A model generated the notes under the pieces. The model saw nothing but the letters and a program-made list of their open reading frames with translations. It was not told the origin of the DNA and searched no databases. 64,000 bases of DNA. It comes from Haliotis rubra (lineage: Eukaryota). The DNA is taken from assembly GCF_003918875.1 (NCBI RefSeq), contig NW_025766248.1, forward strand, positions 1,240,001 to 1,304,000, read 5' to 3'. Within the stretch, counting starts at the first letter, position 1. Every line of letters starts with the position of its first letter. The position numbers and the translations under genes are program-made. Shown here in pieces: positions 1-64,000 of this stretch.

Positions 1-68
1 GAATTGGGTGGAATAACGGTTTTCTTTGATACCGAGATCCTTGATACTTGTGGTACCTTTTGAGAACG

Positions 69-605
69 TCATAGAGCCATTTCAATGATATCTGATCCCA
101 TCTGCAGTACTTGTTGAGTCAAGTCCAGATGAGCCCCCTGGGGAACTAAGAAGTCAAGTCCCAGAAGAGCATCATCTTGAATGGGACCCACTACCACAGT
201 AATCGAATAGGTTTGAGACCCTAGTTGCAACTGGAGTGGTTCTGTCACAAAGGAAGACATATGTAAGTCTCTCCCTGCAGTTCTTAACTTAATGTCCTGT
301 TTCTTCTCGGGTTCCCGTGAGAGTTTCTTATAAAAAGTGTCTGATATTATGGTTACCTCAGCCGCGGTATCCACCACTGCAGGGGTATGCTGGTCCTGGA
401 TTCCGACTGGTACCAAAAACATAGATCCAATTTTTAATTGCCTAACTGTGATCTCTGGAAGTGATGAACTATCTTCTTCCGATGAACTAGTTGACTCATG
501 AGCAATGGACGAAATGCGGGAGGTCATTGAAGGCATGTCATGTCCAGTGGGATCTAACAATGGCAGATATTGTGTCCGAGGATTCTCAACCAGTTGACCA
601 TCCAC
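69..605 (-). pseudogene. Retrotransposon aspartic protease (retropepsin)
   Basis: AVVDTAAEVTIIS catalytic motif and IQDDALLGLDFL C-terminal motif. Confidence 0.9.
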
Positions 606-759
606 AACTTGCAGTTGTTGGCCTTCTTCAACTTGGATCGAGGTTAGGCCTCTGAGCTCGATACGGACATGCTTAAAGCCCCAGTTGCATCTTGTAATGC
701 TTTAACATCCTTTTCCTGTGCATTAAATGTGACCCTTTTCTCTCCTCGTTTACTGAATT

Positions 760-3083
760 GATTGGACAATCTCTGCGAAAATGGCCTGTTTTCCCAGATT
801 TGAATCACTCCCCCGATCTTGTTGGCGATGACGAGTTGCTTCTAAACCTTCGACTCAAGATGGCTGTCAATTTCCGTATGTCTGCTGACATCTCCTCGAC
901 ATTAGCTTCCAGATGGGTCAAACATTCCACCACATTGTACCTTACGGGTTGTGATGAAGTTTGCCGCTTATCCTGAAAAGAGGTGTGATTTGCGACACCA
1001 AGTATTCATCTTCTTCGGAATCATTGGCCAAGTTCGATTGCTTCACATCTCGCCTAATGATTGGTCTACCATAGACTGCCTGAGTGTTCTGGAAGTATTT
1101 CTGTACAGCATCCATGGCTGATTCCAGAGTTGTCAATCCCAGGTTTGAAACATAGTGGGCAGCTTCTGTATTAGCACATCCTTGCCAGAATCTCCGCACC
1201 ACTTGTTGTTCCACAAAGTCATCTAGTAAATCCGGGAATGCAGCAATCGCGACTTGGAGTACACGCTCCGCCCATTCTTCCAAGGACTCGTCTGAGTTCT
1301 GACGAAGGTTTGGAAACTGCAGTTGGGCAGTCTCTGGATGACACTGTTTCCCAAACCGCCTATCAAGTTTCTTCACCATTCCTTGGAATGAGATGAACTC
1401 ATCTCTCTCTAGCAATAAGGCAAAGAAGTCAGCTGCTTTACCAGTTAGGCAGTAACACAACTGATCTACCTTTTCTTCATCCTTCCATGACTGAGAACGA
1501 GCAAAACGTTGAAATTTCATATAAAAGGATGACCATCTTGTACTACCGTCATATACCATCCGCGGTAGTGAAGCTGTTGGTTAATCCCCATGTGCTGGAT
1601 GCCTCCCCACAATATGTTTAGGATGCACCTCATCTAAGTCGCTATCCAAAGAGTAGCCTAATGGTTCTCTCCAGGCGGCTTGATGACGATGATGGAGCTC
1701 TCTGGATCCTGTCTACCCTCTCGTTACGTAAAGGTTTACACATCCTCTGCCTACCTCTGGGGGCAGGTGCGAGACCATCATTAAAATATCCAGAATGATC
1801 CCAGAGTGCCTGGAGTTCCCCGCAACAGATTGGTTTGCGGGCCACAGGATGTGTACCATCCACCCGGCATTAATTAGGACCTTCTCCGGAATAATACTCC
1901 CTTGGCTCATGGTTGATATAGTCTCCATATATCTGAGACCTTTGGGAGCGGGAAAGGTGATGGCTACATTAAGAATGGTCATGTGTGTTTCCATATACAG
2001 CATACTCCCTTAAGGCATGTTTAATCCTAGGGTACACATCTGCATATCTTGACAAACCATGTTCTGTCCCTGATTCCAGATAGATACATTTCCTCTCTAG
2101 GCCCAGCAGGGGTACTGGAAGTAGGAGGCCAAACGGGGTCGCTCCCGTTCTGCTTAGACAGATATACATCTCCTTCTAACTCTCTATCAGAGATTCCCCT
2201 GCTTCTCGATGTTCTCTCCCATAGACTGTCATACCGCTGTCCCTTGGGTGGATGGGGTTTCACGTGTGTTATTCCCCTGGGCTGAGTTAACTAGGATTGG
2301 TTGAGGGGCCATACTTTTGGTTTGGCCTGTTCCCCTCCGTTGCCTATACCCATGGGTTAGAGCATGTCTCTGATGGACATTCCCGTCAGCACCTTGGAGG
2401 ACCCGAGGGTCGACCTCCGCAGTATTGGGCTTTGTTCTTGAACTCTGCCGTGACACGTTCATACCATGTACCACAGAATGAGGGTTGGGCATAGGTGCCT
2501 TGCCAAGACATCGGATCTTTAGGGTTACTGGCTTCCAGATTGGCAAGAACATCAGAAAAAGCTTCCATTTCCCTGTTGAAATCATGAGAGGCCACCTACC
2601 ACTGGTCATAGAGAGCACTATGACTTTGTGGAGTAAGTCCTCTACGCTTGGCCTGCAAGTTGGTTTCCGCATGTTCCAACTGTCTTAAGTTGGACTGAAT
2701 AGCATCAGCGTCAGTACTGGTGACTGGTTTATGGAACCTTAGGTCAGTATCGGACTATCTACCTGGTGTACCTTCGGTGACCGGGGTAAACTGACCATAG
2801 ACTGATTTGGGTCTGGGTTTGGATGGTGCAGCTTTCCCTGAAGCCTGTTGCTCCACCATCCTCGGAGACCAAGAGCCTGCAGTTGAAATACCAGGATATT
2901 CCACAGCAAAAGGGATAGCGCTAAGAGCCTGCTCAGGGTTCCTGGGAGATTACGGAAAACCTCCTCCGTCAGGACACCTAGGCTCTCTCTGAGTTCCACA
3001 ATTTTCCTGGCCAGTTTCATCCCTGTTCACGGAATAAGCCAGAGTTCCTCCTCAGAGCGCAGATTAATAAATACTGGTGGCAT
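760..3083 (-). pseudogene. gag: Disrupted gag: N-terminal HhH, long low-complexity linker, capsid domain, dead zinc knuckle
   Basis: YDGSTRWSSFYMKF...LCYCLTGKAADFF...LRQNSDESLEEWAERV capsid motifs (942-1559); GE*FKSGKTGHFRRDCP is a mutated CX2CX4HX4C at ~766-812; ATG at 3083 is in frame with ORF 2739-3020. Confidence 0.85.
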
Positions 3084-4069
3084 TATTGGATTATCTGAAA
3101 TAATCCAACAACCATATTTAATATCTAAGTTAGTACAAGTTATACATAACCCCATTTTTTGGAACGAATACAGTTGGGAAAGGAACATAAGTGTTCGGGC
3201 CTTCCCTGCAGTATTCTTGCTCTTGTACTACAACCTGAGGTAAGACCAAGCTGACCTATAGGTACTTATATGGTAGGTGTATAACCTTAAACTAACCTAG
3301 CTAAAGAGTTGCCAATATTATGGATAAGACAAACTCTATATATGTCAAAGGATAGAAGGTTGAGGTTACAACCCATGTGACGAGTCTACACCTGAGCAAA
3401 ATAGACCATGGCGGAGAGAAGACCCGAGACATACGATCAACCACAGCCACCACCGATAGAGAACGGATACCAACCCGAACAACACTGTGCTACACGTTGC
3501 TGACAGGGCGAGGCAATGGCAGCAGTTTGCGATGCCCATTGTCCGAAGAAGGATAGAGCACCAGTTGATCGTGAAGAATGTTCCACGTTGCCGAATATAC
3601 TGACTGCGGACCAGTAGAATGTTGCCGTTCGTATGGAGGACAGAGCATTAAAGTGGACGGCATATTGTCTGCAACCGGAATTACAGGCTTCACAAACCAG
3701 AACCAAGTGAACGATATCTTTCCCCGGAGGACAAACAACTCAGACACTAAGCATAAGCTACCCTTACCTAACACTACCAGACTTACAGATGCACACACAC
3801 AACATTGCAGGCAAGATAAAAGAACTGTACCAGCAGTAAACTATGGCAAATGGCATACCCTAGAATAATGTGTACGGTCAGCGGGCGTCCAGCTATGATA
3901 AATATAAAACTAAAGAGCATTGGGTTTTTTACTCTATTAGCCATTGAAAAAGCTTAAAACACTCCATACAGCGAGTTTTGCTCTAAGTAGTATATACAAT
4001 GATTGTCTGAGATCAAGTCCAACAAAAGTCTACCTTGGGGAACAATCACAAATAAAGCTTTTGTCAGGC

Positions 4070-4090
4070 CCTTAGATCTCGCCACCATTG
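4070..4090 (-). promoter_or_regulatory. Putative primer-binding site and LTR 3' end
   Basis: Minus strand reads ...GTATATACA-A-TGGTGGCGAGATC, i.e. LTR-terminal CA followed by a TGG-starting PBS upstream of gag. Confidence 0.5.
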
Positions 4091-4237
4091 TATATACTAC
4101 TTTTGAATCCCTAGTTAACTTCCCGGCCCCACGTGACACAATAGTCTCACAATGACCGCGAACTAGCACTTGACACTATGTCGCTTTGACCTCGAGGAAA
4201 CAGTTTAATGTGAATCGCATATGATCTCTTTGGTGTC

Positions 4238-4775
4238 CTATGTACTTTTTTTTCTCGTCTTCTCTGATAGCAGACTTACGAGACTTGGACCGGATTTCTT
4301 GTTTCATCTTACGGTACTTGTCGAGTTCAGAGAGGATTTAACGAAATTCCTCCTCTGAGATCTTACTGTCAGTGAGTGCTGTGGAAATACTCTCACTTAC
4401 TGTGTTCAGCTTTGCTTCAGCCAGAACCCTGATCTCGTCGTGTTTCAACGCTTTACGATGCAGTCTGCGGGATGCAAACTTAAACACCAACCCTGCCACC
4501 CCTACAACCCCAGCTGTTATTTCAATGCCTAGCACTATAGGTGCGGCCACGATGGTGGCCAACAAACCAACACCTGCCACCCCTAGCCCGATGCTGGTTG
4601 CCATAAGGGCAGTATCAGTCCCGTCCACGATATTGAAAGCTCTATGGTACTTCTTATATAGTGCTTCACGCGTGTCGTGGTCTTGTTCTAGTTGGCGTTT
4701 TACATCACATAACTGTCTCAAGCCGAACCTGTCTACGGTTTCCAATGTCTTCTCGACTTCCTCTACGACTGTGCA
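4238..4775 (-). pseudogene. Hydrophobic-hairpin/coiled-coil protein of Polinton/adintovirus-like elements (resembles the ORF labelled GasderminX in adintoviruses)
   Basis: ORF 4338-4745: TALMATSIGLGVAGVGLLATIVAAPIVLGIE...KHDEIRVLAEAKLNTVSESISTALTDSKISEEEFR; continues in frame past a premature TAA as ILSELDKYRKMKQEIRSK. Family name is from recall. Confidence 0.65.
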
Positions 4776-4913
4776 TATAATAAATTCTAAAAAATATCTT
4801 TAAAAAGTGCATAATTTACGTTTTGCACAGTGTATTTGAAGCTTACAAGTCTTAGACCCTCATACAGGGAAATAAGGGAGAAGGAAAAAGGTAACTTTGC
4901 ATCCACACGAACA

Positions 4914-6376
4914 TCATCGAGGCTTACTGAGGGGACCCGTTGAAGGGTCCGGTTTTATGAGGATACGGCAACGGTCGCCCAGGACTAGGTCGCTATAGTG
5001 TATTATCACCCTGGGTAAAAGTTGCAGTTCTACAGGATCACTCACCCCGAAGTAGACTTCTATGGCTAGTGTGGAGCCTGGTTTCACCTTCATAAGGTCC
5101 AATTGGGAATTGGGTACGTCAAACCTTAACTCGTCCTCCAAGCTTGAAGCAACTAACATGTTACCCGTGTGATACGGGCTTAGTTGAGTACTTATACTAT
5201 ACTTCGGAACGAAACCCCGAACAAGATACCGTTGTTCCTTATTTCGGAGACATACCTTTCGTTGTCAAACGAGATATAAAGTTTGGTGAGCGTCATGCTG
5301 AGCAACCGTTTGGGTTCTATAAAGTGGTCTGGCAGACGACGCCGCACGTACATGCCGTTTCTTAAGTGTAGGACGTACGAGGCGTCTTCCTGGCTTGTCT
5401 CCTAGATCGTTAAGCATGGGGTTGAGTGGATGACTAGTCATTGTTATATTACTATCATAAGATAGTTTCCAACTGTTTTTCTGATAATCTCTCAGGGGTG
5501 CACTTCAACCCCATGAAGTGTATGTTGTCGGGTAGGGAGATCTTGGTGAGTGATATCGTGTCTTCCACGGTTTCGGTGACCCCCTGCAGACTGGTGTGGG
5601 AATCGACACCCACCCGCATGTAAACAGTGCAAATCTGATACTGGTGCCGTTTCACCCACTGGAGTTTGATCCCCTTCACGATTTCGACTTCATCCGGAGA
5701 TGGTTCCCCTAGGTAGACTTTGATGACCAGCGTGGAGTTCGCTGGTAGGCTCACCAGGATGTTGACCATGCCAGCGAATTCAGACACCAACTGCACTCTT
5801 GCACTCCCGGTTTACTCGATAGCATGTGGGCTGCCATACTGGCGACTGGGCTGATAATTACACTACGTCTCTGCAACGGGACATAAGCCACGAGCAGGGT
5901 TCCATTGTTCGCGACTTTATTAGGTAGTTGTCTTTGTTCTCCGTGAACACGTAGGGGGAGCCAAGCCTAATGTTGAGAAACCAGTTGACTTTAGCGGGCA
6001 ACAACACCCACTTGTCGTCGTCGGTGAAGACGAGCGTATATGATTTTTTTCTGGCGATGGTCATGCTATCAACATCTGCTAAGTCAAACAGTTTGCCCCT
6101 GAACGATGGGTGTACCACCCATCTATCATCACGGATGTGGACTAAGTCGAACCTAGTGTTGAGGGCCGCTCCTGAGGTCTCATGTATATTACTTAGGTTT
6201 CTAGTACCACCAATGATGGGGACTTCAACGCGTTTGTAAATGTTGTTATTCAGTTGGAAGGCGTACAGTTTACCATCTTCTCATGGGTCGTCGAATCCGC
6301 GTGTGTCCCCGAGGGCGGAGATCCCCACATTAACGCATTTTCTCAACTTCATCCCTGGACCTTGTGCGCTGGTCAT
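4914..6376 (-). pseudogene. Disrupted ~480-aa ORF directly downstream of penton (fibre/structural-like, internal repeats)
   Basis: ATG overlaps the penton stop (AAATGA); fragments 5858-6118, 5455-5796 and 4914-5159; repeated motif PANSTLVIKVYLGEPSP / KPGSTLAIEVYFGVSDP. Confidence 0.5.
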
Positions 6377-7016
6377 TTTATGTGCAGCGTAATCCTGAGT
6401 TATCCTATATTCACAGTATTATCTAACACCGATATTACCAACTCAGGGATTGTGCCCCGAGTTAACCTCTTGTACTGCCCCGATGAAAACGACTCGGTTC
6501 TACCGTCGTTGTATTTCTCCATTTTCACGGATACGGCTCTCAGTATCATGGAAGGCTGGCCCCCTTGAATGTTGTTAGTCATGCTCAACTGACCGAGATG
6601 AATGCACAGCTCTCGGTACGGTACTAGGTCGGGTAACTTCGTGCCTGTGACGGTAGTTGTGGGTTTTATCTCATCAGGCGGTATACCGAGTGTCCTTGCC
6701 AGTGGTCGACAAAGCCTCAAGGGGTTTATTCTGTTGTTGGTTAACACCACTGTGCTGATTGAGGCATATATCTTGAGTTCGGCTCCCAAGGGTTTGAAGA
6801 CCTCGTCGCTTAGCGAGCACACGCTGCAGTAGCCGGCAGTTATCTGGTTGTGGGCGCCACTAACGAACAGCTTGTTGTTGTTGGTGTTGATGTTTATCCA
6901 TCGCGGGACATAGTTGATATCGCAGAGTGCGACTTCAAGTTGACCCGACGTGTTATCAATCGCGTGCATCACCTAAACAGACACCCCCTCGTTATTCCCG
7001 GTAGTGTTATGTGCAT
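6373..7016 (-). pseudogene. Penton/minor capsid protein (single jelly roll), Polinton/adintovirus type
   Basis: MHITLPGI start at 7016 (frameshifted), LEVALCDINYVPRWINI motif, ILRAVSV..F...YKRL..GTIPELVISVLD, and in-frame C-terminus G*LRITLHIK. Confidence 0.75.
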
Positions 7017-7055
7017 GTTAGAGTATATATACCTATTATACAATACTTCAAAAAC

Positions 7056-7303
7056 ATGAAAATCGTAATGGATGTGCCTGGGCTGTATTTCGAAACCAAG
7101 TTCATTGATGTGTTCAAAAAGTATAGATTTTCAAAGACACATGACAAGATAGTCTTCGCATGGTTTAACAATCCTATGCAGTTCTGGCAGAGTCAGTTCA
7201 ATTTCGCTGTGTGGTGTGCGACGACTGGGTGTGTCTTGACCTTGAACGACTTTCGTGATGCCCTGAGTTGGTCCGTGTTAACGTTTCACTTATACTACCA
7301 GAT
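7056..7303 (+). pseudogene. Conserved hypothetical protein of Polinton-like elements, truncated by the LINE junction
   Basis: WFNNPMQFWQSQFNFAVWCATTGC...SVLTFHLYYQI, a motif I associate by recall with invertebrate Polinton-like loci; divergent from penton. Confidence 0.55.
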
Positions 7304-8190
7304 CAATAATTCTCTGCCTTTTTCTTCGCTTTTCTGGCTTGCTTACAATCTGTATTTAAAAAAAAGGGTTTTGTACATGTGGAGTTGTAGAGGACTTTGG
7401 TATACAGTCATTAGCTATTTCATATAAAACGTTAGAAAATACCTGAATGGGATCATCTATATCACTGAGACATTCAGGTCGTTATTTAATTGTGCATAAA
7501 TTGTGAAATAAGGACCAGTCTGCCTTGGAAAAATTCCATCTTGTGTGTGATGGATAATCAGAAGGATAAATTTCTGACAGTGTGGTTGGAAAGTGGTCAC
7601 TTCCACAGAGGTCATTGTGGACTGACCAATGAAATTCATTGAGAAGGTTAGAGTCTACGAGAGACAAATCCAGTGAAGAATAGGTGCCGGTTGAAGGATG
7701 CAGATACGTGCTTGAGTCGTTGTTAAATATACATAGGTCATTGTTAGAAATAAAATCTTCAAGTATTTTACTTTTAGTGTTAGTGTGTGTACCACCCTAG
7801 AGTGGGTTGTGGTCATGATTATACAGGGTTTGGGGAGTTGCTCATAGGGATTTTGAAGATCGGCCTGTACAAGTGTTGAAGACGGTGTAATGTATAGAGA
7901 GCATAATGTGAAAGTAGCATGTTCAGTAAGTCGCACTGCAACGGCTTGGAGATTAGTATTAAGTTCTGACGAACAAGGATTGATGATTCTCCAGAGGCTC
8001 TCTCAAATACTGGAGAAAAACAGTGATATCCACTGAATTCAGGTAATTCAAATTTGTCTGTCTGCATTAGAGACGTTTCCTGCAGACAGAATACTGATGG
8101 TGCAAAGTCCTGTACTAATAAATGTATTTCATTGAAATTAGTCTTGAGTCCTCTACAATTCCACTGTATATTTTTTTAAATAACCTATCG
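7303..8190 (-). pseudogene. LINE ORF2 apurinic endonuclease domain, frameshifted
   Basis: IQWNCRGLKTNFNE...FCLQET; TLCSLYITPS; DLCGSDHFP; RWNFSKADWSLF. Confidence 0.9.
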
Positions 8191-9468
8191 TTTGGGGAAA
8201 AGATTGGAGATCTACCCCGCACTTTTTCGCGGGCGACATGCTATGCGTCCTTGGATGGACTTTTTCGGACACTTCCATATCCTCAAGTGAACCATATTTA
8301 TTATAGAGTTGAATTTGATTACTGACCCCTTGATACTCTGTCACTTTGATGTTTTTTGGAAGACTCTGGTCTTGGTTTATTTTGCTTTTACTGACTTGTT
8401 TCAAAGATGATTGAGACGGTGATTTCCCCCGTGCAACAGATGTGTCCTTATTATCCACTGATTTACACTGGAGTTGAGATGTGCTTGGAATAATTTCAGC
8501 TGTTTGTGTGGATTGTTCTGGTGAAAATCTTTCAGGAGTCTCATTTTTCACCCATGTCAATACTGTCTGGCACGCTAGTGATGCCGTTATGACTTTTGAT
8601 AGTTTGGGACGTGTATCAGAAAGTGTGCAGGTAATGGACGCATATGTTTCTGTCAATTATGGAGTTTGTACAAGGTTTTTTGCTTCTGCAAAACTGATGT
8701 TTCTACTGAATTGTATTTTGTTTATCTCCATTTGCTTTTCCATATTGGGCATTCCTTAGAGGAAGATGAATGTGCTCCAGAGCAGTTTACGCACTTTTTG
8801 AAGTTACTGTCACAATCTTCTGTCACATGCGTCTTCTCACTGCAGTGAGCGCATGTAACAGATAATGTACAAGTATTCATACCGTGGCCAAACTTCTGAC
8901 ACTTGAAACATCTGAGAGGGTTTGGAATATATTTGTCAACCCTAATATTGCAGTAACCAGCCTTTATAGATTTAGGAGCAATAGGAGATGAAAACGAAAA
9001 AAGATAGGTGTTTGTCTGAAGGGTTTCTGAGTTTCTACGAGTGGTTAATCTTTTTACAAAGATGACACCTTGGTCTTCCATTTTAGAGACAATATCAATT
9101 TCTGCTATGTCAGTAAACAATCGATTCCGGTCTCTCACAATACCTTTGCTGGTATTTAGTTTTCAGTGTGCAGAGACTCCAACGGGAATACCAACAAATG
9201 AATCGGTTGACATAAGATTGGATGCCTGTTGTCTCTTGGTACATTCAATTAACAGTGCACCTGAGCATAAGCGTTTAATATTTTTCACATCTACTGCGAT
9301 GCTTTGATTGCCCTTAGATATTGCAAAGGGATTTAATTTCAGCGGAGATTTATCAAGAGTTTCAATAACAATGAAACGGGGCCGGTAATCAATAGTTTGT
9401 GAGGGTCGCTGTTCATCGTCATTCTCAAGAGGATGTTTCGTTTTTTTGGAAGGAGTTTCATAAGCCAT
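8190..9468 (-). pseudogene. LINE ORF1 (gag-like, zinc knuckles), frameshifted
   Basis: KLNPFAISK..VKNIKRLCSGALLIEC; YIPNPLRCFKCQKFGHGMNTC, CAHCSEKTHVTEDC, CVNCSGAHSSSSKECP. Confidence 0.9.
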
Positions 9469-10031
9469 GTTTAATGGATAATTATTCATCATCTGAGCTC
9501 CCCACCCACCACGGAGTGTAATAAAGACCATGCTTAAACCAAGTGGGTCTCCGACTTGCAGCACCAAGGATACTCGGATGATATACTCCAGCAGAAGAGT
9601 TATTAATAACTAATCCACCAGATGAACCCATGAGCCACCGCCTTCTGTGCATAAGACTCTAGGCAAAGTTCATAACAACATATTTCAAAATCATAAACAT
9701 TTTATATGAACAGTTATGCCAAGACCGAAATTAAAACAGTTCCAAATCAAATTTGTGTAATGACATATAGATATAGTCCATACACAGAGCTTGGCGTGAG
9801 CAGCCGATTGATTGAATCGGGCCAATCGGGTCCATTCAACCACCCGTCTAGGTGAAGTCAGGGCCGAAGTGGAGTGTTGGGCAAAGGAACACTGTTCCTG
9901 GAACCAGTGCCCTCAACCACCAGACTCCCTTCCTCCACCGACACAGGGGCGCAACCCACGGCAAACGGGTTGGTGGACCAAATATACCCCCAGGTCTACA
10001 ACGGTGGGTCGAAGAGCCGGCTTATTATTAT

Positions 10032-10405
10032 AGGAGAAACTCCCCAAACAGTATCAGTCTCTCGGAACGAGTTACGCCCACATTCTGAAAGCGATCGGAG
10101 TGCGAGAGAATTTTTTTCCTGTATGAATATCTCGACACTCTGGAAAAGTTGGAAACAGAGTCTCGGTTTCCAACTTTTGGTGAGGATTGGTATTCCAGCC
10201 TCAAACAGAAATCCGTCCTCGATGATGTCTTAAAATCGGTCGAGGACAATTATGCTGATCTAGAGGCCATCTGGAGACGGGAAGGTATGTCAACATTCCG
10301 AGATTTCCTCAAGTGGTATAACAATTTGTACGTGGGTGCCTTTGTGGAAGCCATGCAACAGTTGTATTTCGAGGACGGCATCGACATCATTAAAGAACCA
10401 TTTGA
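10032..10405 (+). pseudogene. polB: Protein-primed family B DNA polymerase fragment (exonuclease region)
   Basis: GTSYAHILKAIG..FFP/YEYLDTLEKLE...WYSSLK...IWRREGMSTFRDFLKWYNNLYVGAFVEAM..YFEDGIDIIK (one frameshift), matching the Polinton pPolB KGxFPYEY and YNxxDV motifs. Confidence 0.85.
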
Positions 10406-10995
10406 GTCTTATCAATGATATTTTCAACAATGTCCAGAGGAGCAGCAACGCTTTCAAAATGTTTCTTGGAAGGGATGAGGAGGACATCTTAAAATTTGAC
10501 CATCCAGTGACATAACTACACATGGTTCTGATGAATGCCTTAGAGGAGGGTATACACATGCATCGTGAATTACTGAGGATTCATTCTAACCCAGACCTTC
10601 ACGGGTCATCTGACTTGTGACGATCCGGTTTAGAATTATTCTTCAGTAATCCATGCTTGACTCAGTAACTAATTCGCTGATATAGAGCGGAAACAGTAAG
10701 AGGCCCACCATAGAGCCTTGGCGCATTCCCGTATGACATGTGAAATAATCACTCAATCCATATTCAGTTCTAACACAGGGGTTAGTTTTAAGTACGTACC
10801 TCTCGAAATATTCAAAACTCGTCCATGAATACCAAAGTTTATTAGGTGATACAACGGATGATTATGACTGTCACAGTCAAATAATTTTGAAAAATTAATG
10901 ACACCCCCCAAAAAAACAAAAACAAAAACAAAAACAAAAAACCCACTAAAAACGCCCTCCCGACATTGATAAGGACTTTTGAATCATTCCATGAA

Positions 10996-11231
10996 GAGTG
11001 AGTGAGTGAGTTTAGTTTTACGCGGCACTCAGCAATAGTCCAGCTGTATGGCAGCTGTCTGTAAATAATCGAGTTTGAACCAGACAATCCACTGATCAAA
11101 GGCATACTGAAGCACCGATCTGCGCAAATGGGAACCGATGACATGTGTCAACCAAGCCAGCAACCTGACCACGTTAGTCGCCTCTTATGACAAGCATGGG
11201 TTACTGAACGCTAATTCTAACCCGGACCTTC
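10996..11231 (-). mobile_element. SINE-like family A copy
   Basis: Matches family A consensus GACCCGTGAAG...GTCGTAAGAGGCGAC...CTGGAATATTGCTGAGTGCGGCGTAAAAC(TCAC)n. Confidence 0.85.
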
Positions 11232-11280
11232 TGACTTATGAAGATCCCTGTAAGAATTGATCTTCAGTATCCCATGCTAC

Positions 11281-13870
11281 TAACTCTGTAACTAATTCGC
11301 TGATACAGAGTGAAAACTGTATGGGGCTCAGCATATAGCCTTACCCCGTTTACCATATAACAATCACTCAATTCATGTTCTTTAACAGTGCTCATTATTA
11401 TCATCCCTTAAAATAAAAGTTATCACAGAGTTTTGGGATGACAATTTAAACAATAAAAGAACTACAGAGGAAAAGAGGGGAAGTGGGGCCATAAATCGGG
11501 ACCTAAATTCTAATATGGACATTTTCCCACTTATTATTAATCTAATTATAAGAAAGATAGTAGATATCAATATTTATACAGTCATATAACACTCAATTCA
11601 TGTACAGCTCTATAACAGGGGTTCAGTTGAGGAGACATAGCAGGATATGAAGTCAATTGAAACATATCAGATTTTATTGTTATCAGGTGAAGGTGTTTTA
11701 GGTAGTTATGAAATTATGCAAATTGAAAGTGTAAACTGTTATACTCCAAAGATATGTTTAACTTTCTTTGGTGAAGGGTTATTTAACAAACATTGTGGTT
11801 GTCTGAAATCGGATTTACAAAGCTCATAAAAGGTTTTGTTGAGGGTTTGCTGGTAAAATTATGTGTGGTTGAGGTGCATCTGAATTATGCCCCTTTGTGG
11901 AATATTATGCCCCATATGAGTGTCCAAGCACATGGCACTTAGCATCCAGCCTTGCACAGCCCAGCACAGCAACAGCACTGTTACTTGCCAAAGAAAGGTT
12001 AGTTTTAATTTATAGTCTTTTTGTTTAAATACACTAAAGTTGTTAAGGGAATTGTTATTTATATTGTTTGAATAAAACTTAGGATATATTACAGATGAAT
12101 AATTATCAAATTATTTCTAGCATGATGTGTAACTGTAGTGTATTCACTTATGTATGCCTTTGCAATTGTGTGAAATTGGCAAATGTTGTTTGCAGGTGCC
12201 AAACAGGGTAGAAATGTTAAACTCCATTCCATAGATTGGTAAGGTTTTTTTTCCTCAGTACACTGTTTACTTTCCTCAGTACATTGTGTGAATGTTTTAA
12301 CTGGTGTGTGTATTTGTGTAACATTACTATATTTTAATTTAATAAATGCAACATATTGACACATATTTGTAACATGGAACATTCTCCTAGAATGATTGAT
12401 TTTGCTGTCCATTTAATAATGTCAAATGTTTCAGGGTGATGCTTTGTGAAATCTTGTGGATTGTGAGGCGCTGACTACCCTAAGAAATAAAATGTCCTCA
12501 CCCCAACCAGCAGCGTTGTTATTCTGAAGAACTGGTTACGTACGTATGTCTCTAAAGATTCAAGACTCGTCCATGAATACCATAGTTCATTGGGCGATAC
12601 CACGGGTGTTTATGATTGACACAGTCTAATGATTTTAAAAAAATTAATACAAAACAGTGAAAACGCCCCCCTGACACTGATAAAGACTTTTGTATCATTC
12701 CATGATAAAGTAAAGATGTTGTTGATAGTGTTATATCCTGTTCTGAATCCGGCTTCATATTCATAGATATTATTCGTTTGAGATCACAATTGTAAACTTC
12801 CATGGAGTATTTTTGAAAAAAGAACACTTTTCGTGTGACGGGGGTGTATGATTCTCGATTCTGTCGGGAAATATCCGCTGTCTAATATCTTACTTAAAAA
12901 GTTGAACAAATAATTTCTGTTTTCGATTGGCGCAATAGTTTCAGCTGTAATCCTGACACATCCCGTCGAATTCTTCCTTTTGAAGTTCTTAGTACTTCTG
13001 GTAACTTCTGACAAAGTTATTCGTGCATTAGGCATCTCATTCACAATACAGTCTACGCACTCATCGTCCTTTGTATCAATGCAGTCTTTAACTGTATCTT
13101 CACTTTCATTTGAGTTCAGCAGTTGTTGAAAGTGGTCAACCCATTCCCCTCCAGTTATTGCGTTAGTAGATTTAGATCTTCTTAGTTTCTTGAATTCCTT
13201 ACATAGATTGTCTGTTTCAGTCTAAATATTATTCCAATTATTCTTGATGCTATCTTTATTTCGTTTCTGTTTTCGTTGAGAACACGTCGATTTGAAAAGT
13301 GCTTATAAGTGTCTATAATGTTGTAAATATTCGTCTGTCTTTGTCTGTCGAAGCCTGTCGAGTGCACGATACTTATCTGCCGTGGCCGTCTGACAGTCGC
13401 TGTCCCACAACACTGGCTCTGCGTTGTCGGCAGGCCCGTGTATCTTCATACACTCGTAGCACGGTTATACAGGCTACATATCAAATCTACTGATGTGTCA
13501 ATATCTGTATCTATTTCAAACAATACATCTGCAATCATCGTCTTGGAAACATCATCAGACATGAGTTGTGTAAATGTGCTCTGATCCTCCCGCTGAAACT
13601 TGTAGTATGGCGTCACACACGAGTCGCAGTATCATTATACAACATGGTGTAATTCATCAAGATTACAAACTCTAAAATCTGAAATAAGATTTTAAAAAGT
13701 TGTAACTAAACTAAAGTGCAATAACAACACTATGACCATTGTTTGAAACGCATGTAAAATGTCCATCTTCATCACCAGATAAATTCTGCCGTTAAAAATA
13801 TGTAAACAGTGAGTTCGACAGATATCAAGCAAACGTCGACCAAAGGATTTTAAAAAATGATAAAACTCAG
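11281..13870 (-). pseudogene. Degraded CR1/L2/RTE-X-like LINE ORF2 (APE end through RT), interrupted
   Basis: FGRRLLDICRTHCLHIFNGR (APE); NARITLSEVTRSTKNFKRKNSTG..YLFNFLSKILDSGYFP; MIQKSLSVSGGRFHCFV..LDCVNHK..GIHGRVL. Confidence 0.75.
11624..12534. mobile_element. Putative non-autonomous DNA transposon (short CAGTT...AACTG termini, GTT duplication)
   Basis: Absent from the duplicated copy near 10780, which acts as an empty site; flanked by GTT on both sides. Confidence 0.5.
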
Positions 13871-13889
13871 CTGGTAACGCCGCTGTTCG

Positions 13890-14765
13890 TGGAGATTGTG
13901 GACGACATTCTATGTATATACAACGCAAGTAATGAACTTATCACATATTGGAACAAATTCATTATTATGGCCAACAGAAGATTACCAACACATACTTATC
14001 TAATGCTTTATCACCTTGATCTTTCTAAACGTATTTCATGGATATCATTCTTAAAGGTCATTTTGCATAAATTAGGATTTGGGATCGTATGGATAACTCA
14101 ACATGTTGGAAGCCGTGAAAACTTTCTATCAGAAGTCAAACGACGCATCGAGGTTATCGACATGCAACAGTGGCGCACTTTATATTGCTGAAAATGCAAG
14201 ACTAAGTTATTACGGCAAGGCATTATTAAATGTGGAAACCTATCTCATCGTTATACAGGAGCAAGTTTATCGCCAAGCTTTCAGTCGTTTTAGATGTGGC
14301 AATCTTACTTTAATGGTAGAAGTAGGACGTAGAACTATTATTGATATTGAATCTAGATTATGTACTTACTGTTCATGTTATTGATTAAATTATATTGAAA
14401 ATTTATTCCACTTTTTATTGATTAACTGATTTACGGAAAGGTATATTACATGTAGCTGTACTGTAAATCCATCACAGGAATCTTTTAAAAACCTAATGAA
14501 CTCAAATTGTCCATCAACTATTCTAAATCTTGGTAATTATATGTATTTTGCTTTTAAACTTATGATACACTACGTAACAAATTGTAACAGTAGTAAAAAG
14601 TTGTACTTATTTATATGCTTTGTACATATGTCAGTATACATATCTATTCAATTTGGGGACAAGTGTTTATGTGATGCTTTTGTAAGTCATATGTTTGTGT
14701 ATTTGTGGAATTGTATTGTCCCATGGGCTTGTGGCCGCTTTGACAGAAATAGACTACATATACAT
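13890..14765 (+). pseudogene. 3' end of a CR1/L2/RTE-X-like LINE ORF2 plus 3' UTR
   Basis: ITYWNKFIIMANRRLP...SWISFLKVILHKLGFGIVW; RQAFSRFRCGNLTLMVEVGR..ESRLCTYC C-terminal Cys/His motif. Confidence 0.8.
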
Positions 14766-14953
14766 ATTCACGTTGATTCGCAATTGCATTACTTCTGTTT
14801 AATCGGACAATATATGTTGCATCTGGACCTGTAGTAGTGACGAGACCACAAGAACATGCTTCACGATTCTTGTTTTCCCGAAGTGGGGAAACGGACTGGT
14901 TGAATCATTCTCTCACGGTACCGTTAACCCGTTCTCATTGGCGACAATGTCTC

Positions 14954-15135
14954 ACACGTGAAGATCCGGATTAGAATTGGTCTTCAGCAACCCATGCATG
15001 TCGTAAAAGGCGACTAACGGGATCGGGTGATCAGACTCGCTGGCTTGGTTGACAGCACGTCATCGTATCCCAATTATGGAGATCACTGGATTGTCTGGTC
15101 CAGACTCGATTATTTTCAGACTGCCGCCATATAGC
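14954..15135 (+). mobile_element. SINE-like family A copy (internal deletion)
   Basis: Same consensus as other A copies. Confidence 0.85.
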
Positions 15136-16254
15136 CAATCTCGTCCCACAGAGGTTACTCAAGGCATATCTTCCCACGTTACGTGGGAAGAGAATCCACT
15201 CCACATGGCTAGCTGCAAACCCAGAACTGTTTGATGTGAACAGCTAAATTTGTAATTACGGCTGCTTTGAGGCCAGACTGTACATACATATCCATGGTCT
15301 GAACAAAATAAATGTAATGTTACGATACAACGCTATTTGAGAACTATGTTGTTAGCTAAATGTCAGCCCACTGACAGCGTAAGAAGTACAACCTTTTAAC
15401 ATCTTTTGGAATGATTCGGACCAGAGGTCGAACCTCAGACCTTCCGCTCTACGGGGGCATGTTCTCTCTGCAAAACCGTGGGGGTTGTTAATAGAAATAC
15501 TCAGCCTAACTGAAAAAGAATTATAACATACAAGAAACAAAGAGCAACATCAAAAACAGACAAACAACAAAGACACCACCCCCACCCCTCCCCAATAACC
15601 CAAACAAACCAAAAGTAAAATAATAATATAAATAAATAGAAAAAATAGAGATGAAAACAAATAAATAAACATAAAAAATAAAAACACGAAAATACAAAAA
15701 TGCAACCTAACAAAAAATAACAAAAAATAAATAAAATAAAATAAAATGAAAAATAAAAACCCAGAAAACGAGAGAAGCAGATGAAATTAAAAGTCAACCT
15801 ACCACTTAAAAATGCCTGAGCAACATGGAACTTTTTAATGTGACCTTGAGGGAGTTAACTAAAATGAATTCGTGAGAGCGTGTTGGTTCTTCTAATGACA
15901 CTGAGCGATCCTCCAATTTTGTTCCACGCGCCAGTGTATGCAAAGGACTACAGAGTGCGGTTCAGAATCGATGTGATTAATTTTGTTATCAATTCAGTAC
16001 TGACTTTGACATTAATGAAACCTGAATATTTCCACGAGTCGTATTGTGCCAAAGATGTTCCAGTCGATCGTAGTGTTTACCAAGATGAGCTAAGCTGTAC
16101 TTTATTTAACCTGTCACCGTCCATGTTGATAATGCATGATCACGCCTAATGCTCAAATTGGACATGGACCCAGTATCGTTGAGCCTTCTGATGACATTGG
16201 GTAGAATGCGTTTCTTCACTGTGTAAGTCCCATTGCGGAATAGGCCTCATATGC

Positions 16255-16816
16255 TTAGTGGTTGACGTAAACACCGACCACTCGGAATCAAAATAGCAAT
16301 GTTGCGATGTGTGACCTCGTCTGCGATACAGGCTGTGAGTTGTTGATGCGCACCCGTGTTGCTAAAGAGTAATACATTCAGCAGGGTCCCGATCCATAAA
16401 GCGTTCTTAAAGTTACGACCTGTCGTAAGAACTGATAACGTGGAATCAAAGATAGGGATGTTGGAGTGTGTGAGCTCGCCTGCGATACAGACGGTGAGTA
16501 AAGGGACGTCCACTCGTCGTTTTTAAAGAGTAATACATTCAGCAGGGTCCTGATCCAAAAAAGCGTTCGTAAAGTTACGACCTGTCGTACGAACCGACCA
16601 CTTGGAATCAAGATTGGGATGTTGTGGTGTGTGACCTGCGTACGCGATACAGACAGTGAGTTGAGGAACGCACACCCGTCGTTTCTAAACATTCGTACAT
16701 TCAGCAAGGCCCAGATTCACAAAGCGCTCCTAACGTAATGGCATTTCGTAACTCTATAGTGTATTGTAAGATTACGAATATCGTAACTCTACGAACGTTT
16801 TGTTGATCGTGACCCA
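16255..16816. repeat. ~161-bp tandem repeat (about 3 units) ending in a short MITE at 16708-16816
   Basis: CATTCAGCAGGGTCC recurs at ~16375, ~16536 and ~16698; last unit runs into GGCCCAGATTCACAAAGCG...CGTTTTGTTGATCGTGACCC imperfect TIRs. Confidence 0.75.
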
Positions 16817-17860
16817 GATTTATAAGTAGAAGGCTATACGAAGCGTGAACATACTGCATAGTTTAAATTCAAAGTAGGAAATGTAAATAAGCCATTATCT
16901 CTCTGCTGAGTTTATCATATGTTGGATTTTCAATTGAAAATATCCTTTAGTTATCGATAATATGTAAGAAGACCCCCAAAAACTGTTCTAGCACTTAACC
17001 AACACACGTTTATATTAAATAAATGAAAAATTTAGTTAAAACCTGTTTAGAATCAAAACTAAATTTCTACAGTACAAACTGCTGATGAGTTTGTTATTCA
17101 TAATTTCTTATAAAGTCAAAACACATTTTGATTTTTGGGCCAAATGTAAACTATTTCAAATATGCTCGGGGTATGTGGTAAATTTGTCTTCATTGAATCA
17201 TTTTTACACAAAATTACCCAACCACTGAATGATGGGTTAATAGCGAAAATACAATCTAATAACAGTTATTTCAATTTTCATTTACACAAAAAAGGAAGAA
17301 CTCACTATATTTTCTTTTGCCCCTCACTTATTTTGAATAGAATAACATGGTTACTAAATGAGAAGTGTCAGATCACAACACGCAACCGCCTGAACTCGGC
17401 GAAATATTAGTATCAACCACTATCTGTGACTTTATAATTAACGGATCGCCAGTGGAGAGTTAACCACGCCCACAAAAGTAAGGGAGATAACTCTCAAAAG
17501 GTCCGACAACATAGCTGTCAAAACCAACTGTCAAAATGGCAGTCGTGATATCGTTTCGAGACATTCCGGATGACATTCGTTGGCCCGAAATATTTGCCTA
17601 ATGAACCGACCTTTCGACAAAAACAACGTGGTATGGCTTTTAGTTCGGCCTCATACCTTCATTCCGTTACTTTTCATTCATTTTGTGATACTATCGTGGC
17701 GATTTGGGGGAAGATTTATAGAAGTCAACGGAAATCCAAAGCTCCAAACCTATCCTTTGACAGAATGTTAATTATTAATTAACAGGCGGTCGTTAATTAA
17801 CCATTCTCAAGCACTGCACTGAGAAACAACGACGTTATCTCAGGATCTTTGATGTTCCGT

Positions 17861-18118
17861 CAGACGTTACATATGTTGTATCTTGCATAACACCTTTTCT
17901 GTAAAGTACAGATTCTAGTACTTTTTGTGGTTGAATTCCATCCGGGATTCGAACCAACACTCACAGGGTCAGGCACTTATCACCAGCACGCAAAGTGAGC
18001 AGTCTAACCCACTCAGCAATCGCGGCATCCCGTACTAGAATCTGTACTTTATTGAGAAAGTATAATCCAAAATATACCATGCTGCGTCTGACCCCAATCT
18101 AAATGACATTGTCTATTC
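17861..18118. mobile_element. Family C (tRNA-headed, inverted dimer), older copy
   Basis: Minus copy with tRNA-like head 17861-18030 joined to a plus tail 18032-18118; GTTCCGT flanks both sides. Confidence 0.75.
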
Positions 18119-18937
18119 GTTCCGTGACACGGTTATTGTTACATGTTGGATCCATGGCCATTGATGGCTCATATATATATTTATACATATATTCATATAT
18201 TTATTTATATATATCATTATTTAGCGATGGTTTACGCAGTATTGGATCGAAATGTTCCTTTGTGGGTCCACGTAGCCGTATCTTCTTCATGCTTTCACCG
18301 ATAGGCTTCATGTCTCCAAACCCCACTAAACAGCCCATCTTATCTACCACATCCGACTCCTGAGACTACGGACTGAAACTATGGCCACCGAGAAGATGGT
18401 TATGTTTGCCGAGTCAGCAGTAATGTTCTTGAACTACAAGACAAGACGCTGTTATCTTACTGAATTTACTATTCTCTCAGGAATTAGTCTTTGACCTTGG
18501 AGAAATACTTAGAGAAATACTTTATAGTAGATACCAATACACGGGAGACTGCGGTCAGTCGGTCAGTAGATCGCACAGAGGCCATAGGTGACCGCTTTGA
18601 ACTGAAATGGTAATGGCGTTATGGCTTATTTAGCAGTGTTAAGTGAGACCAACGATACAAAGATGGGGTAATTTTACACTGATGATAACGCTAATGATAT
18701 GCTCACACATAACAGTTAGAACCGCATACTGTGATTTGTTTCTGAAAGTTCTTCTTAAATGCGATCCCTCAGAGAATGCATATGATTTAGCGCTGAACAG
18801 ATTTATCATTGGCTAACGTAAAGAACTCGATAAGCCTCCATCTTCTAAGCACCTGTGTATGAAAGCCTAATGCTGCAACATTTAAATTTGTTGAATATTT
18901 TGCTTATTTTCTTAACCGAAATTTCTCATCATATACC

Positions 18938-19422
18938 AGGGCGTATATATTCACGGGCGTCCACACCATTTGTATTCATTTAGGACTAGGCCACATATCT
19001 TCACGGGCGTCTAGGCCATATATATTCACAGGCGTCCATACCATTTGTATTCGTTAGGACTAGGCGACATATCTTCACGGGCGTCCACACCATTTGTATT
19101 CATTTAGGACTAGGCCACATATCTTCACGGGCGTCCACACCATTTGTATTCATTTAGGACTAGGATACATATCTTCACGGGCGTCTAGGCCGTATATACT
19201 CACGGGCGTACATTTGTATTCAAGTAGCACTAGTACGTATATCTTCACGGTCCTCTAGGCCGTATGTATTTACACGTGTCCACACACAATGTATTCACGT
19301 AGCACTAGGACGTATATCTTCAAGGGCGTGTAGACCGTATATACTCACGGGCGTACATTTGTATTCACGTAGGACTAGGGCGTATATCTTCACGGGTGCC
19401 CAGGCCGTATGTATTCACGGCT
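18938..19422. repeat. Minisatellite of two related 25-bp units
   Basis: TAGGCCACATATCTTCACGGGCGTC and CACACCATTTGTATTCATTTAGGAC alternate. Confidence 0.9.
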
Positions 19423-20189
19423 TATGTGGATGCAGATTTTACATACCCCTGGAGTACTTGGATGTTTATTGCTACAACGCTGGTTTCCAGCACTAGACCA
19501 AGAATATGTTGCTCCCTCTTTACCACCATAACATCAACACGTTAAAAAGACTGAACTTTTCATCAGCTTACATGAAATATCCCAGGCTAGATGGATAAAA
19601 CAGCTCCCGGTCCCTCTCGAAAATAGATGACTTCACAGTCGTGGTGTGAGCAATAGCAATGTCCACACTAGCACAGGAATTTGTCATAAAGAACAGATTT
19701 ATTCATGAAGTTCCATGTGTATCCTTGGGGTAGGCAGATTTCATGCTGATCGATTGTGTGTTCGTCCGAATAACATCTCCTTGCCCTTTCGTGGGATGTT
19801 TTCAAGATGGCATATATGTGCATGTGTCATTCTTACGTTCACCTTTAATATGTTTCTAATGTTCATTCTCACAGGGATTCCGGTGCAGAACTTGTCATGA
19901 GTACTTCGTGCCTGAGTAGACTGGGATGGGGTTTCGCTGTAGTCAAGTTCTGTTTCTTGGTTGACCGTATGTCAAACCCTGATTCCTTCGCTCACTCACT
20001 CGCTCCCTCCCTCCCTCACTCACTCACTTCTCATTCATATTTCTTTAATTCCTTGCATTCAGAAAATAGATTTCTGCGATGTTTTGAACGTTTGCCAACG
20101 TTCAACGCGAATATAACACGGGTCGTTGAAGTGTTTCTATTTACGAATCCTGTGGATATGTCATTATACATTGAATCTCAACAAAACTA

Positions 20190-20434
20190 CCCGTGAAGAT
20201 CCGAGTTAGAATATTTATCTTCAGTAACCCATGCTTGTCGTAAGAGGCGACTAACGGGTTCGGGTGGTCAGGCTTTCTGGCTTGGTTGACACATGTCATC
20301 GATTCCCAATTGCGCAGATCGATGATCATGCTGTTGATGAATGGATCGTCTGGTCCAGACTCGATTATTTACAGACCGCCGCCATATAGCTGGAATATTG
20401 CTGAGTGCGGCGTAAAACTGAACTCACTCAGACA
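20190..20434 (+). mobile_element. Full-length SINE-like family A copy with TSD
   Basis: 13-bp TSD CTCAACAAAACTA (20177-20189 and 20435-20447). Confidence 0.92.
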
Positions 20435-20936
20435 CTCAACAAAACTAAGGTGGGATGAAAATTATGCCAAAATGTGTTTGATAATTGCCACCGAAATTTT
20501 GGACCATATATTTGCTATTTTCCAATTCATAAGCACATGACATATATACACATAATCGATCTTCATTTTGAGGTCAACATTCAACTGACAAAAGAAACAT
20601 AATTTTGGGATAACAACTTCCATCTCCTACTGTTATAGCGACGTTTCGTTATGAATTCTGGCACCATAGTCAATTAATCCTGTATAATGCGAATATGGAT
20701 AAAATTTTGTGTGATAGGCAAAAGATTAACAGCAACACCAATTTGCATACACGATGTGATTAACACGAATGGGTTAAACACTAAAACGATACGGATACTA
20801 GCCTTTCACATGATGTACAGAGATCATGACAAGGAAGCTGTCATATTCCATATTTCAACAAATGAAATACTGTCGAAATAATGTTACAAGGCTGCAAAGG
20901 CATTGCAACACTATTGTCATGTTGCTGCCAAGGGTA

Positions 20937-21097
20937 AGTGAGAAAGGTTTTACGCCGCTTTCAGCAATGTTCCGGCAATATCCCGGCGGGGAACACCCGA
21001 AATGGGTTTCACACATTTTACCCATGTGGGGAATCGAACCCGGGCTTTCAGCGTGACGAGCGATCGCTTTTAGCACTATGCTGCTAATCCGCCCCAC
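20937..21097 (-). mobile_element. tRNA-derived SINE family B copy
   Basis: A box TAGCATAGTGC, GCTCGTCACGC, B box GGTTCGATTCC; tail shared with family A. Confidence 0.85.
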
Positions 21098-22374
21098 GTT
21101 GCTATGCTGCAAATAAGATCAATGCAAAAGGGTTTCCAAGTGCACCATTTTTGCATGTACAAGAAAGCTACAAGGACGTTATTACAACGCTGCAATGGCG
21201 TTGTCGAAACACTGTCGCAAAACGCTGCAACAGTATTGCAATGCTGTCATAAAGTAAGACCAAAAATGGCTCCCAATTGCAACCCTTTTGCAATTATATA
21301 GCAATAACGTTGCAGCATTTCGGTTATGCTGCAAGAATGATTATTTTTAATGTTAGTTACTTTAAATTTGTTAACAGATATATTAGCATGGATAAAGAAC
21401 TCGAAACCGAAATATTTTGCAAAGATTCCATAAAAAAGTTATTTAAATACCCTGGCACTGAAAATTGCATGACTCGGTCCTTGTTACCATGTGAAGAAAC
21501 ATACAGAGTACATACATCCAAACACCACTGTGTCGAATTACGAAGAGACTTTGAGTTACAGAGGTTCGATAGAGCCGGAAGATACATAAATTGAGAAGGA
21601 ATACACGGACCAATATTTTACTTTAGACAACCAGAAGTTCGATACAACAAAACCGAGGGACACAACTCTGTACACCGAAACGCAGCACCTTAGTCGGGAA
21701 AGGTGTATAAATCAGGTACTACGCAACATATAGCTGCAAAGTTCCATGTTAATACCTTTCCTCGCAGATGTTGAAATAATCATCAGGATTTGTTGTATAA
21801 CAATTCAGCAAGTAGCACATGGTATAAACATCTAAACGTTATCTCCAACACTGACACCATCACAAACAAAACCAATGTGGATATTGCGTGCACCATCAAT
21901 GGGACTTCGTAACCATACGTTGAAATCCAATCCATGTCCCACCTTAAGGAAACGTAATTACGAAGGCTCGGGAAAATCAATCATAGACTGATCGAAGGAT
22001 CTCAGCTATAGGCGTTCCTTTAGGCTGTTGAGGATCATACCCAACACTTGAAGCAAGTTCTTGCGCTAATTATCTGGGCTTGTTGTATCGACCACAGCAG
22101 GCTGGGTGTTTACTGCGGTTCATGGTACACCATTGGTGGCGTTGTTCAGACGATTGCTGCCAGTCTGCTATTGTTAATCTGTATTATTATCATTAAAGCC
22201 AATTACCCCTAAATTAATCTTCTTGTTGGTTATGAGGGCAAGGCGTCTATACGATTTCCTTTTATCGTAGATTTATCACCATGGTGTTAAATACCCAAAC
22301 AGTGTGGCGCTATGTTACGTAGTCACTCGGATCGAGTTACGTGTAGACTACCGATACATCGTTATTCACAAGAA

Positions 22375-22524
22375 GTGAATGAGTGAGTGAATTTCATTTT
22401 ACGCCGATTAGCAAAACATCTTGCAATATTACGGCGGGTTCCAGCAGAAATGGGCTTTCCACCTTGTACCTGTGTCGGGAATCGGTCCCGGTTTCTCGGC
22501 GTGACGAGCGAATGCTGTACCACC
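22375..22524 (-). mobile_element. SINE family B copy, diverged
   Basis: Similarity to the family B consensus. Confidence 0.7.
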
Positions 22525-22706
22525 AATATTCACTTAAAATACTGAGAGGAAGATTGTGAGGTTAAACTCCGAAAAAAATTGTATAAAGAAAATACCGTTT
22601 CCCTCACACTATTGCGTCCCTCAGTCGTGTTAGGAACCAAGGGTCGTGTGTTCGAATCCCGGTTCCCGCTGTTTGTGTTTAAAGGTTTTACAGCATCATA
22701 CTCACA

Positions 22707-22913
22707 GACCCGTGAAGATTAGGGTAAGAATTGGTCCTCAGCAACTCATGCATGTCGTAAGAGGTGACTAACGGGATCGGGTGGTCAGGTTCGCTGACTT
22801 GGTCGCTGTTGATCACTGGGCTGTCTGGTCCAGACTTGATTATTTACGGACCGCCGCCATATAGCTGGAATATTGTTGAGTGCGGCGTAAAACTCACTCA
22901 CTCATTCACTCAC
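22707..22913 (+). mobile_element. SINE-like family A copy
   Basis: GACCCGTGAAG start, (TCAC)n tail. Confidence 0.88.
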
Positions 22914-25571
22914 TGTTGGCATGACAACATACTAAGCACGCTGATACTGGCTATTAAAGATCCGATTATTACTCCGTTCTGTTTGACGTACATCGATTCC
23001 TTACACGACAATCAATCAACCGATCGATCAATCAATCAATCAATCAATTATAATCATAGACGTTGGTTTCATAAACGTATAAATATCACAGACCAGTATT
23101 ACTTGGGGCTTGTCAACCACATTAAGGTGAAACGTCTTGACATCACAAATGTTGTGCAAACGGTGTTAGATCATATACGGTTCACGCTTCATCATATTAT
23201 ACCGTTCATTTCTGCATTATTACATTTCACGAACATATTTGTGCACCAGTCTTTAAAAATATGTTTTCTCGATGCCAAAGGTTTCACGATGATGCAGACC
23301 TGAGCTACTCGGGACCAGGGAGGTCAAATTGCACAAACGGCAGGACGAGTTAACTTCATTAAATAGAGGAGCAGAAAATGTTATTAATGTTGCGATCGTG
23401 CAAAACATGCATGCATGGATTCATTACAAAACTTGTCCCGGAAAACAACACTTCTGAAAAAACCCCCAATCATTTCATGTTTTAATTGAGTTGTTTATAC
23501 AGTCATGTGCTATCTAGTTTGGTTTACTAACTTTACAACGTACAGACGTCAGTTACTTTCACAATCCGATTCACTCTCGCTATCACTCTCTACACCCAGT
23601 TCAATTAACACTTTTTCTATTTCATGTTCAACTGCAATGTGTTTGTAGCTTCATTCTTAAAGAACGTTAGGATATTGCTGACGATTTCTCGACACTGAGA
23701 TGTCAAACGGCGACCTTGTCTCGGCTGTTGTCAATGTTGTCAATCGGACATGTTGTCAATCAACTGACAGAGGTGCACCCCTTCACAATAATGGACCCAA
23801 CCAGTTGTGACACGGTCATGCAATTCATTAGTACTCACTTGATCAGGTCAAGCTGAACAAGCTGTAGTTGAATAGCGTCTAGTTCAAAAGGACAATGTAT
23901 GATAAAGGCCCTTATTGGCCTACAAAATTTCATGATATTCAAAGTTCTACAACATGATAATTTTAGCATAAAAAAATGCTAAATAAATTGTTGAAATTAC
24001 CTCCATATGTTTTTTTTTATATGTTTTAGTGCTGTTTTTTCCTCTTTGAAGACCTTAAAGTTAACCTATTTTACAATATCTTCGAAAAACCTGCATTTTC
24101 ATATTTTCAGAGTGATAAAAAAGTGTGAGCAAAAGCTTGACCCATCCCAATTTTTTCACCACACATGAAGAGAGTAAATTAGAATGCACTCCTAAAAAAT
24201 TGTGGTGGGTCACGCTTTTGCTCATATCAAAATGTTTAAAAAAGTACATTTTTTCTGTTGTATGAAATAGCCCCATACAACATCTCAAAAATAAACACTG
24301 GCGTAAAGTAATATCTCTGAAAACTATCCGTCACATTTACACAACTATACCATGATTCATTACTATTTTGAATGTTTTAGAGCACTAAAGTGAACTTATC
24401 AAACATGTTTATTAAACAATTTCAATATCGTAAGGGACTCTCAAGGCTGATTACTTTGATCAGGCAGCAATATGATCAGGCAGCATTCTAAAGGTGAGAA
24501 TCTTTGTAATAATGCTAGAATTTTATCATATTTGTTCTATCATCTGTTTAGCAAACCCCTCTGTGTCACCTGTCATTGTCAAATAACACTGGCATTCCAC
24601 TGGATGTAACTGTGTATAAACATACACATTTTCACAAAAACAATGTACCTTGATGTTTTCTAGGATATATCAGGCTACATTTAATATTGTCAGAATAAGA
24701 ACATTGTATCAAGGTCTAGCAGATTATGAAAAACAAGCAGACGTCAAGTGACACATTGTTGCAAAGTATAATATATAAGCTTGAAGTGACAAATAGTAGC
24801 AGTAGAATCTGTAGCCTAGTTGTTACAGTGATGGCCTGTCAATTTTTTTTCTGTTATCAGACATTCAGGTTCAAATCTTATGTTTTTTTCCTTTTCTTCC
24901 TTTTTTTTCTTCAAAAGTTAAGTTAAACATTGTAAATTGGCTGACAAAACTTGTGCACATGAAATACAAATTTTGTAAAAATAATTTCTTAAGTTTGGTA
25001 ATGTAAGTTACACTGTTCAAACAAACTTGTATAACATCATGTAAATCTTGTTTAAGCCTGAAGACACTGACTTTTCCACTTTGTTCCCACACAATAAAGA
25101 ACCTGTAGAAGGTAAGCATTGTTTCAAAATGTTAGTATGGTAATTTCTTTAAGTAAATATTTACAAACTGTCCAGAGCTGTTAATTAGTGGTGCACTGAT
25201 CAAACAAATAATTAGTTTATGGATATTTTGTGGGCTGCCAGTCAATTACCGATAACCAAATCACATAATCAATTAAAGCGTTCACTATTTCTTCTTAAAA
25301 ATATGTTTACAGAATCAATGACTATTGGTTTCAATTGTCATATTAAAACTGAGGACTGATTACCTTTGTTTTCATGTGCTCTGACAGTTGTTTTTATCTT
25401 ATATCTATAATTGATCAAAAAGTGGCCTCAACAATTGATTATGCTTTTGGAGGTCAATTCCCTTCCCTATATAACTATACTATTGACATGTTTAGCATTA
25501 GAAAAATTAGAAAGCACCAATTTCTTGAACATAATGATAATTCTTTTATGATTTCAAATATTTGTTTTCAG

Positions 25572-26028
25572 ATAAGAGAAATTTGCTTGGACTGATTTCA
25601 GGAGTGTCATTTCATGAAGATGACAACTTAAAACTTGAGGTGGAAGGTAAGCAAAATATGAGTGCTAAAAAATAACCAATATTTTTTTCTTCAATTTTCT
25701 AATTTAATGTGACAGAATTTCAGAAATACTGATGTCTCAGTGGTGATAAAATCTGCATAAGCCTTCAAGGCCAGACTACTGACATTTGAAAATAAATAAG
25801 TAATGTTACCCTTGAATAGATTTATAATATCAAAGTTTTAAAACCGAATTTTCTTTTGATATAAAGTCATCTGTTTTTCAGTTTAGAGAAGATCTGGGTA
25901 TGGCAGCACCAAAATAATATGCAAGTTTCCAGCAACTCTAGTGATATGATACACGGTTGAATGCAGCAGTTCTTGACAGTGATTCAGAAACTGATTCAGA
26001 GATTGATGATCATGTGGATGAAGAGTGA
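25572..26028 (+). pseudogene. Degraded spliced ORF resembling the P2X7 C-terminal (ballast/Zcd) domain carried by Kolobok elements
   Basis: TTTCAG acceptors and GTAAG/GTAAT donors; remnants IWVWQH...KIICKFPA...YT and acidic tail DSDSETDSEIDDHVDEE*. Confidence 0.4.
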
Positions 26029-26069
26029 AAGTGGATGTTTTATATATCTTTGCAGTGAATGAGTTGTGA

Positions 26070-26830
26070 ATAATTACTTTTTGAAGATTTTTGAATATTG
26101 ACTTTTAACACTTACTTGGTGTCAAAATCAAGCTGTGCCAAGAATGTAATTTCACCTGAAATAGGCCCCTTTGAGGTAAAGACCTGTGCTTTTTAGTGCA
26201 ACATGATTGGTTATTATAACAACATGTTGAGAATGAGATGTTTACTGTATATATTTGCAAGAATGTTGTAAATACTGACTTTTAACTCTTACATGGTGTT
26301 AAATCAAGCTGTGCCAAGAATGTAATTTCATCTGAAATAGGCCCCTTTGAGGTCAAAACCTGTGATTTTTAGTGCAACATGATTGGTTATTGTAATAACA
26401 TGTTGTGAATGAGATGTTTACTGTATATTTGCTAAAACCGGTTGTGAATACTGACTTTTAACACTTACTTGTTAAAATCAAGCTGTGCCCAAAATGTAAT
26501 TAGACCTAAAATGGGCCCCCTGTGATTTTTCGTTGGACATGATTGGTTATATATATATATAGGATATTTATATAGCGCACATATCCACGCACTAGTGCAT
26601 GCTCAAGGCGCTGGTTATCATAAGTACATGTTGTAAAATTGACCTATAGTTAATGTTTGCAAAGAAAGTTGTGAATAATGAGCTTTTTGTAATCAATTGG
26701 CAAGTAATTGAATTACTGTCCACAATGTATTGCAACCCTAATTGGGCCCCTTGAAGTAAAAAAAATGTGATTGATGTTGACATGTTTCTTCATCATGAAT
26801 ACCTGTTGCAAAACTGATACTGTTTGTATG
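26070..26830. repeat. ~177-bp tandem repeat inside the Kolobok-like element
   Basis: GACTTTTAAC...AATCAAGCTGTGCC recurs at ~26100, ~26277 and ~26453, plus a diverged fourth unit; a 60-bp SINE-D tail is inserted at 26551-26611. Confidence 0.85.
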
Positions 26831-27245
26831 TAAATAAACTGATAGTTGTATATAAATCATTATGGCAGACTGATATTTCAGATTTCTTGTTATTTTTTCA
26901 TGGGAACTGATAAAACCCATTTTTGGCCCCTCTGCATTGAAATATGGCCTCAGATCATTTAAAAAGTAGCTTTTCTATGCAAAGCCATCTTGTCTCTAAA
27001 CAAATAACATGTGTTTAGCCAATTCTGTTTGTGGGCCAAAAACCACCCTTATCATACTTTGTCCTTTAAGACATGAGGTTCGAAGAGATTTCAGGCTCAT
27101 TAAATACAGTCGAACACCACTTTTGCAAACTCTCCAGGGCCAGGGACATCATTCGACTTATCAGGGGTTCGACACATTGAGATAATTTCACATAGCCTTC
27201 AGACAACACAGGACAAACGACGATTGAAATTATGTCATCGATATA

Positions 27246-27738
27246 GTGAGTGGCAAGTGAGTGAGTAAGTGAGTTTTTACGCCACACTCAGCAATATTCC
27301 AGCTTTATGGCGGCGGCCTGTAAATAATCGAGTCTGGACAAGACAATCCAGTGATCAACATCATGATCATCGATCTGCGCAATTGGGAACCGATGACATG
27401 TGTCAACCAAGCCAGCGAGCCTGACCACCCGATCCCATTTTAAAGACATATCTGTCAGGTTCACTGATATGGTTGATGCATGTCATCGTATCCCTGTTCC
27501 ACCCGAACTGTGTTAATCTGTGGGCAAGCAGGACAGCCCTTTCTATAATCGCCTCTGGACTCCCAGAAATCCGTGAAGATCCGGGTTAGAATTGGTCTTT
27601 AGCAACCCATGCTTGTCGGCCTCGCTGACTTGGTTGATACAAGTCAACGTATTCCAGTTGTGTAAATGGATGCTCATGCTTAATTTGATCACTGGAATAT
27701 TGCTGAGTGCGGCGTTAAATAACAAACAAACAAACAAA
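27246..27738. mobile_element. Two family A copies (minus 27246-27437, plus 27570-27738)
   Basis: Consensus match; (TCAC)n and (CAAA)n tails. Confidence 0.85.
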
Positions 27739-28229
27739 ACTGATACAAGCTGTCTGGAACTCGACGTTACACCAGATTTCAGAAAAATATATTCGAATCC
27801 CAACTATTCGAGTCTAAACATACCATTGTACAAAACCTAATTGCAACTAACAACAAACAAACAAACAAACAGCCAGGGCTCCCAGACTTCTGTACTGCCA
27901 TAACATAGTTCATTGATAAGGTATGAAAAACCCACTGACAAGAATGTCCAAAAGAAATATCAAGCCCTTTACCTATGATTGATCATTGATGCAACAGTTG
28001 TTTACCATAAAGCAATTGCTACGAGTTTTACAACGGTTGCTTCAAGAACGAAAGTGCCCAGAGAGTTAAATGTCCATTAGAGGATGATATTGAGAATGTG
28101 TTAATGACACACATGTTCATGGACATAGGTGTGGTGTTATTTTGAATAATCACCATCTACATCAATAACAACAACGACGACAACAATGACGGCGACGACG
28201 ACGACGATGATGATGGCCACGACGACGCT

Positions 28230-28720
28230 GGTCGAGTAATGGCATGTCGCACACTGGGAATTATGTCAGTTGACTAAGATGTCACCCATATTTGTGTCAT
28301 GCTGTTCCTGACCAGCTGCAGCTAGCAGACACGCATGTTACAGATCTGAGCCACACACTATTCTGGGCAATGAAAGCCGTAGGCATATGATATCCTGGAA
28401 CATGCTTCGAGATATCATGCTTGTACAGTCCTTGGGCCTATCTCCTTTGAGAATGTCTCTGTTATGATTATAGCATGAGGAATGAATATATCCATCCATG
28501 GGATTATTCATAGAATTTTGAACTCAAAGTTGTGTAAGACAATTCGCTGTGCAGTTGTGTCCCTTGGGTGTCAATAATCCAATAATCATGGTTTCGATGC
28601 CAGTTTTCGTTCTGATTAATAGGATCCTGTGGTTGTCATTGTTGCATACAGCAGACATCTCGAAGGACAAGAATCACATGGGGTCATCATTGCGGAAGAA
28701 AGAGACAAGCTGTGAAAAGG
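28230..28720 (+). pseudogene. Possible very old piggyBac-like transposase remnant
   Basis: Scattered frame remnants I*ATH/ILGNESRRHMISWNMLRDIM, GMNISIHG and VRQF in the order expected for piggyBac; very weak. Confidence 0.25.
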
Positions 28721-29549
28721 GAGCCAGTTCATTCACCCATTGAAGAATCAACTGACTCTGTTTGTTTAGCAGACTAACATTTCTAACATGTTGATTTACC
28801 TTTCACCTAATTCTAGTTTGACCATATAACGACCTTTTCAGCAACAAACAGCGTCAAACATCGTTGTGTTGAACTGTGAGTCGAATGTACGGTTGCCTCG
28901 AACTAAAAGCTTGGTCCCTGTGTATTCCTCATCATTCAAACCATCATTTTCCGACTCCGACGAACCTAGGATAACTCGAAACTTCCTAACTTCCTAATGA
29001 ATAGTCTGTTGCATACTACTCTGTAGAGCTAATACATGCTTCTTCGACGACTTTGCCATCGGTGCCCACGGCATTGAGGGAGACAATACTATGTACTATG
29101 AAGATAGATTTTACTGTTATGGTTACAGTAACCAACACAAGGTTATTTCCTCAATAGTTTTTGTTATGTTGTATAATGTTTGCGAGGTGAACAGCTATAT
29201 CCATGGGTCAGCTAAATAATTATTTGTTTTACTTTTTATCCTTTTTCACAACCTACAGCTGTCTTTACCTTGATAATGAGATGTCCACTGTCAGTATCGA
29301 GGAAAGGACCAAATGACCATTAAGACAATTCATCCGATATTTGAATCCAGAAATGTGCGTGTGTGTACATTGCAATCCAAATATATTCCTAATGGTGACA
29401 CATTGGTTATACTGTACACACTGAAATAGTTTATTTGCTGACCTAATGATATTGACGTTGTCGTAAAATTTGTGAAGGAACGCCAAATTAATTGGTGATA
29501 CTTGTTTGATTTCCTTTGATGTGATGTTCATAATGTAAAAAACGTTTAT

Positions 29550-29922
29550 TTAAGGTAACCTTGGATACCGTATACACAATGAAGGTAACCTTGGGAACCG
29601 TATACACAATGATGGAACCTTGGTTACCGTGTGCACAATGAAGATAGCCTTAGATCCGTATACACAGTGAAGGTAACCTTGGATACCGTAGTGAAGGTAA
29701 CCTTGGATACCGTATACATAATAAGGCAACTTTGGATACCGTATACACAATAAGGCAACTTTGGATACCGTATACACAATAAGGCAACTTTGGATACCGT
29801 ATAAACAATGAAGGTAACCTCGGATACCGCATACGCAATGAACGTAATATTGGATACCATATGCCAAATAAAGGTAACCTTGCATACCGTATGCACAATG
29901 AAGGTAACCTTGGATACCGTAA
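29550..29922. repeat. 30-bp minisatellite (~12 units); two more units at 31305-31360
   Basis: AAGGTAACCTTGGATACCGTATACACAATG repeats. Confidence 0.95.
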
Positions 29923-31306
29923 CATGTGCCTGAGAGTGTTATTCATTTATTTCGTGATTGTATTCATTCAAGCAAAGTGTGGAAAGAGTTGACTAAATGG
30001 CTAGAAAATTTAGCTGAAGGATACATTGATTTAATATCAGAAACTATTATTTTTGGTTTCAAAGGGAGAATTAACAACCTACTTAATGCCATCTGTTTAA
30101 TGGTGAAACAAAATATTTACACTATGAGCAGAAAGGTAAAAAATCCAATTTTAAATGCATCCAAAAAGAAATACTAAGTTACTATAAGGCATGCCAATGA
30201 TTTGCTTTTACAAACAGTGAAGAGTCCAAATACTTTGCATTTTGATCCTCCTTCCACACACTATTTTTGGACTTTTGAGCTCAATATTCTATTGTAAACT
30301 TCAAAGAGTATAATGTAATGTAATAGTGACTTATGACTTGCATGTTATCAAATACAGTCACACCTGCACTACCCGTTTTTCATACACAATATGAACAATA
30401 CTATGTATCTACGCATACCCATGTACATGTAAACATCTGCTGAGAAATAATGGGTAATGTAAAAATGACTTATACCCTGCATGTTACCAGATGCAGTCAA
30501 ACCTGCACTAGCCGTATTTCATGTATAATATGAACAATACCATGTATCTATGCATACTTGTGTACATGTAAACGTCTGCTAGGAAAAATTTGAATAATGT
30601 AAAAATTGCCTATGCCTTGTACATTACCAGTTGCACTCAAACCTGCACTAGTCTCACCTGCGGCCAGAGGCAGTCAAACCTGTATTAGTTGTCCTTCATA
30701 TACTGACTGACTGACTGAGTTTGGTTTTACGCCGCTTTTAGCAATATTCCAGCAACATCACGGCGGGGGACACCAGAAATGGGCTTCACACATTGTGCCC
30801 ATGTGGGGATTCGAACCCGGGTCTTGGGCGTGACGAGCCAACGCTTTAACCATTAGGCTACCCCACCGCCCCGTCCTTCATATACAAAAAGAACAATTTT
30901 ATGTATCTACGCATACTTATGTACACATAAACATCCTGCAAATAATGGGTAATGTAGAAATGACTTATACCTTACATGCTATTAGAGACCTTCAAACCTG
31001 TATTAGCTGTACTTCATATACAAAATTATGTATCTAAGCATACTTGTTATGTACGTATACATGAACATCCGCCAGGACCCCCCCCCCAAAAAAAAAACAA
31101 CCCAACAACAACAACAACAAAAACAATAAAGAAACAACCCAAACCCCCAAAAATCCAATCCCTCCAAAAAAAACAACCCCTCAACAACCAAAAAACAAAC
31201 AAAACCAACCCAACAAAAAAAACCCCAAAAAACCAGACAGACAGACAAAAAACAACAACCAAAAAATAATAAAATAATAAGCAACCAAAAAAATTCCATG
31301 CTTGGC
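29923..31306 (+). mobile_element. 5'-truncated L1/Tx1-like LINE 3' end with ~140-bp tandem repeats and A-rich tail
   Basis: PESVIHLFRDCIHSSKVWKELTKWL...IIFGF..LLNAICLMVKQNIY (zf-RVT C-terminus); TAACCTTGGATACCGTAA on both sides. Confidence 0.8.
30704..30872 (-). mobile_element. Full-length tRNA(Asp/Glu)-derived SINE family B with TSD
   Basis: GGGGTAGCCTAATGGTTAAAGCGTTGGCTCGTCACGCCCAAGACCCGGGTTCGAATCCCC head; 13-bp TSD GTCCTTCATATAC. Confidence 0.92.
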
Positions 31307-31420
31307 TAACCTTGGATACCGTAAACACAATGAAGGTAACCTTGGATCCTTATTCACAATGGAAATGACAACATGCCATAAGGATTCCATGCCATGGACA
31401 CTCCATATCATTAGGATTAA

Positions 31421-31812
31421 GTGGTGGCGCGTGGTCCTGTGCTCAAAGCTCAGGTCACAATTCGGTAAAGTTAAGCAGCGTCGAGCTCAGAGAGTCCTTG
31501 GATGGGTGACCGTGTTTGGCAGCTTGACTCCTGAGAGTTTCTAGGACTTGAGTCCTGTCCCACAACGAAGTACATGTGACACATGTGGTCTCACCTTAGG
31601 CAATTGAGTTTGTTCAAAATTGTCTCTATTCACCCAGCAGGAAAATGGGTACCCGGTGAAAAAAGTCATATGACTATAACCTTCTAGCGCCTAACAGGCA
31701 GCGTTGGTTATCCGGGGTAATAATAATGCGCTGTGCCTTGATTGTTAGCGCTATGAGCATACCTAGTGTGGAGTTTGGCGTTATATAAATGGACACATTA
31801 AATTATTATTTT
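31421..31812 (+). mobile_element. 5S rRNA-derived SINE with Deu/Nin-like middle and L2-like tail
   Basis: AAGTTAAGCAGCGTCGAGC...CTTGGATGGGTGACCG (31468-31512) matches the 5S internal control region; CACCCAGCAGGAAAATGGGTACC core; AGCGCTATGAGC..GCGTTATATAAAT tail. Confidence 0.75.
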
Positions 31813-33923
31813 TACAAGGACAACATGCCATAAGGACTGCATGCCATAAGGACTACAGGCCATACATTCTACTCGATATGCATACTACATACCAGAAAGA
31901 AGTTAGGCCATAACATATGCATATCATAAGTACTACAATAATACCCAGTCAGTCTGATTGACATTTTACAGTTTTATTTTTCGGACCTCGTACTTAATTA
32001 ATAACTTTGCTGAAATCAATATCCAACCAGCATTAATAGATAAAATAATTAAAGAAGTCTAGAATTCTTCTTAATTATGCTGTCAATATATTTTTTTTAT
32101 AAAAAGGTGTGTGATTTGTTTTTACCTTTGTGTCTAATCACAGCGGATTTCTTCGCACATTTCTTTGAAAATTCGTAAATTCCTGTAGAATTATTTTCCA
32201 TTCTTCCTTAGAGTCTACGGTTTTAATCACGCGATAAATGACTTGGAAGAAATTCACACATACCGTGCCCCTTCCCGCAGTAGTTCAAGTAACCAAGGAA
32301 ACGATAACCGAAGTGAAGAGATCGGAAAATACCCATGAAACACATCCATATTGTTGTAGTGGTTGGACCTCGTTATTTAATTCATAGTTTTGTTGAGATC
32401 GATTTCTAACTACCATTCACCCTAGGGGCCACTTTTCAACGTTTCACATCTTACAGCCAGTTGTTTAGTTATTGATCAGCTAAACATTCAGTATCGATTA
32501 TTAAGAGACCCAGAGCCACAGGGTATCGTTCTGATTAATAAACATTTGTTAACATTATTATGAACATCGATTCGTTGTCACAGCACAAACAGTGCGTGCG
32601 TATCATTGGTGTAAACACTTAAACATGACATACATGGTTTTTTTGACAGTTACTTTTTTATCACATACGTGTTCTGAATATCTTTTATGAGATAATTTTG
32701 GTTATTTTAAGCAGGAGTTGTGTAACCAGTTGAACGTTATCCAACGAGTGTAACCAAACTAGGTTATTCAACGATAGTGACGTCATCATGCCGAACTTTC
32801 TGCTGCCACCTCGATATTTTAAATTAACATAATAACTCCATTCAAGCAGCTTTTGACCAAAAATATCCACCAAACAAAACAATAGTTTTGTGGATGATTA
32901 AAATTCAGTTTTGGTGTACTGGGGACTAGTAGGTTTGGACATTTTTAATTGTCTATTTTCATATATAAAGTAGTCGCGAGAGAGTTACCTCCCTTTCATT
33001 TTGTTTACATCTGGCATCGTCTGCTTGATTTGTCATCATGGATCACACTGTTGTCCCGTCGTTTGTAATAAATACATTCCAAAACGAGTGAATGTTGAAT
33101 ATGGCAAAATATTCACAAAAATAACTCAAACGGTTTGATTTATCCTCAAGCAAAAACGAGTGAATACATGAAAACGTTCAGAAATATTGAGTTGGAATAT
33201 TTTCCATGTTCAACATCCATCCGTTCTATATATATGGTCCTGATCATGACCAGTTTCTCGAAGGCAATGCAATTGCGCATACAGAGTTAGGTCCCGTAGA
33301 TCTTAGGATCCGCTGATGATTAGTACGAATTTGTTCGTCCTGTTTATAGTTCATCGAGTGTTATACTCGTCATACATAAATGGGGACATGCCTTTAACCT
33401 ATCTCACTTATGACGTTCCTTCCAAGTTAAACTGATCATCCGTCGCTGCGATTATTAAACCTATGTTCTAAGCGGAGTTACGAATAACTCACTCACTCAC
33501 CCTCTCACTCACTCACTCTCTCACCCACCCTCTCACTCACTCATTCATTTACTCATAATAGATGGTCCACATTTGCTATGCACTATCTAACATATCTCAA
33601 TCGAAAGCTGGAATTACCCTCTCGCTGAAGAATTACTATTTATACCAACATTGGTAAGTCATAAAGCATAACTCCAGAGGACGTACAGCTCTTGGGGCAG
33701 TCCCCCTGGGGAGGTAGGGTTGACGGGTGACTCTCGGTCAGTGCTTCTCTCGTCAGTGGAAATGAATCTCGGGCATTTCACGAACACCTGTCTCAACAGA
33801 TCAGGAGTGATTTCGAAATCTGTGTTTCCCTGCATGCAATTATTCAACAACCCGAGAGACAAAACAGCCGAAGCTACCAGTTTAGGTACTTACACTGAAG
33901 AGCTGATGTTAAGATCGAAAGAT

Positions 33924-34258
33924 CTAACTTATGTTATATTTGGGATTACACTTTCTTTGTAAAGTACAAATTCTAGTATTTTTGGGGTTGAGTCCCATCC
34001 AGGATTCGAACCCACACCATCGGAGTCAGGCACCTAATCGCCAGCACACAAGGTCAGCCGCCTAACCCGCTCAGCCACCGCGACTTCCTCCGGCTGACTT
34101 TAAGTGCTGGGGATTAGGTGCCTGACTGAGGGTGTGGGTTCGAATCCCGGATGGGACTCAACCCCAAAAGTACTAGAATTTGTACTTTACTAAGAAAGTG
34201 TAATCCCAAATATAACATATGTTACATTTGACCACTTTCTAAATGGCATTGTGTAATC
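33924..34258. mobile_element. Family C head-to-head inverted dimer with 10-bp TSD
   Basis: Arms ~33925-34061 and ~34091-34224 are inverted copies; tRNA-Leu/Ser-like head GTCGCGGTGGCTGAGCGGGTTAGGCG...GTGGGTTCGAATCC; ATCGAAAGAT at 33914-33923 and 34259-34268. Confidence 0.88.
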
Positions 34259-34602
34259 ATCGAAAGATATGTGTCAAAAATGAAGCGACAAAAACTTATT
34301 CCCTACAAAAAAATCTCTTGTTTGTAAGCATTGGACTCAGAACCAGACAATCCAGTGAAAAACATAATGTTCTTGTTAAACATTGTTAGACCGGAGGAAC
34401 CATTTTAAATGACATACAAAGTAGTGATCAATAACCTAATTTCCGTTCCGCAATTCGCCTACAGTCTTAAAACAACATTTCATGGTCTGTTGACTTTTGA
34501 TTACGCAATGATAACCTAGTGTCACTCACTATGATCTAACAGTGGACTCTTCTAGTTGAAGTAGTTGATGGACAAAAAGATGGACAAGAAGAATTTATTT
34601 AG

Positions 34603-34741
34603 TTCTGTTATTTGTCATTTTCCGATCACAATGAAATGATAATTTATTTATTTCTGTTATTTGTCATTTTCTGATCACAATGAAATGATAATTTATTTAT
34701 TTCTGTTATTTGTCATTTTCTGATCACAATGAAATGATAAT
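34603..34741. repeat. ~48-bp tandem repeat x3
   Basis: TTCTGTTATTTGTCATTTTCTGATCACAATGAAATGATAATTTATTTA. Confidence 0.95.
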
Positions 34742-35239
34742 TGATGTATCATATATCACATCATGTCACATCAGTATTGAGAAAGTTCACTTGTGGTGAT
34801 GTCCATTCTCTGCTGGGATGTAGGGAGAAAGCAACTGGATACTTCTGCAGGCGCGTAGCAAGCAATTTGTTTTCGTGTCAGCCCGATAGGTTGCAAAGCT
34901 TTTAATTTAGATAGTATTGAAGGCTTTTTATAATGGTAGCTACGCCCCTGTTCTGGTCCTCTACAAGGCCTCGCAAAACATACACTTTGGTCCAGTGTCT
35001 AGGGCATACATAAAATGTTCCATCCATGTACACTGTTTCAACAACAGCTGATCAAGATTAGTATTCACGTCGATACAACAGTAACATATCGATTTCGAAT
35101 ATGCATACGATGACAAGAACATTACCCATACCGTTACGTTTCGTTTTCTAAGTTGAGACACTAACTGGAAATCGGTACGTAAATGAATTCACTGCGAAAC
35201 CATTAATAACAAAAACACATTAATTAATTAACGACTGTT

Positions 35240-35434
35240 TCTAAGATGCTTAGCGGTTAGAACAATCGAAAAAAAAATTACATTATCAGACAATAAAGGT
35301 ATAGTTTTTTGATGACGTAACAATTGAATGACGTTATCCCGTCACTGCGTCCTCGTGCTTTAACTATAATAGCTCAGGGCAAAAGTGTGTTTTATTACAC
35401 TATACATGGTGGTAGAGCGAAGTGTATTTCTTAA
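35240..35434. mobile_element. Fragment of a non-autonomous element shared with 61740-61803 and 62640-62743
   Basis: CTAAGATGCTTAGCGGTTAGAACAATCG...AAAGGTATAGT and AGGGCAAAAGTGTGTTTTATTACACTATACATGG...GTATTTCTT recur. Confidence 0.7.
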
Positions 35435-36149
35435 ATGTTACGTTATCAGATCAATAACTATTACTGCAATAGAATTACAAGAGTAATAAATAGTGGCAGT
35501 ACAAATATTAAACAATGATTATAGCAATAAAGGCGGTGATTAATATTCACGTAGAAGTGATCAAGGTTAGAAAAAGATCTAGGCTGGGAATCCAGGATGA
35601 AAATTGTTCTGTGATGTGCGATGACACAGGCATTGTCCAGCCCTCAATATGTAGAATGTACCTCATCCGGAAATTTTGTAACATGCTAGATTATTCCATC
35701 TGCACGAGAACGTTTCAGATTCCCAGTCTAAATTTAGTAAACAGCACTGCCCCCCTACTGAATCTTACCAGAAACAATTACTGCACTGTTCTACAGCAAA
35801 TAACGCAATCACATAACAATTCATTTGTATGTAAAACAAGTCTTGTTAGAGGAGACATTTCGGTATTAAGTCAACTTTGGTTCATTACATATTGTAAGTC
35901 TATTACCAGCGCTAGCCCCGTTCACTCATAAAAGCCACTCCAGCAATCTGTAAGCCATAGAATTGTCGACGAGCCTTGCTTTGACATCACGGTGAATGGG
36001 AATAGAGACATTGGCACGGAAAAGGCTGGATGTGGTGAATTATTTTGCCATGTGTGGTTACAATTATTGTACGTTAAACATCCGTCACCAAATAATTTAG
36101 AGCATGTTTTGTATGCATGTATATTTCTTGTATACTTTATGAAAAATGT

Positions 36150-36397
36150 ATCCGTGAAGGTCAGGGTTAGACTATTGATCCTCAGTAACCCATGGTTGTC
36201 GTAAGAGGCGACTAACGGGATCGGGTGGTCAGTCTCGCTGACTTGGTTGACACTTGTCATCGGTTCCCAGTTGCGCAGATCGATGCTCATGCTGTTGATC
36301 ACTGGATTGTCTTGTCCAGACTCGATTATTTACAGACCGCCGCCATAATGCTGGACTATTACTGAGTGCGGCAAGAAAACTAAACTCACTCACTCAC
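36150..36397 (+). mobile_element. Full-length family A copy with TSD, followed by (GT)n at 36426-36462
   Basis: TSD TATGAAAAATG. Confidence 0.92.
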
Positions 36398-36422
36398 TAT
36401 GAAAAATGGTGGGGACAGTGGG

Positions 36423-36464
<42 letters not shown>

Positions 36465-38040
36465 TGTTCGTGCATGTGCCTTGTTCAGTGCAAATGCATT
36501 CTGTTAAACTTTTAATAGGGATAACAAGTTCATTATCACTGATACTTTTAATTTGTTAATTTTCTTTTTTTTAAATATTAGAGTGAAATCATATCCGAAA
36601 TTCAGAGATGTCAGATAAGTGTGGCATAAGGTACACGGTAAACTTAACCGAAGCCAGGATGCCAGGATGAGAGATAACGTTTGATGCCGGCACATATTGG
36701 TATATGCAGGCTTCATTGATTCATGTGACGCATGTGAGTCATAAGGGAATGAAAATAATGTAATATTTCATCCAACAATATTCAAGTTATTTATGATACG
36801 ATAACCTGGACAGTTCCGAGTCTGATGAGGCAAACCAATGTTTTTACACCATGAGCAACCAAACAACCAGCCAACCAGTCACTCAACAAACTCCTCAACC
36901 AAGCAAATGCTCCCCAAAAAGCTGAAACCAATTGCAATACAGCAACGAAGATAACTATTAGTCTTTCCATAATGCTGTATAAACTTTCATTTGTGAACTA
37001 GTGAGTGAGTATGGTTTTACGCCACTTTTAGCAATATTCCAGCAATATCACGGCGGGGGACACCGTCTACCATTAGACCATTAGTCTACCCAGCGATCCC
37101 CATTTGTGGACTAAATACACGTGAACTGAGGTATTTCTATGGATCACTCATGCATTGTCCAAAGGATAGACAGAGAAAGTAACTCGGAAACAAGACACAC
37201 ATGAACGAATCTGCCAATGATGCACGTGTCAGTGGCGAGCACGAGCATGGGGCTGACAAACCTGGAACGATCATGTATAGTCAAATACTGGCAAATATAG
37301 CGCAGCACAAGCATGGAGAACCGTAGCCCCCCTTACTTTCAAGACGAGTAAGTAAGGTTTTACGCCGAATATTAGCAATATCTCAGCAATTTCACGTCTG
37401 GAACAGAGAAATCCACAAATTGTGCTTGTGCGCCTTCGTCAATGCAGGCCTTAAGACGACCATAATGATGATGATGATGATGATGATGAATACGGTTCAG
37501 CCAGTTGTAAATGGTAATGAACCAACAACGAAGAATAGGTCGTACAGAGTATGCATGAAGGTAGTAAATAATTCTCAATGCAATAAACAGAGTATAGCAC
37601 AAATTCCAAATTTTCTGCCAAAATTCTCTACTTCCTCTACAACCATGCCATCAATACCCAGACGTGATCTCAGACAGTTAACTAAATATAAGTGCCAGTC
37701 ACTGCCAGACACGAGACAATGGCGGACGAAAACATCCGCATTTCACGTCTGATCAATGCGGAATCTTTAATAAAGTCTGTGGTCTTTTTATCTCGGGAAG
37801 CATCAACAGCATTGTGGGTCTGACTGAATCCATCCTCGTTCATCCAGTGTATGTTACAATAAATACCCTCAACCCATTTGAAACCAAAGTTTCGTGTGGG
37901 ATATGACGTCACAGAATTTTTCTCGACATAGTTCTGATTGCCTCATGCTGTTTTTATGGGACGATTGTCGGATCTATCGAATCGGGTTCTGATGTAAGCT
38001 TTTGTTGTGAATGGGTTGAGGATATTTCTTGTAATAGGAA

Positions 38041-38202
38041 AGCGAGCAAGTGTGGTTTTACGCCTCTTTAGCATTATTCCAACAATATCACGGCGGGGGA
38101 CATAAGAAATGGGCTTCACACATTGCACCCATGTGGGGAATCGAACCCGGGTCCTTGGCGTGGTGAGCAACCGCCTTAACCACCAGGCTACCCTACCGCC
38201 CC
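38041..38202 (-). mobile_element. SINE family B with TSD; adjacent ~70-bp and ~32-bp tandem duplications at 38180-38405
   Basis: TSD TGTAATAGGAA; the duplicated block spans the SINE 5' end and its flank. Confidence 0.88.
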
Positions 38203-39289
38203 TGTAATAGGAAGGAGACAGAACACACTGATAATCGATGATGGAACTTAACCACCGGGCTACCCTACCGCCCGTGTAATAGGAAGGAGACAGAACACAC
38301 TGATAATCGATGATGGAACTAACGCTTCTTTACTGAGTTGGCATACACCTGGGTCCAGTAATAACATGATCGGCATACACCTGGGTCCAGTAATAACATG
38401 ATCGGCATATAGCTGATATATTGCTCTACAGCGTTATTCAACAATAACAACAGCTCTCATTCATGACCTTCCCGCTTGTGTCTTTCTCTCTATTTATGTA
38501 TCCTATGTTGGATATTGCTAAAAGCGGCGTAAAAAAAACCTCACGTGTTGACGTCACAATAAATTGTGTACAAGAAGCTTCAAAATATATAATACCCTAT
38601 CGAACCCCACAGTACATGGCACTACATATAATACCCTCGCCGAGATTAGTCCTTTCTGAAAAGAGTTTATAGTTAGTTACAGGTTTATCATCTTCAAGAC
38701 CTCCAGAAGAACCATCTTCCTGGCCATCGGTCAACCTACATTGATTCGGTATTCTAAACTAGGAGAAGACCAGCTCGCCTGCCGAACACTTAACTTAACG
38801 ATAATATATCACATGCTATAAACCGTACATAGGGGACCGTTTAGTGCAAGGGTCGCGTCCATGGGGATAACAACATCTGTGAACACCTCCACCCACTTGA
38901 CAGTTAAACATTACCTATCAGCATCAGACAGACAGCTGCTTATTCGTATATTCTCCACTTGTTAGCGACTTATTAGTTGACCCGCTTTTGTAGGCATGCT
39001 GCAGTCAGTGTATAAAATGTGATTCACTTTTACAAAATGCCAAAATATCCTAGTCTCATTTGTAGATTGTCCAGTTATTTGACTTTGTGATTTTAAGGGG
39101 TTCAAACATGATAATGGACTTATTATGGCTGGCAAGCCCACTCACCCACCCACGCAAATAAAATCAAACTCAAACAAATGAAAAAAAAAAGAAAATTAAT
39201 CTAAAATAATATAAAATAAAATAAATAAAACCCCTTAATACTTCACTTTTTATCGTTTTCTTTGAATACTACATGTATCGTTGCAGCAC

Positions 39290-39477
39290 AACTAACCACA
39301 CCAACCAAGTAAAACACTAACCTGCCGACCAACCAGCCAACCAACACACAAACAAACCAACACCAACCAAAAACCAACCGACCATCTGAGCGACCAACCT
39401 AGCAACCAAACAACCACACAAACAACACCAACCAAACACCAACCTACCCACCTACCGACCGACCGACCAACCAACTC
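39290..39477. repeat. Degenerate (CAAC)n simple repeat
   Basis: Direct inspection. Confidence 0.85.
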
Positions 39478-40853
39478 AATGTTTGATCGTGATCACTCCT
39501 AGATTTTCTATCATTTATTCCGACTGCGATGAGGATTGCTCCTACTATCAACCACTATTTTGTCTCACCAGAATCCACTATTTACAAGCGGTGCAGCTGG
39601 TCAACAGCTGATGCTGCATTGAACAACTGTCAGTCTCTCAAGCACGGTTTTTCCTTCCCTGAACACCTGGTGTCATCATTGTAAGTTTGCACTCATGTAG
39701 ACACAATAAAATATTAGTATCCGCATGATTGTTTCTTTAAAAATCAAAGACACATACTTAAAGAGTCAGAATATTGTTTAATACATTTGTAAAGCGCCTG
39801 GTTAGCTGCTCGGGTGCTACACAATCTTACTCCCCGTTTAATGGATCAGCTTACACTAAAATTTTATTCTCATTTCCTTTGGGAGTATACATGCGGCCTA
39901 TGGGGCACTGGAAGGTTAACAGTCACATTACGACCACTTAAGTATGTCCGATGGTGTGATTTTCAAGTCACTATGCACTTACATTGATTGTGTTTCAACA
40001 TTAATCTGACTGTAGGTATCAACAATGTTTACAGAACCCTGAAACAATAAAAGCTTTAACCATAGTTATGGGATTGTAGCTGTTAATACTACTTGCATAT
40101 AATTAGATGAATACATAAAGTACAATTACCTGATAACAATAAAACCTTATGTTTCCCTACATTCAATGAGAAGGTATGTGCTGCATTACAAACCAACATA
40201 TGAAAAGGTACATTCTTCAAATTCAAACATTTTAGTCACTGGGAGATGAAATTTTTTTTTATAAATAAAACTAGACGGACATATTTTGCAGCCAGGTTGA
40301 AAATATAAGTGCAATATTAAAGTGTCAGAAAGATGACTACATTATTAAATTTATATCAAGACGTAACGTTAATTCATCTTTGTTGATCAATGTGAGGCTG
40401 CGCCTTTATACTATCTCTTGCGCTTTAGGTATAGCGCAGCAGAGGACGCGAACCAGTCAAGAATTCTGGCATATGGCCCGGGTACCCGCGAAAAAACAAT
40501 AACAAAAGCAAAAAACAGTCCCGGGAAAGTTTTCTAGATCCGTTAAACCTTTACATACACCTGTGAAGGTCCGGGTTAGAACTGGTCTTCAGCAACCCAT
40601 TCTTGCCGTAAAAGGGGACAAACGGGATTGGGTGGTCAGGCTCGCTGACTTTATACCACTAATTATGTCCATTACAAATTCGTTAACTTGGCATCAACTG
40701 TCTTTGTATCTTGTCAGTATCTGCAAAAAAGATTTCGTGTTCCGACTCTGATTAAATCGATCCCAGGCCACATTTTGTTGCTACGATCGACCGACGGATA
40801 GATAAACATTATGATGTGTACCCTGTGGAATGCCCCTTTTGCCCGTCTGAATC

Positions 40854-41015
40854 AGTGAGTGAGTGAGTTTAGTTTTACGGCACTTTTAGCAATATTCCAG
40901 CAATAACACGGCGGGGGACACCAGAAACGGGCTTTACACAATGTACGCATGTCGGGGATCGAACCCGGATCTTCCGCGTGACGAGCGTACGCTTTAACCA
41001 GGCTACCCAACCGCC
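40854..41015 (-). mobile_element. SINE family B copy
   Basis: Consensus match. Confidence 0.88.
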
Positions 41016-41689
41016 TGCAGCAACCACGTATGAATACGTGTGGAAATAACTACGGATAAGTGTTAACGTAATTACGGATGCGGTGAGAAAAACTCCAGAC
41101 AGGTGTTATTGCGGCTTAACTTTTGCAATCAAATCACGATCTAACGGATTACTGACGTCGAAAGTTAATCACCTTGAGGAAGGGTAATTTGTTTTCGATT
41201 CGCAATCTGTCTGGTACCCACCTACCGTCCTGCAGTCATCTGTATTCATTCTTGTGTCAAGGTAATATGCAGCTCCCCAGGATTGTGTCTGAATCGATGA
41301 CGTTACATAACAAATATGACACTAATTGTCCATTGGCGCCAAATAATGTCATCACTTACAAAAGAAACACAGTTGGGTGCAATTTCCAAGTTTGGCCAGC
41401 TTCACGTTGATTAGCGGTGAACAAGGGAAGGCTTTATGGCGAATATCGATACCGTGACACCGGTTTGATTGTTGACATGTCCTTGACCAATAAGGAACCT
41501 GAATTCACGTGGCTTTGAACTGTGGAGAAAACGTAACAACAGGGCATCTTAAAGGGGCACAGGGACCTTTTTTGTATTTGTGATTGTTGACTTGACCTTG
41601 ACCAATGACGTAGAGACGTCACGTGCCTTTAGGCTGAGGAGAATTCGCAACAACAGGGCATCTTAAAAGGGAAAGGTGCTTCAAAATCC

Positions 41690-41846
41690 AATCCAATGAT
41701 CAACAGCATGAGCATCGACCTGCGCAATTGGGAACCGATGACATGAGTCAACCAAGCCAGCGAGCCTGACCACCCGATCCCGTTAGTCGCCTCTTACGAC
41801 AAGCATGGGTTACTGAAGGTTCATTCAAACCCGGACCTTCACGGGT
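41690..41846 (-). mobile_element. Family A copy, 5' half
   Basis: Consensus match. Confidence 0.88.
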
Positions 41847-41889
41847 GGTCCGGTACAGACGCGACAATTTACAGACCGCTGTCTGTAAA

Positions 41890-42116
41890 NNNNNNNNNNN
41901 NNNNNNNNNNNNNNNNNNNNNNNNNNNNNNNNNNNNNNNNNNNNNNNNNNNNNNNNNNNNNNNNNNNNNNNNNNNNNNNNNNNNNNNNNNNNNNNNNNNN
42001 NNNNNNNNNNNNNNNNNNNNNNNNNNNNNNNNNNNNNNNNNNNNNNNNNNNNNNNNNNNNNNNNNNNNNNNNNNNNNNNNNNNNNNNNNNNNNNNNNNNN
42101 NNNNNNNNNNNNNNNN
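41890..42116. other. Assembly gap (N run)
   Basis: Ns. Confidence 1.
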
Positions 42117-44747
42117 TGGAATTCTTTATTAAAGGCGGACTCCGTTGTACAATTCCGACTAAAACACAAGCATTCCTATATGAATCTCTATCAAACAGTA
42201 ATGGCACCAGATGTTGGCAAAACGGTTAGTGTACTTTAAAACTAAGCGGCTGTCAACAGCACATGTTCAGCAAACAATTTGATTTCTTTGAGTGAAAACC
42301 GGTCACAAATTACTTTTCTCTCACCTTTTGTTTTTCAAGTTACGCTTCTAAAAATAATATCAGCCCGTTCTACGCCCCCGACCTCAGAAGAGCAGATGGT
42401 CGGTAAGCATTTAATCCAGACTTCGAGACGTAAAGTTACATGTTTTTCAGTTTCGTTTGACATTAACGTATTAAAAAATCTGATACATACAAATCCTTTG
42501 AACTGACTAGGTGCCATGAAGGATTAGATTTTGAAATAGCGCTTTGATTTAGCACATGTAATTGAAACGTCCACTGGTGGTCAGTGTTAAGTTTCATTCG
42601 AAGGAACCTGCCCCATGATGAAACGCCGTCGCTATCAAAGGTTGCGTGATTGAAATGATGACTTAAATTTCTAATTGTCAGATTTCTTTTCATCTCAAGC
42701 ACTATCCCTTCCACAACAACGCCGAATGTCTACACGTTACATCCTACAGAGATACCACTCGTAATGCAAGACTGGCCTTTTCATTGCAGGCTTAATAATG
42801 ACCTGTGATTCTTGGACAAGAGTTGTTTGATCTGAAGGAACATGTGGGGGCTTTGACGCTTTATTGATTTTTATAACAATTACTTTTTTAGGTTTTACTT
42901 TAATAAATGTCATCCCTAGATTTGGAGTTTGGTGTCAGGTGAGTAAAATATGTTTGAAATGTTGCGTGACTTCATCCACATCTTCAATGCCTGCATTAAC
43001 AAGCCAGCAGTGGTATATACTCAGCGAACCCATTTGCCATCCACTCCCCACTGTGCATGCTGTTATCAGCCAACATGATGACATGTTAATGTTAGCAATG
43101 TCATATTATAGAATTGCTAAATTATCTTGCCATGGTATTTCATTGTCACAGTTCTTCAATGTTCAAATGATTGATTAATCTGTGATTTGAAATGGTAGTC
43201 AGCAACCCAGCCACGTCGTTAGGGAGACTTACAGGACTGGGTGGTCAGGCACGCTGACTTGGTTGACAGTGTCATCGTATCCCTGTTACGTAGATCGATG
43301 TTCATGATGTCAATCACTGGATTGTCTGATCCAAACGCAATCCATTTACAGATCGCCGTTCCATAGCGGTAATATTGTATAGCGTTAAAGTAAAAAACAA
43401 AGTACAACCCCACACAAACGAACCAAAACACCCAGATCTAGATCTAGAAGGCTGTTGTTCATTATAGTCCACTTCAATGGAGGCAGGTTCTACTTTCACT
43501 TCATTTATGCTAATACAGTGACAATTCCCACTGCTCTATTTCAAATAAATCATCCTTATGTGTAATTAGTATTTATGGAAGCAAAACCGTTAAACCTGTC
43601 TGTGTGCGGAGTGAATACACACAGCTTGTTAGTACTTAGTTGTGTTGATAGCAAACATTTCACGCGTAGGTTGAGTACATTTGTTTGTTGAGTGTATTCT
43701 GTATACATGGAATCAATTCTTCAGCTGTAGAAACGAATCCATCCAACTGGCTCGGTTTCAATGAGCGATGTAAGACAAACTTTACTTTAATCAAAAGCAT
43801 TGATTATTGCTATTCTTTGCCTCCTACTGTCATCTACTAAAATGATTCTGATTCTGGCCCACATGTTTTGATGGATTTGATGGAAAATAGTCTATTTCCA
43901 CCATCCGAGGTCACCATGGAAACAACAGGACGTATTTACTCAAGTTAACGGTTTCAGTCGGGATGTCTAGAAATTCTAACAATGTTGATCATTATTACCA
44001 AATGTAAAAACCCATCTACTTTACTTATTGGTAATATTCTAAGTATGAGATGGTTTAAAGAGTCAGACAATAGCATATGATGTAAGTTTTCGAAATACCC
44101 TGACCACATCTTACCAAGAGACGCTGAAAGATTTACATCAACCTTATTTCACCTTAGCGCCTCTTTTCGAAACTTTGGATAAGGTGGTGATTCAGAAAGT
44201 GAATTGCCAGACATAGAACACACATCTTGCTATCTCAGGATCAAAGTGTTTTAAGGACGCCTGTGATAAAACAGTCCTTAAACATTTTATGAGTGAGTGA
44301 GTGAGTTAAAATGTATCGTGACATCGGCAATATTTCAGCCATATCGTGACGTGTCTTTTCTTGGATAGAAAGGAAGGTGTTTAATGACTTGCGAGATCGT
44401 CGAACGACTCGGAGCGAACATCAGTGTATTAAAAATACCATTTTGATTATTTTGCTGTATTGGCAACTATTCTAAATTACATTAAGCTCAGTCCTCCGTA
44501 CTTACATTAAATGACTGTGAGTGGAAGGACGTGTGTCGCGTCAGAAGTCATCGATTTAGTTTGCACATAACATATTCCAGTAGAGACATATTTTAATAAA
44601 TGCGCAATTTAAGAGCGAAAATTGACTTGCCATATATTTGTCAAACAGACGGTAGTATTTGTTTTTTCTCAAGAGAGTTAAAACTTGCTCTTCCGATTTC
44701 GGAGTCCGTCATAGCTTCTAAATGCACCAGTATCCCTTCTCCCAAAG

Positions 44748-44963
44748 GGTGAGTGAGTGTGTTACGCCGATTTTAGCAATATACAAGCAATATCAGGGCG
44801 GGGGACACCGGAAATGGGCTTCACACATTGCACCCGTGTGGGGAATCAAACCCGGGTCTTCAGCGTGACGAGCAAATGCTTTAAGTACTAGGCTACCCCA
44901 TCTTCCCCGAAAGAAGAAGAAGAAGAAGAAGAAGAAGAAGAAGAAGAAGAAGAAGAAGAAGAA
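44748..44963 (-). mobile_element. SINE family B copy (44748-44909) next to a (GAA)n microsatellite
   Basis: Consensus match; GAA repeat 44909-44963. Confidence 0.85.
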
Positions 44964-47829
44964 ACACAACAGCAACTAGCCAAACAATGAAATGATGATG
45001 AGTATGATAATGGGTGACAAATATTCAGTATTTTAAATTGTATCACAAGTTCCAGTGTTTTTTTCCGGCGTTGCCTTGTACTTCCGTGTGTTTGTGACAG
45101 GATACGCACAAAGTTTACCTAGCTAATATTTGATAGTGAGTCAAAAACATATGTCTTTGCTCTTGCAGGAATCGTACAAGGGAATATTGATTCTTGTAGA
45201 TACTTCTTATGAATACTTGAAATGTTTTGGCCGTTCTTATGTACATTTCCTAATCCTAAGGTCAAAAAGGGCCCTCACCATCCTGTCCTATACAGAGAAC
45301 GATCAGTCAATGCGTCGCTTACTACAGATATATTTCATGAACACGACATGCGTTCAGTCTGTTGACTTGTGGTGTCTATGGAACCATGACGGACCTCGCA
45401 TGACTATAATTCATACATTTCTCATTATCTTGATATTACAAGCATACCGTTGGTGTTGACGTAGTGGCGCCATTCTGTGTTAGACTCTGGCATCAAAACC
45501 ATGCCATAACACTCGTAAAGGAAGGTCAGGATCACGGTATTATTGACTCCCCGAAGTTTGACGTGTCTGGTTGTCGTTTATACTGACATAGGTCTTTGAT
45601 CATAGACTCTTTTCTCGATCGGCGGCCATTAAAAATCTAAAACGAGGCTCGCTGTTCGTAAAAACTACGTCAGCTCTTACGGCTACCGCTTAAGCAAAAC
45701 ACAGGATCATCGACATCGTGAACAGCCATGTCAACACAATCAAAGATCTTGTCAGCTTTGAGAGAATTGGTATTGAAGATTGGGCGAACCACAACCTCAT
45801 TCCAAGAGCCCAGCATCTAAAAGGATATTGGAACTTCGCGAATCTTGTAATCATGACGTTGAAAAAGAAAAGGTTTTGTAGATTGAATAATTCATTGCAA
45901 TCCTTAAAACGTCTTCTTCGACATATCAGTTTCGAAATGCCACTTAAAAGTTATGTTGAATGAGAATACTCAGTTTGTCTATGGTATCATATCAGGTAAT
46001 TATTTAATATCAATTACCGAAAATATGAGTATCTGGCGCGTTACGTATTTGTGTATTTAATCAGTTGTGATTAGACATTTACAAAACTATTTAATAAACT
46101 TGAAGCACATTGTTAAGCATATGCATGTAATCACAAAATCTTTCATAAAATCCAAAAGTCCTACTTTATATAGATGGCTATCTAAAATTATCTCGTTGGT
46201 TATCCATTCGTCCTGCATCCTCGCTTGTCTCAGCTACGTTATTCTGTATGTTTAAACACTGGTATCCATGTTTTCATTCTGGGGAAATAACCCGGTAAGC
46301 TGCCGGCTACCATATAAGTATGTGCCGGTACATGAACAATTTAGAAAAACTAATGAATGGCTGAATTTTGAGATCATTTTTGTATCTATTAAACTTTTAC
46401 AATCAACTAACCTCGTCACGCCCATCATTATAATAATCGAAACCAGTCTTGAAAGCTACTGGCAAAGTCATTTTGAATTGGCAAATAGACATAGTAAAGC
46501 GATATTAATGCATAAATATTTGATTAATTGCAAACATGATTTATTCATAAAGATCCTTGAACCCAATACATGGTGAAGGAAATTGTTCATTATTCTCTTT
46601 ATGTTGTCCAGCTTTTATCTTGACTATTAGTCCAGGTGGTTTCCATATTTCCATCACTATTATCAGATGATATATCAGTGCTTATCACGATCATCAACCA
46701 GTGCTAATTATTCCCTTGTCGTAATATCTGTCAGTACTACTTTACTCCTGTGTTTCACACCAATTGAAGACTGGTTTCTGTTGTTAGTTGTACACCATTT
46801 CTTATTACTCACATACCTATCTTCATCGTATCTTTTATTCACCTGATGACGGAGTAACAATGTGAAGAAGTTGACATTCCTACATTTTCCCCATGATGTG
46901 TATCTCTTCTGAATGACTTCATGTACACGTTGCTTTGTCAAACTTACATTTTGTTGTTTAACGCCACACGTAGCAATATTCCAGCTATATGACGGCCGTC
47001 TGTAGCATTGTCGAGTCTGGGCCAGACTATCCGGTGATCAACAACATGAACACCGTTCTACGCAAATGGGCTACAATAACATGTGTCGACCATATTTTGG
47101 CCAGCTATAAAAAGCGTTAGAGCATAGCTATGTAAACGTTAAGTAGGTTTATAGCAAAAGATCCATACTCTCTCCAAAAGTGGTCTCAGTGATTTGAAAC
47201 GTCTTATGTTTGTTTCGTTTTTCTAAATATGTCATTAGCTTTTCTCTCTTAAACTTGTCCCTTCTCTCCTTCCTCCCACTGTTCTTACTCTTTCATATTG
47301 ATATTCCTATTGTAAACTGTTTTCTTCAAACACGGATATATGCTGTACATAGTTTAATATATTTACATGTATTAATATATTTGAACGTCATTTAGAAGTG
47401 ATACACATAAAAGGTGAAAATGTATGGATGTCAACGTGTTTATTCTGTGCTGGGTTTAATGTCGTCACGAACTCCATTCAGTGCTAATAGTCCCCTCCAT
47501 TGCCCATTAGCTATCAGTGCTTGATCACCCAACAGGACCATTTATGCCTGGGTTAATTCTTGGCTTCTATTTGTTAATTGCCATTACCATTCAGCATCCA
47601 GCGCCAATTAACTACTGGCTTTCCTTGTTGAGTACCCACCATTGTTTGTTATTACTGTTGTTGATTTACAGGTACTTCATCATTCACCAGATGAAGGAGC
47701 AAGAATGTACTCTGGAAATCGTGCTCCTCATAATAAAGAAGTTGGCATCCATAAATTCTTACATTCTTTGGACCCATAAGGTCATGTAGGCTCCATTGCA
47801 CAAGCATGGCCTTTTCTGGACTGTTAAAC

Positions 47830-48100
47830 TTTTCAAAAATACAGCCTCGAGCCCCTATCTGATGGCCCTGTTGACATGTATACGTTACCTTGCAATCTTT
47901 TAGGTTTCGCCGCCCGCCCATTGTAAGTAAATTTTGTATAGGAGTCAACCCTTAAATGCCATGTATTATCTCCAACATCAAGCGGATCTGAAACACCAGT
48001 TTCCTTAGTTATTTCTTTATCAGGGATGGACTCGGCATAAAGAGAGCAGATACGGCTTTCAATGGCTTTTGGTGCAGTACCAATAAGTCCCATCAAAGTG
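47830..48100 (-). pseudogene. Harbinger/ISL2EU-type DDE_Tnp_4 transposase fragment
   Basis: LMGLIGTAP..SLYAESIPDKEITKETG..LDVGDN/MAFKG..IQNLL...ET*KIAR*RIHVNRAIR, across frameshifts. Confidence 0.8.
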
Positions 48101-48445
48101 GATGTAACAAACTAGAAAACTAGAATACGCCCCTAAATACCTGGTTTTGGCACTTGGAGTTTGGATTCATATTTTTGTAGTTTTTTATTTAGCCTTGAAT
48201 ATGAGGCATCCTGGCATGCGCGTGTTGAACAACAACAAACCAACAAGGTAGCGTTTCCAACGTGATGTATAGATAATTAGAGCTGGTTGTCGGGGTTTTA
48301 CACAAGGAAATAACAGAAAAATCCTATCTAACTGCTCGGTCAGCTGATGGAGATTGTTTGCTTGCTTGTTTAACGGCGCACACAGCAATATTCAAGCTAT
48401 GTGGTGGTGGTCTATAAATATTCAAGTAATAACAGCATGATCATC

Positions 48446-48882
48446 AATGAAATACACAATGCCATTTAGAAAGTGCTCAAATGTAACATATGTTATATTT
48501 GGGATTACACTTTCTTTGTAAAGTACAGATTCTCTTACTTTTGTTGGGTTGAGTCCCGTACTAGAATCTGTACTTTACAAAGAAAGTTTGACCACTTTCT
48601 AAATGGTATTGTGTATTTCATAGCTTTTGGCCTTGGGAGCCGTGCCAATTAACACTTATCAGAGGGGTACACAAAGTCCGCAGTCTAGACTACCAGCTGT
48701 CCGACTTCCATTTTTGTGGAAGCCGCGGTGGCTGACCGGTTTAGGCGTCTGACTTTGTGTGCTGGCGATTAGGTGCCTGACTCTGAGGGTGTGGGTTCGA
48801 ATCATGGATGGGACTCAACTCAACAAAAGTACTAGAATCTGTATTTTACAAAGAAAGTGTAATCCCAAATATAACATATGTT
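48446..48882. mobile_element. Family C inverted plus tandem array with 14-bp TSD
   Basis: Inverted tail 48447-48557, then tail-spacer-head-tail 48558-48882; TSD 48432-48445 and 48883-48896. Confidence 0.88.
48609..48675 (-). ncRNA. Degenerate type I hammerhead-like motif
   Basis: UUGUGUA..CUGAUAAG-[hairpins]-CAAAAGCUA^UGAAAUACACAA; distal helix I UUGUGUA/UACACAA; palindromic AGCU helix III; G8 and G12 are A in this copy. Confidence 0.45.
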
Positions 48883-49086
48883 ACAGCATGATCATCGATC
48901 CACACAATGGGGATACGATGACGTGTCATCCAAGTCAGCGAGCCTGAACACCCGACCCCGTTAGTCGTCTCTTACGACAAGCATGGGTATGCTGAAGACT
49001 AACCTGGATCTTCACGGGTAGCACCGTAACATGTACTTATTTTCACCCCAACGTTTTGTTTGAATTTTGTGCAAAAAAATAAGCAC

Positions 49087-49233
49087 CTTTAACGATGAAA
49101 CAACATCTTGACGCATCTGTACTATCCATTGTTCAAGATGATCGTCCTTCGGTATGCTATGAATGGTCAGCTTGTTTTTCGTGTCGGATCTTGAATCGCC
49201 GAAGAAGCGTTGTACGCAACAGTACTGCGCCAT
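49087..49233 (-). pseudogene. THAP-domain first exon, probably of the same transposase
   Basis: MAQYCCVQR..LTIHSIPKDDHLEQWIVQMRQDV..LK followed by a GT donor. Confidence 0.75.
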
Positions 49234-51782
49234 GTATACCGAGAAAATCCTTTTTCATTTATTCAAGAGGTAAATTATCGCCAAGTTTAGTAGCTATTGT
49301 TTCGGCTGATATTTTCCATGAGTGTTGCAATGTATTTGTTTTTCGCTCATGATTGGGAAAAAAAGACTAAAAAATTTAGTCGCAAATCGGATTGGCAGAT
49401 TATGAATCTCGAAACTAAGTCGTTAAATTTCCTCCCAACAGATAATCAGTAATTAGTCATAGGTCGTACGTTTGTCTTAAAATAGCGTGGTAAAACATCG
49501 TGATGAGTAGCACGGGAGTTAAGGGATCTTTAATTGCATGCTTTTTTCTGTGTCAGCTAATAAGGTAAATCGTTAAACATAACATGAGTTTCTTAATGAG
49601 ACTAACATAACACACATGAACATTTTAATTACTTTATTTTATTCACTGGTTTGAAGCAATCGAACGCATCAGTTCCATAGTTCAGTTTTTTCTGTGAGAT
49701 TGTAAACGACTTCACTTTAATTTAAAAGTATTGATAATCAACATTCTCTGACTCCTAATATCAACTGAAATTGATTTTCTCACAAGCCAGTTTAGGGTTT
49801 CTTCTCTGTAAAACCTTGATCTTAGAAGCGGAACTATTTTGCACTCCTCAACCAAAATTGAATTCGGAGAGAAACCGGTTTGTATTTGTCGACTTAAGGA
49901 CGTATTGCAAGTTACAATTGATCTTGATCGGTTGGAAACCAGACAATTACAATCTCCATGTTATGAAGCATTATAATACTTTACGACCAAGTGGTTTAAT
50001 GGTTTCCTAAAATTAGTGAATGTTCAATAAAAAGTGTCACTGCTATTGGTACTATATAACCTGAATGATGAGATAAATAGTTTAACAGTGTAACTGCGAT
50101 ATCTGACTGAGATCTGGATTAGTCGTTGGACGTCAGATGACCGCTGAAATTAAATCAGTCTAATTAAACAAAAATATAATGAAATAAAGTACACCACACA
50201 ACAATGCGTCTATGTTTTTTTCTTCCAAAGAAATATTTTTTAAAATCTGCGACATAATTATGTCATTTACCACGAAAAGTCAAACTCATTTGAATCCGCT
50301 TCGTTTTTTTATTACTGACATGTATAGCAACACATTTAGGCGTTTCACTGTGCACTTTGAATATAACCTGATCATGTTCGTAACGCGTTGTGAATGTGAA
50401 TGGAATAACTACATCCTAAATCCATATACAACCATACAACTTAGTTCCCAAATAGTATCATCTTAAATTGGAATATCCCATACTCCGTTCAGTTATATTC
50501 AAATAGCCAGTCCCCTTCCATTGATTTACCTACTTAGACTAGAAATATTAGTGACAAGCGTAACTCAGTCATCTGATTCATAATTTGAAAACCACACAAA
50601 ACCGATTAACAAACTCCCACAAGACTGTATGACAAGAGTGATAACTTCATCTTTCCATTCGTCCAATAGTTCCTCAGGTTATCTCGGTGACAAGATATTT
50701 GTTCAGCTCCAGTTGCCAAAACACAAATCAAACAAATTATTTTTGCAAAAATCGTTAATAAGTTTAGGCGTCATGTCTGTGCCATTATACTCGGAATGGA
50801 GGCAAAACGACCATGTTAAATACAATTGTTAGGCTTGAGATAAAACAGTGATGAATAATTGTCTGCACTGTACGTGTGTTATACACACTAAATATATTCC
50901 TAATCAAAATAATAAAATAAAATAAAACACACAACACAACAATGAGTCTTACAAGAAATTCATTGTTTTTAGTCTGAGGCATGAATACTTTTTTCAAACA
51001 ATTTCAGCGACAATTTTCTTTTTCGATAAACTCATTGTCTCCAAATTGTCCCCAAACCCATATACAATGATCGGTCCTACAGTGACCAGTAAAAGGCTTG
51101 GATTGGACAAATATTTGGCAGAGTACACTGGGTGTACTAGCTATTTGAACTGTTCTTCACAGAAATAAAATGCTTTCAGAAGACTGTTATTTGATCCTTC
51201 CCTGACCATCAAAGACCTTCACTAACCAATTATAATATATTTGCCATTTATTGGCACTAAATCATGCTGCACGTATTGAAATGGCAGCGCCATTGTTTGA
51301 GATGTCTTCCACAGCTCCTGGCACAGTCTCGGAAACAGAGGTCAAGGCCGTGGTGTTATTGGCGCCTCAGGTAAATGTCCTTTCACGTGTTGTGATGACG
51401 CTTACAATCCTGACCCCACCAATAACTGGTGGTTACCATCGACATACAAACCAGACAGTCTACAGTTCGTTTACCCCGGCGGTTATTGTTATGTTTGGAT
51501 AAACAAGACGACGAATTTCGATTTCTGTGCTTTCTTACCGATGATGAAGGTGATAAGACGGATACTGGATCCGGTCATGACGTCATGCATAATTATAATT
51601 AGTACCAGTGGACCTTATCCCTATCGAATATGGCAAATTGATAACCAATAGCACTTACGATATTAATATACCTTACTATATAACAAGAGCTTCTAAATGT
51701 AAGGTTCTAACGTTTTACTCTGGTCTTGAGCAACAGCGGTCCAAGAACATTATTATGTCTCAATATTTCAATACTATCATTA

Positions 51783-51990
51783 GTGAATGAGTGAGTTTGG
51801 TTTTTTGGCCGCTTTTAGCAATATTCGACTGACTGACTGAGTTTGGTTGTACGCCGCTTTTAGCAATATTCCAGCAACATCACGGCGGGAGACACCAGAA
51901 ATGGGCTTCACACATTGTACCCATGTGGGGATTCGAACCCGGGTCTTCGGCGTTACGAGCGAACGCGTTAACCATAGAGTACCCAACCGC
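51783..51990 (-). mobile_element. SINE family B with duplicated tail and TSD
   Basis: TSD TACTATCATTA. Confidence 0.88.
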
Positions 51991-52439
51991 CACTACTATC
52001 ATTAAGGGCAAGGTTGTCAGAGTTGTCTAACGCGCCAGAATTCTCCCTGCACGCGAAACCTATGATTGTTGGTTTAAGTCCCGGTTTATCATGAACATCC
52101 ATGAAATTACCATGCCGTGATATGACTAAACATTGTCCAAAACGGCGTTAAAACTTACTCATTATTATAGCTGCCATCCTCCCAAATGCAGTCTAGTAAA
52201 TACAAAATTGTGCTCACATATCAACACACAGATAATGAATCACATCCTGCACGAGAACAAATAATTTGTCGCTGGTATCTTTTACGCATGTTTGGGAAAT
52301 GTGCACAACTGGAGAGACATCCGCATATTATGATATAAGATTTTTCAGGGATGACCTGAAAATCTGAAAAGATATACCGTTTAATGATTTGGCCAAAGTT
52401 GACAGTCATTTTCCAAGTGAACTCTCTCATTTACAAACT

Positions 52440-52905
52440 TATTATTTTTTTATTTACCATTAATATTATTATTTGATATTTATGTAGCACACATATCCAC
52501 GCACTAGTGCATGCTAAAGGTTCTGGCATTTTTTCCCTCGATCATTGGACATCAATCTCAGCTCCCTGCGGATCATACAACTCTTGCTGCCACAAGGCGC
52601 ATCGAGTTATTGCGGCTTTCTCATTCTTACAAGGTACCGATTCACAGCTGTGTGGACTGGGACACATAGTCACAGGACTTTGTCCAAGTTCACTGCACGT
52701 TGCTGTACCCACAACAAGGTGTTTGCATGTATTCATGTGACCACCATCTGGTCATATACAAACGGATTGGTTGGTTCTTTTAAGTGCACAGGGTTGTGTG
52801 CTGTACACTAGGGGTTGTGACAACACTGAAAGGGTTAACTCCAAGGTTTTTTACAGCCGGTCACAGGTGGGCTCAATCCCGGCTGGAGCCTTTCGCCATA
52901 GCCAG
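52440..52905 (-). mobile_element. SINE family D (degenerate tRNA-like head, Deu/Nin-like middle, L2-like tail)
   Basis: Tail GCATGCACTAGTGCGTGGATATGTG identical to the fragment at 26560-26611; CCACACAGCTGTGAATCGGTACC core. Confidence 0.65.
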
Positions 52906-53300
52906 CTCGCCCACCATTTATATTTCAAGCAAATCCATAATGCGAGACATTTGTAATTATTTCACAATGGCTAAACATACAGTTGAATGCCACATTTGGT
53001 AAAGTCACATTAAGTCCGGACGGGAGTAGTTTTGCTGATCAGCTGACTTGAAAGAGAACGTCGGGAACACTATGCAACGTTGCACAACGTCTGCGTTGCC
53101 TCCCGACGGCTTATGCGCTTCCGATGAAACCTCCTAGTTTTTAAGAAACTCCGGTGATGCATCACGACAACAGTCAATATGCACGCATCTCAAAAAGTGG
53201 TATGTAATAACTGAGAATACTTCCTGTCGGTCCCGAGTATCTGACAGTGAGCAGATGCTTAAAATCGAGAGAGTGCCCACGCTACCCACTTTGCATTATA

Positions 53301-53719
53301 TACTCCCCATCAAAACTTTAGACTCACTAGTGTAAATGTAGCCACTTACTTAAGTCAACTCTTCTAAACTAGATCTTGCAAAATTTTCCATACTGTTTAA
53401 AGGTACTGTTTACACATGAAGTGATGTATTATAAAACAAATTCGTAACGTTGAAGATCATGGATTAACAAAATGATGAAACTGAGTGAAAGTTGGCGATT
53501 TTTTAACAAAATGTTACACCACAACACAGCTGTTCACATGCACGATATTTGCACATGCTTTTTAGCAATTTAATGCATGATCCTCGTGCAAATCATCTGC
53601 ATAAAGTTTGCAGTTGGTTCGCCAAAGTTAGCGGAGAAATTCATCTTCGATGTAACCAAACATATATGCATAACATATAGTGAGTGATTTAAGTGAGTTT
53701 AAACTTTTGATGGGGAGTA
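53301..53719. mobile_element. Tc1/mariner-type MITE
   Basis: ~28-bp TIR TACTCCCCATCAAAACTTTAGACTCACT / AGTGAGTTTAAACTTTTGATGGGGAGTA; TA on both sides. Confidence 0.85.
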
Positions 53720-55292
53720 TATGTACACATCGTGTTACCATAGAGGTTGGAGATGAAATATTCGAATTTGAAAGAGGTCACAGCTTTGATCATCCCAGCA
53801 TTCACTGCCGCTGTCTTTAGGATCTTGGGCTTCGTGTTGCAAATGAGAGTGGTCCCCCTTGAATCAATGTCGTTCTTATTTCTCCAAGCCGTGCAACCTC
53901 GGTGTATGGTGCTGCTTATGTACGTGGAAATGGTTTTGTCCCTTTCATTTAACAAATATAATGGACGTCAAATTGACAACCTATTATCTCGAATGCACCA
54001 ATATCTCGAACCTGTTATTCGGTCTCTCTCGCCTCTTTTAAAAAATACGGGTTATATAAAATTTTCTGCATGCAGTGGTAGTGTTTCGGATCTCTGATTA
54101 CCTTGCCTCCCTTTAGTATTTTTGTGCTAGATGTGAAATGACATCACCTAGACGATATTACATCGATATCTGTATTAAAACGATTAATGACAAATTATTC
54201 AAGTAAGCATGAACCAGACATCCATTAAACTAAGAACTGTATAAGCAAATAAGCGATTAGTCAGTAAAGTGTCGTTTTTATTCACTGAAAACCCGTACCA
54301 CCATTCCTATTGAATCATCTAGGAAGACAAATCGTCAAAGAGTAGCAAGAACCAACCTAGCGTTCTTGAAGAACACCTTTCATGGTTTCTAGGAGCGGTA
54401 CAGTACAAATATGGCAGGAGCCCAGGGGTCAATCGTTGTCCTAGCACAACATCCGTGTAATCACTTGGAGCCCAGTCCTAAAAAATCATTTAGCCTGTCT
54501 GTGCAGGCTTTGTAAAACTAACACCAGGCAATGTTTATCATGAAACGAGTGCTTACCAACAGGATACATCTGAGAGCCCTTCCCTTGGTCCACCTACTTG
54601 AAGAATCGATCTCCTTCGTCTTCGGAAAACATTCCTCATTGGGGACTCTCCAACCACTCAACTGAACCTTCTTAGGAGGGCATTTACCCATCCGCATCAT
54701 AGAACATCTGATATTGATCTAGAAACTGGTTAGATAACATTGTGTATAGGGGAAACGATAACGGCATGATCCGTAGAAAATGTGTCAATGAACTAAATTA
54801 ACGGTTGGCATGGTTTTGAGGAATTTGGGCGAGAAACAAAATCAAAGGAACTGAAAAATACATCATGGAAGGTTTTGAGCTACAGAATCCACGAGCTCTC
54901 TTGGAAGAGAACAGATGCGTAGTTTAAAGTTTCGAAAGAATGTTTATCTGAATAATTTGCTTTACACATATGTGTGTTCCTTGGAAACCGATGATCGTGG
55001 GTTCGAATCCTACATTCGTCCTGATTATGATTCGAAGTTTGTTAGCACCAATACCCCTGTTCATGGATTTCACTAAGGTCTCAAACGTCCAAGACCTGCA
55101 ACTCCGAGTGCTCTGTAACATACACTTGAGGAGATCGATGCTTGTAATGGTAAAACGGGATTGTCAGACCCACTTTCGATTATTTACAGACCAAATTCAT
55201 AAAGCTGAATTATTGCCGACCCTGCTTCTGTCTACGTTGAACATACCACCGTCACGTAGCTGGAACTTTGCTGAGTATGGCATGATTTTGTA

Positions 55293-55511
55293 TGGGTTAA
55301 TAAAATGTGGTCTTCAGTAACCCGTGCTTGGCGTAAGAGACGACTAACGGGATCGGGTGGTCAGGCTTGCTGACTTGGTTGACACATGCCATCATATCCC
55401 ACTTGCGTTGATTGATGCTCATGCTGTTGATCACTGGTTTGCCTGGCCGAGACTTGATGATCAGACCGCCATCATTTAGCAGGAATATTACTGAGTGCGG
55501 CGTTTAACAAA
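55293..55511 (+). mobile_element. Family A copy
   Basis: Consensus match. Confidence 0.8.
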
Positions 55512-56610
55512 ATCATTTTTTGGTGTGTTTTCCCCACCTTGATCAAGAAACGAGTTGAGTATATCAACTGTTATCAGGCCCTCTTTTCATCCGGTCCGGC
55601 AGTTGACGAAAATGCGAGGCCACGCATTTTATGATATTATGATACAGTAAGACAGTTGACTGTCTCTCTAAAAATGCTTCACAATCAACCTGACTTCCGA
55701 ATTATAAATACTGATTGAAACTATATAAACAGCACATGTTGAGTTGGTAAAGACGAAGTGAAATATTATCTGGTTTTAAACTAGCCCGGCCGCCGACAAC
55801 AATATGAGGCCACGGCCTATTTTAATACAGCTACACTATGGATTGTCTATTGGACTGCGGACAAAATACCAATTATTATCACTTTGAAACGTTGATGTAA
55901 ACCTCAATCAATATTTCAACTTTAAGATTGGTCTAATTAAATGAAAATCTCCGCTAATTACATAAATACATTTTAAAAGAAATACGTATTTATTTGCCGT
56001 AACGGTTGTTGATATAACAGGTTCAATCCGATTATGTCCCTTTGATTTTCATCACGTGGCTTGGCTTTCGGCAAACATTCAGCGTCACTTTGCTTGTTCC
56101 CTGTGCAGATACCAGCATAGAATTCGTCCCTAGCAACGCGTTCCAATCTCGAAGCAAGAGGCCTAAAATGATCAGGCTACGGAACAAATCTGTAGTTTAA
56201 TCCCTTTTTTCCGGGGATAAGTATGGAATTTGATATGCTGTCTCTTATTAATAACCATCCCCATAATCATAATCATCCCTATACCACGAAGCGTGTATCG
56301 GTGGGATGCCATTAATCATGAACATGAGTATATGTTTTGTCTGCTGGAGGGTGGTGCTACTAACGTGCAGGACACCAGGTGTCATTATCGATAGTTTAGA
56401 GATCCTTTCGCAGTACCTTCATCACTGATTTGCCTACGGAATCTGTTTCGGCAAATATTTGGGACTGACTATATATGTAGTCTAACAATATATATGTTCT
56501 GTAACTGTAATCTGACCCCGAAGGGTAGCAGGGATATTCATGTTGTGTTAATATTTTGTGGATTTCTTTATATATCTACAACTGTTCACTGCTTAACTTC
56601 ACCATATATA

Positions 56611-56775
56611 GACCCGTGAAGGTCCGGGTTGGAATGAACCTTCAGTAACCCATGCTTGTCGTAAGAGGCGACTAACGGGATCGGGTGGTCAGGCTCGCTG
56701 GCTTGGCTGACACATGTCATCGGTTTCCAATTGCGCAGATCGATGCTCATGCTGTTGATCACTGGATTGTCTGGT
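56611..56775 (+). mobile_element. Family A copy, 3'-truncated at (TA)n
   Basis: GACCCGTGAAGGTCC start. Confidence 0.88.
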
Positions 56776-57170
56776 ATATATATATATATATATATATTTG
56801 AGAGTATTTGCCCAGTACGTTTTTATTAATAAGAACTAGGTTCAATACCTGGGCCAAAAGAACTGTATGTGTGTTAACGGTTAATCATTTGGTTGTTGTT
56901 TTACGCCGTTCTCGGCACTTATCCATCTTTTGTACTGCTGTCTGTATCACGACTAGATAATCCAGTGATTGGCATCGATGTCAACGGGCCTGACCGCCCG
57001 ATCCCGTTTGTCGCATCTTTCAAACGGTACATAGGCGTTCGGTTTAACAATAGTTAAACCAAAATGCTCTTGCTTGTTACTGATCGTAGGCTAGTAATAT
57101 TTTCCTTCCAGATACAAACAGCACATGTGGAGTTGGTAGAACCTTGGGAATCATAGTCGAAGCAGTACGA

Positions 57171-57404
57171 TATGGAATCCTAGGAGAGGCGTTGTCGCAT
57201 TGTGGCGTTGTCACCCTCACGAAAACAAGCAAAACGTGGCATCATTAACCAAAGTGCGACAATGTGACAACGCCGCATTTAGGCTATTTGTCGGTATGTC
57301 GCATTGTCGCGCTTTGAATAATATTTTTCGATGTTTGGCCAGGACTGAAATACCAAGGGATCGAACTCAGAACGATGCGACGATGTCCCTTCTTGGATTC
57401 CATT
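57171..57404. mobile_element. MITE with ~29-bp imperfect TIRs and internal TGTCGC repeats
   Basis: ATGGAATCCTAGGAGAGGCGTTGTCGCAT / ATGCGACGATGTCCCTTCTTGGATTCCAT. Confidence 0.7.
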
Positions 57405-58749
57405 GTATGTTAATAGGCTGTAACCTAACGGTCCGGTCGCCGACAACAATGGTGGACGCAATCGCGCCCGTGAGGCAGTACCATACGTATCGATGAATCT
57501 TGCTTGCGCTTTCATAAGTTTTACGTCGTTAATTATCAAGAATTCTTTGACACGCTTTTTTTCTTCAATCTGAAACCAGATCAAAAGATCACGTATTGCA
57601 TAACAGTTCACGTGCTGGATTATACCGCGAAATTATGGTCTGAAGAACATTTGTTGCAATGTAATTCAGTTTGTATCCGTGTAATCCTGTGACGATCCCA
57701 TAGGACAATGGATGATTTCCCTTGATATGCTACTGACGTGTTACATAACTTTGTTACTTCTATCACTCCGTTGAAGGATGGATAAGTCGATCGAAATGCT
57801 TAAGCGTCGACTGATGACTAAGTGATCTGCTCTGCTGCCAGATTAGCATGTTCGTTTAATACGGTTTTAATTTAATATAGGGTTAATGTGGCGTAAAACA
57901 ATATTGATCAATTCCTCTGTCTGATTATGAGGTGTCCTTTGCATTGCGACTTTTTATGTGGCAATGCGTTATTTCCGGAATTGACTTTTACACAAATTTG
58001 AGGAAATTAATTAATAAGTCCCTTTACATTTCTGAAAACCCATTTCTCCAGAAATTCTCCGCACTCTTCCTGGTCTCGGTCAAGGATATATCAACATGTT
58101 GGTTTCTTGGGTACGTTTCAAAATTTGAAACTATGAAGCCATGGGCCATAAATTTCCCTTCGCTCAAACTTCATTCTTTTGCATCATGACATGGAGTTCA
58201 AATAATCAAACGATTTTTACCGCTATTAAGACATTTGACAAGCAAATCCTCATTTAATAATAGCAGTAAACTTTATATAGTGTCACTGGATTGTCTGGCC
58301 CATCACTTGATCATCTGGTCAAGACTCGATTGTGTTCAGGCAACCGTCGCATGGGAGGCGTCAGGCAGGTCACCTCTTACGACAAGCATGGGTTACTGAA
58401 GATCATTATTAACTCGGATCTTCACTGGAATGTAGGTAGGTAGGTAACTGACGAGATTAAGATGTTCGGAAGTTTTTCGTTTAAGGACAAAATAAAAAAC
58501 CCGCAACTTCAAGGATCGACTGTATATAAAGATACATTTCCACATTCATTAGAACACCCAACTAATGATGAAACAAAGTACCGGATTGACACGTCTTCTC
58601 ATTATCTGCAAAGCGTCTAATGTTCATTTCTGGAGGCGTACATACAAGTCGTTTGTAAATGTGAACAGGTTGTTTCTAATTCATTATCTCTACAAGCCGT
58701 AATTACACACCCAAAACAAATAACATCAAACCAAAGTGTGATCAGCGAA

Positions 58750-59200
58750 GCCCCAGCCGGCTGAATTAGAGACTAACAGTTCGGCGTGCTTCTATTGGTA
58801 GCGAGATGCTTAAGGAATCGATAGCACCTGGTCTATGGACTCGCGCCCACAATAGTGCGAACATTGGCACTAACAGTCAGTGCTAGTCGGCAGACCACCA
58901 CTCGAAGACCACGTCCCCTGGGTATCTGCTGTCATCGCCCCTACCCAGCGTCACGGAGTCACAGGGAGCCATTGTGTTGTGGATCGCCTTTGGATGAACA
59001 TCGAACTGACCATTTAGTTGGTACTTGGCAGCAATGTCTTAGGTTTTTGTAGACGCTGATTTTGCCGTTGGGGACTGTGCGAACAAGTTTCTGTAAAGCA
59101 AGTTGAAGTTTGTATCCATAAACAGAGTATTGGAAATCTTCGGGAGATAATTTTGTGACTTCACGACAAAGCGCCAGTGACTAAAAGCAACACGGTAAGT
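58750..59200 (+). promoter_or_regulatory. Candidate host promoter and non-coding first exon
   Basis: Locally CpG-rich, non-repetitive; ATTGG (reverse CCAAT) at ~58794 and ~58863; strong donor ACG|GTAAGT at 59194. Confidence 0.3.
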
Positions 59201-59446
59201 GTACTTAATTCATTTTGTAAAGTTTACATATTTTCTAAAAGTCTGTTGTGCCGAATCATAGGGAGAACATAGGAATATTTATTTATGTAAGGCAATCAAT
59301 GATGTGTCTGTGATAGTCGACAAGAGTCGGATCAAGAATTCTGGCGGTAATTGCATAAGCTTTAAGTGGAGTTGATGGATTAAGTGAGATGTGACAATCG
59401 GTAAAGGTTGCAAGATTCTGATGAATCTGTGCTTTAATATTACAAG

Positions 59447-59680
59447 AGACCTGTAAAGATCAGAAAGCTTAGAAGTGGTCTTCAGCAATCCAAGCTTGTC
59501 GTATAATGGGGACTAACAGGATTGGGTGGTCAGGCTCGCTGTCTTGGTTGACACATGTTATCTGATCCCCTTTTGCGTAGATCGATGGTCATGATGCTGG
59601 TCACTAGATTGTTTGGTTCAAACTCGATGATTTACAGACCGTCGCCACATAGCTTGAATAAACAAACAAACAAACAAACA
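59447..59680 (+). mobile_element. Family A copy, diverged, (CAAA)n tail
   Basis: Consensus match. Confidence 0.8.
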
Positions 59681-60705
59681 CACTAACATTTTGGCTCTTG
59701 ACATTAAAGAAACCAGGAGAAACAATGGACACACACTCGCCCATTCAGGGTTCTACACCCGTGTCATTAATGGATCCTGGTTGACGGTCACGCCATTGTC
59801 AAATGTACATAAATACACCGTTACCTGAAATCAATTCCGTCGCCAGATAAATATTTCACGTGACAGAATTAATCCGAATGTGCCGTTACTACGCGAATCG
59901 GTATCACGACTGACACAGCACAAATTAGGTTCAAACAAACAGTAATATTGTCACGGCGAAACATGACAATCTGTCTCTTTGTCCGCTTCCTGCTCGATGG
60001 CAACATAATCACACTTAAAGACACTGTTTCATCAGAACACTCTCAAATAACGCCAGTATACTCCCTGTCACCAATCTAAGTGGTCCAGTAAGTTATGTTT
60101 TATGTTCCAGTGACCTATCAGATCAATCGTTCATTGATAGCTCTTGTACTACAGAACGGCATCATGAAAGCTTGTTTAATTGCTTTACAACCAAGCAATT
60201 ACCTGTGAAGATAGCACCACATTAAATACACCGTGCGTCGATTGACGTACGTAGGTCGTATCGACAACGTATTCGTTAAAAGGGCTCTTGTCTTTAGTCT
60301 TCTACCGTAAAAGTGGTGAGTAGGTTAAACACTATTTTCCTTTTGAATGGAAAATGACAACGTGCCCTGTTAACTGCGATACCGTTACACGTTTTATCAG
60401 TGGGGAGTTTATCTCAGAGTTAATGTGGGTACCTAATATTTTACCGTTGTAATACGGGGAAAGGGTCGTATGCATTATTCAGTTTAGATGACATAACACA
60501 TTTCCGAAACTTGAGAAACCTTCCGGGACAAATGCCATATCAGTGTCAATTATTTTGAGTTAAGATATTTCATTGAGTATAAATTAATTCTATTGATGGT
60601 GTTTCTTAAACTGTATATCTTAAGGGTTTAAGAATAAACGGCGTTGTGCATACTATTCACTAGAAAATGAGTTTATCACCTGTACAAGTTGTTTGTAGGT
60701 CAGAG

Positions 60706-60872
60706 GGTTACGGTTGGGTAGCCTAGTGGTTAAAGCGTTCGCTCGTCCGCCCAAGACCCGGCTTCGATTCCTCACATGGGTACAATGTGTGAAGCCCATT
60801 TCAGGTGTCCCCCGCCGTGATATTGCTGGAATATTGTTGAAAAGCGTTGTAAAAGTAAACTCACTCACTCAC
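60706..60872 (+). mobile_element. SINE family B copy
   Basis: GGGTAGCCTAGTGGTTAAAGCGTTCGCTCG head. Confidence 0.88.
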
Positions 60873-60919
60873 CCAAGTTTAGGTCAGTATAACAAATCCA
60901 TACCCTTTACGATGGAGTG

Positions 60920-61165
60920 AGTGAGTTTAGTTTTATGCCGCACTCAGCAATATTCCAGCTATATGGCGGCGGTTTGTAAATAATCAAGTCTGGACCAGAC
61001 AATCCAGGGATCATGATCAACAGCATGAGCATCGATCTGCACAATTGGGAACCGATCACATGTTTCAACCAAGTCAGCGAGCCTGACCACCCGGTCCCGT
61101 TAGTCGCCTCTTACGACAAGCATGGGTTACTGAAGATCAATATTCTAACCCGGACCTTCACGGGT
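60920..61165 (-). mobile_element. Full-length family A copy with TSD
   Basis: TSD CTTTACGATGGAGTG. Confidence 0.92.
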
Positions 61166-62508
61166 CTTTACGATGGAGTGTACCTTTATCAGTGATAATA
61201 ATCTTTAAAGAAGGTTTAGATTAAAATACACAGAATCTTCATATCCTATTATCAGTATATGGCCTACGGTTCGCCGGGAATGTGTTTCAGAGATTGTAAG
61301 CACTATACATGTGCTCGTGGGTTTCATCAACGTTGTAGACGTCTGAGCCTTGCATTACTTCCCACATATTTGTGACTTATATTCGTCTTGGAGTATTTGT
61401 CCATGTGCTAATATGTGTCTTGGCGAATACGATCATACATGCTAGTTTTAACGTTGTACAGACAGAGAGTGGACAAATTTCAGAACAAAAAACAAAAACA
61501 AAAACAAAGCCCAAACAAACCATAATCGTCCCCCCTAAAAAAATCCACACAAACTAACAAACGAACAAAACAATCACGAACACAATTTGAAAACAGAACA
61601 AAAACCCAAACAAAAACAAAACCTGAAAAAAATCTTCAAAAGAAACACACAAAAAATCTTCAAAGAAACACACAACAAAAACAAAAACAAACAAAAACAA
61701 AACCCAAACAACCAACCAAACAAAACATTAACCCAAATTCTAAGATGCCTAGCGGTTAGAACAATCGAAAATAAGATACATTATCAGACAATAAAGGTAT
61801 AGTGTATCCACAACAAATACTCTCCATGTGATCTGAGTTACATTGACCTAGTGTTAAGCATAACGGAGTTATGCCCCCTTATCATTATACGTGTATGACC
61901 TCTCCGTCGTCGTTTGACGTCGTAGAAGAAAATCCATTTTTGACATTTATTGCGAGTCAGTTTTAATGTTGAGCGTATAATGTTATGCATAAGCACATAA
62001 ATCCAATTCATATACACTTATGTCGTTCAGATATCAGGCTGTATTTTCTTCGCTCGAACTTTCCGTAAAGATGCCAAAATAAAAAATTCGTAGCACAGTG
62101 CTTTTATCGGTGTGCGATAAAAAGCGGAGAAATTTACTTATTTTTAACGCATAACAAAATTTGGACAACATTTAGCAAGGTCTATTTCTCAAACCGCCGA
62201 GGTAGTTGCACTTATATTTATACCAACGGATAGGAAATTTAATATTCTACATTTCTGTGTAATTTTATAGCCGTACGTAGATCCAGGACCACGCGAGCGC
62301 AATTCTCGCACAACGTTCACTTTTCAAAGAGTATGAAAATGTGCGCCTGAAATAAACCTCGGCATCAAGGGGGTTAACGTAGGGGGCAGACACATCAATA
62401 GAAAAGCGCGCCAGGATTCTTAATTTAGGTCACCGACACCGTCGTTTGTTTTCTGCCTTAAATTAATCGTAATTATCCTTAGAATGTATTAAATTTGGCA
62501 TCTTAGAA

Positions 62509-62743
62509 AAGAAATACAGTTCGCTCTACCACCATGTATAGTGTAATAAAACACACTTTCGCCCTGAACTATTTTAACGCAAGCGTCCTCGTACTTTAAC
62601 TGTAATAAAACACACTTTCGCCCTGAACTATTTTAACGTTAAAGCACTCGGACGCAAGCGTCCTCGTACTTTAACTTTAATAGTTCAGGGCGAAAGTGTG
62701 TTTTATTACACTATACATGATGGTAGAGCGAACTGTATTTCTT
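62509..62743. mobile_element. Fold-back/MITE-like element with ~65-bp inverted repeats
   Basis: AAGAAATACAGTTCGCTCTACCACCATGTATAGTGTAATAAAACACACTTTCGCCCTGAACTATT and its reverse complement; internal duplication. Confidence 0.85.
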
Positions 62744-63694
62744 AAATAACAAATACAAATCAAATCAAATCAAAACAAAATAGAAAACAGAAACAGTTGG
62801 GCGATGATATTCATGAATATTCGTAGGAATAGCATGACATGAATAACTTTGCGACAATCGGTTAATGTGCAGGCATAAACTGTCAATAACATAAACAGTG
62901 AGGCATCACACATATTTGTCTTGTTATCAGTATTTGATAATGATTCATAAACACCCGCTAATGATATAGTCAAAATCGTATAATCGACTGTGCTTTTAGC
63001 AGAGACTTGTATCGGCTAAGGCTTTGTCGCTTTAATGCCTATTGTTAACTTAACGTCAACATTTACGCATCAAAATAGTCCCTGTGTTGTCGTGACACAT
63101 AAAACAGGTCGTTCCTCCATGGCACTGATCTGTTCCGAGTGGTGAGGGTTTCAAGCCTTACGGCGCTCAATTATCACTTCAGCTGCCAATCTGTTTGTGA
63201 CCAGCCCTGAGGAGATTGACTGCGACTTCAAATTAATTCGACAAGTTATCTCGTTTGGGCGGTTTCAGGAATTACACAGCTGTACAATCCTGACGTTTTT
63301 ACTTGACATGCGTTTTGAAAACAATAATTTTGAATCGTCAAATTGACCCGTCCAATAGATCGGATTGATTATAATTGTTCTCTTAATGTTTTGTCAGTCC
63401 TTTATATACACGTTATTTTACAAAGTCTTGTATCATTTCCTCAGTATCCTGATTATCCATTTTGCGAGTCTTTTAACTGCTTGACCTGCTGAAAATAGCA
63501 GACAGAACAATTTCTTTAGCATTGAGACAAGTGGTATTGTTTGCCATTAGAACTCATTCTGTATCATGCTTCCATTGACAATGTCAGTAGTCTATCGAGC
63601 CGCTGGTTGTGACCAGTCATTAATACTTGAAACAATGCTGATTGGACGGCCACCTTTAAGCCATTGTGTGACAATGTATTCATAGATTTCACGT

Positions 63695-63843
63695 NNNNNN
63701 NNNNNNNNNNNNNNNNNNNNNNNNNNNNNNNNNNNNNNNNNNNNNNNNNNNNNNNNNNNNNNNNNNNNNNNNNNNNNNNNNNNNNNNNNNNNNNNNNNNN
63801 NNNNNNNNNNNNNNNNNNNNNNNNNNNNNNNNNNNNNNNNNNN
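63695..63843. other. Assembly gap (N run), followed by a family A copy at 63844-64000
   Basis: Ns. Confidence 1.
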
Positions 63844-64000
63844 TCGGGTTAGAATATTGATCTTCAGTAACCCATGCTCGTCGTAAGAGGCGATTAACGG
63901 GATCGGATGGTCAGGCTCTCTGACTTGGTTGACACACGCCACACGTCACGGTTCCCAATTGCGTAGATCGATGATCATGCTGTTAATCACTGGATTGTCT

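What the first reader, a model, noticed from the sequence alone, without database searches (positions are those of the whole stretch)
48446..48882. Ambisense retrozyme candidate: hammerhead on one strand, Pol III tRNA-like gene on the other
Seen: this locus shows a circularly permuted ~300-nt monomer (tail-spacer-head-tail). The plus strand has tRNA-Leu/Ser-like A and B boxes from 48720 and a TTTTT just before the head, so a Pol III transcript could span one monomer. The minus-strand spacer reads UUGUGUA-CCCCU-CUGAUAAG...GGCC-AAAAGCUA^UGAAAUACACAA: a hammerhead-like core with loopless palindromic AGCU helix III and a 7-bp distal helix I. The predicted cut (48621/48620) coincides with where the element ends at 48447 and 34258, and approximately at 18118. 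Knowledge: Penelope pLTRs and metazoan non-LTR retrozymes use minimal type I hammerheads in tandem monomers of a few hundred nt and yield circular RNAs. Inference: a retrozyme-like circRNA replicon with a built-in antisense Pol III unit, a combination I do not know to be described. Caveats: G8 and G12 are A in this copy, proximal helix I is unpaired, and helix II has an extra hairpin.
Basis: partly seen in the sequence, partly recalled or inferred. Interest (0 to 1): 0.85.

Follow-up and report, generated by a model that had tools for sequence, protein, structure and literature searches.

The report
tRNA-SINE inserted Penelope-style, no hammerhead
The locus is one copy of a very abundant 299-base jumping element with a tRNA-like head. 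Its insertion scars match those left by Penelope-like retroelements, and the proposed hammerhead ribozyme on the opposite strand fails every test run here.

Summary

The unit (window 48587-48885) has thousands of copies in this 1.38-Gb animal genome. Some are short 1.1-1.9-unit inserts with 7-16 bp target-site duplications. Others are tandem arrays of up to about 30 units.

Strand polarity argues against the retrozyme reading. The constant ends are 3' ends of the tRNA-sense strand. They fall at two sites 35 nt apart, the unit end and +29..39, and the 5' ends are scattered. Fifteen of 25 head-to-head inverted inserts carry one end of each kind. Partial tandems, an inverted truncated copy and a 30-40 bp tail at one end are the published signature of Penelope-like element (PLE) integration.

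The hammerhead is not supported:
- It lies on the non-template strand.
- G8 is A in about 95-98% of copies, and apparently in three species labels.
- Helix II is not a single stem.
- No Rfam hammerhead model matches, even in the seven copies that carry G8.

The PLE partner was not identified.

The parts
48432..48448 (.). Left copy of the target-site duplication (ACAGCATGATCATCAAT). Its last bases overlap the element end by microhomology.
   Evidence: family D3, 17 nt, 94%; L001 row
48447..48557 (-). Inverted, 5'-truncated arm covering unit positions 224-299 plus the 35-nt tail (unit 1-35). Its 3' end is at 48447, which is RT start site 2.
   Evidence: (I1, I2)
48558..48621 (+). Start of the direct arm: unit 243-272, then a 27-nt internal deletion, then unit 1-35 (the tail sequence).
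48622..48717 (+). The 'spacer' (unit 36-131), a conserved part of the family unit lying 3' of both RT start sites. It includes the T5 run at 48711-48715, just upstream of the head.
48609..48680 (-). Judged not to be a ribozyme.
48716..48810 (+). tRNA-derived head. Box A is at 48729-48739 (10 of 11 to TRGCNNAGTGG in the family majority). Box B is at 48794-48804 (GGTTCGAATCC in the majority). Related copies are called tRNA-Thr(TGT)-like by ARAGORN.
48810..48885 (+). Tail up to the unit end (...ATATGTTACA), which is RT start site 1 and the 3' end of the direct arm.
48883..48899 (.). Right copy of the target-site duplication (ACAGCATGATCATCGAT).
33924..34258 (.). Older copy of the same family, a head-to-head inverted pair. 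The minus arm runs from the head (34088) to the unit end (33925). The plus arm is 34091-34258 and ends with the 35-nt tail. Flanked by ATCGAAAGAT at 33914-33923 and 34259-34268. It has no spacer.
17860..18117 (.). Oldest of the three copies (about 79% identity), also a head-to-head pair. The minus arm is 17866-18030 (head to unit end). The plus arm is 18032-18117 and ends with the tail.

Best explanation
Window 48447-48885 is a single insertion, flanked by a 14-17 bp target-site duplication. It belongs to a high-copy, tRNA-derived non-autonomous retroelement whose unit is 299 nt (48587-48885).

The template is the plus-strand (tRNA-sense) RNA. It most likely starts about 11 nt upstream of box A, from the internal Pol III-type promoter. 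Longer multi-unit transcripts come from tandem source loci.

The element is most likely copied into DNA by the reverse transcriptase/endonuclease of a Penelope-like element (PLE):
- Reverse transcription starts internally at one of two sites 35 nt apart, the unit end and about +35.
- Both target strands are used. This gives a 5'-truncated direct arm, often longer than one unit (a partial tandem), and an adjacent inverted 5'-truncated arm. The 35-nt tail is present on only one of the two arms.

The spacer lies 3' of the RT start sites. I infer that it is the RNA module that recruits the RT.

The hammerhead-like string on the minus strand is incidental. Its pieces lie in the complement of the plus-strand stem-loops around RT start site 2.

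Shown: family membership, unit structure, target-site duplications, the two 3'-end clusters, scattered 5' ends, asymmetry of the inverted arms, a discrete 5' end at the head, and absence of G8.

Inferred: Pol III transcription, a PLE as the mobiliser, and the role of the spacer.
For: - Family size and arrays: 2,253-6,795 first-look candidates, with arrays of up to about 30 units.
- Target-site duplications of 7-16 bp flank both simple and inverted inserts.
- Of 103 segments, 3' ends fall at the unit end (about 45) and at +29..39 (about 30). The 5' ends are spread over the whole unit.
- Of 25 head-to-head composites, 15 have one end of each kind, 1 has two unit ends and 0 have two tail ends. 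Inner junctions differ from locus to locus, so these are independent events.
- The head 19-mer has 657 exact hits. In about one third of the first 100 listed, unrelated DNA precedes the head, usually directly before GT-GGAAGCC. This marks a discrete 5' end about 11 nt upstream of box A. The older window copies start there as well.
- ARAGORN calls tRNA-Thr-like genes in several units.
- The plus-strand region around the two start sites is structured: -34.0 against -23.3 +/- 3.7 kcal/mol for shuffles.
- Published PLE signature: 5' truncation, partial tandems, an adjacent inverted truncated copy, and a 30-40 bp tail at one end (PMC8557442). In vitro, two adjacent internal RT start sites bracket the tail, both strands are cleaved and extended, and the hammerhead is dispensable (PMC11167929).
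- The genome has at least 70 GIY-YIG matches, with open frames of up to 1,064 aa. Several lie in close inverted pairs.
Against: - No autonomous PLE sharing the tail or spacer was identified.
- The T5 run before each head should stop Pol III, so the RNAs behind inserts longer than one unit need read-through or another polymerase.
- ARAGORN and Rfam do not call a tRNA in the majority sequence or in the window copy.
- No usable RNA data: the runs are contigs only and their RNA status is a guess.
Confidence: 0.7

Rival explanations
1. Ambisense retrozyme. Minus-strand transcripts self-cleave by a minimal, dimer-forming type I hammerhead at 48621/48620. They circularise and serve as retrotransposition intermediates, while the plus strand carries a Pol III unit.
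For: - The family majority has C3, U4, G5, A6, A9, GAAA (G12 restored), a palindromic AGCU and a 7-bp distal helix I.
- The core and helix I blocks are slightly more conserved (0.99) than the rest of the unit (0.92-0.96).
- One terminus cluster includes the predicted cut.
- The tandem, dispersed architecture resembles non-LTR retrozymes (PMC7229834).
Against: - The G8 position is A in 102 of 104 aligned copies and in 143 of 150 exact-pattern matches genome-wide. No variant is reported at 48657 in contigs from three species labels. C3 is unchanged, so the C3-G8 pair is not compensated. G8C or C3G abolishes activity in a PLE hammerhead (PMC11167929).
- Helix II is two hairpins, not one stem, and the fold is no better than shuffles.
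- No Rfam hammerhead match, even in the seven copies that carry G8.
- The constant ends are 3' ends of the opposite strand. A second end 35 nt upstream is at least as common, and the cluster spans about 10 nt.
Confidence: 0.03
2. Ordinary LINE-mobilised tRNA-SINE. The tail is borrowed from a stringent-type LINE. Inversions come from twin priming, and tandems from unequal crossing-over or template switching.
For: - tRNA-like head, variable target-site duplications and 5' truncation.
- The partner is unidentified, so a LINE cannot be excluded.
Against: - Twin priming predicts that the outer end of the inverted arm adjoins, in sequence, the inner start of the direct arm. Here the outer end is fixed at about +35 or at the unit end, whatever the inner junction.
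- There is no poly(A) or microsatellite 3' end.
- Two fixed starts 35 nt apart, with the tail on one arm only (15:1:0), are described for PLEs and stated not to occur in TPRT of non-LTR elements (PMC8557442).
Confidence: 0.15
3. The spacer is a decayed relic of a real hammerhead-bearing sequence (a PLE pLTR or an older retrozyme), captured in antisense orientation and no longer catalytic.
For: - Only one core position differs from the hammerhead consensus in the family majority.
- A loopless palindromic helix III is typical of PLE and retrozyme hammerheads.
- The relaxed descriptor is rare by chance: 0.2 expected per 64 kb.
Against: - No family member or subfamily with a canonical, model-detectable hammerhead was found.
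- PLE hammerheads lie on the sense strand, upstream of the RT start sites.
- A strict-core descriptor hit elsewhere in the same window (59418) also lacks any support, so such strings do arise by chance.
Confidence: 0.08

Closest known systems
Penelope-like elements (PLEs) and their insertion signature (Craig et al. 2021, PMC8557442; Frangieh et al. 2024, PMC11167929)
   Same: 5' truncation, partial tandems, an adjacent inverted 5'-truncated copy, a 30-40 bp tail at one end only, two RT start sites that bracket the tail, and use of both target strands.
   Different: The element encodes no RT or endonuclease and is only 299 nt. It has a tRNA-derived head where a pLTR promoter and hammerhead would be. 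Sequence homology to any PLE was not shown.
Metazoan non-LTR retrozymes (Cervera and de la Pena 2020, PMC7229834; Li, Clavereau and Pollet 2026 preprint, 10.64898/2026.07.22.740005)
   Same: Small (170-400 nt) non-autonomous units in short tandem arrays dispersed in the genome, GC below 50%, target-site duplications longer than 4 bp, and presumed PLE dependence.
   Different: The defining type I hammerhead in each unit is missing. The only look-alike lacks G8 and lies on the non-template strand. A tRNA-like Pol III module is present, and circular RNA has not been shown.
tRNA-derived SINEs (SINE2/tRNA), including mollusc SINE families (Matetovici et al. 2016, PMC4758252)
   Same: tRNA-like head with A and B boxes, a discrete 5' end just upstream of the head, a tRNA-unrelated tail, target-site duplications and very high copy number.
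   Different: There is no poly(A) or simple-repeat 3' end. There are two internal RT start sites. Inserts are partial tandems and inverted pairs, and a 96-nt conserved segment lies 3' of the RT start sites.
Schistosome Sm-alpha and newt satellite 2, which are tandem or SINE-like repeats with active hammerheads (from my own knowledge, not checked here)
   Same: Tandem or dispersed repeats of about 330 nt. Sm-alpha combines Pol III boxes with a ribozyme.
   Different: In those repeats the hammerhead is canonical, active and on the transcribed strand. Here it is neither canonical nor on the template strand.

Membership tests
Hammerhead ribozyme (type I, minimal or PLE-like) | Conserved core: C3 U4 G5 A6 N7 G8 A9 ... 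G12 A13 A14, A15.1-U16.1, H17 | tested here: not met
   G8 is A in 102 of 104 aligned copies and in 143 of 150 exact-pattern matches. C3 is unchanged, so there is no compensation. G12 is A in the window copy but G in the family majority.
Hammerhead ribozyme (type I, minimal or PLE-like) | Three-way junction with a single helix II closing on the core and a helix I that brackets the cut | tested here: not met
   The helix II segment folds as two separate hairpins. The 5 nt next to the core in helix I are unpaired. The fold energy equals that of shuffles.
Hammerhead ribozyme (type I, minimal or PLE-like) | Match to curated covariance models | tested here: not met
   No hammerhead family matched: E<=10 in the window copy, E<=1 in 16 copies, E<=10 in 7 copies with G8. 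Caveat: loopless helix III variants may score poorly, and the genome-wide RF00163 search gave no positive control.
Hammerhead ribozyme (type I, minimal or PLE-like) | Self-cleavage | not testable with these tools
   Needs in vitro transcription of minus-strand monomer and dimer.
Non-LTR retrozyme | Tandem 170-400 nt units, dispersed, non-coding, with target-site duplications | tested here: met
   299-nt unit, inserts of 1.1-1.9 units with target-site duplications, and arrays of up to about 30 units.
Non-LTR retrozyme | A functional hammerhead in each unit, on the transcribed or template strand | tested here: not met
   See the hammerhead rows above. The template strand is the plus strand, and the motif is on the minus strand.
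Non-LTR retrozyme | Unit-length circular RNA | not testable with these tools
   Only assembled contigs of uncertain RNA status were available.
PLE-mobilised non-autonomous element | Partial tandems, an adjacent inverted 5'-truncated copy, and a 30-40 bp tail at one end only | tested here: met
   (15:1:0 asymmetry; 35-nt tail), compared with PMC8557442 and PMC11167929.
PLE-mobilised non-autonomous element | Sequence shared with the region around the RT start sites of an autonomous PLE in the same genome | not tested
tRNA-derived SINE (SINE2/tRNA) | tRNA-like head with A and B boxes and a defined 5' end at the head | tested here: met
   Box A matches 10 of 11 positions and box B is perfect in the family majority. 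tRNA-Thr-like calls were made in several units. There is a discrete 5' end about 11 nt upstream of box A.
tRNA-derived SINE (SINE2/tRNA) | Mobilised by a LINE whose 3' end it shares; 3' end with poly(A) or a simple repeat | tested here: not met
   There is no A-rich or microsatellite end. The ends are two fixed internal sites. The partner is unknown.
tRNA-derived SINE (SINE2/tRNA) | Transcription by RNA polymerase III | not testable with these tools
   Needs Pol III ChIP or inhibitor experiments.

The most novel reading that the evidence does not exclude
This is a ribozyme-free counterpart of animal retrozymes: a Pol III, tRNA-headed SINE that parasitises a Penelope-like element. The tRNA module sets the RNA 5' end and the T5 run sets the 3' end. 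Together they take the place of the hammerhead-bearing pLTR in defining unit-length RNA. The conserved 96-nt segment 3' of the two RT start sites is the RT-recruitment module. This would be the first described SINE-PLE partnership with a small-RNA-gene head.
Probability: 0.35. Interest if true: 0.65.

Novelty: new variant of a known kind. Interest (0 to 1): 0.45.

Why it matters
SINEs are by definition LINE parasites. The only non-autonomous partners proposed so far for PLEs are the hammerhead-bearing retrozymes. A very abundant, young, tRNA-headed family with a complete PLE insertion signature would show that PLE machinery can be hijacked through a Pol III promoter and without a ribozyme.

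It would also provide thousands of natural insertion junctions for studying three features of PLE integration: the two-site internal initiation, the use of both target strands, and the strict rule that the tail sits on one arm only.

On the practical side, hammerhead-like strings next to element termini in such families should not be read as retrozymes without checking strand and core.

Tried and rejected
- Rfam scans of the window (gathering threshold), the locus (E<=10), 16 other copies (E<=1) and the 7 copies with G8 (E<=10) found only hairpin (miRNA-like) matches caused by the inverted arms. No hammerhead and no tRNA family matched.
- A genome-wide RF00163 search returned nothing, and nothing in the control genomes either, so it is uninformative.
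- Public runs: 24 were listed and 4 were laid. All are assembled contigs of guessed RNA status. They show no ends, no strand and no reliable joints. They show only that the family, with C at 48628 and no variant at 48657, occurs under three species labels.
I did not try another route.
- ORFs of 170 aa or more in the window include LTR-retrotransposon gag and protease at 69-1559. No PLE was found.
- Twin priming by a LINE, a foldback/MITE and a Helitron were each considered. They were rejected on the fixed and unequal outer ends, the variable arm lengths and the variable target-site duplications.
- A TTTT Pol III stop right after the tail (48625-48628) is private to this copy. The family majority reads TTTC there.
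- Literature searches for a tRNA-headed SINE mobilised by a PLE found none. The library is incomplete, so this does not prove that none exists.

Full report
**What is at the locus**

Window 48447-48885 is bounded by a direct repeat of the flanking DNA: ACAGCATGATCATCAAT at 48432-48448 and ACAGCATGATCATCGAT at 48883-48899. The flanks on either side belong to a different high-copy repeat, 48368-48431 and from 48883 onward. Another locus (L004) shows that repeat running uninterrupted across the equivalent point. The whole 435-bp block therefore arrived as one insertion with a 14-17 bp target-site duplication.

Inside the block, a BLAST of the region against the window and against genomic copies defines a 299-nt unit, M = 48587-48885:
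- M1-35 is the end of the tail.
- M132-215 is a tRNA-like head.
- M216-299 is the tail.

The block is built as follows:
- 48447-48557 is an inverted arm (M224-299 plus M1-35).
- 48558-48885 is a direct arm (M243-272, a 27-nt deletion, then M1-299).

**The family**

The spacer junction alone finds 2,253 first-look candidates in the 1.38-Gb genome. The 40 that were scored are 96-98% identical. A 1.85-unit query finds 6,795 candidates, including long tandem arrays. One is C2605:495.5-504.8 kb, about 30 units at 86-88% identity. Another is a pair of inverted arrays on C2627.

The window copy differs from the family majority at 12 of 299 positions. The two other window copies (33924-34258 and 17860-18117) are older, at 90% and 79% identity. 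They consist of head plus tail only, starting at M132, with no spacer.

**Which strand is the template**

In 26 loci I read the junctions directly. Target-site duplications of 7-16 bp flank both simple inserts and head-to-head inverted pairs.

Over 103 independent segments:
- The plus-strand 3' ends fall in two clusters: the unit end (M293-299 plus 1-6 nt of apparent overrun, about 45 segments) and M29-39 (about 30 segments).
- The 5' ends are scattered over the whole unit.

Constant 3' ends with variable 5' ends are the mark of target-primed reverse transcription of plus-strand (tRNA-sense) RNA.

The head start 19-mer has 657 exact matches. In about one third of the first 100 listed, non-family DNA precedes it, usually directly before GT-GGAAGCC. 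This marks a discrete 5' end about 11 nt upstream of box A, where a type-2 Pol III promoter would start. The older window copies begin at the same point.

In the family majority, box A matches the consensus at 10 of 11 positions and box B is perfect. ARAGORN calls tRNA-Thr(TGT)-like genes in several units. The window copy and the majority sequence are not called. A T5 run sits immediately before the head in most copies.

**The insertion signature**

Many inserts are 1.1-1.9 units long, which makes them partial tandems. Many also have a 5'-truncated copy in inverted orientation abutting the 5' side. The inner junctions differ from locus to locus, so each was made at insertion.

Of 25 such composites:
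- 15 have one arm ending at the unit end and the other ending 35 nt further on.
- 1 has two unit ends.
- 0 have two extended ends.
- 9 have one unclassifiable end.

Craig et al. describe exactly this for PLEs. They report strong 5' truncation and partial tandems forming pseudo-LTRs. They also report an inverted 5'-truncated copy adjacent at the 5' end, and a 30-40 bp tail often present at only one end. They state that this is not seen in TPRT of non-LTR elements (PMC8557442).

Frangieh et al. studied a purified Anolis PLE protein. They showed that it cleaves and extends both target strands. Reverse transcription starts at two adjacent internal sites of the RNA, and these sites bracket the tail. 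The hammerhead was dispensable for insertion (PMC11167929).

The plus-strand RNA around the two sites here is significantly structured: -34.0 against -23.3 +/- 3.7 kcal/mol for shuffles. Site 1 lies in a hairpin nested inside an 8-bp stem, and site 2 lies at the next stem-loop.

The genome carries at least 70 GIY-YIG matches with open frames of up to 1,064 aa. Several form close inverted pairs. I could not fetch them, so the partner remains unidentified. PLE dependence rests on the signature alone.

**The hammerhead**

In the family majority the G12 position is G: C at M42 in 85 of 101 copies, with the window copy showing a CpG-type change. This also removes the TTTT that the window copy has at that point.

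The G8 position is A in 102 of 104 aligned copies. Genome-wide exact-pattern counts are 143 with A and 7 with G. C3 is invariant, so the C3-G8 pair is not compensated. In contigs of runs under three species labels, 48628 reads C, and no variant is reported at 48657 despite coverage.

The canonical CUGANGA motif occurs nowhere in the majority sequence on either strand. The segment that should form helix II folds as two separate hairpins. The 5 nt of helix I next to the core are unpaired. The whole minus-strand segment is no more stable than shuffles, at -17.1 against -16.2 +/- 3.2 kcal/mol.

No Rfam hammerhead model matches the window copy at E<=10, 16 other copies at E<=1, or the seven natural copies that carry G8 at E<=10. 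One caveat applies: loopless helix III variants may be scored poorly by these models. My genome-wide RF00163 search gave no positive control.

A relaxed descriptor finds two hits in the window against 0.2 expected. The second hit, at 59418-59475, has a strict core but no other support, so such strings do arise by chance.

Finally, the motif lies on the strand that is not the template. The terminus it was meant to explain is one of two, is spread over about 10 nt, and is a plus-strand 3' end.

**Verdict**

It is wrong about the ribozyme, and therefore about the ambisense circRNA replicon.

The element is best described as a tRNA-derived SINE with a PLE-type integration signature. The library I searched describes retrozymes as possible PLE-dependent 'SINEs' (PMC8969392). 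I found no tRNA-headed example there, which does not prove that none exists.

An earlier follow-up in this scan (s1-335065) reached the same conclusion on another piece of this genome and names the host as an abalone. I reached my reading before seeing that note. From memory, the assembly size and contig number fit a published Haliotis assembly. I did not test this.

**Limits**

- The sample of copies was chosen through the spacer and through long arrays, so proportions are not genome-wide estimates.
- I built a majority-rule sequence of this non-coding, non-viral repeat in scratch files, only to score positions. It is not reproduced here.

Noticed in passing
window 59418-59475 (+): A second hammerhead-like descriptor hit, this one with a strict CUGAUGA...GAAA core, a palindromic AGCU and a helix I of 7 bp or more. 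No Rfam support, and helix II does not close on the core. It lies antisense to the end of a copy of the other abundant repeat. Probably chance.
   Followed up: partly
window 48368-48431 and 48883-49000; further copies at 15028-15084, 20265-20334, 27358-27427, 27621-27680, 36226-36295, 41703-41772, 43242-43310, 55358-55427, 56686-56755, 59527-59596, 61020-61089, 63908-63983: A different, very abundant short repeat with at least 12 partial copies in 64 kb at 77-83% identity. It is the target into which the studied element inserted.
   Followed up: no
G000:C2605:495585-504769; G000:C2627:111289-113304 (-) and 113350-115359 (+): Long tandem arrays of the 299-nt unit: about 30 units at 86-88% identity, and a pair of about 7-unit arrays in head-to-head orientation. 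These are satellite-like source loci or array expansions of the SINE.
   Followed up: partly
L057-L063 (for example G000:C302:1318793-1318841): Seven family copies carry G at the hammerhead G8 position and so have a complete canonical core. They are scattered single copies and still match no hammerhead model.
   Followed up: partly
G000:C2347:648755-649015 (-) / 649306-649566 (+); C2216:270809 (-) / 272700 (+); C253:3453 (-) / 6427 (+); C57:69568 (-) / 70445 (+): GIY-YIG endonuclease matches occur in close head-to-head pairs, as expected for PLE insertions with an inverted truncated copy. They are candidates for the autonomous partner.
   Followed up: no
window 69-1559 (-): ORFs with retrotransposon gag (PNMA / Retrotrans_gag) and aspartyl protease domains, a fragment of an LTR retrotransposon at the window start.
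   Followed up: partly
target-site duplications of the family: Many of the duplications end in AT or ATT (for example ...GAATT...AAATT...CATCAT...GCTAT...AAGAT). This recalls the ATT cleavage preference reported for the Anolis PLE. It was not tested statistically.
   Followed up: no
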